DNA of 62,653 bases, filler included, from Stramenopiles sp. TOSAG23-2 (taxonomy: Eukaryota): assembly GCA_900128395.1 (NCBI GenBank). It is 8 parts of 8 records of this genome, joined end to end, with 100 filler letters (N's around TTAATTAATTAA, not from the genome) between each part and the next. Parts side by side here need not be neighbours in the genome. Positions count along the whole stretch, not along the records: positions 1 to 11,513 come from LT649924.1; 7 more parts are not named here. One strand, written 5' to 3'. Position 1 is the first letter of the stretch, and each line of letters opens with the position of its first letter. The translations under genes and the position numbers were made by a program. The notes below the pieces were generated by a model. It was not told the origin of the DNA. It did no database searches and was given only the letters and a program-made list of their open reading frames with translations. Positions 1 through 62,653 of the stretch are shown here, one piece after another.

Positions 1-11
1 GTATCATATAC

Positions 12-1925
12 ATGGAAAACGTTGTGTTTCAAGGCAACACTGCGACAAATGCAAATGGTGGTGCGATATATTTTCATATAGCAGATGGTGATTGCGGTCT
101 ATTCAGTAATAAGATGGTAAATCAATCGACTATTTTAAAAAATAATGTTATTTTTTATGATAATGTTGCAAAATATGCAGGCGGTGCAATCTTCGCTGAA
201 TGGTGCAATATACCCAATGTTGGGATTGTGTTGCCATATCGTTTTGAACAAGATGACAACAACAACAACAACAACTTTGACATAGCAGTAAAACCAATCT
301 TTAATGGTGGAAATCGATTGACGTTTTCCAAAGGTTATGGTCCAAATAATGCAAGTATGGGTGTTAGACTTGTGAAAAAGAAAATGCCAACAAACGTGAA
401 ATTGAACAAACCGGTAACCTTTCAAATATATGTACATGATATATTTGGCCATGTTGTTACAAATACACCAAATGTACCAGATTTTGAAATCATTTATGAC
501 AATGCAGACCTAAATAAAGAGTTAAATAAATACCAACCAACTATTCGAGATGGTATTATAACATTGCATCAAACCATTGGGAATAGTGGCGATGCAAACA
601 CTCTGTCAACGTTAGAACCAGATATGAATATACAATTAAATATTTCATTAATTCAAGTCGATTCATCTTCGTCAAACAAAGTTACATCAACGATTCATGC
701 TCCGACTAAGTTTGTAGTCTTTCGGTTGACACACATGTTTCGTATATCTGCATGTGATAAAGGTTTTGAATGGAATGATGTGACCAGAAAATGTTTAGTT
801 GTTACTGATATTTCGCTTGTTGTTATTTTTGGAATGTTATTTGGATTGTGTTTATTAGTCTTTATTTTCATTTATGTGTCGAAAGAAAATAAAGAGTCAA
901 ATAAGAATAGCTTGCATCAAAAATCGAAGAAAATATACTTGGCGGTCCAGAAAAAATTAAAAGATAAATATTTTATGGAAATATTAATGTTAGTAAAAGG
1001 AATTGTAGGTTCTGCTGGGGCATTATCATTGGAATGGGGAAGTTACCTGTCTATATTTGAAGCCCCAAACGCGACAATAGAACTATATGGTCGATTTAAA
1101 TATCCGTTTTTAATTTGTTTAATTCTTTCAACAATAGTGAGTATATTTACGATTTTCGAATATTTCTTAATTGTTAAAAATAAAGTAGATAATATGAGAA
1201 ACGGAATACAAGTTAGTGAACATCTTATTGTTGGGAGAGGAAGAAGAAGGACCAGAAAACGGGCGGGCACTTATGACAACGGTCAAAAAGCTGCATCGGG
1301 CGATCTGCACGTAAATTTAGTTCATTTGACCTCAAAAATTAAACGTAGCATATTGGAAATTGCAAATTTAATTTTTCGTCGATTGCCGTTTCTTTCTGTG
1401 AAAATTTTAGTATTCTTTGAGATTGTTGAGAAATCATCAAATACACGGTGGTTATGTACGGACATTTTTATGTGCGATATGTGCCAAGTTGGAGTTGATG
1501 ATGAAGTAGTAGGAGCATCGTTATCCTCAACACATGGAGTAGACTGTGATATCAATGGTAGACAAATCCATCCATTATTATTTGGGAGTATTTTTCTTTC
1601 CACTTTTCAAGTTGGATTTGCATCAAGAGCAATTTTTATTGCATTTCAAACAAATTCAAAATTAAAATTAGTGAAAAAAAACATAGAATTAGTTAAGGTA
1701 CAAAGACGTTTATCGATAGCAGCTGGTATTGGTAAAAGTGAGATGGAAGCAATGGTATTTCACGACGATGCGGACGAGCAGGATGGTGAAGAATCTCGTA
1801 ACAATTTGAAGCAAGGTGTAAAGAAGCAAGCCAGACAAGCAGATTTATCTGGAGTAATAGAAATGCATTTAGATATAAATAATAATACAGGGCTTACGGA
1901 AAATCCAATGGTTTGTAAAAGTTAA
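12..1925 (+). CDS. Membrane protein with Pmp/pectin-lyase-like GGAI repeats and a multi-TM C-terminal region (probably 5'-partial)
   Basis: FQGNTATNANGGAIY and FYDNVAKYAGGAIF repeats; Cys-rich CDKGFEWNDVTRKC; several hydrophobic TM segments; begins at the window edge. Confidence 0.6.
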   Translation: MENVVFQGNTATNANGGAIYFHIADGDCGLFSNKMVNQSTILKNNVIFYDNVAKYAGGAIFAEWCNIPNVGIVLPYRFEQDDNNNNNNFDIAVKPIFNGGNRLTFSKGYGPNNASMGVRLVKKKMPTNVKLNKPVTFQIYVHDIFGHVVTNTPNVPDFEIIYDNADLNKELNKYQPTIRDGIITLHQTIGNSGDANTLSTLEPDMNIQLNISLIQVDSSSSNKVTSTIHAPTKFVVFRLTHMFRISACDKGFEWNDVTRKCLVVTDISLVVIFGMLFGLCLLVFIFIYVSKENKESNKNSLHQKSKKIYLAVQKKLKDKYFMEILMLVKGIVGSAGALSLEWGSYLSIFEAPNATIELYGRFKYPFLICLILSTIVSIFTIFEYFLIVKNKVDNMRNGIQVSEHLIVGRGRRRTRKRAGTYDNGQKAASGDLHVNLVHLTSKIKRSILEIANLIFRRLPFLSVKILVFFEIVEKSSNTRWLCTDIFMCDMCQVGVDDEVVGASLSSTHGVDCDINGRQIHPLLFGSIFLSTFQVGFASRAIFIAFQTNSKLKLVKKNIELVKVQRRLSIAAGIGKSEMEAMVFHDDADEQDGEESRNNLKQGVKKQARQADLSGVIEMHLDINNNTGLTENPMVCKS

Positions 1926-2061
1926 AAAAATAGATTAAATGTAAAAGTAAAAAAATATAAAAAAAGCATATTGTAATTAATAAATACCCATATCATACTG
2001 TATTTTTCGTAAAAATCTCAATAAAATCATTAGTGTATCTAGAGAAAATTAATTTTAGCTC

Positions 2062-4047
2062 TCACAAACGCGAAACCATCATATCATTAGTATCACCTTC
2101 TGTAGGTGTAAAATTTAATACAATATCACTACTGCCATTACTATAAAGATTCACAATTGTATTCATTACCTTGATAATCATTTCACAGACATACTCAGCT
2201 TCTTCTTTTGTTAGTACAATTGGATTTAGTAACAATCCATTCTCCGTAGTATTAATTGCAATTCGTGGTGTATTATCTAAATTAGCCAAACGATATGCTA
2301 AATATGAGCCAGGAGATGTAGGCATAATTTTCATTGGAGATCCATGATTAACACCATCACCATACAAGTTATTGTTATTATTTACATTTGTATGATCCAA
2401 GTTAAATTTAAAATGATTTAAATTGATAAAAATTAATTGATGCATATTTGGTTGAATATCTGTCATGTGCATCTCAAAACCAGTATTTACATTCAACTGA
2501 ATATATTTATTTAACAATTTATTTTCGGATTTGTTTAACAGCAAATTCATTTTTTCTATAAAAAATGTTGTAATCGCATTCACATTTTCCGGGTAATCAC
2601 CATCCTTCTTCAAAAACTCTTCCAATGCTGCAACTAAACCCACAATGCTTTCTTTACTAGTTTTCATCGGCCTCCCCACAGTTGTCTCATTTGGACATGC
2701 ATTTGCTCTTGATGCATTTATTAACCATGTCTTTCCAATCATAAAACCCGACGATTGTGGTCCACGAAGCATTTTCCCACCAGAAAATAAAACACAATCA
2801 ACATTATATTTATTTGTAAATATGTTTAAATTTGATACAGGTGGTAATCTTGCAGCAGCATCTACTATGACTGGGATATTTTTAATATATTGATTGTTAT
2901 GACATATTTGAACGACCTTATCAATTGATAATATATTTTTGCCACCACCACTAAAATATACAAATCCACAAATCATTTTTTTATATTTTTTAATAGCATT
3001 TATTAAATCCATTTCTGTCATTGGTTGCTTTACAGTACCAATTTCTAATATTTTTGCGCCAGTCAGTTCCATCGATTGGTTCCACCTTGTATCTGAACCA
3101 CCATCAATCAAAATTATATTATTTCTACTATGTTTCATCATATACAATTTTGGCAATGTTTTTATGATTTCAATATCATAACCATTTTCTTTACTTTCAT
3201 CTCGTGCTAAGCAACTTGCAACACTAAGTGCTAATCCGGCACTAGCACCAGTGGTAACATGAGCATCATATTCATTTGACGGATGAATATTACATAATGC
3301 TTTGATTTTCTCACCTGCTGCTACTAACAGCTCATTTAAATCAACAAATTTATTGGAAACTTCATACATAGCTTGTATGGCTTTTGGATGCAAGCGTGAA
3401 CCACCAAGTGAAGTAAAATGTCCACAGCAATTGACAACACTGTCGACCATTATCATGGAAGAAGATGCCAGTGCTGGTGAATTCAACGATGTATTATTTG
3501 TATTAGTATTCGTAGTATCATTGTTAATCTCATGATTCTCATCATCTGTTAAATAAAACTCAACAACAAGCTCAATTTCTACAGGTGTATGCATTGGTAA
3601 ACTGCCAACACCAATGGCTGAACGGACACCAACGCCATTTTCAGGTCCAAAAATTTCTTTCATCAATTCAGAATATCCATTTGCGACTGTAATTTGTTCG
3701 CTAAAATCTGGTATACAATTTACCATAACTAATGATTTAATAATTCTTTTTACACGATTCAACGTTCCATATTTATTTCTTAGTGTTGCCAATATACTTA
3801 GTCCAGTTTGCCTAGATGCAACGACAGCTTCATCTATTGACATATTTTTACCAACTTTACCTTTCATGAAAGATTTATCTGATAACATTGGTCCATGCCC
3901 AGAAACATATGAAATCACAGAAGTATGATTATTTAATGGACTAACATCAATAGTTGGTCGATAAACTCCAAATGGTTCAGGTGGTAGTGGTAATTCCAAT
4001 CCATGCTTTGTTAAATAATTCTTTAAATTCCTTTCAGCTGTTGTCAT
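2062..4047 (-). CDS. Fusion of a Rid/YjgF (Rid1-like) imine deaminase and a SelA/DgaE-like fold-type I PLP enzyme
   Basis: aa 1-165 carry YVSGHGP, RVKRIIK and RSAIGVGSLP..PVEIE (Rid Arg/Glu). An Asn/Thr linker follows. Then VVNCCGHFTSLGGS, VIVDAAA, FSGGK (PLP Lys)..GPQSSG and GRPMKTSKESIVGLVAALE (SelA/DgaE-like). Confidence 0.85.
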   Translation of the reverse strand: MTTAERNLKNYLTKHGLELPLPPEPFGVYRPTIDVSPLNNHTSVISYVSGHGPMLSDKSFMKGKVGKNMSIDEAVVASRQTGLSILATLRNKYGTLNRVKRIIKSLVMVNCIPDFSEQITVANGYSELMKEIFGPENGVGVRSAIGVGSLPMHTPVEIELVVEFYLTDDENHEINNDTTNTNTNNTSLNSPALASSSMIMVDSVVNCCGHFTSLGGSRLHPKAIQAMYEVSNKFVDLNELLVAAGEKIKALCNIHPSNEYDAHVTTGASAGLALSVASCLARDESKENGYDIEIIKTLPKLYMMKHSRNNIILIDGGSDTRWNQSMELTGAKILEIGTVKQPMTEMDLINAIKKYKKMICGFVYFSGGGKNILSIDKVVQICHNNQYIKNIPVIVDAAARLPPVSNLNIFTNKYNVDCVLFSGGKMLRGPQSSGFMIGKTWLINASRANACPNETTVGRPMKTSKESIVGLVAALEEFLKKDGDYPENVNAITTFFIEKMNLLLNKSENKLLNKYIQLNVNTGFEMHMTDIQPNMHQLIFINLNHFKFNLDHTNVNNNNNLYGDGVNHGSPMKIMPTSPGSYLAYRLANLDNTPRIAINTTENGLLLNPIVLTKEEAEYVCEMIIKVMNTIVNLYSNGSSDIVLNFTPTEGDTNDMMVSRL

Positions 4048-4399
4048 TTTGCTTTAAGAAAGTATTGTTTCATATACCATTGTAAATGTTTTCTTTTCAT
4101 TTTATAATATTGTACCTCTTGTATCTTATATATTTTTGTAATCATTCCTACCTGAAAAAAAAGAATTATATTATACGCGTGCGTCTATAATATATATTAA
4201 TAATATTTATTATGAATAACCCCTCCCCACTCCCCCCATCTAGATAAGAATATATAGAACCAAAACAAATATTTCAGGTTGAAAAAATAACGTTCGTATT
4301 GTAAAGAACAATATTTATGATTAGAAAGAAAAGTTAAAAGAAAATTTATAAAAGTATAGAATATAAATAATATAATATTTTGAAAAAAATAAAAATATA

Positions 4400-5716
4400 A
4401 TGCATCAATTATATTTTTTTAATTATAATAATAGGAATAATAATAATGTTCTATCAATATTTAATGTAATCATTTTCACAACTATGTTTCTTCTTATTTC
4501 CATGCCACCATCGACAAATGCATTGGATAACGGCGTGGGGAGAACACCGCCATTAGGATGGAATACATGGAAAACATGCGGGGAGAAGACATGTGGTCAT
4601 GATATATGTAATGAAGCAGAAATAAAATCAGTTGCAATAGCTATGAAAAATAATGGAATGTATGAGTTGGGATATAATTATGTAAATTTAGATGATTGCT
4701 GGGCATATCCACGGGACCCCAAAACACAACAATTAACTTGGGATCCATCACGCTTTCCAGATGGCTTGCCAAATTTAATTAAATGGCTTCATGGTGAAGG
4801 ATTTAAATTTGGTTTATATACCAGTGCTGGGAATGTCACATGTTCAAGTGGTGGTCGAACAATGCCTATACCTGGTTCAAAAGGACATTATGAACTTGAT
4901 GCAAAAACATTTGCTGAATGGGAAGTTGATTACGTAAAGCTTGATTGGTGTGGTGATATTAAAAAAGATTTAAAAGCTGGTAAACAAGCGCATTTGGACT
5001 TTGCAAAAGCAATGAATGAAAGCAAACGTGAAATGTTTTTAGAAGTTGTTGCTGGTTACTTTTTCCTATGGGGTGATGTTCCATCCGTTGCAAATAGTTG
5101 GAGATTTTGTACGGATCATCATGATGAATGGAAAAGTTCAAGTGTTCAATTAACCTGTCGTATTGATCAGAAGAAAAGTGTTTTGGGTAAACCTGGTGCA
5201 TGGCCATATATGGATTTCTTATTGACAGGTGGTGAAGGATGTAGTAAAAATGGTGTAATACATCCACATTGTCCAGGTCAAACAGATGATGAATATCGTA
5301 CAACATTTGCATTATGGTCAATCTCCCAATCACCGATGATAGTTGCGACGGATGTTCGGAATTTCACAGGTGCTATGTCAGAAACTATTTTAAATAAAGA
5401 TATTATCAAATTGCATCAATCAACTGAAACGCCACCAGGCGGTCATATTAAATATTGGGAATGTTCCGAATTATTAAGTTGTGAAGTATGGGGTAGAAAA
5501 ATAAATGCAAATGGTACGTCATGGATGGTAGCACTTGTTAATCGTGGTAAGAAATCGCATAAGATTACTGTGAAATGGTCTGATTTAGGTTTGAGTAATG
5601 ATGAAAATGGTAATATATATGATGTTTGGGGTCAAGCAAAAATTGGTAGTGCAAAAGGTAGTTATACTTCAGAAGTTGCATCACATGGTACAACGTTAAT
5701 ACGAGTTGATGTTTAA
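4400..5716 (+). CDS. GH27 alpha-galactosidase/alpha-N-acetylgalactosaminidase, secreted (true start may be a downstream Met)
   Basis: ALDNGVGRTPPLGWNTW, YVNLDDCW, DYVKLDWC (nucleophile), SWRFCTD (acid/base), C-terminal beta-sandwich; hydrophobic signal before the mature LDNG. Confidence 0.93.
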   Translation: MHQLYFFNYNNRNNNNVLSIFNVIIFTTMFLLISMPPSTNALDNGVGRTPPLGWNTWKTCGEKTCGHDICNEAEIKSVAIAMKNNGMYELGYNYVNLDDCWAYPRDPKTQQLTWDPSRFPDGLPNLIKWLHGEGFKFGLYTSAGNVTCSSGGRTMPIPGSKGHYELDAKTFAEWEVDYVKLDWCGDIKKDLKAGKQAHLDFAKAMNESKREMFLEVVAGYFFLWGDVPSVANSWRFCTDHHDEWKSSSVQLTCRIDQKKSVLGKPGAWPYMDFLLTGGEGCSKNGVIHPHCPGQTDDEYRTTFALWSISQSPMIVATDVRNFTGAMSETILNKDIIKLHQSTETPPGGHIKYWECSELLSCEVWGRKINANGTSWMVALVNRGKKSHKITVKWSDLGLSNDENGNIYDVWGQAKIGSAKGSYTSEVASHGTTLIRVDV

Positions 5717-6017
5717 AAAAACTTTTTATTATTACGTAGTAAACTTCGCCTTTTATAGTTATAATCATTGATAGTTGGGTTTCACTCAATTCATCAACGG
5801 AGATTAAATGTTCTGGAAAATTTGAAATGGTACACGTTGGATCTGTTGCTTTTACTACGACACTTTTTTTTAGTATGTGTTATTCTTTTCTTTTTTTACT
5901 CTTTTTATTCACACATGGTGTTTGGTAGATCTACTAGACCAATTTTTACTATACACATAGATTCTTGTTACTGCTCCTTTAAATTTCTAAAATTAGTTCG
6001 ATTGCAAATAATCAAAT

Positions 6018-6446
6018 TTATTCAGCTTGTTCTGGATGTTTACGCCAACATTCATCACCATAACGACACTTACCAGCCAAATAATTATTGCAAACTTCTT
6101 GGTTTTTTTCATTTATTTGTTCCTCTGTTAATGGCTTTCTTTGACGACGTCTACGACTTTTCTTTTTCGGAGTACCATCATCAGCATCAGCTTTTGGTTT
6201 CTTTTCACGTGGTTTCATGTTACCATCGGCATCAAAGCGATCGTCATCATCGCCATGTTTGAAACGACAACGATCACCGAAAGTGCATTCACCATTTTCT
6301 TGCCAGTTGAAGCAAGGACCACGTGGTGGATTTGGTATCTCTTCTCCTTCCGAATGTTCATATTTGCATTCGTCACCATAGCGACATTTACCTTTATTAC
6401 GAAATGCACGGCATATTTCGACTGCTTCTGCTTTTGCTTCGCTCAT
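6018..6446 (-). CDS. Small triple CCCH zinc-finger RNA-binding protein
   Basis: Three C-x7/8-C-x5-C-x3-H motifs (CRAFRNKGKCRYGDECKYEH, CFNWQENGECTFGDRCRFKH, CNNYLAGKCRYGDECWRKH) and a basic NLS-like stretch. Confidence 0.9.
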   Translation of the reverse strand: MSEAKAEAVEICRAFRNKGKCRYGDECKYEHSEGEEIPNPPRGPCFNWQENGECTFGDRCRFKHGDDDDRFDADGNMKPREKKPKADADDGTPKKKSRRRRQRKPLTEEQINEKNQEVCNNYLAGKCRYGDECWRKHPEQAE

Positions 6447-7226
6447 CTTTTGTTTTCACTTTCGATTTAGTTATATAAATAATTTAAAATTTTAATATTT
6501 GTTTGTTTAGTTACATCTATCTCTCTATCTCTCTGTCTCTATATTCTGTATAATATGTGTATATATATTTCTGTACAGTAGTATATGTATGGTATGTGTA
6601 TTATGGTTGATGATCGTATTTATTTAAAAAAAAACTAAAAAAAGAGTTTCTAGTTTTAAGGGTATGATATCTATAATATCTATAAATTGGATAAGATTCG
6701 TATTTACTGATGCGTTACGTAACTGTGTATAAATACATAGTATACATTATGTCACATATTTCCTTAATCGTTTACAGAAGGTGACGATACATTTTAACAT
6801 GCCATCAGTTGAACAAAAAAAAGTCTGTGGAATATTAATACAAATTTCCTCGGCTGGTCTTATAGTCTCGGCGTCTCTCTCTCGCGCGCCTCTTTTTTTC
6901 TTGCACTCTTCTTCTAGTGATGTGCTGATGATGTTCTGATGCTCAAGTTTCTTTTTTCTGTGTTTAGGTTAGCAGGTGAATACCATTATGTCAGAGAACA
7001 TTCACCACTCCTCTCCGTGATGATATATATCAATCAGGTCCATTCAAATTGCTAAATTGCTAAATTGCTACATGTAGCTGTACATTTTGATTCATTTGAT
7101 CCAAATCATCTACACCTCTCATCTCTCATCAGTGTGTGTGCGCGCGTGTATGTGTGTTATATTACAATCGAATTTATAAAGAAATACACGATGTACGGGA
7201 TATTTATGATGATCATATGATCAATA

Positions 7227-7751
7227 ATGAAACGAATGATCCCTATATACAAAAACGATAATAACAATAAAATGTCCAAGTCTTACCATCCTCCATCACC
7301 TGGAAAACTTAATTTACCAGATAAAAAAGGTTTTATGTCGTTACCAGCACCACCACCAATACCTCATATCATAACAAGTCCTTTATCCTCCCCAACCTCG
7401 TCAACATCGTCTTTTATTAGAAGCCCTTCAACATTGTACATTCGAAGAAGGCCAACAGAAACAGAGTCTGCGAAAAAATTATTACCATTGGAATGTTATG
7501 CTGTATGTCCCACGTTTACAAATACACCTATGATGAGGAATAATACTGGAGAAGCATTGATAGAACAATCAAAACAACAAGGTATAATTGCACCTAGTAC
7601 TGCTATAAGTGACGGAATGTTGTATTTAATTGATAATGAATCTAAAAATGGTAGTGTAATGCGATTTGATACTGAAAATAATGAAACAATTGCATCAATT
7701 GTACAATTTAGAAGATCCCCACCATTGCCAGCATTTTCAAGTAAAATGTAA
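7227..7751 (+). CDS. Hypothetical Pro/Ser-rich protein
   Basis: 174-aa ATG ORF with coding-like composition; no recognisable domain. Confidence 0.45.
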   Translation: MKRMIPIYKNDNNNKMSKSYHPPSPGKLNLPDKKGFMSLPAPPPIPHIITSPLSSPTSSTSSFIRSPSTLYIRRRPTETESAKKLLPLECYAVCPTFTNTPMMRNNTGEALIEQSKQQGIIAPSTAISDGMLYLIDNESKNGSVMRFDTENNETIASIVQFRRSPPLPAFSSKM

Positions 7752-7928
7752 AAAAAAATTAAATTGTTGTAAGTATACATATGATACATATGTTCATCAT
7801 TTATCCCCCACATGACATACATTATATGTTGTATATCCACGCGGTAGAACTTGAATCGTTCCTGTTATTAATACTTGTTCCACATGATGTCTTGTAAAAT
7901 TTGTTAGTATATGTTTTTTAACATGAAA

Positions 7929-8258
7929 GTAAGTTGTACATGTACGCATTGTGCATAGCAAACTATATTCTTGAGACGTTCTAAAACCGCAAAATTAATT
8001 GCCGATATTGGTGTGATAGCAGTATCGGGGTAGGGTTTCGTGCGTTTTTAGTCGCATTTCACTTCTAAAGCGCCCCGTCCTTACCCAACATTTCATCATA
8101 TACTGAAAAATATGATGTTCTCTCTATATAATATGCAAATCGAATATATACACACTTTTTCTCATAAACTTTTTCAACTTTTTGATTAAATAAAAAACAT
8201 CTTTTACTAACTTTTTTGGGTTATTTATACGGTGTATGATATCTGTGTATGATACAAA
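7929..8258 (+). other. Possible non-coding (3'UTR) intron hosting the snoRNA
   Basis: GTAAGT at 7929 (alternative donor at 7769), TACTAAC at 8205-8211, first downstream AG at 8257-8258. Confidence 0.4.
7940..8093 (+). ncRNA. Putative box H/ACA snoRNA (5' end approximate); 3' pocket predicted to guide the SSU rRNA Psi equivalent to human 18S Psi406
   Basis: H box ATAGCA at 8016-8021. Lower stem GGGTAGGG(8028-35)/CCTTACCC(8079-86). Pocket TTTCGT(8036-41)/CCCGT(8074-78). Upper stem 8042-51/8065-73. ACA at 8088-90, 14 nt below the pocket top, followed by TTT. Confidence 0.65.
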
Positions 8259-8429
8259 GTTCGGTAGAGAGTGTAATAATAAAATATACGCGCTCGTAAT
8301 TTTTACGTAGTAAAAAAGTGATTCGTAAAATTTTACAAATTCTTAATCATTTAAAATACGAGTATTTCGTACTTCGTACATGATAAAATTATATATGTTC
8401 CTCTCTCTCCCCAATCCCCCCGCAATCTC

Positions 8430-11400
8430 TCAATCAGTAAAATATTTTCTATTATTTACAAGTGGTGCAACTTTCATTAATCGCTTTTTTTCAGCAATTT
8501 TATCACACTGGTTTTTAATGATACCAATAGCTGTACCAACAACCAAAAGAGAAACTAAAACAATCAATGCATATGATGCAAATGTTAATTCATCTGATGT
8601 TACAGGACTTTCTGGTGGAGCCATTGGTCTTAATTGAATAAATTCACTATAATTTCCACCGCCTTGCCAATTCACAGCTTGTATCGTAACATTATATGGA
8701 ATTGAATTAACCAAATTTCTAACACGTATTGATGTTTTTGTATCAGTGGAATTGCCTAAAATAATACCATTGCCATCAAGAAAAACAATCAATAAATAAT
8801 ATAAAATATCACCACCACCATCCCACAATGGCTTATCATAATATACAATAAAACCACTATCTTCCACTGTACTAGTTCTTAAAATTGGACTTCCCGGTAT
8901 TTCAGCTGGCACGACACTATTTGATGCACTAGATAGGTAACTATCACCCGCCCAATTAGTTGCATACATTTTTACACTGTACGATATGCCATTGTCCAAT
9001 CCAACAAATTGAAACTTGGGTTCAACAGAATTGGTTAATATTGTTCCACGTGGTGATAGTATTGCTGTATATAACGTTATTGCTGCACCACCATTCCATG
9101 TTGGAATTGGTGCAGTGACGTCTAATGTTCGATCATCTGGTACAGCAACCAAATTGACCATTTGATTTGGGCGTTGTGCAGGTATAAAAGGTCCATAAAA
9201 AATTGTAGATGGTCCACATCCATATTTTGAACGGGCTGCCATAGATATATAATATGGCTCTCCATTCATCAAGTTAGTCATATTTAATATCAATGTATAA
9301 TTGATATTGTTTTGTTCAACTAAACTTTTTGTGTAATTGTCACATTCATTACACAATGGATTGTTACTATTATAATATCGACGATTATTGATATTTAAAG
9401 TAGATGATTTTGTATTAAAGTGACGCTTCCAACAATTTCCACTTTGTTGGAATTCGCAAGCATTTTGTCCAGTCGTTGCGACATATTCAATTACAGGTTG
9501 ATATGACGTTGTTGTATCAAGCGGTATAATTTCTATTTCTATATATGTATTTACCACATTAAAAGATTTAATGGATTGACTTGATGGGCTAGTTGGTTTG
9601 AAATTAAATAAATCAACCATGCCTGTATTTGCCTTATTATGCTGAACATTATTATTCAACTCCGCTCCGACGACAATCATATTATTGGAAAATTTCAAAG
9701 CACTGCCAAAACGATGATAATCAACCATTGTTGCATTTGAATGTGTAATTTTTTTCATCTTTACATACTGATTTTGTGCTCGATCATATGTATAAATATA
9801 TACACTTCCATTTTTACTAATATCACCAGTTGCACCAATTGCAACATTTTCCCCAAATCTTGAATGGGAAATTGACGCACCAAAATAATTATCTGTATCA
9901 CTTGCTGGTAAAATTATTTTCTGTTTTTCAATCCAAGATGATGACATATATACACGTTCATAATAATATACAGACCCAGGGTTCACACCACCTTTAATAT
10001 TATCATCATGATGTGCACCTATCAATAATTGATCATCATTATTAAGACTTACAGAAAATCCAAAAAAATCATTTGCAGCACCATCGTTTGGTGTAATTTT
10101 ATCTTTCAATACCCATGAAGTATTATTATTTAGCTCGTATATGTAAACACAACCTTGGTTCAGTTTACTTCCAACATTCTCCGCATCCGCGCCAATTACC
10201 ATAGTTTTACCAGATATACTAATGGATTTGCCAAAATGAATCGTAGCAGTTGTTTCATTTACAGTTAACGTTTGAAAATATGTAAATTGTGGATTGGTTG
10301 TATTTGTTATATTTAATTTATAAACATATACAGAGCCTGGAGAAGGTGATTTACCAAGTGATGCAACAGCAAGCCATTGTTGACCATCACTTCCAATTGC
10401 AGATCCGAAAAATTCTTGTTCTATTAATAGCGGGGAATATATTTTCTGATTTTCTATTATATTTATAGATGAAATTTCATTATTATATGTACCATCTGCT
10501 GAAGTTGATTTCAATTCATAATTTACTTTGAAAAAATATACAACACCAGTATTATATTGATTTGTATGGCCTGGTATATCATCATGCGTCGCAGATATGA
10601 AAATATATTCTTTATTAAAAATATGTACAGATGCACCATAATTGTCATTTTGTAATAACGAATCAACACCATTTGGTTTGACGGTATCAACTAATTCCCA
10701 TGTTCCATTTGTAAATGGTTTTCGTATATATAAAGAAGATGCACCACTATTTTGTATTGTATTTGATACACCATCGTTCTTGGCACCAATTAATAACAAT
10801 TCATTTCTTGATCGTATATCGCATCGTTTATGAACATTGCCGTGATTGTTATTATTATTATTACTCTCCTTGGAGTATTGAAAGGAAAAATAGTTGGAAT
10901 TATTATTACTACATAATGATTTTGATGTACAAGGTATGTTTGGTGCGTTAATATATGTATAATAATCTGTATAGTTGATACCATTCCAACAATATACATT
11001 TTCCACATTACTAACTGAACATATTTTATCTATTCTATTCCATTCGCACGATAATCTTTCTGTTGGTATACTGTTCTGTATTAAATTGGTTTTATTTGTT
11101 TCCAAACACATATCAAAACATGATTCTATATTTTTATTTGTTGTAATATTTAATATTATTTTTGAATTGATATTAGTATTCGTATTATTATTATTATTAT
11201 TACTTGAGTACGGGTTCGAAAGAATTCTACAACCTTGCTTGAAACAACTTGATCCACCATATGTTAGTAAATCTACAGCATTGCCAAAATATTCATTGCC
11301 ATATAATGTACCATCAGGTTCAAAACGTGTAGTTGGAAAATCTTGATTATATCTATCTATTATACCTGCTTGACAAGGTAATATTAATATTATGAAGCAA

Positions 11401-11444
11401 TAATAATATAGAAGTGTAGCCGTTAAATAAACAAAAATGGGCAT
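8430..11444 (-). CDS. Type I membrane protein: signal peptide, FG-GAP beta-propeller, fibronectin type III repeats, TM, short tail
   Basis: Repeated FG/YG..GA motifs (YFGNAV, NYGASV, FFGSAI, HFGKSI..VIGA, FFGFSV..LIGAH, YFGASI, RFGSAL); FN3 motifs (L.NGISYSVKMYATNWAG, LVNSIPYNVTIQAVNWQG); C-terminal TM. Confidence 0.8.
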   Translation of the reverse strand: MPIFVYLTATLLYYYCFIILILPCQAGIIDRYNQDFPTTRFEPDGTLYGNEYFGNAVDLLTYGGSSCFKQGCRILSNPYSSNNNNNNTNTNINSKIILNITTNKNIESCFDMCLETNKTNLIQNSIPTERLSCEWNRIDKICSVSNVENVYCWNGINYTDYYTYINAPNIPCTSKSLCSNNNSNYFSFQYSKESNNNNNNHGNVHKRCDIRSRNELLLIGAKNDGVSNTIQNSGASSLYIRKPFTNGTWELVDTVKPNGVDSLLQNDNYGASVHIFNKEYIFISATHDDIPGHTNQYNTGVVYFFKVNYELKSTSADGTYNNEISSINIIENQKIYSPLLIEQEFFGSAIGSDGQQWLAVASLGKSPSPGSVYVYKLNITNTTNPQFTYFQTLTVNETTATIHFGKSISISGKTMVIGADAENVGSKLNQGCVYIYELNNNTSWVLKDKITPNDGAANDFFGFSVSLNNDDQLLIGAHHDDNIKGGVNPGSVYYYERVYMSSSWIEKQKIILPASDTDNYFGASISHSRFGENVAIGATGDISKNGSVYIYTYDRAQNQYVKMKKITHSNATMVDYHRFGSALKFSNNMIVVGAELNNNVQHNKANTGMVDLFNFKPTSPSSQSIKSFNVVNTYIEIEIIPLDTTTSYQPVIEYVATTGQNACEFQQSGNCWKRHFNTKSSTLNINNRRYYNSNNPLCNECDNYTKSLVEQNNINYTLILNMTNLMNGEPYYISMAARSKYGCGPSTIFYGPFIPAQRPNQMVNLVAVPDDRTLDVTAPIPTWNGGAAITLYTAILSPRGTILTNSVEPKFQFVGLDNGISYSVKMYATNWAGDSYLSSASNSVVPAEIPGSPILRTSTVEDSGFIVYYDKPLWDGGGDILYYLLIVFLDGNGIILGNSTDTKTSIRVRNLVNSIPYNVTIQAVNWQGGGNYSEFIQLRPMAPPESPVTSDELTFASYALIVLVSLLVVGTAIGIIKNQCDKIAEKKRLMKVAPLVNNRKYFTD

Positions 11445-11513
11445 ATTAAATTAACTGATAATAAAATTTCAACAATAAAAATATTTTAATAAGTATTATA
11501 CGTGGTATATATA

Positions 11514-11613
11514 NNNNNNNNNNNNNNNNNNNNNNNNNNNNNNNNNNNNNNNNNNNNTTAATTAATTAANNNNNNNNNNNNNNNNNNNNNNNNNNNNNNN
11601 NNNNNNNNNNNNN
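11514..11613. other. Artificial contig linker
   Basis: N44-TTAATTAATTAA-N44 (stops in all six frames). Confidence 0.98.
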
Positions 11614-11675
11614 TTGAGCATATTACTTTAACACGAGAAGTGTAAAAATATTATAACTTAGATTTTAAACATCAT
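11614..11675 (+). repeat. Dispersed repeat family A, 3' fragment
   Basis: TTGAGCATATTACTTTAACACGAGAAGTGTAAAAATATTATAACTTAGATTTTAA matches the copies at 34829, 35093 and 60740. Confidence 0.85.
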
Positions 11676-12185
11676 TATTAAAATATATAAAAAATTCTCC
11701 TATTTATTATAAATTAAAGATTTTATTATTTACTCAAATGTTATATTCACTATATATATTATATCATATATATGTGTAGTTACCAGAAGTAATTAATACT
11801 ATGATATTACCTAAACAGAATTGCATACAATAAAAGAGTGTGGAAGAATTATTTATATATATTGTGTAGATCCCGGGGAATCAAGAGGTTGCTTTTGTTT
11901 CTTTTTAGCTGGTCGTCGTAGCCCCTTAACTCGCGATGCTATACTTTGTGAACCAGAAGTGTCATTAGTGGGTAAATTTCGCTTCATATATATATATATA
12001 CTTCCTATAATAAATTACGAGTGTAGGATACTCGTATCATAGCAGTTAATAATCTAAAAAAACAAGTTACGGGTGTGTATTAAAATAATAATTTTACGCT
12101 CGTACTTCCCGTGCGGTAAATATGACCTACTCCTCAGTACAAAGTATGTACGTGTGCTCATTAACTCTCTCGGTCACTTATAGGC

Positions 12186-15100
12186 CTATGTGGTTGTAGT
12201 GGCAGTTGATGATGTCATCTCCGTTAGTTCAATCTCTACTAACTCACTTGTACGATTAGCAGCATTTGCACCTGCAACATCTTGTTTACAGATAGGGCAG
12301 CATCTGTTATCCTGAAACCACATGTCTATACATTCCGCATGGAAACTATGATTACAATGCAATCTTCGTAATGTCTCGCCTTTGCAATATTCAGAAATAC
12401 AGATGGAACACATCATATCTCCAAATTTTAAATCATCATCTTCAACACCTTCTTCGTTTCTACCTTTGTACTGCCAGGTGTAAAGTGTATTGAGTTCATC
12501 ATTGGTTACACCAGCACGAAGTAAACCTTGGTCGCGTCCAATTAAATCTTGTACTTGGTTGTTTAAATGCCGACGGTATTTTAACGTGTAATATACTATT
12601 AAACCAAACGACATAATAAACGCACCGGCAAACACCAGTAGAAAATCTCCATTGCTTTCATCATCCTCTCTATATGCATTATCTCTCCCGTCTCCATTTC
12701 GATCTGTTTGGGAGTTTAAACATTTCGTATTGCTACCAAAACAAACTCCATCGCAATCTTTTAAAGCATTGTTTCCACCACATATGCCACAATCATCTAA
12801 AACTTGGCCATTTTGACAGTGAATGACACATTTACTTTTATCGGTGACCGCTTCTCGTTTCGTCGTTCCCCCACTACACATTCTGCACACATCTAATTTT
12901 GCTTTACCTTGGCATACATTGGCACAGTCAAGCGATGTGTCATAATCGATTCCAGAAGTTCCCCCGGTACAGATTTCACACGAATCTTTCACCGCGTACC
13001 CGAAACACTTTCCCATGCAATCCTTTCCCGCATTAGCATTGTTTTCAATCATGCAAGCACCACATGTTGGCTGTTGTATGTGATTACATGTAACAGAATC
13101 CCGATTATCAACGACAAATGTCAATGGAGTTCGCTCAAATGCAGGTTTAGCAATGTCACAGGCTTCTCCCGGAGGTTTAGTAACGCAATCATTTACAGTT
13201 TCTTCATGTACACTGTATAGGGGCAACTCAAATTTATTGTCACCAACAACGATCGCAACATTAACTGTAAAGGTCAAATTTTGAAAAGACATTTTATTGT
13301 TATCATCTGAGTAGCCACTAGCGAAATGTGAAGGTACTGTGCATGATATTTCATCATTAACACTGGAATATGTAGCTGGCACATAAAATTCACCGAATCT
13401 GCATTGTAAACTGGTGCTACTGAACAATTCTTCATTTGCGCATTTTAATTTTTCTATCATTGTTACCTTAAAAAGACTCCCAGGCTTACCACATTTTGTT
13501 TCTGTACATGCAAAATTGGGGGATGGGCAAAACGTCACTAAACTATTCTTTTGTATCGTACCGCTTGCTGTGCCACTGTTTAATAGTATATCGTTAATTG
13601 TATGTCCTTTTTGTTTATCTCTAAGACCAAATAGCGATGGCTTATGTGGTATTGGTACATCTATGTCATCATAAAATATTTGAATAGTCCCATCTGAGTA
13701 AAGCCGTGTTAAAAATGTATATCTAGGACTACTAGTTGGGGTTGCACTTTGTTGAAACAATGGTATATTTTTATACATGATATCCACAAAGCCATTACCG
13801 GGATCTTTTCGATAGTAAATTTTTGAATCATCAAATTCTTTTGGATTTAAATCAGTCACCAAACTTGCAATTAAATTATTGTACGCAGTGTGAAAGGAGC
13901 AATCGTATGCCATGAATGTATTACTACATTGGTTTGTGTCATCAAATTGGATTGCGCCATTTGGGTTTACCCAGATTTGTTTATAATTTTCATCGTAAAA
14001 CTGAAACAAAAACGGTAAGTCTACTTTTGATAATGGGTAATCATCAACATCACTTACCGATAACATTTCAAACCCGGCAACAGTTGGATAATCAATATAT
14101 ATTTTCGCAATTTTTGCAAAATTATTATCATATTTCACCAAGGTTCGATTATCGCTTATCCATACAAAATAATCTTTTGATATTGGATACTGAGATTGTT
14201 TTCCTAATTCAATAGGCGCTGTTTCGCAAAAATTAGCAGCGATATGTTTACAGCATTTAATTGAGTTTCCATTACTGTTTGTCTTACTACTACACGTGTC
14301 TACAGTGCAAGGGTCGTCATCGTTACAGTCGCTGTTCGATTTGCATTGTGCCAACGAAATTTTCGCTAGGGCGTTATTTTTTGACAAGAAACCAGCGGTT
14401 GATAAAGATACATCTGATTTTAAATCATTGACGTTTACTGCATCTGTACAAACTGCATATAAATGTTTTGCTTTGCAAAGAACTTTTGAGTTTGTATTAC
14501 CGGTCAGCCGAGTATCGATTGCAGTTGCACCATTGCATATTTGATCTACGCGTGTTACACCTTTATTCATACAAAAACTTTTATATTGAACACCAGTATA
14601 TAATCGCCGACATTCAGTATTACACGTGCAATCTAAGAGTCCACCTTCGATATTATATTGGCATGGCTTCAAACACATTCCATTCGTGCTATGCACGGAA
14701 AATTTAAAACATTCCTCATCAATACTACAATCATTATCTGCTGAGCATGCCATGCAAACCGTATGGCACGTTTCAACTGATTCACACTGGCGATCACCTA
14801 AAAAAATTTCAATATTTGCAGCATCCTTACCAAAATCTTTTCCCAGCACTTCAACGGTTGTAGAGCGCAAAATATTGGCTGCGTGTATTTCGGGAAAGAT
14901 GGCGTGACTACTAACATAATTGTCAACTATACAAGAATACACAGGGGCTACATTTCCTAAATTATGTTGACTTGCGAGCTGTTCAGTAACTTGTTGTTTC
15001 CAACCGCCATTATAATATCCACTACTTCTTCCAAAACCTGTTGCGAAACATTTTTTTTTCTCCCAATCGCAATACGCAGTTTGTTCACAACAACCTAGTT

Positions 15101-15380
15101 TACCATAACTTACAAAATTGAAATCGTGTGCAATTTTTGTCAGCGTGGCTTCGTTCCAAGCAATTGGCTGTAGTTTTTCAGTAGGTTTCATATTATATTG
15201 ACGACATGTAGTAGCATGAGAAGTCCCATTAACATTATTTAAAGGTGCCAATACGAAATATATTCGATTAATACGAGATGTGGTTGTTTTTTGACTAATA
15301 ACATGATTTAAAAAATATGAAATGAGAATAATGAAAATGTTTTTTAAAAAAACAATTATCGGTTTATTAGTTTGGCGCAT
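12186..15380 (-). CDS. Receptor-like RING-H2 E3 ligase: signal peptide, IPT/TIG-like, Cys-rich repeats, NIDO-like domain, DCxGxCxG repeats, TM, RING-H2
   Basis: LPFLFQFYDENYKQIWVNPNGAIQF..IASLVTDLNP (NIDO-like); CNDDDPCTVDTC; DCANVCQG and DDCGICGG repeats; TM FLLVFAGAFIMSFGLIVYY; CSICISEY..LRRLHCNHSFHAECIDMWFQDNRCCPICK. Confidence 0.85.
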   Translation of the reverse strand: MRQTNKPIIVFLKNIFIILISYFLNHVISQKTTTSRINRIYFVLAPLNNVNGTSHATTCRQYNMKPTEKLQPIAWNEATLTKIAHDFNFVSYGKLGCCEQTAYCDWEKKKCFATGFGRSSGYYNGGWKQQVTEQLASQHNLGNVAPVYSCIVDNYVSSHAIFPEIHAANILRSTTVEVLGKDFGKDAANIEIFLGDRQCESVETCHTVCMACSADNDCSIDEECFKFSVHSTNGMCLKPCQYNIEGGLLDCTCNTECRRLYTGVQYKSFCMNKGVTRVDQICNGATAIDTRLTGNTNSKVLCKAKHLYAVCTDAVNVNDLKSDVSLSTAGFLSKNNALAKISLAQCKSNSDCNDDDPCTVDTCSSKTNSNGNSIKCCKHIAANFCETAPIELGKQSQYPISKDYFVWISDNRTLVKYDNNFAKIAKIYIDYPTVAGFEMLSVSDVDDYPLSKVDLPFLFQFYDENYKQIWVNPNGAIQFDDTNQCSNTFMAYDCSFHTAYNNLIASLVTDLNPKEFDDSKIYYRKDPGNGFVDIMYKNIPLFQQSATPTSSPRYTFLTRLYSDGTIQIFYDDIDVPIPHKPSLFGLRDKQKGHTINDILLNSGTASGTIQKNSLVTFCPSPNFACTETKCGKPGSLFKVTMIEKLKCANEELFSSTSLQCRFGEFYVPATYSSVNDEISCTVPSHFASGYSDDNNKMSFQNLTFTVNVAIVVGDNKFELPLYSVHEETVNDCVTKPPGEACDIAKPAFERTPLTFVVDNRDSVTCNHIQQPTCGACMIENNANAGKDCMGKCFGYAVKDSCEICTGGTSGIDYDTSLDCANVCQGKAKLDVCRMCSGGTTKREAVTDKSKCVIHCQNGQVLDDCGICGGNNALKDCDGVCFGSNTKCLNSQTDRNGDGRDNAYREDDESNGDFLLVFAGAFIMSFGLIVYYTLKYRRHLNNQVQDLIGRDQGLLRAGVTNDELNTLYTWQYKGRNEEGVEDDDLKFGDMMCSICISEYCKGETLRRLHCNHSFHAECIDMWFQDNRCCPICKQDVAGANAANRTSELVEIELTEMTSSTATTTT

Positions 15381-15523
15381 AGTTGTGTAAAAAGTTAATG
15401 TATCTTCGTCAGCTCCAGCTGCAAGATATTATATATACCTTAACCATATTTATATAAAATATCATACGCATTAATGGTGTAATTTCTCAATTTTTGCGTT
15501 GTCTTTCATTTTTTTCTCTCTCC

Positions 15524-18502
15524 CTAAATAAAATATTCTTCTGTATCTGTCACAACTTCATCAACTATTAACTCTTCTAAACCAGTCTTTTGAGAAAATC
15601 GACGATGTGTCGTAATATCTGAATTATCTTGTGATTCATACCTCAAAATTATAACTTTTAATGAAGTTAAAGGCAATGCTTTTAAGCGCTTAATTTTTCT
15701 TTGCTGTGGTATAATTTCATACATAGACGAGCCACATCCAATTAAAACATTATTCAAATTAAATATCAAAGAGCGTATATTGAATTGTGTTTGTGACCCG
15801 GCAATTACATTACCTACACTAAATTGACGATTTGCCCATTTCATATCAAATAAACCTTGTTTTTCTACCCAAAAATAAAAAATCGTTCCACCCCACGGAC
15901 CACCCTCAAGTGGAGGAGAAGCAAACGAAGTTACACCACGCCGATGTGTCTCAGCAACTAATGTACATTTGCCACTGTGAATATCAATCGACACAATTGC
16001 ATCGGAGTAAAGACCTAATACATCTGGAGAGCATTTCATTAAACCATATAGCGTATCACAACCATCTAACCATCTACCAAAGGTTATATCAACGATATCA
16101 ATATCAAATGAATAATCATGCCGTTTATCATAAAATTTTAATGCCCCCAATGTAAGAGTATTGCCAGTGTTGGGATCGATTTTGAGCAAAATATCGCTAT
16201 TGCTAACGCCAAACACTTGACCATTGCTTGATGATGCGAGTGCGTTCAGATTTGGAACAGATTTTCCTATTTTTGTCATATCATTAAAATCATCCGAATT
16301 TGAGAGATATAACTGACCAATCCGTGTATGCATAGAACCTCCAGATATACTTCCCCTATGTGCAGCACTACCTAGCAAAAGATATCGCGAGACAAGATGT
16401 TTATTCCCGCTTTGGTTATTATTTTGATTTGGCGCAGAAAAGTCATGAAAGGACTCATAATAGGTTGACTGAGATGGTTTTCCACCTCCAAATTTATCGG
16501 TACCTTGCTCATGTACCAACAACGAACCTACGGACGTTTGCCGTCTCATTTTTTTATTTCTAAGCATACTACCTCTACGATTGTTTGAAGTCGCATCTAC
16601 AGGGGGTTCATTTCTTCCTACAACAGAAGGCGTAGTAGGGAATGATTTGTTTTCGTCGGCAATATCATCAGATTCTACTTCTGGTGCATGTAATGAATCT
16701 TCTTCTTCTGCTAGATAATATTCATCAACTTTTAGATCATTCCTATTATTGATTGTTGTATTTTGCATCGGGTTATACGCATTATTGATTGTTGTTGTTT
16801 CAAACATATTGGCCGGTATTGTAGGAACATGATTGGTATACGCCTGCTGATTTTGTGACAATGCAAGCGGTGATGATGGTGGCTGTTGTCCATGATAACG
16901 CATTAAATATTGTTGCTGCTGTTGTTGATGATAATACGCTTGCTGTTGCGCTTCCATTCGAGCATAATAAGCATGCTGCATCCAACTCCATGCATTCGCT
17001 TCAGCTTGATATCTCCGTTCACGTTCTGCCATGACAAAATATTCCCAATCTTCCCTTTCAAATTGTCTTTGATAATACATAGGCTGCACAGAAGTTTTTG
17101 TCGTGGAAGGTGAGGATGACGTTTTTTGTGAAGACACTGGCGAAGTTAATTTTGGTGGTGACTTATCAATATTGTTTTGAGTTCCCTTATTTTTGGTTTT
17201 ATTAGAAACAAAGTTTACTTTTTTCTTCTTTTTCTTATTTTTTTTCTGTTTTTTCATTTTTTTATCAACAACCATTCTATTAATCTGTTGTTGTTGGTGG
17301 TGTTGCTGCTGCGGTGATGATGATTCATCCGAAACCTCCGCAACATAAACTTCAGGACCAAGATCTTCCCATTTTTCAACGCTATCATTATTCGTTTGAA
17401 CGTCCTCTTCCTCTGTTGCCATGTTTCCAAATGGTAAAACATCATTACCAGATACTCCAAAAAGATCGCCATCTTGGGTAAAATACAATGATGTAAGTCT
17501 TCTCCTTTTATAATGGGACGGTGTTTCCTTTGTTACAAGTTCAATTCTATTATTGCCAAACCAATGCACTTCGTGTAATCCTAATTTCCTTGACCAAAAC
17601 AAAAAAGCAATATCTTGTTGTGGTCCCAACAATTCATACGGAGAAGCAATCGCATCGACATCGTGACAACCAGTTGCTAATATTAAATCTACTTGTTTCG
17701 TTTTTGGATTTATACGACAAATACTATCAGTTCCTAATAACTCATGACCATAGTTACATTCTGCAATGCCATACAATGTGCATTCGCCATCATCCATACA
17801 AGTCGAATATGTTAAAGATTTTATATTTAATTGAGCATATTTTACATTACTGAATCGTATGGAGATTTCTGTGGAAGGAAAGATACTAGAAGATTTTGTA
17901 TTAGAAATATCTCTTTCTAAAGTAACAAGTAAACTTCGAGAAATGCCATTTCTTGATATTTTTCTTATACCAATTAACTCATGCGTCAGCGGATGAATAG
18001 CTACACATTCTAATGGCATCTTGCTATATCCTATACGTTTCCATTCCCCACCATTGAATTTCTGCGTTGTCTCATAAATACCCCCGTATTCATCACATTG
18101 GACCATGTGCGGCACGTCACTTTTCTCTTGGTATATATTATTTTTTCGTGGAGAAGAATTATTAGTATTATTATAAAAACTATCCTTCATATTATTACTG
18201 CCATATAGTTGTGATTCATGTGCGACATCGGTATGATTCTGTTCTTGGTGCTGAAATGAGGAGGAGATCGTTGATGGATAATTGTGTGACGATGACGTTT
18301 TATTGACAAAAGTATTTACATTGGATTCTAAATTTTGAAATTGAATATCTAAAATGGTTTCCATATTAATCCATTTATTAATTTCAGTTGACATAAAGAC
18401 ACTATCAACTGGAATAAAACCACTTTCAATTAGTTCAAATAACGTTTTCGTCGGCATAGGACCCTTTTCAACGCCACTTGGATATTTTACTTTCCACATC
18501 AT
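15524..18502 (-). CDS. Protein with a GYF_2-like N-terminus and two homologous beta-propeller-like domains
   Basis: WKVKYPSGVEKGPMPTKTLFELIESGFI..W at the N-terminus; duplicated TLYG..D.I..I....ASP..GP....F.FW...GL...W module flanking a Gln/Lys-rich linker. Confidence 0.6.
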   Translation of the reverse strand: MMWKVKYPSGVEKGPMPTKTLFELIESGFIPVDSVFMSTEINKWINMETILDIQFQNLESNVNTFVNKTSSSHNYPSTISSSFQHQEQNHTDVAHESQLYGSNNMKDSFYNNTNNSSPRKNNIYQEKSDVPHMVQCDEYGGIYETTQKFNGGEWKRIGYSKMPLECVAIHPLTHELIGIRKISRNGISRSLLVTLERDISNTKSSSIFPSTEISIRFSNVKYAQLNIKSLTYSTCMDDGECTLYGIAECNYGHELLGTDSICRINPKTKQVDLILATGCHDVDAIASPYELLGPQQDIAFLFWSRKLGLHEVHWFGNNRIELVTKETPSHYKRRRLTSLYFTQDGDLFGVSGNDVLPFGNMATEEEDVQTNNDSVEKWEDLGPEVYVAEVSDESSSPQQQHHQQQQINRMVVDKKMKKQKKNKKKKKKVNFVSNKTKNKGTQNNIDKSPPKLTSPVSSQKTSSSPSTTKTSVQPMYYQRQFEREDWEYFVMAERERRYQAEANAWSWMQHAYYARMEAQQQAYYHQQQQQQYLMRYHGQQPPSSPLALSQNQQAYTNHVPTIPANMFETTTINNAYNPMQNTTINNRNDLKVDEYYLAEEEDSLHAPEVESDDIADENKSFPTTPSVVGRNEPPVDATSNNRRGSMLRNKKMRRQTSVGSLLVHEQGTDKFGGGKPSQSTYYESFHDFSAPNQNNNQSGNKHLVSRYLLLGSAAHRGSISGGSMHTRIGQLYLSNSDDFNDMTKIGKSVPNLNALASSSNGQVFGVSNSDILLKIDPNTGNTLTLGALKFYDKRHDYSFDIDIVDITFGRWLDGCDTLYGLMKCSPDVLGLYSDAIVSIDIHSGKCTLVAETHRRGVTSFASPPLEGGPWGGTIFYFWVEKQGLFDMKWANRQFSVGNVIAGSQTQFNIRSLIFNLNNVLIGCGSSMYEIIPQQRKIKRLKALPLTSLKVIILRYESQDNSDITTHRRFSQKTGLEELIVDEVVTDTEEYFI

Positions 18503-18731
18503 CTTGTTTCTGTATTTCCTTATATGTACAATATTTTTTTAAATGGGGAATTGTTTGATATAGTGGACTTATAATGATGGACTAGTTATCTATTTCAATG
18601 TATACTGTATATGTTTTAGTGTATATGCACATATATTGGTGTGGTGCTTTTTTTAATAATTAAGGAAATAATATACAACAAAAAACTAAACTCTTTTACT
18701 ATTAAACATCATATTAATCATCTCTCGGGCC

Positions 18732-20780
18732 TTATGTCTTTCCAAATGGCTCTAATTTGCGTCTTCTCGCTCTCAAAAACAATGAAGATGTGGATGAAGG
18801 AATTGCGTTTTCGTTCATATCACCATTCCTGTTATTTATTTTTGGCGCTTGTTCCCAGTATGATTTTAAAGAATTGTCTTCAAAATAATCTGCTTCCGTT
18901 ACAGTTGGGTCGAAATACCACGCAGACAACGGTTTTGAATTACCTGGTAAATTAGGAAATTTCGACTTTCGGCGCCTTTTTCTATTCGGAACAGCTCCAA
19001 ACCTATTGAAATTATTAATTTCGTTATCTTTGACCAGTTCTGGGTTTTTATGAGGAGATTCATTATCATGTGTAATTTCGTTATCTTTGACCAGTTCTTG
19101 GTTTTTATGAGGAGATTCATTATCATGTGAATGGGATCTTTTTTTTCCAGTCAATATATTATTTTTATTTTCTGGTGTAGCTAAAGGTTTCCCATTAACT
19201 TTACTTCTCGGAAATTTTGGCAGTAAACCTTTTCTGGTCCATTTCGTTTTGACTCTGTTCGCATCGTCATCAGGCAAAAAATTAAGAAAGCCATCTAATA
19301 ATTCTGTGTTTTGATGCGGCTGTACAAAATTTTTCTCAGCAAATACTACTAATTTGTTTACATTTAGATCAATTTGGTTTACATATAAATTTATATGGTC
19401 TAAAAATATTTGATGTTTCTGGAACCCAATATATTGTTTCACTTTATATATGAATATTAACGCATGTTTAATTTTTACATCTGTATTCTTCATGTCATAC
19501 ATATCTTCTTTTTGTGGCGCAGTTTCATTTTTCTCGATTGATTCTTCTCGTGTTGATTGCATTGATTTAGCATTTGTCTCCAATGGTACAAAGTTTGACT
19601 TAAAATTCTTTAGATGGTGGTTGTTATCTTTTTTTTCTCGTGGAGCTTTTTCCTCTTCTTTTTGTATTTTTTTATTTGCATCAACATGTCCATCTAGACG
19701 GTCTTGTTCCTCTTGGCTACTAATATTTCTCGTGGATCCTCCTACAATAGGAATACCGTTATAAATGGAAGAGTGAATGGTGCCTTTTAACCATCGTATA
19801 TGTCTTAACCTTTGCAACTCTTCAAGCTCGATTATTTCACATTGCTGATCAACATCGTATTTGATTGTATGTTTCATATCATGATGGTCAAACGCAATAA
19901 CAGTTGCATTATACCATTTATCTTCAAAAAGCACGCTCGCCCTTCGATTGACATATGATTTGAACATGATTTGCTTCTGTTGCAGCTCTGTAAAATCTGT
20001 ACGCAAACTAAATCCCGCAACACATGTACAGTGCCTTTTGCAATTTCTGCAATTGAAACATTTTTTATGATGGCATTTACAAAACGTTGTTTGTGGAACG
20101 AAAATATCTGATTTTCTAGCTTCTTCTAGCACGCGCCTTTCCTCTTCCTCTTTCTCAGCTAAAGTCGCATATCCATTGAGATTTACACTATCCGTATTTA
20201 TTTGGTAATTGTTTTGTGAATCGTTTATATTTACATAGTCAACATTTTTCTTGTCAGTACCGCCGTTCTTTGGATTTTTTGTTGCTGGCTTGGGATTGAA
20301 ATCACTCAATTGCATTGCTACATTCAGTTGTTCTTGTTCTACATCGGAAGTATCTCCACCATCCATTACTTTTGGTTTTGGAACGCTCGGAAAGCTATAC
20401 AACGGGTCGTTGGCATCCCTGTCTATCGCTTGAATCAAACTTTGAATAGGTATCGACTTAGTACCATAACCAGGATCATTGCCATTTTTGCGAAGCACGT
20501 CATTTGATAGTAAATTATCTTCTTCCTCATTGGTAATGGAATTGCTGGAAACATCGTCACCTATATTCTCATCATTCGTTTCACTTACAACGTTACGTGA
20601 TTGTCTACGTATTTCATTGACGACAGTAGAAGACGTATAATAGTCATTATTTAATGTTGTCGCTTGATTTTGTAGATGCTGTTTTGTGAGTTGCTCTTGG
20701 TACAATTTTGTTAATTTGTTCTTATTGTATTTGTTTCGTAACTGCCGAAAGATTTCTTGATCACGTTTTCTATGATTCAT
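18732..20780 (-). CDS. Putative chromatin protein (UIM-like, Cys/His cluster, Tudor-like, PAH-like)
   Basis: EQEQLNVAMQLS; CKCHHKKCFNCRNCKRHCTC; ASVLFEDKWYNATVIAFD..HTIKYD; HALIFIYKVK..LLDGFLNFLP; basic NLSs. Confidence 0.6.
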   Translation of the reverse strand: MNHRKRDQEIFRQLRNKYNKNKLTKLYQEQLTKQHLQNQATTLNNDYYTSSTVVNEIRRQSRNVVSETNDENIGDDVSSNSITNEEEDNLLSNDVLRKNGNDPGYGTKSIPIQSLIQAIDRDANDPLYSFPSVPKPKVMDGGDTSDVEQEQLNVAMQLSDFNPKPATKNPKNGGTDKKNVDYVNINDSQNNYQINTDSVNLNGYATLAEKEEEERRVLEEARKSDIFVPQTTFCKCHHKKCFNCRNCKRHCTCVAGFSLRTDFTELQQKQIMFKSYVNRRASVLFEDKWYNATVIAFDHHDMKHTIKYDVDQQCEIIELEELQRLRHIRWLKGTIHSSIYNGIPIVGGSTRNISSQEEQDRLDGHVDANKKIQKEEEKAPREKKDNNHHLKNFKSNFVPLETNAKSMQSTREESIEKNETAPQKEDMYDMKNTDVKIKHALIFIYKVKQYIGFQKHQIFLDHINLYVNQIDLNVNKLVVFAEKNFVQPHQNTELLDGFLNFLPDDDANRVKTKWTRKGLLPKFPRSKVNGKPLATPENKNNILTGKKRSHSHDNESPHKNQELVKDNEITHDNESPHKNPELVKDNEINNFNRFGAVPNRKRRRKSKFPNLPGNSKPLSAWYFDPTVTEADYFEDNSLKSYWEQAPKINNRNGDMNENAIPSSTSSLFLRARRRKLEPFGKT
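19016..19129. repeat. 57-bp in-frame tandem duplication
   Basis: Two near-identical copies starting at 19016 and 19073, encoding HDNESPHKN(Q/P)ELVKDNEI. Confidence 0.95.
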
Positions 20781-23124
20781 AAATTTTTCAAAGCCATTGC
20801 ACGAGGAAAATGGGACGAGGACGGCGGTGTTACGGATCTCAGGAACAACTTATTTGATTATGGTGATAGTGACACAGATGATGAAGAACATTTAGTAAAT
20901 CATCTAACAATGGGTAGAGAAGAAGCGGCAAAATTGCGTGAAAGCGAAAATGTGCGGATTGAGAGAGAAGACTTTGAAGAAAGAGCAGAGAAAGATGTTC
21001 TAATACGCCTACTAGAACGACATAATGGTATTAAATCGCTGGGGAAAAAAATGGGTACTGTTGCGTTCGTCTTGTTTCTTTTTTGTATATTTTTTGGAAG
21101 AATGACGCCAGATCCAAGTTTACAGTATATCTTAAATCGACTTTCATTATTCCCATTTTTCATAGTCATTTGCACGTTAGGATGTCTAATGTTACATAAA
21201 AAACAATTTTATGGATCGTATAAAAGGAAAGATCGTGTGATATTGTGGGTTGCATTACTCGGTTGTGTCTCATCTTTTATGGCGTTGACATATTACGGTG
21301 TATCCCCATCTACTACTCTGAGTATAATTTTACCTCCTTTAACTCTAGGCTTGTCAGTTGGACTTTTTTCGTCGTCAGCTTTATTTTTAAAAAGATCATT
21401 TCGTCAATGGTCTGATGGCTTGAAACAAATATCAATAATTATTTCGACTTTATGTTTAGGTGGCCCACTCGGTGCAATCGTTGGCGTGATTCGTCTCCAG
21501 GCTTCATCTATTGATATAGTACCAGCAGGGACGCTTGGTAACCTTGTGATGGTGGTTGTAATAGGTGGCGCATATTTAATACTTTTGACTAATAAGAAAG
21601 TACAGAAAAAAGTGGAACATTTGAAAGGTACTAGTCGATTGTTTGTTAGTATATGTGGTGTCTTTGTAGCTATACCATGTACAGCAAGAGTTTTAGCTCA
21701 TATGTTAGACCCCACATATACAGAATATACTGGAGGTACTGAAGACCGTGATTTATCGTTTCTTGTTGCATTGATGGTAATTTCAATTTCTGTTGGGATT
21801 TTATTTGCCGCGCATGAAGAAACGCATAAATTATTTGGCGGCCAGATTAAAGTCAATGTAGTCTTGGCATTGTACATTTTTATGATTTCAGCATTTCCAT
21901 TTTTCTTACCTTTTGAATTTTTGAGAAAGACTATACAGCAAACTCTATTTGCTGATATTTGTTTTATGATTTTTTCATTGCTAATTCTGTACATGGCATG
22001 GTTTGGATTATTAAGTGTAGTATTTATATTTAACAAAGCCGAGGCAAAACGATTTAAACTGCTTATGAAGCACACGTTTGATACAAGTAGTGACGAAAGT
22101 TCAGATGATGATTCAAGTGACAGCTCCGTATCGTCAACACTTGTTGGTACCGTACGAATCTTTTACGACAGCATGCATGCGTTATTCAAAGAGTTTAAAG
22201 CATTTGCGCGTGCAAGCAAAGTTTTACGCGAATGGAAATTTGCTTCTTTTGTATATTTGTTTGCGTTTTCGCCTTGGCTGGTATTAACATCTTCCATAAT
22301 TAGAAGGCCAAGACTTCAAAGCCTCTTTGGTGTAAATATAAACGAGGTCACAAGAGTTAATATTTTTACTGTCTCTGCTGGTCTTGCTGGAATTTCTTTT
22401 TTCATATTATTGTACATCATTGCATATTGGAATCGATCGGTTAGAAAAAAAATTTCAAAGTCACAACAGAGAACGATTTCATTTGTGTTTGTAGGTGTTT
22501 TATTTCTAGTATATCCCATTCATCTTTTGCAAAATGTTCTCCCGTTTTCATATGCCTTATATGTATCATTTTTGTTAATGTTTTTCTCAGCCATGGTAGG
22601 GCTGCAAACGTTTTATGACTTCATTTATGTGAGCTTTAAAAGTCGTCAGTATAGAAAACAAATACTGTTGTATATATTAGGGATGTTTTTGCCGACGTAT
22701 ATGATTGAAATATTCTTCTTTATGGCAATTGACATTTTGAAAGATGTAGGCCCAATCACATACAACAGCTTCGAAATGCTGGCAATAGGATCTCCAATTG
22801 CAACAGTTTTATATGGAGCATGGATTTTTTTAATAAAGTGGAGGATTCAGCAGACAATCAACGTTGTAGAGCAAAAGGCATTTTCAATTTTGTATGTCAT
22901 AATCTTCATTACATGCGCAATTTTGCTGTGCATTTCAAACACGTTTAAAGTGTTTTCGTTTAACATTTGGGGAGGGGGGGATGATGATCAACATGCTAGA
23001 TTATTCATTGTCATTCTAAGTTTAAGCATCTCGTCGATTTTAACCATTATTCTCCTTGCAATTCTATTATGGCTCCTTGCGCAATATCCTGCAAAAACAA
23101 AGCTACCGCCAGGGCTGATAGAAT
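20772..23124 (+). CDS. Large polytopic membrane protein of unknown function, 3'-truncated by the linker
   Basis: About 780 open codons with many hydrophobic helices; the ORF runs into the N linker. Confidence 0.65.
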
Positions 23125-23224
23125 NNNNNNNNNNNNNNNNNNNNNNNNNNNNNNNNNNNNNNNNNNNNTTAATTAATTAANNNNNNNNNNNNNNNNNNNN
23201 NNNNNNNNNNNNNNNNNNNNNNNN
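23125..23224. other. Artificial contig linker
   Basis: N44-TTAATTAATTAA-N44. Confidence 0.98.
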
Positions 23225-23574
23225 GTAATGGTATTGTAGTGCTACTATTATCAAAAGATATTTTACCTTAATTTACAGGCACTAGAGCTGCCATATCCCC
23301 CTGTGTCTAATTGTAATACTAGTTATAGTGTACCACCAATAAGCTGTGTGCGATCTTTTTCTTGATGCGAATACTGTAGTAGCTAGTATCATACTACCTG
23401 TAACTATTACCAGATTATTATATAATTAATAATTGATGAATGTCGTAAATAATAACACATTATTATGATCAATGAAGATATTATACACAAATATATATAC
23501 ATATATATTCTGTTTCAACCAATTGAACAATCCCATATACATAACCAGTAAGTGTAGATAAATACAAAAATACA

Positions 23575-25428
23575 ATGGCATCGATCAGTGTTAGTATCAA
23601 CCTTACGGAAAAAATAATAGAAGATTTTGTAAATAATTCAACTTTAACTTCTTCATCTTCCAGTAGCGAGTTTCCACCAAATGTAATAATTAGAAAGGCA
23701 TCTAAATGGTCGAAATTAACAGGTAGACCAAATACAAAACTACCTGCAGGTCCAGCAGCTGCTTTGGATATTGTGTTTGATCCGTGGTTTGATTTATGGA
23801 TAACCGAGACAGTTTCATTTAGAATCGTTTTTCCAAAAGCTTTCCCAACGGTACCACCAATAGTTTTTTGTCATAATATGTGGCCTAATAAATATAAAAG
23901 AGTAGCACCTTGTAACTCAGACGAGCAGGTAGTAAGTGAGTCCGGCCTTGTTAATTTGTACATACTCAGCGAGGCAGGGTGGCTGGAAGACTATCCACTC
24001 GAAAGTGTAGTGTATAGTTTACGATTTTTGTTAGAAAAATCATGTCGTTGGGACGAGAATGGTGAATATATCCACAACCGCAATTTATTACAAAGAGATG
24101 AAGATATTGGAACTATTTGGCCTAATTTTATACCAGGCCAGCCAAATAGCTCAAAAATAGCCAAAGATAACTATGGAAAAGTTGACGTGAAGCTATCATC
24201 TTGTGAAGAACAAGGAACTAGGCCAAGTATGGAAGATTCAATGATCAAAGCCATCCCATTAGGATTGCTCAATGAGAAAGGGAACAATTCTCGATATCAT
24301 TTGTTCGGTGTATTAGATGGTCATGGTGGTGCATCATGTTCATTATATGCTTCAAAACAATTAGAAAAATTGATAGGCCAAGAATTATCAGATGAAACAA
24401 TAAATCCAAGAAAAATTTTATGGCAAAACATGATGAAAGTAGACGATGATTGGATAAAAATGCAAGAAGAAGCGGAAGCTCCAAATGAATCCGGTACGAC
24501 ATCATGTGTAGTTTTATTTGACAGTAGCAAATATAAAATATATTGTTCAAATATAGGAGATTCAAGAGCATTGCTCTGTCGTGGGAATCAATGCGTTCAA
24601 CTGACTTTTGATCAAAAGCCATCGCATCCACGGGAAATGGCATATACAGTTGAAAATGGTGGCTTCATAACCGGTGATCGTATCAATGGATCATTAGGTG
24701 TAGCACGTGCTATTGGGGATATGTACTTTAAAGAAGACGGATATCGATATATGAGTAGTGAGCCGGATATAACAGAGATTGCGCTTACACCACAAGATCG
24801 CTTCATTTTATGTGCTTGTGATGGATTGTATGATGTAATGAATAATGATGAAATTATTGCATTTATTTTAGAACGTTTGAGGGAGGAAAAAGATATGACA
24901 ACTATTTTAAAAGAACTTGTTTCTCATGCAATTGATGTACTATGCTCAACTGATAATGTATCAGTTTGTGTATTAGAGTTGAACTGGGTCGATCAAGATA
25001 CAAATGATTTATCTTTAAGTAATCTGCCAAAGGCACCACTCAAAAAACAAAATTTCGATGAAATTAGACGCCGATCACGTTCACGAACTCGTCGTACCAC
25101 AAAGCTATTCTCACAAACAACATTACAAGATGCTGGGCTTGCAGAAAAAACAATTGTTACTGCAACAGAGAAGCGGAAACTATTAAGTAAATTAGACGAA
25201 GAAGTTGCAAAAAAGACGGAAAAAGTAGGTGGAGGTATATCACATGAATATTGGAGTGAACATACAGATGACAAAGGACGTACATATTATTTTAATGAAA
25301 CAACACAAACCTCCACATGGACAAAACCTGAATCATTGAAATGGTTAAAAGCAGAAAGTGATGATGGTAGAATATATTATTATCACGAAGAGACAAGAGA
25401 GACGTCATGGAAAAGACCCGATGTGTAA
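23575..25428 (+). CDS. PP2C (PPM) phosphatase with an N-terminal UBC/UEV-like domain and two C-terminal WW domains
   Basis: FRIVFPKAFPTVPP..SESGLVNLYIL..W (E2 fold); QGTRPSMED, GVLDGHGG, NIGDSRA, LGVARAIGD, ACDGLYD, TDNVS (PP2C); WSEHTDDKGRTYYFNETTQTSTWTKP and WLKAESDDGRIYYYHEETRETSWKRP. Confidence 0.88.
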   Translation: MASISVSINLTEKIIEDFVNNSTLTSSSSSSEFPPNVIIRKASKWSKLTGRPNTKLPAGPAAALDIVFDPWFDLWITETVSFRIVFPKAFPTVPPIVFCHNMWPNKYKRVAPCNSDEQVVSESGLVNLYILSEAGWLEDYPLESVVYSLRFLLEKSCRWDENGEYIHNRNLLQRDEDIGTIWPNFIPGQPNSSKIAKDNYGKVDVKLSSCEEQGTRPSMEDSMIKAIPLGLLNEKGNNSRYHLFGVLDGHGGASCSLYASKQLEKLIGQELSDETINPRKILWQNMMKVDDDWIKMQEEAEAPNESGTTSCVVLFDSSKYKIYCSNIGDSRALLCRGNQCVQLTFDQKPSHPREMAYTVENGGFITGDRINGSLGVARAIGDMYFKEDGYRYMSSEPDITEIALTPQDRFILCACDGLYDVMNNDEIIAFILERLREEKDMTTILKELVSHAIDVLCSTDNVSVCVLELNWVDQDTNDLSLSNLPKAPLKKQNFDEIRRRSRSRTRRTTKLFSQTTLQDAGLAEKTIVTATEKRKLLSKLDEEVAKKTEKVGGGISHEYWSEHTDDKGRTYYFNETTQTSTWTKPESLKWLKAESDDGRIYYYHEETRETSWKRPDV

Positions 25429-25737
25429 AATTATGTCTCCTCGCAGATGTTCGTATAAAATAAAATTGTGTGTGGTTAATTGCTGGCCCAGCTGGCGAAA
25501 AAGCAAAACGGACATTTGGCACGTAAAAAGTATTTTTTGTACCGAAGTAAATTTAATACTCTCTCTCTAGTAATATTATGCTTTTTGATTAAATATGCAG
25601 ATCTCTGTGATGTGCACTCTTTTTTGTGTGTGATACATATCATATACGACTCGTAATAAAATGTATTTTTTACATCATATTTATGATCACAACTATTATA
25701 CGGTTCGTAAGTAAAAGTCGTACGAACGTATAGGTTT

Positions 25738-27189
25738 TTACATCATCATGTTACCACTATTGCTACTACTATTACTGTAGCTTGGATTATCTTTACTAAT
25801 TGCTTCACGCTCTTGTTCTGTAAAACGTCTTACAATTTTCAGTTCACAATTGCTACATCTAAAACAACGACGTCTAATATATAAAATTCCTCTAAAACCA
25901 GTAAGTTTTGTTTTGAAAAAGTTTTTAATCAAATCAGGGCGAAAAACCACGTTGCGCGAATGGTGGACACTAAAATCTAAATAAATTTCCTTTAATTGTT
26001 GAAATTTCAAAATTTGTTGCATTGATGTCACTGTAATATCCCTAAATTTGTCCCAAGATAATGAAGTGATCGAAAATTTCTCAAGCAATGGCAAACTTTC
26101 AATGATTTTATTCAAGAACTCGTTCCCCTTTATGGATCTCCTCAACAACCATGATGGATTTTCTTCACGAGAAAGATCACATTGTCTCATGAAAGCTTTA
26201 TCATATGGCACACTCAAGAATTTCAAATCTTTGAAACCAAGAATACCATGGATCATAATGTCCAATGGCATACTTTTAACATCCAGGGTTAGCATCTTAA
26301 GCTTGGGCAATACTGCTGGCAACATAGCTAAATATTGTTTTTTTTTGTCATGATCAGCATTAGCATACTCTGTCAAGCTTCCTTTATCATACCACAAAAA
26401 CCCATACATAAAAAGCGTAAGCGATTTTAAGTTTTCAAAGTTTTTCAAAAAATTTTGTAATTTCAATGCACAAGTTTCTGTTGAACCAACATACGAAAAA
26501 CCTCCCATAGAGATTTCAATACCACTCAATGATTCCAATAAAACTGGCTGCGCAATGCTATTTGCTATCAAGTCATATTTAGTTTCATCTGCTTTTATAA
26601 ACAGGTCTTTTAACAGTGGAAGCTTATCAAAGATTTTTTTGCCTATTGTATTTGTTACTTGTACTTTATCTGGATAACTAAATTTGGTAACACTAGAAGT
26701 CCAACTTCGTGAGTTTAAAAATGCATGTAAGTCACCCAACCTTTTCATCTTGTCTTGCTTAATTGGAAATGGTTTCAGTGATGGCATCACTATAGCACCT
26801 GAATTTTCATTGCGTAAAATTTTCAACATTGAACGATTTACAATTTCACATTTTGTGAAATCTATAGTACTTAAAAAACTGCAAATGTGAAGGAATAAAA
26901 CTATCGGTAATTCAAAATTTTGGTTCATCATAACTACTTCATTCATTTCTTTTAGTTTTTGTTTCATCAAACGAGCATCTGATTCAAGAGCTTCCCTTTT
27001 CAAAATATTAACAGCACCTTGTAACAATTTTACGTCATTATATGTAAAGTCTCTCCCATTAATTGCTTTCAATGTCTGTGCGATTGTTTTGACATTACGC
27101 TTTGCTGTTAAGACGCCTGTTTCACCAGTAGTAACTCCAGTAGCAGAATTATTCCTGTTTTTTCGCTTTTTCTTTGCATTCCCATCCAT
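25738..27189 (-). CDS. F-box/LRR-like protein (start uncertain)
   Basis: FELPIVLFLHICSFLSTIDFTKCEIVNRSM F-box; LPLLKDL, LKSLTL, LPKLKMLTL and LPLLEKFSI LRR-like repeats; first in-frame ATG at 27189. Confidence 0.7.
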   Translation of the reverse strand: MDGNAKKKRKNRNNSATGVTTGETGVLTAKRNVKTIAQTLKAINGRDFTYNDVKLLQGAVNILKREALESDARLMKQKLKEMNEVVMMNQNFELPIVLFLHICSFLSTIDFTKCEIVNRSMLKILRNENSGAIVMPSLKPFPIKQDKMKRLGDLHAFLNSRSWTSSVTKFSYPDKVQVTNTIGKKIFDKLPLLKDLFIKADETKYDLIANSIAQPVLLESLSGIEISMGGFSYVGSTETCALKLQNFLKNFENLKSLTLFMYGFLWYDKGSLTEYANADHDKKKQYLAMLPAVLPKLKMLTLDVKSMPLDIMIHGILGFKDLKFLSVPYDKAFMRQCDLSREENPSWLLRRSIKGNEFLNKIIESLPLLEKFSITSLSWDKFRDITVTSMQQILKFQQLKEIYLDFSVHHSRNVVFRPDLIKNFFKTKLTGFRGILYIRRRCFRCSNCELKIVRRFTEQEREAISKDNPSYSNSSSNSGNMMM

Positions 27190-27824
27190 TTTCCCTCTTC
27201 TACGACCCTTCACAACAAAACTTGTAGAAATTAATAATATAAATACAAAAATTTATCTGCACGTATATCTATACCTGTGTATTTAATAACAATATATATA
27301 TACGTATACATGTACATATGGATGTATGATGATATATACACAAATAGAAATTTCTTTAGTGTATATATCTATATGTATACAGTATAGTTAATAGAGGTCA
27401 TCTTCTTATAAATCAAAAGAAGAGATGATCTAGATCTGCGGGGATGATCTTTTTTGTCTTTAGGAAATTTGATAGGTATATTTACATATAATGGTATAAA
27501 ATTCATTATACTTTATATGTGATGTGAGGTTCACCCGCCTTCCTTTCCTTATATTTATTTCATTTATTCACACACGTAAAAATACCTAGTACTCTATAAT
27601 CAGGCAATCCAGCAATCAGGCTACGAGGAAATTATATACTTCGTAATACATACCTGATATAAGCATACAGGTATTTAAATAAAATTAAAATTAAAATTAA
27701 AATAGACACACACCATTTTTCAACTTTTTATATTTTAATTAGACGACGGAGGGATAAAAAATAATTATTCGCGTATTAACGTTTTTAGAGATTTGAATCA
27801 TTAGCGTTCGATTAACTTTCTTAT

Positions 27825-29114
27825 TTAAAGCATAACCAATGCCTTCACTCCAGGCAAATCTTTTCCTTCCAATAATTCTAAACTTGCTCCACCACCTGTA
27901 CTAACATGGCTCACTTTATCTTCCGTATTAAATTTTTTACAACAAGTAGCAGTATCACCACCACCAATAATCGTAGTTGTACCATCATTTGTTGCTTCAA
28001 CAACAGAATCCATAATACTTTTAGTTCCAGTTGCAAAATTATCAAACTCAAAGACCCCCATAGGACCATTCCATACAATTGTCTTTGCACGTTTGACCGC
28101 TTCACAAAATGATTTTGTGGATTCAGGTCCAATATCTAACCCCATCCAATTTTCTGGTATACCATCATCATCACTAACAACTTTAAATTCAGCATCTGCA
28201 GCAAATTTACTAGCGGCGACATGATCAAATGGAAGATGGATTTGTATATTTTTTGCATTTGCAGTTGATATAATATCAGCAACAATTTTTGCCCCTTCAT
28301 CATCAAATAAAGAGCTACCAATATTAACATTGTTCATAACTTTTTTAAATGTATATGCCATACCGCCACCAATTATAATTTCATCTGCTTTCGTTAATAG
28401 ATTTTGTATAAGTTGAATCTTATCGCTTACCTTCGCACCGCCTAATATACATAAAAATGGGCGCGCGGGAGCATTTAATGCTTTACCAAAATAATCCAAT
28501 TCTTTTTGCAACAATTTTCCAGCACAGCGATGTTTATGCAATGAACCAACCATACTACTATGTGCCCTATGTGCAGTGCCAAACGCATCGTTGACATATA
28601 AATCACCTAACAAATTAAGTGACTTACGAAATTCTTCCACTTTGCTTGATTCAGCTTTTATTTTATTGCCATCTTGATCAACACCTTTACCTTCTTCCTC
28701 TACATGAAAACGTAGATTTTCCAATAAGAAAACACTTCCATTTGCAGGATCTGTACAGGTTTCAACGGTTACAGCACCTACACAATCAGGCAAAAAGGTC
28801 ACTTTCGTATCAAGTAATTTTTCAAGTCTTGCTGCAACTATACTCAAGGATAGTTTTTCATTGACTTGACCTTTCGGTCTGCCAAGATGTGACATAAGTA
28901 CTACAGACTTAGCTTTTCCTTCATTCAACGCATATTTTATCGTTGGTATTGCACCAACAATACGTTGATCATTTGTGATTTCACCAGTTTGTTTATCCAA
29001 AGGAACATTAAAATCAACACGCATTAATACACGTTTACCTTCGACTTCATTTTTTTCCACAAGATCTCCCAATGTTAAACGTCTTCCTAACTTTGCTCTT
29101 TTTAATTCAGCCAT
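27825..29114 (-). CDS. PGK: Phosphoglycerate kinase
   Basis: [77 protein letters not shown]. Confidence 0.98.
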
Positions 29115-29848
29115 ATTTTGTATTATATTTTCAAATTAATATATTGTATATTTATTTCTTCTCTTCGTTTTTTTTTTTTGTTTTTTGTCTTATTTTCCCA
29201 CTTGTTTGTAGTGGATGATGATATCTTTATCTTTCGTCTTTCTTTTTTCTTGAATAACTATAGTATATAAATCTATATATATCTCTACTGTATCTATTCG
29301 TTTGTTTTATTAATTTATTTATTTATTAGTCTATTGAATCTATTTTAGCTTACTCCCACTTACTGCCGCACTATCGATACTGGCTTAAAAATTTGTGGAT
29401 CAAACTGCTGCGGCAAAAAAAAATTAAAAAAATGATGTGCCTGCCTAAAAGTGTGCTGATGTGGTGTTATGTTGATGGTGTGATGATGAAAAAAAAGGTA
29501 AGAGTGAAAAATTACTTTTACAATAACTTTGATATTATTAGAATTACATATATTAATATAGAAATAGCATTATAATATAATATTTTCAATATTATAGTCG
29601 TCTAGCTATACTACTATTTTTTTATTAGTAGTACTTACCCTTAATAAGAACTACAGTACTACTTACAGTAATTAGACTTTTAAACCTAAACTGTATTATA
29701 ATATAAATATTTAAATTGATTTTTGGATATGAAATGTGCAAATCCTATCTATAGTATGAGGGAGAAAAAAAAAAGATACTCTGATGGTATTATAGTTTAT
29801 GTTAGATGCCCAACGAATCAACGAAAAAAAAAGAGAGAGAAAAAAAAG

Positions 29849-30790
29849 ATGGTATTATTATTGCATTCTTGGATATTAATAATAATAGTTGTAATAAATA
29901 TTGTAATACAACATTCATATGGAAAAATAATAGGTTGTTCAGTTATTCCACATGGTGATTTTGCATATGATCCATCCTTAGTTGATAATAAAAATGGCAG
30001 TTTAAAAGTTCATATTGGTGCAGTAGAAGCTGGTAAATATATTGATTCACTTGAACCAGATATTATTATACTCACAACACCACATAATATTGCCATGACG
30101 AATAATTTTGCAGTCTTTAAAAATTCTATTGGTACAGGTTTTGCTGAATTGGGTGACGATTTACATAATGAATCATTCCATCATAAATATAAAATATATC
30201 GTAATGCTTCTATGGATGCTGATTTATCGAATAATTTTGTGAGAAAAATGCACAATTCATATCAATTAAATGTCAGTGGGCTGATGTCTTTTGCCGATGG
30301 TCAACCACAGGAATTAGGATGGGGAGAAATAATTCCAATGTCATTTTTATCAAATGCAACAATAAAAAAAGCAAAATTTATATTTATTAATTTACCAGAA
30401 CGTCGTTATAATCATTCAAAAGAAATGATTCCAGAATTGCTGAATTTAGGAAAGCATGTTTTTGATTTTTTTGATCCATTGACTGAAAAAGTTGCGTTTA
30501 TTGGTAGTAGCGATTTAGCACATACACATTTAAAATCTGGTCCATATGGATATAGTAAATATGCAGAGCCATTTGATCAATTTTCAGGGATGTGGGCAAA
30601 CAACCCAAAAGAAAATGAAGATAAATTGTTAATAAACGCTGGTAATATAGAAATTTATGCTATGTCCTGTGGTTTTCCATCCTTAGTTATTTTAAATGGT
30701 CTTTTGCGTAATGATTGGAATCGATGGGAACCAAAGTTATTTGCAAATGAACACCCAACATATTATGGCATGCTTGTCAGTATTTATTAA
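29849..30790 (+). CDS. Secreted LigB/Memo-like (extradiol dioxygenase subunit B fold) protein
   Basis: Signal-like MVLLLHSWILIIIVVINIVI; VIPHG, PDIIILTTPH, WGEIIP, FIGSSDLAH, FD, SCG, PTYYGMLV motifs. Confidence 0.75.
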   Translation: MVLLLHSWILIIIVVINIVIQHSYGKIIGCSVIPHGDFAYDPSLVDNKNGSLKVHIGAVEAGKYIDSLEPDIIILTTPHNIAMTNNFAVFKNSIGTGFAELGDDLHNESFHHKYKIYRNASMDADLSNNFVRKMHNSYQLNVSGLMSFADGQPQELGWGEIIPMSFLSNATIKKAKFIFINLPERRYNHSKEMIPELLNLGKHVFDFFDPLTEKVAFIGSSDLAHTHLKSGPYGYSKYAEPFDQFSGMWANNPKENEDKLLINAGNIEIYAMSCGFPSLVILNGLLRNDWNRWEPKLFANEHPTYYGMLVSIY

Positions 30791-31043
30791 AAAAAAAGAA
30801 AGAAAAAGTAGTGTGTGTGTGTGTGTGTGAGAGAGAGAGATACAACAGGGTAAAAAATAAAATATTATATTTTTATATTAAAATATTTAAAATATAAAAA
30901 TAAAAATATGATATTACGAGTACCAATGATTCAAGAATTAATAGCTGGATTGTAGTCTAGTAATATATTTTATGTGCATGAGTTATGTACATCATCCCTT
31001 TACGTTCGTAATCAAAAACAGTCTAAATAATAAACAGTGAACT

Positions 31044-32978
31044 TTAAGAAAGTGAAGATTTATGCACCTCGTTTTTTTCAATAGATAAAGAACCGGTTCT
31101 GAATCTGAAACACTCGTTGATTGCATTATAAATAACATAGTCCGAGTTGTATTTCTTTGGATGCCTCATCCAACCATCGATCATTAAAGTGAAAATGAAG
31201 AAAAACGCTTCCAATGATTCAAATGTAATTGCTTGATTTTTACAAGCTGCATCTCTTTCATCTTCCACTTCATTACACCATCCTAAAAATGGTAACATTA
31301 ACATTATGAATGACATAAGAAAACGAACACCTATTCGTACCCGTTTTGGTATCCGATGTTCACCACCTGCTTTACCTTGATGTACCATTTGTATAACAGT
31401 TGTGAAAAAAACGATTAAAAAACAACCAATACCATAAATGCATCGCTTCAACTCATCTGTCAACCCATCTTGATGAATATGATCTTCAAGAATAGAAGAG
31501 ACAAACAACACGCCTAAAATAATAGGAATATATGATAATGAAAAGACAATACCACGTAATGCAGAGACCGTCAATGCATGTTGTATATGCTTTCTTTTAT
31601 TTACTTTCCTACTTGCACTTACAGTAGGATGTTCTGCATAATCAAATGCTAGAAATTTGATACCTAAAGTGGTAATTACAGCAATAATAATTTTTGTAAT
31701 AATATATGGATCGTTTTTCAAAGTAGCTGTACCCTTGACATCTGCCCCGGCAATGCATTCACCTAACGATAAAACTACAAATAGATCAAATCGTTCAACT
31801 TGAACATGAGTATTCAATGGCACAAACTCAGTGCCATCTGTATCAGCAAGTTGTTTGCCAACGCATCCATTGCGACAACAACTGCAAAAAATTGATCGCA
31901 TTCCTTTTTTATGAATCCATTTCCTAGAACTTCCATTTGCCATCCCCAAGTGCCAACCCATCTGAACAAATACTGCAAGCCACCACCCGATCAGAAATAT
32001 TGTAGGATCTCCTGAATTTTTCCAAATAGGTATTCCAACAAATGCAGTAAATCCCCATATAATTGATTGAAGCATTTTCCATGCACTCATTTCCTTTGCA
32101 TACCTTCCAAATATTCTAGCATCTCCTGCCCATAAAATATATTGATGGTACAAAAATATATTGAATAGACATACCATTAATGTAAATATATAGTAATCAC
32201 AACTATCAGCTCTGTCTTCATCTAGTGTATGATCGCTACCTGCACATTTTCCAATCGTACGCCCGAGAAATACAAATGTAAAAACATTGACAGCGAAAAA
32301 AAATAGATGAATAGCATCTTTTTGTTCGAAGCGATTTAACAAGGTCACAATATCGGTCCAAACCATGTAGATTGGAACAAATAATGCGATACAATCTCTC
32401 ATCCCATAAAATATTTGCGCAGACAATTCACTATTAATGTCAGTTGTTGATGGAATGAATGATGAATTGTTGTGGGAGCTTGCGGATGATGATGTTGACA
32501 GTAAATGATGGCCACCACCATTGCTACTGCTACTACTGCCACTGGAATGTGTGCCTTCAGTCAAACTTATCAAATTTTTCATATTAACATGAACTAGTGT
32601 ATTCAACATATACACAAAACATAAATCTAATACAAGATCATTTGTTGTGGCAGTTCTGTGTTCGTTTGTTTTTGCTAAGGAATTTCCACCTCCTAATTTT
32701 TCTGGTAAAAAAAGTTGTCTTGGTTTTGGTTTTATATAAAGTGGTACATAAACGGAATGATGATCATGATGATGATCAGCTTCTTTATTTAAATCATCCA
32801 AATATTCTTTCATAGCTTCACTTACTTCCGAACTGTGCAAATCATGATGCCAGGTATCACCAACACTCCAAATTTTTTCTTCATTTTCCACTTTCGTTTC
32901 TGTATCTACCTCCGCAAGCACATCGTTGCTAAGTAGTGGTGTGACATCGATATTTGTTTTGTCATTAATATTCATCAT
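31044..32978 (-). CDS. LtrA (low temperature requirement A)-like polytopic membrane protein
   Basis: DLVLDLCFV near the N-terminus, NRF, HVQVERFDLFVVLSLGECI; about 10 TM segments. Confidence 0.75.
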   Translation of the reverse strand: MMNINDKTNIDVTPLLSNDVLAEVDTETKVENEEKIWSVGDTWHHDLHSSEVSEAMKEYLDDLNKEADHHHDHHSVYVPLYIKPKPRQLFLPEKLGGGNSLAKTNEHRTATTNDLVLDLCFVYMLNTLVHVNMKNLISLTEGTHSSGSSSSSNGGGHHLLSTSSSASSHNNSSFIPSTTDINSELSAQIFYGMRDCIALFVPIYMVWTDIVTLLNRFEQKDAIHLFFFAVNVFTFVFLGRTIGKCAGSDHTLDEDRADSCDYYIFTLMVCLFNIFLYHQYILWAGDARIFGRYAKEMSAWKMLQSIIWGFTAFVGIPIWKNSGDPTIFLIGWWLAVFVQMGWHLGMANGSSRKWIHKKGMRSIFCSCCRNGCVGKQLADTDGTEFVPLNTHVQVERFDLFVVLSLGECIAGADVKGTATLKNDPYIITKIIIAVITTLGIKFLAFDYAEHPTVSASRKVNKRKHIQHALTVSALRGIVFSLSYIPIILGVLFVSSILEDHIHQDGLTDELKRCIYGIGCFLIVFFTTVIQMVHQGKAGGEHRIPKRVRIGVRFLMSFIMLMLPFLGWCNEVEDERDAACKNQAITFESLEAFFFIFTLMIDGWMRHPKKYNSDYVIYNAINECFRFRTGSLSIEKNEVHKSSLS

Positions 32979-33521
32979 GTATCATCAATTCTTATAAATG
33001 ATCTTAATTTGTCTATATGCTTCCATTTCTAGCTACCACCACCGGACGACTGTAGTTGGACAACTTTCTTTCTGAAACTATTTTATTGAATTTATAGTTT
33101 AATAATTGAAATAATTTAATTCATTTAATTAGTGAAAAAATTAGGCACTTATACGCCTCGTAGTATTATAGTGCGTAATAAGGTTTTGTTGTTGATAAAA
33201 AGAAAGAAGCTAGTAAAAAACCAGCGGAATTTCACCAAAATGGATCTTATTATAGTGCTATGGCTATATTAAATTCTACCTATTTAATATACAAAGTATG
33301 TGACGTAATGATTGAGATTGATGTTGCGTAATAACGTTTGTCTCGAATAATATTTTGTTGAAAAAAAACAAAAAACAAAATGAAGAGGATAAAAATGAAA
33401 AATAGATATTATAGATAGTATAGTATGGTGTTGATAGATTAAAACATATTATTTATTACTACCATCTTCCTATCTTCTTTTCTTATTTAAACATATACTT
33501 TGTATTTGAAAGAAACAGAAA

Positions 33522-34577
33522 ATGTCGTCTGAAAGTAATGTAACCACAACTGCTGCTCCATCATCAACAGCCTCTAGTCGGCCACAGTTAACAATTTGGG
33601 TTACCATATTTACGTATTTAATACTTGCATTAGTTATGTTTGGTATGGCTTGTACAGTGACTTTAGACGCATTGAAAGAAACCGTAAAAGCTAGGAAACC
33701 ATTTATAGTTGCATTAACATGTCAGACTTTGCTTATGCCGGCATTTGCATTTCTTGTAGCTAAATTATTACAATTGAATGATTTACATGGAATGTGTTTA
33801 TTATTATTAGGCTGCTGTCCAGGTGGAAGTTTTTCCAACGTGTTATGTTATTTTGCAAAAGGCAATCAAGCTTTGTCAGTTGGTTTGACCTGTATTACGA
33901 ATCTTTGTGCACTATTCACTTTGCCATTATTATTATTAATATGGGGTTCTTCATTTTCTAGTGTTCAAATACCATATACAGATATATTAGTATCGTTATC
34001 ATTGGTTTTTTTCCCAGCAGTTGGTGGAATTTATTTACGTTCAAAAAATGAGAAACATGCAAAAATTGGGGAAAGAATTGGTGCTGCTGGTGGTGTTATG
34101 ATGATTTTAGGTGCTATTATCTCCGGATTTGCTTCAAATGCAGACACCTTAGCAGATAGGAATATATTACCAGTATCAACATTGTTATCTGTGGTATTTG
34201 TTGCACCAATGGGTTTTTTAACTTCATTTTTAATTGCACGATTTTTTCCATATGGTGAGAAAATAAAATTACAAAACGTAATTACCATTTGTTTGGAAAC
34301 TGGAATACAAAATACTGTCTTAGCATTGGCAATTATAAACGTGTCATTCAATGAAATGGATCCATTTTTATTTTTTCAAGCTCAATTTTTTCCAATATGT
34401 TGGGGTCTGTTTACTTTAATGGAAGGATTTACATTGGCAATGATGTTTCGTGGATATTTATATTATCAAGCGAAGAAAAAAGTCGATGATGGAGAAGAAG
34501 GCATTAAATTAGGCGAGACGGAAGAAATACAAGGCACCGTGGAGAAGGAAGTCGAACTTGCCGACGTACAAAAATAA
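33522..34577 (+). CDS. Bile acid:sodium symporter family (SLC10/BASS) transporter
   Basis: MFGMAC, QTLLMP, CCPGGSFSN, GNQALSV, ICLETGIQNTVLA. Confidence 0.92.
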   Translation: MSSESNVTTTAAPSSTASSRPQLTIWVTIFTYLILALVMFGMACTVTLDALKETVKARKPFIVALTCQTLLMPAFAFLVAKLLQLNDLHGMCLLLLGCCPGGSFSNVLCYFAKGNQALSVGLTCITNLCALFTLPLLLLIWGSSFSSVQIPYTDILVSLSLVFFPAVGGIYLRSKNEKHAKIGERIGAAGGVMMILGAIISGFASNADTLADRNILPVSTLLSVVFVAPMGFLTSFLIARFFPYGEKIKLQNVITICLETGIQNTVLALAIINVSFNEMDPFLFFQAQFFPICWGLFTLMEGFTLAMMFRGYLYYQAKKKVDDGEEGIKLGETEEIQGTVEKEVELADVQK

Positions 34578-34728
34578 AAATATATGACCCATAACAGATA
34601 AGATCAGGAGGATCCGTAAAAAAAGTACTATATAATAGGGTATATATAAGTACAATATTTAGTATTCTAATCTATACATTTATACCACTTTAACATATAT
34701 ATTTCTACTTTTTATTGAAAAACATGTG

Positions 34729-34828
34729 NNNNNNNNNNNNNNNNNNNNNNNNNNNNNNNNNNNNNNNNNNNNTTAATTAATTAANNNNNNNNNNNNNNNN
34801 NNNNNNNNNNNNNNNNNNNNNNNNNNNN
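34729..34828. other. Artificial contig linker
   Basis: N44-TTAATTAATTAA-N44. Confidence 0.98.
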
Positions 34829-34923
34829 ATAGTAGGATAGAATATTATTCTTGCGATTGAGTATTGAGCATATTACTTAACACGAGAAGTGTAAAATTAT
34901 TATAACTTAGATTTTAACCATCA
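34829..34923 (+). repeat. Dispersed repeat family A, 3' part
   Basis: AGTAGGATAG.ATATTATTCTTGCGATTGAGTATTGAGCATATTACTTAACACGAGAAGTGTAAAATTATTATAACTTAGATTTTAA. Confidence 0.9.
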
Positions 34924-35092
34924 TATATATTCATTATATATAAATGCATATATATATATATAATATATACCTATTGTCACCCAAGACAATGGTTGCTATG
35001 AATCCACTCCTGGGGAATTCAAAACCACCAAACTTTGGAAAACCTATGGACTATTCACACCACTTTCATCGAGTGTGTTATACTGGATTCAG

Positions 35093-35262
35093 ACCTACTT
35101 GTGCTTATATATAGAGTATTAGCTTGCGGTGGCGCATGAGAGCTTGCGGCAGAGTCATGAGAGCTTTATTATAGTAGGATAGCATATTATTCTTGCGATT
35201 GAGTATTGAGCATATTACTTAACATGAGAAGTAAAATTATTATATAACTTAGATTTTAATCA
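35093..35262 (+). repeat. Dispersed repeat family A, long copy with an internal duplication of about 20 bp
   Basis: ACCTACTTGTGCTT..AGAGTATTAG..GAGCT..TAGTAGGATAGCATATTATTCTTGCGATTGAGTATTGAGCATATTACTTAAC..ATAACTTAGATTTTAA. Confidence 0.9.
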
Positions 35263-35514
35263 ATAAATATATATAGTTTTAAATCTTTATCATACACCCC
35301 TCACCCCTCTGTATCATATATATATATGATATGATCATATGCATATGATAACTTCTTTTTATGTGTGTACAAAAACACACGTATACATAAAGGAAAACCC
35401 TCTGTCTCTCTCTCTCTCCCTGTCTCTGGATATTGTATTCTTTCGATCTAGCACATGTTGTATACGAAGCGTATATATGTATTCGTAGTTTTCGAGCGTA
35501 TACGAAATTCACAC

Positions 35515-38501
35515 CTATCTGTATCTTCGTTTAAATGACGTAATCATTGGCCCAGAAGATAACTGTTTCTTCCTATTTTTTTCTTGCAAAATTCTTTTAT
35601 AAACCGGGTATATTGCCACGATAGCACTGAAACCAACGAAAAAGGATCCTGCTGCCCATTTAAATATACCGTTATTGATTAATGATTGCTCAGCTTGTAA
35701 AAATTCTTTACGTGCTGTTACAGTACATGCACTACCTTGATATCCTTGAAAGCAATAACATTTACCGGAATTACATATACCGTGTTTTGCACATTCTGAT
35801 GGACATATAGCATGAGGTGGTGCGCCAGGATGATTACTTTTTGGTAACAATTTTGAGATAGACGATGTAATGGTTGAAAATATACCATTAGATTTCGATA
35901 TGACTGCCTTTTTTACATTTGTAATTAAATTCTTCCGTTGACCAGCATCACCATCTAAACTAGTTACGTTATCGCCAGTAACATTACCTTCCGTTGCATT
36001 GGACATCGGCTGTGGGTTGAAATTACCTTTTTTATTTTTTTTTCCAGTATCAAATGCAGATGCTACATTTATATTTACTCGCTTAGCAAACAAACCGCTT
36101 ATACTTGATTTCAATAATGTTATAAATGGTTGTGGTGCATCGCTTGGCAATTGTTTGTCTAAAAATATTTCTAAAATACCAGCAGCATGCCTTAATCTTA
36201 ATTGTTCTTCCACTGCTCGTTGTTGCATTAGACCACGACATCGAATTGTTACATTTATTAGAATTGCATTTTCCTTAATCATGATTTTCTTTTCATTTGG
36301 AATTATTGCTTTTAGTGGTGGTAAGTTGTTACCATTAAGAATAGTATTTCTTCCTCCAAGACGTCTTCTAGTAGATGACGCTGTTTCTACAAGCAAAGCA
36401 GAATCTTTATTGACAAAAGTTTCACCTTTTAGTTTGATTAGTAAACGTTCTGGTGATACACCAACAAAGTTGGAAATTGCAACTACTAAATTTGTCCCCC
36501 AACCTTGCTCTATACTACGCCAAAGTTGCGCTTTTCTCATATTTTTCATACTTAAAGACAAAAGAATTGAAATTGGCATTATTCGTTCCTCTGGATAAGA
36601 ACAATCTACGGCACTGAAACCTTCATCACAATGGCAATAAACCGTCTTGCTTAAATCTAAGGTACTAGCTTTTTTGGGAACATGCAAATTTTCTTCTATG
36701 AAGGACGAATTGGTGAGGGATGAATTGTCTGCATTTGTAGAGGCGGCTGGAGAACCCGAAATTTTAACATCTACGGCATGATCTGCGGCTGCAGCTATAA
36801 TCATTGCTTTTTTAATTGCTTCTGCTTTTGCCGGGCCTGCACAAACACCATGGCCTGAACAATCATTTGGACAAATTCTATTTTTACTGCAATCAATTCC
36901 ATACCAATTCTCTTTACATTCGCAATGTCCATCTAAACGACATTCACCATTACCACTGCATGGGACAAACATTTTTGTATTATTATTTTTCGCTATTGGC
37001 GTCACTTCCATGAACAATGTTGCACCATTCATTTGCTTCGCTAAATTCATTGCTCCAACTGTGGGATTTTCTTTCATCACACCGGGACATTTAATTTGCA
37101 AACTGCAATCTTTCAAAGTCCATCCATTGTTACATGAACATTGATAATTACTTTTACACATGCCATGCCCAGAACAATCACCTGGACATCGTGCCACTTC
37201 AGAACAATCTTCCCCAGTATATCCAGGAGCACATGCACATGCATATGTTGATTGGTTTGCTGGCATTTTTTCCATATTTGCATATTTACGGCACACTCCA
37301 TGTCCAGAGCATTTATTGTTACCACAAATCATCGCGCCAGTAGAAGGCTCTAATGTATAAACATCGTTATAGCATTTTTGTGCTAAATAACAACCACCAA
37401 ATAAAAATGCTTTACCCCTGACCATCGTCATGGTATGGTCTTCACGCGGAGTAACAACTAAATCGTCGGAAACGCCTTTAGTTTTTTCCTCTCTCCACAT
37501 TAAATTCTTCAAGTTTAATATGTTCAAATCACAAAAGCATTTTCCTTTACCAAAATTACAACCACCAACGAATAGCATCTCGTGGCCACGCAATATTGCA
37601 CTGTGGTCCTCTCGCACTGAAGGGGTAATTCCACTTGTAATTCCTATTTCCCAGGACATTGTCTTCAAATCTAATATATACAAGTCATTCAAACAACCTC
37701 CATTCGTAAAACCACCAAAAACATACATACGATTGTTATATACCAAAGCAGTATGTCCTTCTCTACCTGCCGGTTTGACGCCACTAACGGCTGGGATTTG
37801 CCACGCATTTGTTGTTGTGTCTAATATTAACAATTCATTGGTAAAACCTTTTTCCGTGTAGCCACCGAAATATATTATACGGCTACCATACTGCACGGCA
37901 GAATGTCCTTCCCGCCCTATTGGTTCCACCCCGCTAACATCTATATGTCCCCAAGACATAGGTAATTCCTCACCACTACCTGGTGTTCCAGGGTTGACAT
38001 TTAATACATAAACATCATCTAAATATCCTACTTCGGAAGATCCACCATAAACGTACATTAGCTGACCAACCATGGTTGCCGTATGACCTTCGCGCTCGAT
38101 CGGAGGCAAACCATCTACTTTAGGTTGCACCCAGTCGTTTGTACGAGTATTAAAAACATGAAGATCGTTAAAGCAACGTTTGTCTAAATAGCAACCACCA
38201 AAAGTAATAATATAATCTTCCACAGCAACTGAAGTGTGCCCTTCCCTCTTTGCTGGTGCAGCACCTTTGTACTTGATTTTATCCCATCGGTAGCCGGCTG
38301 TATCTGCTGCATCATTGACTATACTTCCATTGACACTAAAGACTTTATTATTAGTTGCAGGTTCAGGTAAATAAATATTTCCTTTGGTCTTTTTTAACTT
38401 TGGTATTGTTGGTGGTAGGCTGTTTTCTTCTTTTGGTACCTGTGCAAATCGCATTAAATTTTTATCAACTGTATCGACACTCGGTACATCAAGTATTGCG
38501 T

Positions 38502-38545
<44 letters not shown>

Positions 38546-38724
38546 TTAACTTCTGGCCATGCTAAAGCCAAGTCTTCTTTATTACTATTATCACCAAGAT
38601 TGAAATTACTTGATAAACCTAACTTGTCTGCCTTGTTCTTACTTGATAAAGAAGCAACAACAGCAGCATTTAATATTGTATAAAACAATATCGTTAACAA
38701 AAATTGATAGTATTGGTTCTTCAT
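35515..38724 (-). CDS. Type I membrane protein with an extracellular Kelch beta-propeller and tenascin-type EGF repeats
   Basis: Signal peptide; 6 Kelch repeats (REGHT..YVYGG..DDVYVL..W); CPGDCSGHGMC, CPNDCSGHGVC and CPSECAKHGICNSGKCYC EGFs; C-terminal TM; poly-Ser encoded by an (AGT)n tract. Confidence 0.88.
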
Positions 38725-39519
38725 ATTATATAAATTTTTTTATCCAATACAAAACGTATATTCGTTTTGGTTTTCTACCTATATATGATTGTATCTTTCT
38801 AGATGATACTGTATTTGGCTATGTATGTTTGTTTTAAATATGTTGTTTTGTTTCGTGTTTGTGTATGTGTCTATATATTTTTGTATATTTTATTATGAAA
38901 TATGCGTCTATTTCGAGGAGAGTAAAAGTGCCCTCTTTTTTCTCTCCTCCATTTTAGAAATTTTATCCTGTCACTTTCTTCCTTTTAAGTCAAAAAATAT
39001 AAGGTGACACAGCATTGGATGATATATATTGTTTTAGTATGCTGATAGCATTGACAAATGGCACACTATATTATATGTGAAAAAAAAGGCTGCCGTCAAC
39101 CAGGTTAAACAGCATTGGGTTTCTTTTTTTTTTTGGTAGTGCTGTGTCCTTCCTAATTTAACTGACGCTACGGAGGTCTCAACATCATCGTTACACAACA
39201 ACAACTTGACGAAACTTCTTGAATAATTGAAATAATCATTATTTATAAATAGAATTTACCAGCAGTATATATAGAACCAACGGCAACCAAGAAATGAAAT
39301 ATTGATATCGTAAATAACTAACCATAAGATTCACTATCAAGTAGATCTGTTAGAAAACATTAATTACATTGTTGCTGTATAGGTGTGAGATCAAAAAACA
39401 TATCTAAACATATTAGAAAGAAGTGAAAAAAGGTAAATAAGAAGCTTACATTTTGTTTTAATATTAACGCATTTTCTTAGTTATTTTTAGTATAACAATA
39501 CAAATATATATATATAAAC

Positions 39520-39828
39520 ATGTCGACAAATACTATGATGGAACGTCGTAAAAAGGACGAACAAGTCCGCGCGACCATACACCAAAAATTAATTGATACC
39601 GGTGAAAAAGATAGGTTAAAGAACTTGCTACGTGCAAAGTTGGAAGAATGTGGATGGAGAGATGAACTTAAAAATTACTGTAAAGAAGTCATCAAAAACA
39701 AAGGTTTGGAAAAAATTACGGTAGAAGAATTAGTTGCTGAAATTACACCACGTGGTAGAGCAACAGTTCCATCTGCTATTAAAGCTGAATTGCTACAACG
39801 TATACGTAAATTTTTAACTCAAAATTAG
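39520..39828 (+). CDS. ENY2: Transcription/mRNA export factor ENY2 (Sus1)
   Basis: [64 protein letters not shown]. Confidence 0.96.
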
Positions 39829-40355
39829 GCAGAGCATTCATTTAATATTGACTAGCATGTATACTTACAGGGGATTGTTTATTTTATGTATCAATAATAC
39901 TACGAAAAAAGTATTGGCAGAATCATGTATGTATGATATTGTAATGTGTGTTTAAAATATTTGTGTAAATATCAGTATGCCATAATTAGAATAATCAAAA
40001 AGTTACTTCGTAAAAAATAAAAAAAATATATTTGTGTATACGAGTACGTTGTAAATAGTCTTCACGGACGACGGTGAACACGATACAAATTCACATGTGT
40101 TCGTAAACAAATAAAAATTACGTAGTCCTCTAATACACACACACGAATGTACACACGCATTTTTATTTACGAGATAAAAATGTATGATGCATATTACGCA
40201 AAATTGTTTAGTACTATCATATCATCATATCATACATATTACGAGTTATACTTAAGATTGATATGCATATATAATAGGAATAAAATCTGGTGATCTGCGA
40301 AATCTACCATCCATTTATTATTATTACATTTATAGTACGACCACGCGCTCAAAGT

Positions 40356-43300
40356 TTACAATCCATTTGCTTTTAATAATACTTGTATTGCATCAATGAT
40401 TGGGCTATCACTTATTGATATGGATGGATTTTCAATTTTACTTGTTAACAATAAATCCAACGATTTTCTTAACTCACGTACTAACACACCAACTCTTGCA
40501 GGCGCTTGGAAATACATCCATTTATCAATTACAATTTTCCCCCTTTCATGTAACACATCGATTCTGCCACCAAACAATAACAACGCATATGCTGGTACCA
40601 TTGTTGCATCACGCAGAAATACTTTCGATGTTTGTACTTTTTGATAATAAACCAACCATGGTACGCGATACGATCTCGATCCTTTCGTAAACATACAGCT
40701 GGCTGGGTGTAAAAATACTCGATTATTGGTAGTAGAATTATTAGTGGATATCTTGTTGTTATTTTTATCTTTGTCATTGGTGCTGTTATTGTTACCGGCG
40801 GTATTATTACTATTACTACTACCAGTATAAAATTGAATTTCTTTCGCTTTGGAATCTTTTTCAAATGCACCGCCACTAACTTCTTGGTAACGCTTTTGTG
40901 GCAATTTTACTTTGACAATATTTGGATAAAGCCCAGCACAAATTGCCGCCTTTAATACATTATAATGTTTACTTTCATCCTCGCTATCATTATGCTTCAA
41001 AACAATTTGCTTCATAGATGACCGTTCAACAAAGCCAGCATCTGCCAATGCAATTCCTAATTGCTTCCGTAAGTCTCTTATGGTGCGCATGCCTTCATAA
41101 TGCAATCCATGTTCTTTACAATAATTTCGTTTGTTATCAGCATCAAGCCAACCATCATACGCTCGCAATAAGACAATGTGATCACTCATCAGATTGCCGC
41201 TGAAATTTCTCTTTGCTTCGTTTGCAACATCATCTTTTAGAAAAGGTGATCGAGTACACATTGATGCCGCAATCGTCAAAATTTGGCTAGTACAACGTAA
41301 TATTGCGCCATAAATTAACATTTTACCAATTTGCGCATCCACAGGCATAGATGCTAAATGGTGTCCTAGTGGAGTTAATTCAGCTTTATCGCCAAATGCT
41401 CGTAAACCTTTTAAATGTCTAACGGCAGATATAATCGATTCCGTTTTAGGAGGTTCAATGACTTGTCCTAAAAAATACTTTGGCTTACCAAGTTGCAAAG
41501 ATCGCACCATTAAACATAAGCGTTCTAAAGGAACGCGATGCATTTCTGGACTTTGATGAGCAGGGGAATTATTCAACATTTTCCGCGTATACATTTTTAG
41601 ACAGTGCCCAGGTCTAACCCGCCCTGCACGACCCCGTCTTTGCCTGGCATTTGCTTTTGATACCCACGTTTCAACTAATAATGACATTCGATTGAATGGG
41701 TCATATTGCATTTCTTTCATACGACCACTATCAACAACAAAGACACAATCATCAATGGTTATACTTGTCTCTGCAACATTGGTGGAAACGACAATCTTTC
41801 GTTTGCCTTTTGGTGGATGTCTAAATACCATACTCTGATCATAACTTGTTAATGAACCATGTAATGGTAAAATCCACAAACGATTAGAAATACCTTGGTA
41901 ATTCGCTACACGTTTTATTGCTTCCATGCATTTATTTATTTCTGCAGTACCACTCATGAATACTAGTATAGCCCCATCATCGTTAGTTTTTAACCCTATC
42001 GCATCAGCGTATAAAATTGTTTTTGCTAATAAATCGTAATCACATTTAGATTGTACCTTATTGCTGTTTTTTGAATTTTTGTTCATCATAGAAGAAGATC
42101 CATCATTGATGTAAGTATTATCATTCATAGCTAATATTTCTTCTTGTTTTTTCAAGGACATGTTATTATTATACTCTTCGCTTGAAAAATATTGTAATAT
42201 ATCTTCCAAGTAATATTCTTTAATTGGATGTACAAAACCTGGGATCTTGATTACAGGGCAACCTCCACCAAAGTATTTTACAAACAAATTTGCATCCATC
42301 GTAGCACTCATTAAAATTAATTTTAAATCTTTCCTTGTTTTCAATACTTCCCTCATAATTGCTAATAAAAAATCCGTATCAACATCCCTTTCATGGACTT
42401 CATCAACGATTATGTGTGTCACACCTTTTAAATCCCGATCGCCATGCAATCTACGTAGCAAAATACCAGTTGTAACAAATGTTAAACGAGTTTTCTTGCT
42501 ACGTTTGCTGTCCATACGAATTTGGTAACCAATCGTATCGCCGAGAGGACAGCATTGTTCTTGTGCAACACGTTCAGCTACTCCAATTGCTGCCAATCGT
42601 CTTGGTTGTGTACAAATTATATTTAAACGGCCACCATTGCCTTTATTAATATAATCATCCATTATGAATTGTGGAATTTGTGTTGTCTTACCACATCCCG
42701 TTTCTCCGCTAATAAGTACTACTTGGTTTTTCATTACAGATGAAACTACTTCATTCGCCTGTTTATGTGCTGGTAGCCGTGATCTTATCTGTTGCATATC
42801 TTTATACTTGCTGTTGTTTTGCTTCTTTTCATTTATTTCCGATAGTAATTGCTTCGATAATTTCTCCATTTCGCTCTTTGACATTTGTTGATGATGGTGA
42901 TGGTTTCGTTTTGTATTATTTCTATTGTTACGTTGATTAATTTTTTTCTTCTTTGATACATTTGTTTCCCCAGATATATTATTCTTTGTCTCTGTAACAG
43001 TTTGTTTGAAGGTAGAAGTAGCGTTTTTACCTGCAGTAGTAGCTGCTTTTAAATTGTTATCTAATTCATCTGATTGAGCCCATAAACTGCATTCATACAT
43101 GACTAATTCGCCTTTAAGAGGCTTGACGATATCTCTAGCTAACGCATTTTGTATATGCAATGCTTGTTCAGATGACCATGAAGATGATGACAATAAAATG
43201 ATAGGGCTGTTTGTGGGGTATCTAAATCCAGTAGGCAAATACATTTCCAACAAGCCTTTTGTATTCTTAGATTTTTCCAAATCATTTAATTCTATCGATA

Positions 43301-44960
43301 AAACTTTTTCCATGGTGTCAGATACTGTATTACGTTTGATCTCAAATGATGTATCAAACATAGATTCTAAAACCGTAGCTTCTTCTTCTAACAATTCCAT
43401 GTCTTCTTCATCATCTTCACCATCTTCCGGATTTTCAACGATATTAGTAACTTGAACTATTTTTTCATTGTATAATTCAATAAGAGCTTTTAAATGATCG
43501 TTATTATTACGCTGTAGATATGTTTTAATATCTTCAATGTTAAAACCGTATTTGTATAGAAATTCTTCTTGCATAGTACCATTGAATGTTTCAATATTAT
43601 TCTTTTTTTGATTCTTAAATTTATTATTTTTACCCATATGCACAACATCTAATTGTTTTCCTTTTGCAGCAAATTGTTGTGGTAAATTGTTCTCATCAAC
43701 GTTTAAACATAGCCAATCTAAAGTGTCATCAAATGTTTCGCATGAATTTTTAAATGCTTTGCTTATATCATTTTCTAGGAATCCTAATTTAATCAATTTT
43801 TTTTTAATTTTGTTATTATCAACAACAGTCGTGGCTTCATTACTATTTTCATTCGTTGTCACATTTAACGATTCCATGGATGAAGATATAATATTTGTAA
43901 TTGATCCATTTTTTAAAATGTTTTCTACATACTTTCTATTTTTTTCATTCATAAATACAGGAGCATCTGGATTTGACCTTTCTTTTTGTTCTCGTAAGTT
44001 TTTCTTCTTGCTCCTTTCTTCTTGTTTTTTAATATGATGTTGCTCCCTTTCTTTTTTAGATACAAATTTTAAGGAAGATGATACCTTCACGGTTGCACTA
44101 GCATCAATGACTGTTCGCTTCTTTGACTTTAAATTTACTTGCGAGCGTTCTTCGCCGCCAGCATTTCCACAGCGTCGACATTTTGCTCTATCGGCATAAT
44201 TATTCATCCCACAACTACTGCAATTCCATTGTTGTTTTTCACCAATATTGTTAATACTGTTGTTGTTATTGTCGTTGTTGTTACTTTTATTATTATTATT
44301 ATCTTCTGATGATGATGGGCCTTTCCTCGTTTTCTTTTTCTTTATTGATGCCTCTTCAAGGGCTTGTTTTTCAGCTTCTTTCTTTGCTTCCTCTTCCTCT
44401 AATTTAATTTTCCATGCAGGCTTTTTCTTTCCTTTTTTATTCAAAGTACCACCATCGTCTTTTGGCGTTTTATCTTCACGGCCAACAAGTTGTAACCACA
44501 TAGTTCGATATGGCTCTGGTAACTTTCGTTCATGTGGTATTTTATCTCCTAAATGTTTCAATGCTAATAATGATACAGCATGTTGTGCTTCTAACATAGA
44601 GGAAAAACCTTGTTCTGTCAAAAATTTTAATGATTTTTCCGGTTTTTTGGGGTCTGGTAATGTTAACCATGCACGATTCGAACCAGATCCTCCAGGCTGT
44701 GCTGGTTTTCCATTTGCTCTACTCCAATATGGTTTTGGTCTTTTCGAACGGTTTGTCCATTCATGAATTAATTGTTTTGGCGTACGTTGCCATTCTTTCA
44801 TTTCAATACCAGAGATTACGATGGTTCCTTTACCAACTTTCGTGCTACCGGCACCATTTTGACGGTGACCGCGTGGTGGTCTTGTTTTCTTTACTGGAGC
44901 TGGTGGATTCTTATCGTCTTTCTTTTTTGGTGCATTATTTTTTTTATTTTTTTTCACCAT
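40356..44960 (-). CDS. DHX57: DHX57-like DEAH/RHA RNA helicase (dsRBD-like, RanBP2 zinc finger, UBA, RWD, helicase core, HA2, OB)
   Basis: GETGCGKTTQ, TQPRRLAA, DEVH, MSAT, STNVAETSITI, QRRGRAGR; WNCSSCGMNNYADRAKCRRC; LDWLCLNVDENNLP; YPTNSP (RWD). Confidence 0.88.
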   Translation of the reverse strand: MVKKNKKNNAPKKKDDKNPPAPVKKTRPPRGHRQNGAGSTKVGKGTIVISGIEMKEWQRTPKQLIHEWTNRSKRPKPYWSRANGKPAQPGGSGSNRAWLTLPDPKKPEKSLKFLTEQGFSSMLEAQHAVSLLALKHLGDKIPHERKLPEPYRTMWLQLVGREDKTPKDDGGTLNKKGKKKPAWKIKLEEEEAKKEAEKQALEEASIKKKKTRKGPSSSEDNNNNKSNNNDNNNNSINNIGEKQQWNCSSCGMNNYADRAKCRRCGNAGGEERSQVNLKSKKRTVIDASATVKVSSSLKFVSKKEREQHHIKKQEERSKKKNLREQKERSNPDAPVFMNEKNRKYVENILKNGSITNIISSSMESLNVTTNENSNEATTVVDNNKIKKKLIKLGFLENDISKAFKNSCETFDDTLDWLCLNVDENNLPQQFAAKGKQLDVVHMGKNNKFKNQKKNNIETFNGTMQEEFLYKYGFNIEDIKTYLQRNNNDHLKALIELYNEKIVQVTNIVENPEDGEDDEEDMELLEEEATVLESMFDTSFEIKRNTVSDTMEKVLSIELNDLEKSKNTKGLLEMYLPTGFRYPTNSPIILLSSSSWSSEQALHIQNALARDIVKPLKGELVMYECSLWAQSDELDNNLKAATTAGKNATSTFKQTVTETKNNISGETNVSKKKKINQRNNRNNTKRNHHHHQQMSKSEMEKLSKQLLSEINEKKQNNSKYKDMQQIRSRLPAHKQANEVVSSVMKNQVVLISGETGCGKTTQIPQFIMDDYINKGNGGRLNIICTQPRRLAAIGVAERVAQEQCCPLGDTIGYQIRMDSKRSKKTRLTFVTTGILLRRLHGDRDLKGVTHIIVDEVHERDVDTDFLLAIMREVLKTRKDLKLILMSATMDANLFVKYFGGGCPVIKIPGFVHPIKEYYLEDILQYFSSEEYNNNMSLKKQEEILAMNDNTYINDGSSSMMNKNSKNSNKVQSKCDYDLLAKTILYADAIGLKTNDDGAILVFMSGTAEINKCMEAIKRVANYQGISNRLWILPLHGSLTSYDQSMVFRHPPKGKRKIVVSTNVAETSITIDDCVFVVDSGRMKEMQYDPFNRMSLLVETWVSKANARQRRGRAGRVRPGHCLKMYTRKMLNNSPAHQSPEMHRVPLERLCLMVRSLQLGKPKYFLGQVIEPPKTESIISAVRHLKGLRAFGDKAELTPLGHHLASMPVDAQIGKMLIYGAILRCTSQILTIAASMCTRSPFLKDDVANEAKRNFSGNLMSDHIVLLRAYDGWLDADNKRNYCKEHGLHYEGMRTIRDLRKQLGIALADAGFVERSSMKQIVLKHNDSEDESKHYNVLKAAICAGLYPNIVKVKLPQKRYQEVSGGAFEKDSKAKEIQFYTGSSNSNNTAGNNNSTNDKDKNNNKISTNNSTTNNRVFLHPASCMFTKGSRSYRVPWLVYYQKVQTSKVFLRDATMVPAYALLLFGGRIDVLHERGKIVIDKWMYFQAPARVGVLVRELRKSLDLLLTSKIENPSISISDSPIIDAIQVLLKANGL

Positions 44961-45686
44961 GATTTATACTAGTAACTTACAACAATACAAAAATTTCAAT
45001 ATATTTAATATTTATTTGGCAATGAAACACAATACAAAATGTTTATTGAAAAAAAAAAGCAAAAGAAGGGGGGGGGGAGACCTTGTTATATTATTATATT
45101 TACAACAATTGTGTTTAATTAATTTATTATATATTGAATACGTAAAATATAAATATGAAAAGAAAAAGACGACACGCACACAACACAACAAAACGCAAAG
45201 AGCTGGTTAAATTCTATATTACACTTTTATTACCCAGGTCCACCCACACATGTTGCACATCATGATGGACCATGTGGACTGATGATGATTATTTTTTGAG
45301 ATTTTTTATGGTGGGACGAGCCTCTAAATACCTTAAATAGACGATCTGGGAATCAGCGTCTATCACATTCTCATTGGTTGAAAATTGAAAAAAAGATTTT
45401 TGTCCACATCACATCGAATATTCTTACAAAAATGCTGCCTCGAGAGGCATAGACGAATTTTGCTAACGCTATGGGCATATTATTAGGCACCAGCCGTATT
45501 CCGGCCACACAATTTTATATTTTGAAAAAAAATATCTTATACACTGGACATATATCTGGATATGGTATACAATGTGAAATATAAAAGGCAAATGGGAGAT
45601 ACAAGAAAAGAAACAAAAGATAATACATTGAAAAACAAATACAAAGAGAAAAACTACAAACAAAAAGAAAAAAAAACGAAATAAAA

Positions 45687-45932
45687 ATGAAATTGACATA
45701 TGTGTTATTATTAGCAATTGCATTGGCAATCAATGTAAATGCGCAAGGTGAAGAACAAGCAGTACCATTGACAACAGCTGAAGAAGCTGCTTCAAAATCG
45801 GATGAACAAAAAGGTGCTGATGCAGCAGCAGCGGCTGAAGGTAAAACTGCTGAAGGATTACAAAAGGATTTCGAAGAATATAAAAAAGCAGTTGCAGATG
45901 CAGAAGCAAAAGCAGCAGAAGAGAAAAAATAA
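45687..45932 (+). CDS. Small secreted Ala/Glu/Lys-rich protein
   Basis: Clean signal peptide MKLTYVLLLAIALAINVNA-Q; biased codon use; A-rich leader. Confidence 0.7.
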   Translation: MKLTYVLLLAIALAINVNAQGEEQAVPLTTAEEAASKSDEQKGADAAAAAEGKTAEGLQKDFEEYKKAVADAEAKAAEEKK

Positions 45933-46246
45933 ATGGATCTTTCGTTGAACAAAGTATCTATTTTAACCAAAATATACCTAAGGTAAATACTTTTTGGACG
46001 TAAAAAAAAAAGCGGGGGAAGCAAAGTAAAACCAAAAGAAAATTGAGAGAAAAAATGTTATTTTTTAGAATAAAAAATATGACATTTTATAATATTACCA
46101 CATCAGTTACGAGTATTATTCATAATAATTTTATTAAAAATATTAAAATATTACACACATTATATAATACTCAATGTTTATTATATACGAAGTTCGTATA
46201 TAAATATCGTGTTTAGCCTCACCGCTATCGAGTGAACCCGACGTTC

Positions 46247-46326
46247 AGCGCGTTCAACGTTCGAACATGTTGGAAGGATAGAAACCTACTTGTGCTTGTA
46301 GAGTATTAGTTTGCAGAGGTGCATTA
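46247..46326 (+). repeat. Dispersed repeat family A, 5' part, cut by the contig end
   Basis: AGCGCGTTCAACG..GGAAGGATAGAAACCTACTTGTGCTTGTAGAGTATTAGTTTGCAGAGGTGCATTA matches 60740-60826. Confidence 0.9.
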
Positions 46327-46426
46327 NNNNNNNNNNNNNNNNNNNNNNNNNNNNNNNNNNNNNNNNNNNNTTAATTAATTAANNNNNNNNNNNNNNNNNN
46401 NNNNNNNNNNNNNNNNNNNNNNNNNN
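46327..46426. other. Artificial contig linker
   Basis: N44-TTAATTAATTAA-N44. Confidence 0.98.
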
Positions 46427-49400
46427 CCAAATGCACCTTTGCCTAAGACTCTAATCCTTTCAAAATCTGTCAAACCAATTGCACGTCTTGGCGGCTTTCG
46501 CTGTTGTTGTTGTTGTAAATCCATTTTATGCTCTTCTATATTCTCGCTGCTATCGCTATTAAGATTCATCATGCCGATTGGTTGTTCTGGTGAATTTTTA
46601 CGTTGCGGGCGCCATCTAGGTGAAATATTCATATCATTTGGTGATGCAGATCCTTTGGTATAGGAGGAGGCGTGATTGTTATAGTAATTATTGCTATTAT
46701 TACTATCATAATTGTTATTGTTGTTGTTGTTTCGTGTTGTTAATAATTCGTATGGGGATGGATTATATTCTGAACTACCATGTACTGTATGGCTCAGGCT
46801 ATCATTTGGTGACGAATCTACAAATAAACTATCGTGGTCTCTGTGGGTGTTTAGCGTTTCAAAAGCTTTATCTGATCGGTCCCATCTTTGGTCGAGGGCT
46901 TCTTTAACATGAAAGTCAACATTGCAAAATTGTGGATTGTCAGTCTTTTGCAGCTCCGCTGAATGCAGATTTAAACCTGATACATTTGCTTTAATTAAAT
47001 TGTGTCTTTTTCTTTTCTCTTCCCTATTCACATTGTCTCGTTGTTCCATCGCATCCTTTCGTCCCATTGATACTTTTGCTATTGTTGCCAAATCTAATCG
47101 TTTCATCATTTCAATCATCATAGAACCATGTTCATAATTGCGATTTCCAGTTTTTGGTCGATATGACATAACTTCATGATCTTTCAACATATTGCGTATT
47201 TTTATAGCAGTCTTATTGCTTTCCACTTTTTCTGCTTTACTTGCACGAAATATCCAACCATCATTTTTTGACATCACGAAAATTATATTTTTTTTAACCA
47301 ATAAATCGTTTCTTTTTATTAAAATCTCTCCTAATATATCTAAGCATTTTTTATCTTCCAAAATACCACCAGTTAAAATTACAATAGCATATTCAGCTTG
47401 ATCAATATTAGTTGTGTGGGTTTGCTTCATCTCTATTAATGATTTTATAATATCTTCTGCAATTGCTTTTCCAGTTATTATATATTTATTCGATGATTCT
47501 TCAGCATAAACAACTAGAAATTTATGGCCACTTGTAAAATTAGGTGGTGTTGGTGTTGGCACATTGATGTTGGCACGTTCTAATAATTGGTACAACATTG
47601 CTTCGTATTCAAATCCACGACGACGATGGGGTATCATGTCTTTCTTCATTTCAATTATTTTATCACGTATGTCTGTTGCTTTGTTATCAGCACGTTTTTC
47701 TAAAGCTTTAAAACTCTTGAATCCCATGTCTTTTGTTTCAAGATCTTCATACGTATTTTCTAAAAAAGATGTTATAATACCATTAAGCTTCTGTACTGAC
47801 GGTTCCCATTCACGCTCTTCTATATTCTTATGATTTACTTTTCTTGAACATTTATTATTTTTCCAACGTTTTAAATCCCATTGCCAAAACATTGGATTTT
47901 CTTCAACTATTACAATAATTGGTTTTTTATACAACATTGCAGTGGCAAATTCTAATAAGCAATACCATCTAGACATATAGCTATTTGTTAACATGACGAC
48001 AAACACATCTGAATCGATCACACCTTGTATCATACTATTTGCATCAATATTTTTCTGGGACATGTCGCGCCATACATGTATACCTAATGTAGCTAATGTA
48101 TTGAACAATGCGCCAATTTCACCGGAGGATTCAGCTTGCATATGGGATATAAACATGTGATATTTCATTGGTCGCGGTGTTATTGAATTTAATGAAGTGG
48201 TGTTAATTAATGACTGGAAAAAGTGGTGTTTCAATATCTCATCAGCATCTTTCGGCCTTTCACCAGGTTTGCCTTTTAAACACCATCGAATTAAATCTTT
48301 AGTAGCATTTGTAAATTGTTGGTTACTTGGAAAATTAATCAAATTCAAATGTTTATCTGATATCGTATGCCATGCACATAAAATTCTTTTGTCTGTTTCA
48401 TTTACTAAATTATCGTTACTTATATCTAGGTGAAACAATCGCTGCCCTGTACATAGTTCAAATAATAACACACCTAATGACCAAACATCAAATGAGGTTT
48501 TGATTTTGTCCAATGTCTCATTAGGTATGAGCAAACACCGAGCTAATTCTGGAGGACAGTAGCCTGTGCTATGCTTTGAGTCTTTCTTTCGTTGGCTATC
48601 GCATCTACATGCTGCATCCATATCGCATAATAGCAATTGTTCTTTGCCATTACGGTTAACATATAATAAATTCCGCGGTTTTAAATCACAATGTATATAT
48701 TCTAAATCATGCAACTCTTTCACTTTGGTTACAGCTTGGCAAAATATGTTAGCAATTTTATTTGGATTATAACCGGCAATACCTTGTGTAGAAAGCTCGT
48801 GAAACAATGATACAACGCCACGTTCCATTACCAGTACAAATTGGTGATCAGGGTGAAATGTTGGCTCTGTGACACAATCTCGTTGTTTTCCATTATGATT
48901 TTCTAATGGAACTTTTGTTTCAGCGTTCGGCAAATGCCACCCAAGTACTTTGACTACACATTGATTAATCCTATCATCAAGATTATTACTAAATCGTGCA
49001 GTAATCTCACGTTTAAATTCATCATAATTTTTCATTAATTTTAATGCTACTTGATTGTTGTTATCTTTAGTATCTGTAGCAAAAAACACAATCGATGTTG
49101 ATGATTGATGTATTGGTTTTTCTTCATTCGTGATTTTATAACGTTGAAATTTTGTACCGAGTGATTTGGCCCATTGAACAACTAATGGCCATTTGCAATT
49201 GTTACGTACGATAGCATAACGATCACGATCTAGTGCATCACGGTATGTTGGTTTCATTTTGTTATAAATGTGCTTTGTTAACTCAAGATGTTCATTCTCC
49301 TTGAATTTGTCAACTGTCATTCCGCATATGTAATGTAAATTAGTTTCGCCATTTATTTCTAAATCTTCGTCAATTTGATTAATACGTTTATCACTTGCTA

Positions 49401-50460
49401 ACATTTTATATATATTTACATTTAAATCATCAATTACGTGACGTAATATGATAGGTGTTTCCGGGAGATTGCCCATGTATACATTATCTTCATTCAGTAA
49501 TTTTTGAAACGCATTAAAATGTCTATCTTTTAATGCATTATTTAAATCATTTAAATCACCATTATTTGGTCCTACATAATTGCCATTTTTATCATAAGTA
49601 TTTGCTTTTCCACCATATGAACGTATAAGTTTTATGATCTCTTGTTTATTTGGACTATCATTATTATATGCCAAGTCCAGCGGGGTATTCCCCCACGATG
49701 TTTTATTACGACTTGTTTTATTAATATTATCAAGAGATAGGTTGTCTAATATTAGTTGAATCAATTCAGTATTCATTTTGCTGTAACGCGTTAGTTTATG
49801 CAGTGCATTTTCTCCATCAAGCTTTACATCACTAGGATCAGCTTTACAGTCTCCTATTAAATAACGAACAATGTCGAAACGTCCATTCGCTATAGCTGCC
49901 CTTAAAGGTGTCGTACGATAACCATTCCTGTTCCTACCAACTTGATTCACTGTCTCTTTTTTTGTTATACCACTTTCATTCACGTCATGACCTGAAATAA
50001 ATAATTTCACATAATCAGAACGTCCTATTTCACATGCATATACCAATGGAGTGCCTGCTGGATTAGCCCCATGCTTTACAAGGCAATGTGCTATCTTATA
50101 TCTTTCTTCTTCTATTTTGATGTTTCCCCCTATCGCCATCACTGCTGCTTGTATTGGTGTGTTTGAAATGCCATCACAGTTGATCAAAACTTGGTTTAGC
50201 ATCTCTTTTAATGTTCTACCACTTTTGATCACATTATGGCCTTTGATCAATAATTGCACATGCCCAAAACGCCCACATTGAATCGCGCATATCAGTGGCG
50301 TGCCCATCCAAAATTCATTTTTATATGCCCTTTTTAAATTCTCCACAGTGTTGCTATCAATTGTTGCACCATTCTCTAGTAGTATTTCTCCTTTGTCATT
50401 AAATGCACGCATCTCCAACTCACCAGAGGCATAGTTGTTATTATTCTCAATCGATGCCAT
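46427..50460 (-). CDS. Ankyrin repeat - atypical Ser/Thr kinase - TIR - degenerate TIR protein; 3'-truncated where a second, AGC-like kinase begins
   Basis: GTPLICA, GTPLVYA, TTPLRAA, ENALH and NTPLDLA ankyrins; VALKLM, IHCDLKPRN, LCDMDAA, STGYCPPE, DVWSLG; MFISH..VWRD..SDVFVVMLTNSYMSRWYCLLEF (TIR); ends IGLTDFERIRVLGKGAF. Confidence 0.88.
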
Positions 50461-51151
50461 AATAATTCTTCAATTTCAATATTATTGTTTTAGTGAAATG
50501 TTCAAAAGTACTTTAGTAATTATATAATTTTCTTTTTCTTCTTTCTAAAAATGTACGCGTATAATGTGCTACATAATGTATGAATATAATACGGTAGAAT
50601 ATATTCCCGTATCTATTATATGATGCCTTATACATGTATGCCTATGATATAAGCCGCCAGCAAGCTATACCACCTGCTATAATACCTGTAAAGCCCAGCA
50701 GCTGCTTGCAAGCTGGCAAGCTGGGCAAGCACAAAAGTGAAAAAAAAGTGAAAAAAATGTTGGTCCATTGGTTTTTTTTACTAGGAAAAAAGTGGAGAAG
50801 ATGATTAATGATTGCAATGGAAATCACTGAAATACCTATCAAATATCATAAATTATACTTAAAATGGTAATTAGAATACCATAAATATAAAAATAGCACT
50901 GAATAGCACTGTGTTTTTATATTAAACGTCTCTTTTGACATACTTATAAACGTGACAAAAGGCATATTTTTAAAGCTATGGTGTGGTAGTATTAATATTG
51001 ATATGTGCATATATATATATTTGTGTGTGATGGAATAATAATGTAATTGATGGATGGGCAGATTCTGTTTGGGTATATTATTGTTAGAAAAAGATAGATA
51101 GACAGATAGATAGCTATTACTTTTTTGTGCGAACATTATATAATAAATAAT

Positions 51152-51366
51152 AATAGATTGTGTGTGTGTGTTGGAAGATACAATAATAGCACAATAATAA
51201 TAATAATACTGTACAATAGATTGTGTTGCCACATACAATAATAATAATAATAATAATAATAATAGATTGGGTGTGGCCACATATACAGTAATTATAATTA
51301 TATAATAGATTGGGTTGCCGCATACGTTTAATAATAAAAATACTAATAGATTGTGTTGCCGGATAC
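51152..51366 (+). repeat. Array of five repeats of about 22 nt (AATAGATTG(T/G)GTTGCC.CATAC) separated by AAT-rich spacers
   Basis: Copies start at 51152, 51215, 51261, 51304 and 51345; the array ends about 45 nt before the ATG at 51412. Confidence 0.85.
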
Positions 51367-51411
51367 AATAACAATAAATAATTTATAATAATAAAATAAT
51401 AAACAAACAAA

Positions 51412-52254
51412 ATGGCAGGTAGATCAATATTTAAAAAAAGAAAACCATTTGTACCAAAAAGGAAACAAAAAATTAGTATTTTTCAACCATGGAAAACAAA
51501 TCCAAAAACTGGTTGTTTAGAGGCGACATGTATATTATGTAAACGTAGATTTATTGCATTGGATAAATCACAAATTCATATGGTAGCGCCTAGTACAGGT
51601 AAATGTTTTTATTGTAGACAACATGAGCATCTTCATAAAAATGATGATAATGAACATTATAATGTAAATCATGCAATACATGATGAAAGATTATATGAAC
51701 AAATAGGAACTGCACATGAAGGTCGATGGAGGGATAGACCAGAACATATTCAATATACATTTGAAGAAACTGTAATTGGGAAACAACAAAATCCTATACC
51801 ACATTGGTCATGTTGTAAAAATACTATTAGAATGCCATCACAACCTGGTAATCGATGTCCAACTGCTGAAATACGAAAATTAAGAATTGAAGAGGAAAAA
51901 GAAAAAGAGAAAGAAGAACGCTATAAAGCTCATAAACGACAATTACATGGAAGAGATAAATTAACAAAGAATAAAAACATGCCAAATATACCAGCATCGA
52001 TGATGCGGACACGTAGTCGAGAACAACGAAGTAGAGATAGAATGAGAAATGAAGAAGAAAAGAAACTAAAATCAATAGAACAGAAGAAAAAAGATGCAAA
52101 AGATTTTGAAAAAGCATTTGCAATTATTAATGAAGTAGATGAAGAAGAGGAAGAAGATCGTGGTGATGATCATGGTTCAAATAATAATGATTTCCAAGTG
52201 ATTGATATTTCATCAAAATTAGATGATGATGATGATATTAGTAGTATGTTGTGA
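51412..52254 (+). CDS. Hypothetical protein with a CxxC..CxxC zinc ribbon, an HxGxW..HWSCC..C motif and a charged coiled coil
   Basis: CILCK..CFYCR; HEGRW..HWSCCKN..RC; KE-rich helix; acidic tail. Confidence 0.65.
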   Translation: MAGRSIFKKRKPFVPKRKQKISIFQPWKTNPKTGCLEATCILCKRRFIALDKSQIHMVAPSTGKCFYCRQHEHLHKNDDNEHYNVNHAIHDERLYEQIGTAHEGRWRDRPEHIQYTFEETVIGKQQNPIPHWSCCKNTIRMPSQPGNRCPTAEIRKLRIEEEKEKEKEERYKAHKRQLHGRDKLTKNKNMPNIPASMMRTRSREQRSRDRMRNEEEKKLKSIEQKKKDAKDFEKAFAIINEVDEEEEEDRGDDHGSNNNDFQVIDISSKLDDDDDISSML

Positions 52255-52383
52255 AACAGAGCTGATATTCCAAGTTTCCCTTAAAAAAACATATCATAAT
52301 GCAATTATTAAAATACAGTAATATATTTAAACGCATGCTGTTATTGTTTTTTATGATCATCTTGAATCGATACGGTATGCATT

Positions 52384-53745
52384 TTAATAATCATCATCAT
52401 CACTAACACTACTATCACTTTCTTCTTCTTGTGCATCATCATCATCATCGTCGTCATTTTTTCTTCTACGAACCGTACGTTTACCATTTTCATCATGGCA
52501 ATTTGCTTTTCCACCTTTTGAATGTAAAAGATCAATAATCTCTTGTTGAATTGAACTAGTATTATGCTCATAAATTGCATCTACTAAAGTTTGATGGTAG
52601 TAATTCAATTTATTGATATCATCTATCTTTGCCAATGCGTCGTGCACGATTGCTATATCGGTAGCAGTAACTATCACCCCTCGTTCTGTTCCATTTAAAT
52701 CTCCATTACCTCCTCCTACTTTTCTGCCATTTTCATCATGCCAATTTCCTTTTCCACCTTTTGAACGTAAAAGTGCAATGATCTCTTGGCGAATTGGACT
52801 ATCATTATTTACATACGCGCAATCCAACGGAGTGCATTCCCCGTACTCTTTCGTGGCCTTCTTATTAATGCAATCAATCCGCATATGATTTAATAATAGA
52901 TCAATTAAATCGGTATTCTTTTTGTTATTGCGTGCTGCAGCATGCAATGCATTCAATTCATCACTATTTGTAATATTAGGATCAGCTTCACCTTGTTCAA
53001 TCAAATATTTAACGATTTGGAAATGTTCTTGGTATGATGCTACAATTAAAGGTGTATATTCACCACCACGACTATTTTTACCGACTTGACTCACCATTTC
53101 TTTTAATGTCATATAACTGCCATTCACATCATGGCCTGTAATCAATAATTTCACATCATCAAAACGCCCGTGTTGACATGCACATACTAATGGCGTACCT
53201 CTTCGAAATTCTTTTTTATATTTATTCTTTAATTCCTCCGCCAATTGTAGTTTATATGGATATTGTATATCTTTACATAGTTGATATAATGTATTATCCT
53301 TTCGATTTTTACAAAACGATTGAATAAAGGATGAATAGATCAATGAACTTAATGATTTAATATCTAACATACTAAGGATGGTACAAACAATATGCAGTCC
53401 TGCGCCGCCACTTGGTAAAATATGAATGAATGATGGGTTGATAATATTTTCTACATCTACATTAGCTGTCTTTTGAATAATGACATGTTCTAAAGGTAAT
53501 ACTTCAATTGTATTTTTCCTATTTTCCGCTAATAATATTTCTGATGAATTATTATTATTATTATTATTATTATTGATGATGTTATTACTATTGTTGTTAT
53601 TACTATTGTTGTTATGCAACTTATTACTAGTACTACGATTTCTACAAAGACTTAATTTATTGCTTTTATTATTATGTATTATTTTAATATCATCATAATT
53701 TTCTGTTATAATCGTACTTTTCCAAAAATAGGAGGAGGATGCCAT
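52384..53745 (-). CDS. F-box-like plus ankyrin repeat protein
   Basis: IHILPSGGAGLHIVCTILSMLDIKSLSSL (F-box-like); GTPLVCACQHG, YTPLIVASYQEH, NALHAAA, TPLDCAY; acidic tail. Confidence 0.8.
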   Translation of the reverse strand: MASSSYFWKSTIITENYDDIKIIHNNKSNKLSLCRNRSTSNKLHNNNSNNNNSNNIINNNNNNNNNSSEILLAENRKNTIEVLPLEHVIIQKTANVDVENIINPSFIHILPSGGAGLHIVCTILSMLDIKSLSSLIYSSFIQSFCKNRKDNTLYQLCKDIQYPYKLQLAEELKNKYKKEFRRGTPLVCACQHGRFDDVKLLITGHDVNGSYMTLKEMVSQVGKNSRGGEYTPLIVASYQEHFQIVKYLIEQGEADPNITNSDELNALHAAARNNKKNTDLIDLLLNHMRIDCINKKATKEYGECTPLDCAYVNNDSPIRQEIIALLRSKGGKGNWHDENGRKVGGGNGDLNGTERGVIVTATDIAIVHDALAKIDDINKLNYYHQTLVDAIYEHNTSSIQQEIIDLLHSKGGKANCHDENGKRTVRRRKNDDDDDDDAQEEESDSSVSDDDDY

Positions 53746-54321
53746 ATTATATTATTGTCTTTTATAACAATATATATATTTAATTAAAATATAAAATGAT
53801 GTGCAAATGTAAATGTATATTATATATATTTATTACGTATATTTCCAACCACAAACTTTATGGAAACGAGCACGATATGGCGATAAATATATATATATAT
53901 AACTGGCTATTATGGTATCTTATGGGTAATAATAATATTTGCAAATATGTTTTACTACTACGGATTTCTTCTCCTTTTTTACTCTTCTATATACCGGTAG
54001 ACCGTATCATCTATTATATCTATAAAAAGATATATATAATATTTACCTGGTATAAGATTAACACACAGGACTATTGTGGAATCCCACACAGGTATTAATA
54101 CAGGAATCCCACGGGGGTTTTTTATATTTATATAATTGTTTAAGTATAATAATAAAAAATAAGAGTTCTTCCAACAAAAATTCAAAAAATACAACTTTTT
54201 ATTTTTAAATAATCTAATTTGTAAAAGATGATGCCACTGATACTAATAATACTTAATGAATATAACAAAATTCCACGAAAAAAACGTATAAAATTAATAC
54301 TTGCATGCCAGCCCGGAAAGT

Positions 54322-55638
54322 TTAATAATTAGAAGTAAAGATCAAACTTCTACCAACATAAATTACAGCGATAGATGACAAAGATGCAAGTGAAAATATG
54401 ATTTTTTTCAGTAATTCACCATCCAAACTAAATCCTAATACGTGTACCGTGACCATCCGTCTTTGCTCTTTTAACCAATATTCATCAAACGTTTCATATC
54501 GCATATTTAACTTTTCTTCAACTCCTTTGATAAAATCAATAAATTTTAATTTTTCACATGCTTTTCGAAATATTATTGGACCTGCTGCTAGTTGAAAACC
54601 ATGGACATATGTTAAAAGAAACATCCCCATAAACAATCCATACAAAACCCAGAGATGAGTCCCTATTTCATTTGGAATATCATTTGTCATAGTCCGTGTA
54701 ACAAACACCAATATTATACTAATCGACACTACGATTCCCAAAAAAACATTCAATGGGTGAAAAAAGTACGCTTTCTTTCTTTCTTTCATACGATATTCAA
54801 AGTTCATTTGATGCTCTCTTAATAATCGAAGTGAATCTTTCTTGTTAATTACCTTTTTTTTATTTAATACAATATCTTCAACGATACTTAAATATGATTT
54901 TATTTCAATTTCGTTTTTCCTAGCTAAAAATGTTCTCGAGAAAACGTTATATTGCTGCATTGCAAAAATAGGCAATCCTAATAATAAGTATGCTACACAG
55001 AAACCTGCCATTAAATACTTGCCTTGTACAAATATGAGAGTATATATTGGATAATACATTATTATCGAATAGGGAGCAGTCCAAAATTTGAAAAAAAGGA
55101 TAGGCACGGCAGCACTGAATGGTTTAGCTATCGCATGAAGTTTTTTGCAATCATCAGGGTCCCTGATACTTTCTTTGGCATCAATCGACTTTGAAATGAT
55201 CAAATCAACCTTGTTTCGAAATGTAACACCTCCAATAAATACTACTACAGTCAATATAATTTTAATTGGTTCATCCATACGATATCCTTCTAAGGCACTA
55301 TATATAGCAGCTGGGTTAATTATTACATTTGTAATAAATCCAATAATTTTCCAAACAAATGCAAGTTGTCTTTCACCTTTTGTAAATTCAATACCTTCAG
55401 GACAAACGCCACACAGCACGTACCACCGTTTAATAGCTGGCGTTACGTAATTTGCAGTACCACTACTTCTAGGCATAGCTTCCACTTCTAGTTGTTCATA
55501 GGATGGCCGTCTGCTAGATTTAGAAGAAGAAGAATCATTTAACATATTATCAATATTATTAATTTCTTTCACATCTTCTTCATTCCATAAATCATCTTCC
55601 TTCACCGTATATAAATTATTTGTTCCTTCTTGTTCCAT
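54322..55638 (-). CDS. 7-TM gustatory-receptor-like (7TMIC/DUF3537-like) membrane protein
   Basis: No signal peptide; cytosolic N-terminus; about 7 hydrophobic helices with long charged loops after TM4 and TM6; C-terminal VTVHVLGFSLDGELLKKIIFSLASLSSIAVIY resembles TM7a/7b. Confidence 0.6.
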   Translation of the reverse strand: MEQEGTNNLYTVKEDDLWNEEDVKEINNIDNMLNDSSSSKSSRRPSYEQLEVEAMPRSSGTANYVTPAIKRWYVLCGVCPEGIEFTKGERQLAFVWKIIGFITNVIINPAAIYSALEGYRMDEPIKIILTVVVFIGGVTFRNKVDLIISKSIDAKESIRDPDDCKKLHAIAKPFSAAVPILFFKFWTAPYSIIMYYPIYTLIFVQGKYLMAGFCVAYLLLGLPIFAMQQYNVFSRTFLARKNEIEIKSYLSIVEDIVLNKKKVINKKDSLRLLREHQMNFEYRMKERKKAYFFHPLNVFLGIVVSISIILVFVTRTMTNDIPNEIGTHLWVLYGLFMGMFLLTYVHGFQLAAGPIIFRKACEKLKFIDFIKGVEEKLNMRYETFDEYWLKEQRRMVTVHVLGFSLDGELLKKIIFSLASLSSIAVIYVGRSLIFTSNY

Positions 55639-55863
55639 TGTTTCTTTTATGTATGTATATATGTATATAAATCTATCTTTATTTCCTTTTCTTTACGCAT
55701 GCAATATATCATCAGAATCTTCCAATGTTATATATCTATATTATATTATCACACCATACTACACCATATTACTATTACAGGTATAACGTCTTTTCTATAA
55801 AGTTAATTATTTTTTCTTCTTGTTGTTATTGAATAAGAAGATATACAGGTGGGTATATTTAAA

Positions 55864-55966
55864 TAGTAAGGAAGTACATTCTGCATATACATATACATAT
55901 ATATATATATAATAATAATAATAAAGAAGATATATTTAGTAAGGAAGTACATTCTGCATATACATA
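55864..55966 (+). repeat. 30-bp direct repeat in a divergent intergenic region
   Basis: TAGTAAGGAAGTACATTCTGCATATACATA at 55864 and 55937. Confidence 0.85.
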
Positions 55967-56002
55967 CATATATATAGATAATAACAAACAAGAACAGCAA
56001 CC

Positions 56003-57345
56003 ATGGCACAAATTAATAAAGAACTTCTCGCTTCAGAAGCGGAATATGCAACGGGTGGTACAGAAATTGATGAATCAATAGTTGATAAATTTATTGGACC
56101 TAATTATAAAGCAGATGACTTAACGAAAGGTTTTCAAGTTAATAATGGTACAATAACTAAATTTAAAATGGACTCGAAAGATAGCAAAATTTATCCTGGG
56201 ATCAAATTAGTAAAAAATCAAGCAAAACTATGGGAAGCAGAGAAAGGTATTGGACTTGATTCCGTATTTCGTCTTCCGGTTGGACCAAAAGGTACAAAAG
56301 TAAAAGCAACTTTCCGTATACCAAATGAAAATACTCCGAAACCAGATGTATTATGGGAGCCAGCGCCATATAAAAGAGACATATGGGTATATGTGCCAAA
56401 TAGTTTGGATAAAAATACCCCAGCTCCACTTTTGTTAATTAATGATGGTGTTATGTACGAAGGTTGGGCTGTAGCGGGTCAAGGATGTTGTATGAACTAT
56501 TGTTGTTGTTGTTGTGCTGGTGATTTGCGAGCATGCAAAAGCTTTACAAGTACTGTTGATGCTATGATTGGTGCCAATAAATTAAAGCCAATGGTAGTCA
56601 TTAGTTTAAATGCTGGTGGAAAAACGGACCCATATGAACAACGTTCATTGGAGCTCAATACCAGGGATGATAAGTATGGTGAATTTCTTGAAACAGAAGT
56701 TATACCACTAGTTGAAAAGAAGTTCAATTTACAAATCAGTAAAGAAGCGAAAGATCGTGCTGTTATTGGAACATCAAGTGGAGCAGCAAATGTAAGTTCT
56801 CATGTTGAATGTTTTAATCAATTCATAATTATCAAACTACTATATATATGGTGATGTATATTTATATACTAACATTTTACTTATCATAATATATAAACAT
56901 TTTTCTACAGGCATTTCACTTAGCCTGGAGCAGACCAAAGTTATGGAGTCGAGTTGGCGCTTATTCTTGCAGTCTTGTTGATTTTCATTATCCATATGAT
57001 CCTGAAAAACCAAATGGAATGTGGGATTATCATTCTGGCCAAGAAATTGTGAAAAATGATAGTACTGATCATTCTGGTTTACGTGTTGCCTTGTATGGAA
57101 TGGATATTGATTTTGGATCTGATTTGGGACATAACAGTCGAAAAAATACTAATACTGCAACGAATCGTGTAGCAGCTGCTTTAAAAGGAAGGAGCGATGG
57201 TGTTAAATGTCGTTATATTCAATGCAGAGATGCGGTCCACACAGACAATCGTGTCATTGCAGAAACATTACCAAGTATGTTGGAATGGATATGGTCAGAC
57301 GGTGATACAACAGGTAGTGCATCAACAATGGAAATGTTGCGTTAG
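56003..57345 (+). CDS. Enterochelin-esterase (Fes)-like alpha/beta hydrolase, 2 exons (56003-56791, 56911-57345)
   Basis: RDIWVYVP, LLINDG, QRSLE, FLETEVIPLVE; splicing restores GTSSGAAN|AFHLAWSRP; candidate catalytic His in DAVH. Confidence 0.85.
56792..56910 (+). other. Spliceosomal intron (phase 0, 119 nt)
   Basis: GTAAGT donor, TACTAAC at 56867-73, TTTTTCTACAG acceptor; removal joins the two ORFs in frame. Confidence 0.92.
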
Positions 57346-57916
57346 GGACATTATAATGTACGATTCGTATGGTATGATATGACAAAAAGAGAGAGATGGT
57401 GGTGTGATAATTCCCATTTAAGCTTTAAACAGGACTTGCTGAAAATATAAGAGGTAATAAAATAAATTAATGTAAAATTTAATATAAATAATTAAAATGT
57501 AAAATAATTTAACCCCATCATAAATAAATCCTTGCAAATGAGAAGGATTATTAGTGGATTTCAAAATGGTACTTAATTTAAGTACTAATTTAGTATACTA
57601 ATTTATGTATATTTGATAGTGAGGTATTGGATATTACCAAAAATCGGATATTCTTAGTTTATTCAAATACAATGTTTTTATGAAATTTTTTAACACAAGC
57701 ACACAACGCAAATTTTTACTGGTGTGTAAATTATTACATGCTTGAGTCAGCTGACTTTACCTGGTACAGATGTTTGTGCCCTCCGTGGGACAACGCTGTT
57801 GACGCCGCTCTTTTTTTTTTTTTTTTTTCATCACAATAAAAAATTTCCCCCCCTGTTTTATAAGTATTATATTAGTATACTATATTTGTAAGGGTTGATA
57901 GGGAAATGTGAATGAA

Positions 57917-58016
57917 NNNNNNNNNNNNNNNNNNNNNNNNNNNNNNNNNNNNNNNNNNNNTTAATTAATTAANNNNNNNNNNNNNNNNNNNNNNNNNNNN
58001 NNNNNNNNNNNNNNNN
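57917..58016. other. Artificial contig linker
   Basis: N44-TTAATTAATTAA-N44. Confidence 0.98.
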
Positions 58017-58852
58017 ACATATGACACTTGAGCATCAATCTGAAATTGAAAAGCTTAAAGATCAACATGAACAAAAATCGAAAGACATAAAAACTAATTA
58101 TGAAAATAAATTAAAAGAACAAAGAAAAGAACTGCTGAAGAAACAAGTAGGAACAGGATCAAATGTAAATAATAATAACGTGGATGAAATAAATAAAAAA
58201 GTCCAAGCAGCTGTACAAAAAGTGCGAGGTGAATATGAACAAAAATTAAATAAACAACGGGACGAAATATTAGCAAATAGTAATCTAAACGAAGACGAGA
58301 AAACTAGGATAATTAAAATAAGCAATTTGAAAAGAGAAAATGAGAATCTTGCTCGAGAAAAAAAAGAAGCTTTACAAAAAGTTGAAACATCTGTCAAAAA
58401 AGTCCGAGAGGAGTTTGAGCATAAATTGCATAAACAGCGTGAAGAGCTATTAGAAGCAAGTAATATGAGTGCAGATGATAAAAAAATGATGATACAAATT
58501 GGTGATTTAAAGTCTGAAAACGAGAAATTATCTATTGAAAAAGAAGAAGCATTAGAAAAAGTTGAGCGATCAGTTAAAAAAGTCCGAGAGGAGTTTGAGC
58601 ATAAATTGCATAAACAGCGTGAAGAGCTATTAGAAGCAAGTAATATGAGTGCAGATGATAAAAAAATGATGATACAAATTGGTGATTTAAAGTCTGAAAA
58701 CGAGAAATTATCTATTGAAAAAGAAGAAGCATTAGAAAAAGTTGAGCGATCAGTTAAAAAAGTCCGAGAGGAGTTTGAGCATAAATTGCATAAACAGCGT
58801 GAAGAGCTATTAGAAGCAAGTAATATGAGTGCAGATGATAAAAAAATGATGA
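58017..58852 (+). CDS. Internal fragment of a coiled-coil protein with 60-aa repeats
   Basis: Frame is open from the contig start; heptad E/K/L-rich; coding character is lost at about 58853. Confidence 0.7.
58396..58852 (+). repeat. 180-bp tandem repeat, about 2.5 identical copies
   Basis: AAAAAAGTCCGAGAGGAGTTTGAGC.. recurs at 58396, 58576 and 58756. Confidence 0.95.
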
Positions 58853-59495
58853 AAGAAGATCTTCATTTTTATCTTCTAACACTCGTATTTCACGCGTTAA
58901 AGCTATATTTTCATCTTTTAAACTTCTGTGATCACGGTCATTAGATTCTTTTTCCTTTACAATTGAATCTCGTAAACTTTTTATATAATCTTCAAAATTT
59001 CCTTTTTCTTCCTCGTAGCTTTCAATCGTAGTCTTATATTTTCTGAGCTGTATCTCTAATTCATCAATCTTGGAACGACATTTTCTATTATCAACCTCCA
59101 GACCTCTTCGGAGATTTTCCATTTTGTTTGCCTTTTCTTCATATGAATCAATTTTTTTCGTATGTTCTTTCCTAAGTTTGGACATACGGGTATTGTGGGC
59201 ATCCAACTCAACGGATAGAGTCTCATTCAGATCTTCCAACTCAGCTCGACAATCTTTCAATTCCGCTTGTTTCTTCAGCAATGCCATATCTAATTTGTGC
59301 TTTGCATTGTTGTATAATTTCTGTAAATCTTCCAATGTCGTAGCATGGAAGTCACCGTCTTTCGTTTTGCTATCATCGTTACTGCTGGGTAGCATGTTCA
59401 CGTTTCGCATCTTAAAATTCCTTATCTTTTTGGTTTTAGCAATTGGAGAAGCGACAGTCATGGAATTTGCGTCATAATCTAGTTTGCCTTTACTA
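58853..59495 (-). CDS. Internal fragment of a coiled-coil protein (inverted relative to the neighbouring fragment)
   Basis: Frame is open from the contig end; LEDLQKLY..ELEDLNETL..LEDKNEDL heptads. Confidence 0.65.
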
Positions 59496-59595
59496 NNNNN
59501 NNNNNNNNNNNNNNNNNNNNNNNNNNNNNNNNNNNNNNNTTAATTAATTAANNNNNNNNNNNNNNNNNNNNNNNNNNNNNNNNNNNNNNNNNNNN
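59496..59595. other. Artificial contig linker
   Basis: N44-TTAATTAATTAA-N44. Confidence 0.98.
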
Positions 59596-59819
59596 ATCAA
59601 TGATTGATTGAACTAGGTAAACTTGCAACATCTATGAATACAAAATGTTTGTACTTGTTGAAAAGAAATTCGGAATGTATATGGTATTACATAGTAATAC
59701 ATGGTATTTATTAATATTTAATACTATCAAATTTCCACTTTTCCATCATCGATGTACATGCACATATCATCTCACACCTAGCTGAAGATGATAATGATGA
59801 TATTGATTTTGGCGATGAA

Positions 59820-60344
59820 ATGGAAATAGTTGAAACAATAAGTTTATTAGATGAAGAGGATGAACATAATACTATTGATATGGAAACATGGGTGTTAGAA
59901 TGTATTCTTATTGATTCTAACTTGGTAAAACCAGAAGGAGGTAGTGGTGGGAGGAATGATATTGTTGTGAAGGAGGAAGTTGCGGGGGATGAAGAAGATG
60001 ATTGTGATGCCAAGGAGCCGGCTGCACAATTTATCGATGATTGTACAATATTTTTAGGCTTAACGTCTGGTTGCATGCCCCAATGTCTATCATTGTCCGG
60101 TTTATATGATGAAGCATCTCGTCCTGGGGGAGAGAATGGAAATATCTGGGAAAGAACCAGCCAAAGATGGGATTACGAGAGAAATATACCTATACCAGAT
60201 GTGAAAGCAGATCCATCAGCCCGTACGATTGCATATAGCATGACAGTCAAAGACTGCAAAAAATGTGTCTTGTATGATAACTGTGTACCTGAGTGCTTGT
60301 ATGATGGTTCGTGTGAGGCAGATGACAGTATTCCAATTGGTTAG
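59820..60344 (+). CDS. Hypothetical acidic, Cys-containing protein (probably the 3' part of a gene)
   Basis: 174-aa ORF in a GC-richer tract; CKKC..NCVPECLYDGSC. Confidence 0.45.
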   Translation: MEIVETISLLDEEDEHNTIDMETWVLECILIDSNLVKPEGGSGGRNDIVVKEEVAGDEEDDCDAKEPAAQFIDDCTIFLGLTSGCMPQCLSLSGLYDEASRPGGENGNIWERTSQRWDYERNIPIPDVKADPSARTIAYSMTVKDCKKCVLYDNCVPECLYDGSCEADDSIPIG

Positions 60345-60739
60345 GGAAATAAAAAATTAATTTACGCATGCATTTAATAGTTAATATTTTTAATATTTTA
60401 TATATATATATATATGAAGATTTAAACAATGTGATTTACAACTTTATGAAGGAGTAGCTCTTTCGTCTAACTCTGAATCACAGACAGAGGAACAATCTTT
60501 TGAATACTAAATAATTTTTACTAAACTTTATAAATCATTTTTGATTTGAGATGTTAATGAACGGGAGTAAAAGAAATTTATACGAAGAGTATATAATATA
60601 TATGAGTAAGAGAACATTTTATATATATATATATATGAAGATTTACTTAAGTATAGATAGGAATAAAAAATTAAAATACGCGTGCATTTAATAATTTTAA
60701 TTATATTATAATACGGTATATTCGTATATATATTATACC

Positions 60740-60940
60740 AGCGCGTTCAACGAGTGCGCACGGAAGGATAGAAACCTACTTGTGCTTGTAGAGTACGATC
60801 GTATTAGTTTGCAGAGGGTGCATTAGAGCTCTTACTCATATACGTAGTAGGATAGCATATTATTCTTGCGATTGAGTATTGAGCATATTACTTAACACAA
60901 GAAGTGTAAAATTAATTATAACTTAGATTTTTTAACCACA
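60740..60940 (+). repeat. Dispersed repeat family A, most complete copy (about 200 bp)
   Basis: Contains both the 5' part seen at 46247 and the 3' part seen at 11614, 34829 and 35170; flanked by (TA)n-rich DNA. Confidence 0.9.
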
Positions 60941-61074
60941 TCATTTATATTACGTATATATATATTTGAAGATTTACTACTACTACTACCACCACCACCA
61001 CACACACTCCTCTCTCTCTCTCTCTCTCTACAAATGAAATTTTTGCGTCACGCCATTTAATCGATCACATGCAG

Positions 61075-61174
61075 NNNNNNNNNNNNNNNNNNNNNNNNNN
61101 NNNNNNNNNNNNNNNNNNTTAATTAATTAANNNNNNNNNNNNNNNNNNNNNNNNNNNNNNNNNNNNNNNNNNNN
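61075..61174. other. Artificial contig linker
   Basis: N44-TTAATTAATTAA-N44. Confidence 0.98.
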
Positions 61175-62653
61175 TAATATATCAAAACGACATGGATTTT
61201 TAATACCATCGACTTTCAATACCAATGCAATGGCTCCTTCTAACGTCATCGGCACAATTGGAAATCCATTCACAGCTTGTATCAGTACGGGTGTTGATAA
61301 TTCTGGACGATGGGAAATGCTTAACAATTCCACACCAACGACTTTATTATTATATAACAATTCCTTTAAATCGCATCCAAATTTACCAGTATCAGCTTGT
61401 CGTTTGATTAAATAAACGGATGATCGTAGTTCTAAATCTATACGACCGTACGTACGAGCAGAGGTAGGTGTGAAGTCGAAGACGTATGCAAAACAACACG
61501 ATTGATTCATGGACGACACGAGAAATATAATATAATATATATATAGATAGATAAATGTTAGTAATGTACGATCTGAACCTTCTGCCTGAGGTTGGCGGAG
61601 TGAATAACCTGCCTAAGGTTGGTAGTAATGCATATATATGTTACAGAAATTAAGTCGGTCCCGACGATGCACCATTAAGTTATATATATATATAATGTGT
61701 GTGGTTACTTACCGTCGCACAAAACTTTATTCTTCCGCTCATCTACTAAAAAATGCTCTAATTCTGCAAATTGTAGCGGAGAATTATTATTAGCCAATGC
61801 TTCGGAGGACATTTGTTGTGCTAATGCTAGATTGGTATTTAATTGTTGTTGTTGTTGTTGTTCCCAAATTGCAGAACCTCGATCTACATCACCACTTTTT
61901 GTAGTATTGTAGTTGTTACTACTACCACTACCACCACCACCACCAGTTGTTGTTGTTGTTGTTGTTGTATCTATTCCTCCTCCACCTGGTGCAATTTCAT
62001 TCCAACAGGATGGATGCCATACCTTTGCTTTACCATCTTCTGAGACGGTTATTAAACATCCAGTGGCAACATCAAAATCCATACCATTTATTGCTTTTCG
62101 ATGACCTTTTAATACAGCAACGGTTTCCCCGGTAGAGATGCTGCTAAATCGAATTTCATTTTGTGCACCCGTATCAGTAGCTACAATGTATTTATTATGT
62201 ATATCCACTTTCATTTCCGCAATTGCACCACGTTGTCCACGAAGTGTATATAACAACCGACCAGTATCAACGGACCAGCATTTGATCAAACCATCATCTG
62301 CACCTGTTAATACATATTTTCCACTACGATCTAAACAGCAATTATAAACCGGTTCACATAAATGCCCATTTAAAATTTTCAAGCAATTAAATCGATTTTT
62401 AAAATAAAAAGATGTATCTGACAATACGATCAAAGGTGGCAAATACGACCGACAATACGATCAAAGGTGGCAAATACGACCGACAATACGATCAAAGGTA
62501 GGTGGAGTTGAAGACGTATGTTAGTAATGCACATATATCAAATAATAGAATAAATCATGCGTATACATATATATGAGAAGAAGACATAAAGAGTATATAT
62601 ACATACCTTTATCTTTGTTGCGGCGTGAATCGATTGGATTTGGACGTGTCTTG
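61175..62653 (-). CDS. Partial BRWD/PHIP-like WD40 protein with a PDZ-like segment; exons 62653-62607, 62417-61713, 61437-61175
   Basis: LNGHL..VY..LDRSGKYVLTGADDGLIKCWSVDTGRLLYTLRGQ (BRWD-type first WD40); splicing gives RRNKDK|DTSFYF and KVLCD|DLELRSS in frame; last exon has GKFGCDL..IQAVNG..MTLEGAIALV. Confidence 0.75.
61438..61712 (-). other. Spliceosomal intron (phase 1, 275 nt)
   Basis: Minus strand: GTAAGT donor at 61712, TACTAAC at 61563-57, first AG at 61439-38; joins the ORFs in frame. Confidence 0.8.
62418..62606 (-). other. Spliceosomal intron (phase 1, 189 nt) containing a 31-bp tandem repeat
   Basis: Minus strand: GTATGT donor at 62606, TACTAAC at 62526-20, first AG at 62419-18; on the + strand ACAATACGATCAAAGGTGGCAAATACGACCG occurs about 2.5 times. 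Confidence 0.8.

Follow-up and report, generated by a model that had tools for sequence, protein, structure and literature searches.

The PLP enzyme DgaE, the structure of which was reportedly described by Phillips et al. in 2021, and the PLP enzyme Cap15 are the closest solved relatives of one half of the protein described here, and Rid proteins are those of the other half. DgaE acts on D-glucosaminate-6-phosphate and works in a PTS/aldolase operon, for which the introduction of the DgaE paper describes no Rid gene (PMC9529869). According to the same source, its His162/His163 pair, called 'strictly conserved', protonates the enamine on the enzyme, the H163A variant releases free enamine at millimolar level, and the authors argue that the histidine serves to avoid the release of a cytotoxic enamine (PMC9529869). 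Cap15 (PDB 8T7J) is an O2- and PLP-dependent monooxygenase-decarboxylase of capuramycin biosynthesis, which converts glycyluridine, a beta-hydroxy-alpha-amino acid, into a carboxamide (PMC7497351). In the arginine-containing group of Rid proteins (RidA, Rid1-3), the active site has a conserved Arg (Arg105 of RidA) and a Glu (PMC4433059). ACIAD3089 and PA0814, both assigned to the Rid1 subfamily, have been shown in vitro to deaminate imines, 2-aminoacrylate among them (PMC5619798), and the subfamilies Rid1-7 are described as 'present only in prokaryotes' (PMC5619798) or 'largely confined to bacteria' (PMC4433059).

The window (the whole stretch of DNA analysed, 62,653 nt from Stramenopiles sp. 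TOSAG23-2) carries at 2062..4047 on the minus strand an ORF with an ATG start, which encodes 661 aa (translation P0001) and includes the stop codon at 2062-2064. It comprises, in this order, an N-terminal Rid domain, a linker that is rich in Asn and Thr and disordered, and a PLP domain of the DgaE family, related to SelA. The original prediction had read this sequence as one uninterrupted 661-aa ORF and as the gene of a eukaryote, and both statements hold: the flanking genes are eukaryotic on both sides (PP2C+WW, DEAH helicase, a kinase+ankyrin+TIR protein and Kelch/EGF), and the GC3 of the ORF is 0.21, with 0.18-0.28 in the neighbouring genes, so that the composition of the gene is fully host-like. 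For PGK, compared as a guide to the lineage, the closest matches are a cluster at 98% and a EukProt protein at 88% identity, neither of which carries a name; the best named ones, from oomycetes, a labyrinthulid, tunicates and nematodes, reach only 65-69%. Within the window, no second Rid or PLP copy was found, tblastn gave no match to an amidohydrolase domain, and no KDG kinase or aldolase was seen among the genes.

Pieces of the gene were found in contigs from poly(A)-selected seawater metatranscriptomes. A transcript over 3450-3560, proposed as a check on the fusion, was obtained in part. The only contig bridging the linker (X18 record 8, 3149-3679) comes from a library whose kind is not on record, and no poly(A) RNA contig across the entire linker (3448-3552) was found among the matching metatranscriptome contigs. 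Two contigs from poly(A) libraries reach into it: X2 record 12 covers 3457-3607 and ends 9 nt short of bridging, and X1 record 4 covers 3231-3460, that is, part of the linker. It is extremely improbable that the ORF results from a chimeric assembly, from bacterial contamination or from read-through of two genes: it is uninterrupted, no joints or indels were seen in the contigs matching the gene, it is repeated in at least 10 full-length cluster members from ENA, Logan and NCBI sources, the same architecture occurs in homologues at 40-57% identity, and eukaryotic genes lie on both sides.

The Rid domain occupies residues 1-165 (3553..4047, minus strand). In the HMM scan, residues 15-140 match PF14588 (YjgF_endoribonc) with 35.6 bits (gathering score 35), while the score for PF01042 is 22.9 bits, below the cut-off of 27.3. 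Matches among PDB sequences have E-values from 7e-18 to 5e-7 and include ACIAD3089 (9bkb, E 7e-18), 3d01 and PA0814 (9bk9, E 7e-12). The domain was modelled with pLDDT mostly above 90, and Foldseek gave Rid matches with TM scores of 0.86-0.93 (0.93 on target for ACIAD3089), which places it in the Rid family by both sequence and fold. Within GVGVRSAIGV (3607..3636, minus strand), R142 aligns to the Arg of ACIAD3089 and corresponds to the carboxylate-binding arginine of Rid proteins; it is kept in 11 of 11 aligned fused homologues. E157 and E159, within PVEIELVVE (3559..3585, minus strand), align to 'VEIN' of ACIAD3089 and are kept in every fused row of alignment A1. The claim of a full Rid domain retaining the Arg (RSAIGV) and the Glu (VEIE) is thus confirmed, and these residues would supply the active-site Arg and Glu of the arginine-containing group (RidA, Rid1-3). 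Membership in the RidA subfamily proper was also considered and rejected (TIGR00004, 15.5 bits against a cut-off of 106.25; PF01042 likewise below its cut-off).

The subfamily closest to the N-terminal half appears to be Rid1, judged here from PF14588 and the best solved relatives, ACIAD3089 and PA0814 (PDB 9BKB and 9BK9); the published definition of Rid1 is the CDD footprint YjgF_YER057c_UK114_like_1 (PMC4433059, Table 1). Unlike the Rid1 proteins described so far, the domain in the window belongs to a eukaryote and forms one polypeptide with a PLP enzyme. When residues 1-170 were modelled as a homotrimer, the score was 0.90, compared with 0.00 for the best of three controls; Rid trimers have already been solved, and likeness to them may explain this score. 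In the calibration of the complex score, which used two copies and not three, 21 of 30 proteins with a solved structure of one-chain pairs attained the mark, and so did 0 of 23 solved as single chains. The trimer runs agreed in at least 90% of contacts with partner pLDDT of at least 90, and the predicted interface, from the Rid fragment modelled alone, takes in residues 141-153, 157 and 159. The linker that follows (residues 166-200; 3448..3552, minus strand) is rich in Asn and Thr, as had been claimed, specifically over residues 168-197. It is predicted to be disordered (pLDDT below 50 for residues 179-201), and its sequence and length differ among homologues (alignment A1).

The PLP-dependent domain, of fold-type I, spans residues 201-653 (2089..3447, minus strand) and is SelA-related, or DgaE-family in the broad sense. 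Its match to NCBIfam TIGR01437 (DgaE family / selA_rel) is significant over residues 201-503 (E 8e-39), and the score of 133.5 bits lies below the cut-off of 385.3. NF047797 scored 92.6 with a cut-off of 600, and for no named family does the domain reach the curated cut-off. The E-values obtained for the two halves of the protein are nevertheless well outside what chance would give. Among solved structures, DgaE (7lc0) is the best match by sequence (E 1.7e-19, 72.9 bits, residues 201-478), ahead of Cap15 (8t7j, E 3e-15, 58.8 bits); by Foldseek the top match is Cap15 (E 1.4e-20, TM 0.78-0.80 on target), followed by DgaE (E 3.9e-19, TM 0.81 on target, same fold). SelA, the bacterial selenocysteine synthase, belongs to the same fold-type-I subgroup and gives weak matches (Foldseek E 1e-14), with 15-16% identity in the structural alignment. 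SelA identity was rejected, as the domain is below both cut-offs (PF03841, 21.3 against 22.8; TIGR00474, 30.5 against 267.9). The name seryl-tRNA(Sec) selenium transferase, given automatically by JGI to several homologues, is wrong, and the present analysis corrects this SelA-type misannotation of the JGI pipeline.

The PLP-binding lysine, K425, lies in FSGGK (residues 421-425; 2773..2787, minus strand), which aligns to 'YSGAK' of DgaE. It had been recognised in the prediction of a SelA/DgaE-like domain, which is borne out in the broad sense of a SelA-related enzyme. D396 lies in VDAAARLPPVSNL (2827..2865, minus strand), and neither residue varies among the 20 aligned rows. This segment also contains an 'LPPxxNL' stretch, which is common to the nearest bacterial relatives and of which four residues are gapped in the alignment to DgaE 7lc0. 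Besides the lysine and the Asp, the protein shares with DgaE the motif 'R-x-M-K-x-x-K-E' and a basic residue at the position of the carboxylate-binding Arg226. Unlike DgaE, it has the extra 'LPPxxNL' stretch, an insert specific to the eukaryotic clade, a fused Rid domain and a PTS1, it is eukaryotic, and, in VYFSGGG (2941..2961, minus strand; ungapped local alignment), the proton-donor pair His162/His163 is replaced by F365/S366. F365 is found in 20 of 20 rows; among 301 relatives, any His at these two columns occurs in three and His-His in none, as read from pairwise HMMER alignments. For a His-His DgaE sequence in the plasmid collection, the 25 matches listed are all generic 'aminotransferase class V-fold' proteins. 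The insert, YGDGVNHGSPMKIMP (2320..2364, minus strand), is present in eukaryotic fused and PLP-only rows, absent from the three bacterial rows of alignment A1, and modelled with low confidence (blocks 551-570, pLDDT 55-61). DgaE has a phosphate-binding cluster of Arg301, Arg332 and Arg346; the C-terminal domain of the PLP half does not align to DgaE by sequence (the profile match ends at position 263-282) and has no invariant Arg in alignment A1. Judged by the NCBIfam cut-offs and the replaced His pair, the PLP half is not a DgaE orthologue, and the DgaE-type enzyme implied by the original prediction is not DgaE proper.

The protein ends in SRL (residues 659-661; 2065..2073, minus strand), a PTS1-type tripeptide; the PTS1 consensus is of the [SAC][KRH][LM] type on an exposed tail. 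Such an ending is found in 11 of 11 fused cluster representatives and in 6 of 11 eukaryotic PLP-only rows; it occurs just once in 279 PLP rows of bacterial type and never in 119 rows of stand-alone Rid proteins. The tail (residues 654-661) is disordered with pLDDT below 50, and the tails of homologues cannot be aligned, while the tripeptide is kept. Because all 11 fused forms end in the tripeptide, the protein is probably peroxisomal. We know of no precedent for a sugar-acid pathway in a peroxisome. The conserved PTS1 went unremarked in the original prediction. A precedent for a Rid protein in peroxisomes is UK114 of rat and human (PMC5979572).

The same Rid-PLP architecture occurs in 11 clusters at 90% identity, which cover 80-100% of the query and extend down to about 40% identity; the fusion is common to several protist lineages and not peculiar to this organism. 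A 33-member cluster is about 98% identical, with 10 full-length members (659-662 aa) among the 15 listed, and one relative is a diplonemid protein from EukProt. Identities across the fused homologues are similar in both halves (Rid 44-68%, PLP 40-56%). In the tree reported here, a quick PMSF tree (IQ-TREE), the fused forms make up a single clade (SH-aLRT 100 and 99) nested in eukaryotic PLP-only forms, with P0016/P0018 as sister. This nesting indicates that eukaryotes already had the PLP gene at the time of the fusion, which appears to have arisen once, within an older eukaryotic clade of PTS1-bearing PLP-only proteins. Among the papers listed by literature searches, no description of a Rid-PLP lyase fusion was found; a YjgF-SelA fusion had no match there, nor had 'selenium transferase' together with PTS1. 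In the ESM Atlas, only bacterial PLP clusters were met, at 0.87, below the lead level of 0.9.

The original prediction derived the protein from a bacterial operon pair of Rid and DgaE-like genes, transferred together and fused in the protist. Both families are mainly prokaryotic (as seen here and in the abstract of PMC5619798), and some bacteria have a Rid gene beside the PLP gene in the same order, as in Chondrinema (RidA then PLP, 118 bp apart) and at locus L051. Nevertheless, this origin is largely refuted, and we consider it very improbable. The halves differ in their nearest bacterial relatives. Nearest to the Rid half are stand-alone Rid proteins of about 153 aa (50-56% identity), the few named of which come from Planctomycetes, Verrucomicrobia and Chitinophagaceae, while the bacterial proteins nearest to the PLP half belong to Chloroflexota and allied phyla (36-39% identity). 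Of ten fused Rid domains placed in the Rid tree, nine fall among stand-alone Rids of the PVC-named kind, away from the six Rids encoded near PLP genes, so that the expectation of operon neighbours as closest bacterial homologues is not borne out. The nesting of the single fused clade in PTS1-bearing eukaryotic PLP-only forms, the host-like composition of the gene and the occurrence of the fusion in clusters down to about 40% identity argue against the transfer of a pair as well.

Related fusions and gene cassettes connect the two families with a third, an EF_0837-type amidohydrolase; cog3964 amidohydrolases were reportedly the subject of Ornelas et al. in 2013. P0005 is an amidohydrolase-Rid-PLP protein and P0221 an amidohydrolase-PLP protein, both within the eukaryotic clade and on separate branches; the fragment P0273 is possibly a second eukaryotic Rid-PLP fusion. 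P0241 joins a related Rid domain to a PLP enzyme that resembles threonine dehydratase, and threonine dehydratase is a textbook enamine producer. Among 80 bacterial PLP loci, retrieved by the pattern VDAAA[QE]LPP, the amidohydrolase is present in the flanks of 22, directly adjacent on the same strand in 17; six loci have a Rid gene no more than 3.5 kb away, and 74 have none nearby. A Rid gene was also found within the flanks in four of six annotated replicons picked from 25 listed. The neighbour Rid of Chondrinema has no BLASTP match to the Rid half in the window and that of Aminobacter is 44% identical to it; Rid proteins of different kinds thus appear to have been recruited beside this PLP family in bacteria. 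Other bacterial neighbours are sugar ABC transporters, Gfo/Idh/MocA proteins, glucose 1-dehydrogenases, GlcNAc 2-epimerase, deacetylases, KDPG aldolase and a glucosamine-6-P deaminase, which fits the claimed catabolism of amino-sugar acids. For chitin-degrading haloarchaea, a route from GlcNAc to glucosaminate and on to a DgaE homologue has been predicted, and the gene cluster concerned includes a RutC-family (Rid) member (PMC12343721).

In the bacterial and archaeal Rid / PLP / EF_0837-type amidohydrolase cassettes (Chondrinema litorale and the megaplasmids of Aminobacter and Phyllobacterium), the same three families adjoin, the PLP proteins are likewise without His-His, and the gene order amidohydrolase-Rid-PLP of Aminobacter and Phyllobacterium equals the domain order of P0005. 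In contrast to the predicted peroxisomal fusion, the cassettes consist of separate genes whose products are periplasmic (signal peptides recognised by eye, Chondrinema) or cytoplasmic. Their proteins share only 31-32% (PLP) and 44% (Rid) identity with the protein in the window, so that neither half has its nearest relatives among them. The cassettes, the amidohydrolase fusions and the missing proton donor of DgaE support the self-detoxifying logic of the original prediction.

Taken together, we consider it likely that the protein is a peroxisomal bifunctional Rid-PLP enzyme of a marine protist, with a fusion that arose once in an older PTS1 clade. Most probably it deaminates a beta-hydroxy-alpha-amino acid, which may be a hexosaminate, in the peroxisome and hydrolyses the resulting imine within the same protein. 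The protein would be imported into the peroxisome matrix by the PTS1 route through its conserved SRL. PLP would be bound through Lys425, its pyridine nitrogen would be faced by Asp396, and removal of the alpha-proton would be followed by elimination of the beta-hydroxyl; a beta-hydroxy-alpha-amino acid is suggested as substrate because the characterised relatives DgaE and Cap15 both act on this type. With Phe365/Ser366 in place of the proton-donor pair, the product is predicted to leave the PLP domain as a free enamine/imine, and the release of free enamine by DgaE H163A offers a reason for a fused Rid. The Rid domain, tethered by a flexible linker of about 30 residues and predicted to form a trimer with R142 and E157 at the subunit interfaces, would then convert the imine into a 2-oxo acid and ammonia before it damages PLP enzymes. 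Where present, the EF_0837-type amidohydrolase may act upstream in deacylating an N-acyl precursor, as the fusions and operons suggest. A hexosaminate or similar amino-sugar acid, converted to a 2-keto-3-deoxy acid, is the likeliest substrate class, to which we give a chance somewhat short of even; the next option is other D-configured beta-hydroxy amino acids.

As DgaE and Cap15 tie as the best structural match, the reaction type is deduced mainly from the Rid partner, and two other kinds of chemistry have to be weighed. The PLP half might be an O2-dependent PLP oxidase related to Cap15, of a type lately discovered within fold-type I, which would oxidatively deaminate an amino acid, releasing an imine for hydrolysis by Rid and possibly H2O2 near catalase. 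Cap15 is the top Foldseek match, marginally above DgaE, and also uses a beta-hydroxy-alpha-amino acid (PMC7497351), the class suggested here; the conserved PTS1 would suit a peroxide producer, and Rid proteins hydrolyse oxidase-made imines (PMC5619798, PMC4433059). We nevertheless judge an oxidase improbable, since DgaE outscores Cap15 by sequence, the Cap15 product is a carboxamide and not an imine (PMC7497351), leaving Rid nothing to do, no residue pointing to O2 chemistry was recognised, and the bacterial neighbourhoods look like catabolic sugar and amidohydrolase clusters, unlike the antibiotic biosynthesis in which Cap15 works with no Rid partner.

The PLP half might also catalyse a reaction without imine release (transamination, retro-aldol cleavage, racemisation or decarboxylation), with Rid as an oligomerisation scaffold, a ligand sensor or a general protection of the PLP site. 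Such a reading accommodates a PLP half that is under all family cut-offs, a SelA-related group that already covers three chemistries and a conserved eukaryote-specific insert. It is made doubtful by the catalytic Arg and Glu of Rid, kept in 11 of 11 fused forms, by the recruitment of different Rid kinds beside the PLP family in bacteria and by the fusion of a related Rid to a threonine-dehydratase-like enzyme, and we give it little weight. Beta-elimination in the PLP domain coupled to imine hydrolysis in the Rid domain is thus the preferred reading.

On a wider view, which is tentative and in our judgement rather unlikely to hold as a whole, the fusion would be an undescribed peroxisomal module in several lineages of marine heterotrophic protists. 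It would deaminate amino-sugar acids or beta-hydroxy amino acids of the D type, for which bacterial or chitinous prey is one conceivable source. A lyase without an on-enzyme proton donor would obligatorily release the enamine and would have repeatedly selected for coupling to Rid, through separate recruitments in bacterial operons, one old eukaryotic fusion and possibly a second (P0273). If this is true, it would mark the first occurrence of a Rid1-type protein in a eukaryote and constitute a natural experiment in which Rid proteins are dedicated pathway partners and not merely general housekeepers. The fusion itself apparently takes a Rid subfamily described as prokaryote-only into the eukaryotes. 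According to the conclusions of PMC4433059, it is unknown what the Rid1-3 subfamilies act on in vivo; a covalent fusion names the partner enzyme of Rid directly and offers a one-protein system to study. The predicted peroxisomal proteome of marine protists gains a PLP enzyme and an imine deaminase. We further propose a structural rule, by which enzymes with His-His need no Rid and those without it recruit one; with this rule, the 'aminotransferase class V-fold / SelA-like' family, which is large and for the most part lacks annotation, could be divided into enzymes that retain the enamine and enzymes that release it.

A single ORF with an ATG start occupies positions 2062-4047 (-) and encodes 661 aa, and the original prediction of one ORF with a Rid half, a linker, a PLP half and their key residues was correct in every detail. 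The first ~165 residues fall in the Rid family, with Pfam scores of 35.6 bits for PF14588 (gathering score 35) and 22.9 bits, under the cut-off, for the classical PF01042. The best matches of this half among solved structures were ACIAD3089 (E 7e-18), Atu1372 (3d01) and PA0814, with Foldseek target TM-scores of 0.86-0.93. ACIAD3089 and PA0814 are two Rid1 representatives whose deamination of 2-aminoacrylate and other imines has been demonstrated, according to PMC5619798. R142 (the Arg of RSAIGV) and E157/E159 (the Glu residues of VEIE) are aligned with the corresponding residues of ACIAD3089. A trimer was predicted for the Rid domain alone (score 0.90 vs 0.00 for the best of three controls); as Rid trimers have already been solved, this pass may show likeness only. 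Contact agreement between runs was at least 90%, partner pLDDT was at least 90, and residues 141-153, 157 and 159 would lie in the predicted interface. In a calibration with two copies rather than three, 21 of 30 homo-pairs of known structure attained the mark, and none of 23 single chains did.

An Asn/Thr-rich linker (residues 168-197) leads to a SelA-related PLP domain of fold type I (residues 201-653); residues 179-201 are disordered in an otherwise confident structure model (mean pLDDT 88.4). The PLP half matched the NCBIfam 'DgaE family' TIGR01437 (133.5 bits, E 8e-39) and the DgaE structure PDB 7lc0 (E 1.7e-19), and K425 of its FSGGK motif (residues 421-425) is aligned with the DgaE lysine stretch. 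Some homologues are automatically labelled 'seryl-tRNA(Sec) selenium transferase' or COG0251+K01042; SelA identity was rejected for the PLP half because SelA models score under their cut-offs. In addition, a motif Y-G-x-G-V-N/D-H-G-S/N-P (residues 562-576, positions 2320-2364 (-)), in a low-confidence region of the model, is kept in all aligned eukaryotic members reaching it, fused and PLP-only, and in none of the three aligned bacterial relatives.

The ORFs flanking the fusion gene are plainly eukaryotic (PP2C and WW domains, DEAH/RWD helicase, kinase with ankyrin and TIR, Kelch/EGF, CCCH zinc fingers). The fusion ORF resembles its neighbours in composition (GC 0.32; GC3 0.21, neighbours 0.18-0.28), and its two halves are alike. 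The PGK encoded in the window is nearest to marine sequences and shows 65-69% identity to assorted eukaryotes. A cluster of ~98% identity holds 33 members from several sources, 10 of the 15 listed being full length (659-662 aa). Poly(A)-selected seawater metatranscriptome contigs match parts of the gene at 95-100% identity, free of joints or indels; no RNA contig across the whole linker was found among the seawater metatranscriptome contigs, the sole bridging contig coming from a library whose kind is not on record. A word-indexed search gave 11 clusters at 90% identity, the window's own among them, that align over 80-100% of the query. When 1.84 billion representatives were searched exhaustively with HMMER, 6023 matched at E <= 1e-3, 115 of them at E <= 1e-30; at the 50% identity level, two full-length fused representatives plus fragments were present. 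Fused homologues share 44-68% identity with the window protein in the Rid half and 40-56% in the PLP half, so both halves are maintained. The Rid-PLP fusion is widespread in marine protists, and no description of it was found in the literature searched.

The original prediction derived the gene from a horizontally acquired bacterial gene pair that became fused in a protist, which the phylogenies do not support. In the PLP-domain tree (94 rows, sampled at one in two from 78 named loci and at one in six from the other protein rows), the PTS1-bearing eukaryotic sequences formed one clade (SH-aLRT 99). The 11 fused forms grouped as a single clade (100) within the eukaryotic PLP-only forms, P0016/P0018 being their sister (97). 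A 44-row tree built with a site-heterogeneous model (quick search) agreed (support 99, 99 and 98). Since a diplonemid supplies one of the PLP-only members, the clade spans distant eukaryotes. In the 96-row Rid tree, nine of ten fused Rid domains and the fragment P0200 shared a single clade (98), among stand-alone Rids of ~153 aa; those with names belong to Planctomycetes, Verrucomicrobia or Chitinophagaceae and show 50-56% identity. Six operon-neighbour Rids, from Chloroflexota and Thermomicrobiota, were placed elsewhere in this tree, which, with the nesting of the fused clade, speaks against a co-transferred pair. Another fragment, P0273, was also placed elsewhere and may represent a second fusion. 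The simplest history is that an old eukaryotic peroxisomal PLP enzyme was later fused, once, to a Rid acquired separately, and that the fusion spread by descent. Two other Rid1-like proteins stand alone: P0233, whose presequence looks mitochondrial by eye, and P0294, which terminates in SRL. They suggest Rid1-like proteins in other eukaryotic compartments too, contrary to the statement in PMC5619798 that Rid1-type proteins occur in prokaryotes only.

A further feature, a probable peroxisomal signal, was overlooked in the original prediction. A C-terminal S/A-K/R-L/M is present in all 11 fused cluster representatives (SRL in the window protein) and matches the consensus of the peroxisomal PTS1 signal. 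The tails before it cannot be aligned among fused forms, and in the model of the window protein the tail is disordered. Elsewhere this type of tripeptide closes six of the 11 PLP-only relatives from eukaryotes, one of 279 PLP rows of bacterial type and none of the 119 stand-alone Rid rows. Judged from these sequences, the distribution looks like the pattern expected of a functional PTS1. Mammalian RidA (UK114) is described as partly peroxisomal in PMC5979572, a precedent for Rid activity in this organelle.

The PLP half had been read as DgaE-like, and it proved to be a relative only (92.6 bits against the 600-bit DgaE equivalog cut-off; the broader subfamily asks for 385.3 bits, and the protein reaches 133.5). 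PMC9529869 reports that His162 and His163 of DgaE are strictly conserved, that His163 donates the proton to enamine C-3 on the enzyme, and that H163A has full activity but lets go of free enamine at the millimolar level; its authors propose that the histidine serves to avoid release of a cytotoxic enamine of the kind removed by RidA. In contrast, the HMMER alignment, which has no gap here, places Phe365/Ser366 of the window protein opposite these residues. Phe at 365 is invariant (20/20 aligned rows), and among 301 relatives His occurs at either column in three and the His-His pair in none, so this branch lacks the device that lets DgaE manage without Rid. By analogy with a mutant of an enzyme of 21-23% identity, the missing pair would be the strongest mechanistic argument for the self-detoxifying idea. 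The top structural match of the PLP half in Foldseek was, by a hair, Cap15, an O2-dependent monooxygenase-decarboxylase whose substrate is also a beta-hydroxy-alpha-amino acid (PMC7497351); homology alone therefore does not settle the reaction type.

Coupling of Rid and PLP enzymes extends to bacterial neighbourhoods. In the best 80 of 589 confirmed loci of the nearest PLP relatives, an EF_0837-type amidohydrolase flanked at least 22, directly adjacent on the same strand in at least 17, and a Rid1-like gene lay <=3.5 kb from the PLP gene in at least six; many flanks are short, so these counts are lower bounds. Six annotated replicons were picked from 25 listed, from distinct annotated genera (two being related Phyllobacteriaceae); beside the PLP gene, four carry a Rid-family gene and three an amidohydrolase. 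The order is RidA-PLP-amidohydrolase, behind SusC/SusD, in Chondrinema, and amidohydrolase-RidA-(IclR)-PLP in Aminobacter and Phyllobacterium, the same as the domain order of the fusion protein P0005 (928 aa, N-terminally incomplete; amidohydrolase-Rid-PLP). P0221 (881 aa) joins amidohydrolase and PLP domains; both amidohydrolases are of the EF_0837/PRK09237 'amidohydrolase/deacetylase family metallohydrolase' type. P0005 and P0221 branch separately within the eukaryotic clade, which means at least two joinings of the amidohydrolase. The Rids recruited beside the PLP gene in the bacterial replicons differ in kind, which suggests convergent recruitment. Furthermore, in P0241 (443 aa) a Rid domain related to that of the fusion gene lies behind a threonine-dehydratase-like fold-type-II PLP domain, and in P0173 (555 aa) three tandem Rid domains follow the end of a threonine-dehydratase-like domain and would form a covalent Rid trimer. 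The missing proton donor and this coupling support the self-detoxifying reading as an inference.

On the Chondrinema litorale megaplasmid (locus L081, 6299-10366), the RidA, PLP enzyme, amidohydrolase and an RraA-family protein have, by eye, signal-peptide-like N-termini, and the pathway may be periplasmic, behind the SusC/SusD pair. A conserved ~173-aa ORF, matching nothing in Pfam or NCBIfam, lies just upstream of the amidohydrolase-PLP pair at two bacterial loci (L005:4217-4738 and L010:4265-4783) and of the PLP gene itself at a third (L031:5393-5908). The same PLP family is also fused to an M81/MlrC metallopeptidase (P0084, 876 aa), a short-chain dehydrogenase (P0313, 671 aa) and DUF6025 plus an AMP-binding enzyme (P0307, 1468 aa), and is wired into several pathways.

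Both characterised relatives, DgaE and Cap15, act on beta-hydroxy-alpha-amino acids with sugar-like side chains. Near bacterial and archaeal relatives we found sugar ABC transporters, SusC/D, Gfo/Idh/MocA and glucose 1-dehydrogenases, GlcNAc 2-epimerase, deacetylases (PIG-L, polysaccharide and AXE1-type), KDPG aldolase and glucosamine-6-P deaminase. For chitin-degrading haloarchaea, PMC12343721 (2025) predicts a route from GlcNAc through GlcN, glucosaminate and a DgaE-homologue to KD(P)G; the gene cluster also contains a RutC-family (Rid) gene. These three lines make a route from N-acyl-hexosaminate through hexosaminate to 2-keto-3-deoxy-hexonate our leading, still tentative guess, and the presence of ABC transporters and dehydrogenases, not PTS, points to a non-phosphorylated substrate. 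To our knowledge peroxisomes do not usually host a sugar-acid step, which leaves beta-hydroxy amino acids such as D-serine or D-threonine as a serious alternative to the hexosaminate route.

Elsewhere in the window, ankyrin repeats are joined to protein kinase and TIR domains in a 1361-aa ORF (46375-50460 (-)), so that this protist has a protein with an immune-signalling-like architecture. ORFs of the mainly bacterial LtrA (low temperature requirement A; 31044-32978 (-)) and LigB-type extradiol dioxygenase (29723-30790 (+)) families are possible further bacterial-type genes in a eukaryotic contig. A 5'-open ORF (3-1925 (+)), with no Pfam match at E <= 1e-5, has repeats ending GGAIYF/GGAIFA followed by a multi-pass hydrophobic region; the repeats are reminiscent of those in chlamydial polymorphic membrane proteins. 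Paired 44-base N runs with 12 bases between occur at seven places (11514-11613, 23125-23224, 34729-34828, 46327-46426, 57917-58016, 59496-59595 and 61075-61174; 616 N in total), the first five ~11.6 kb apart; they look like masking or scaffolding, not biology. None lies in the fusion gene; one runs into the kinase ORF at its 3' end.

What is new is the placing of known families in an architecture that is conserved, eukaryotic and probably peroxisomal. A testable rationale for the fusion is that gain of a Rid domain matches the loss of the proton donor, and the fusion is a direct way into the question of which partners Rid1-type proteins have in vivo.
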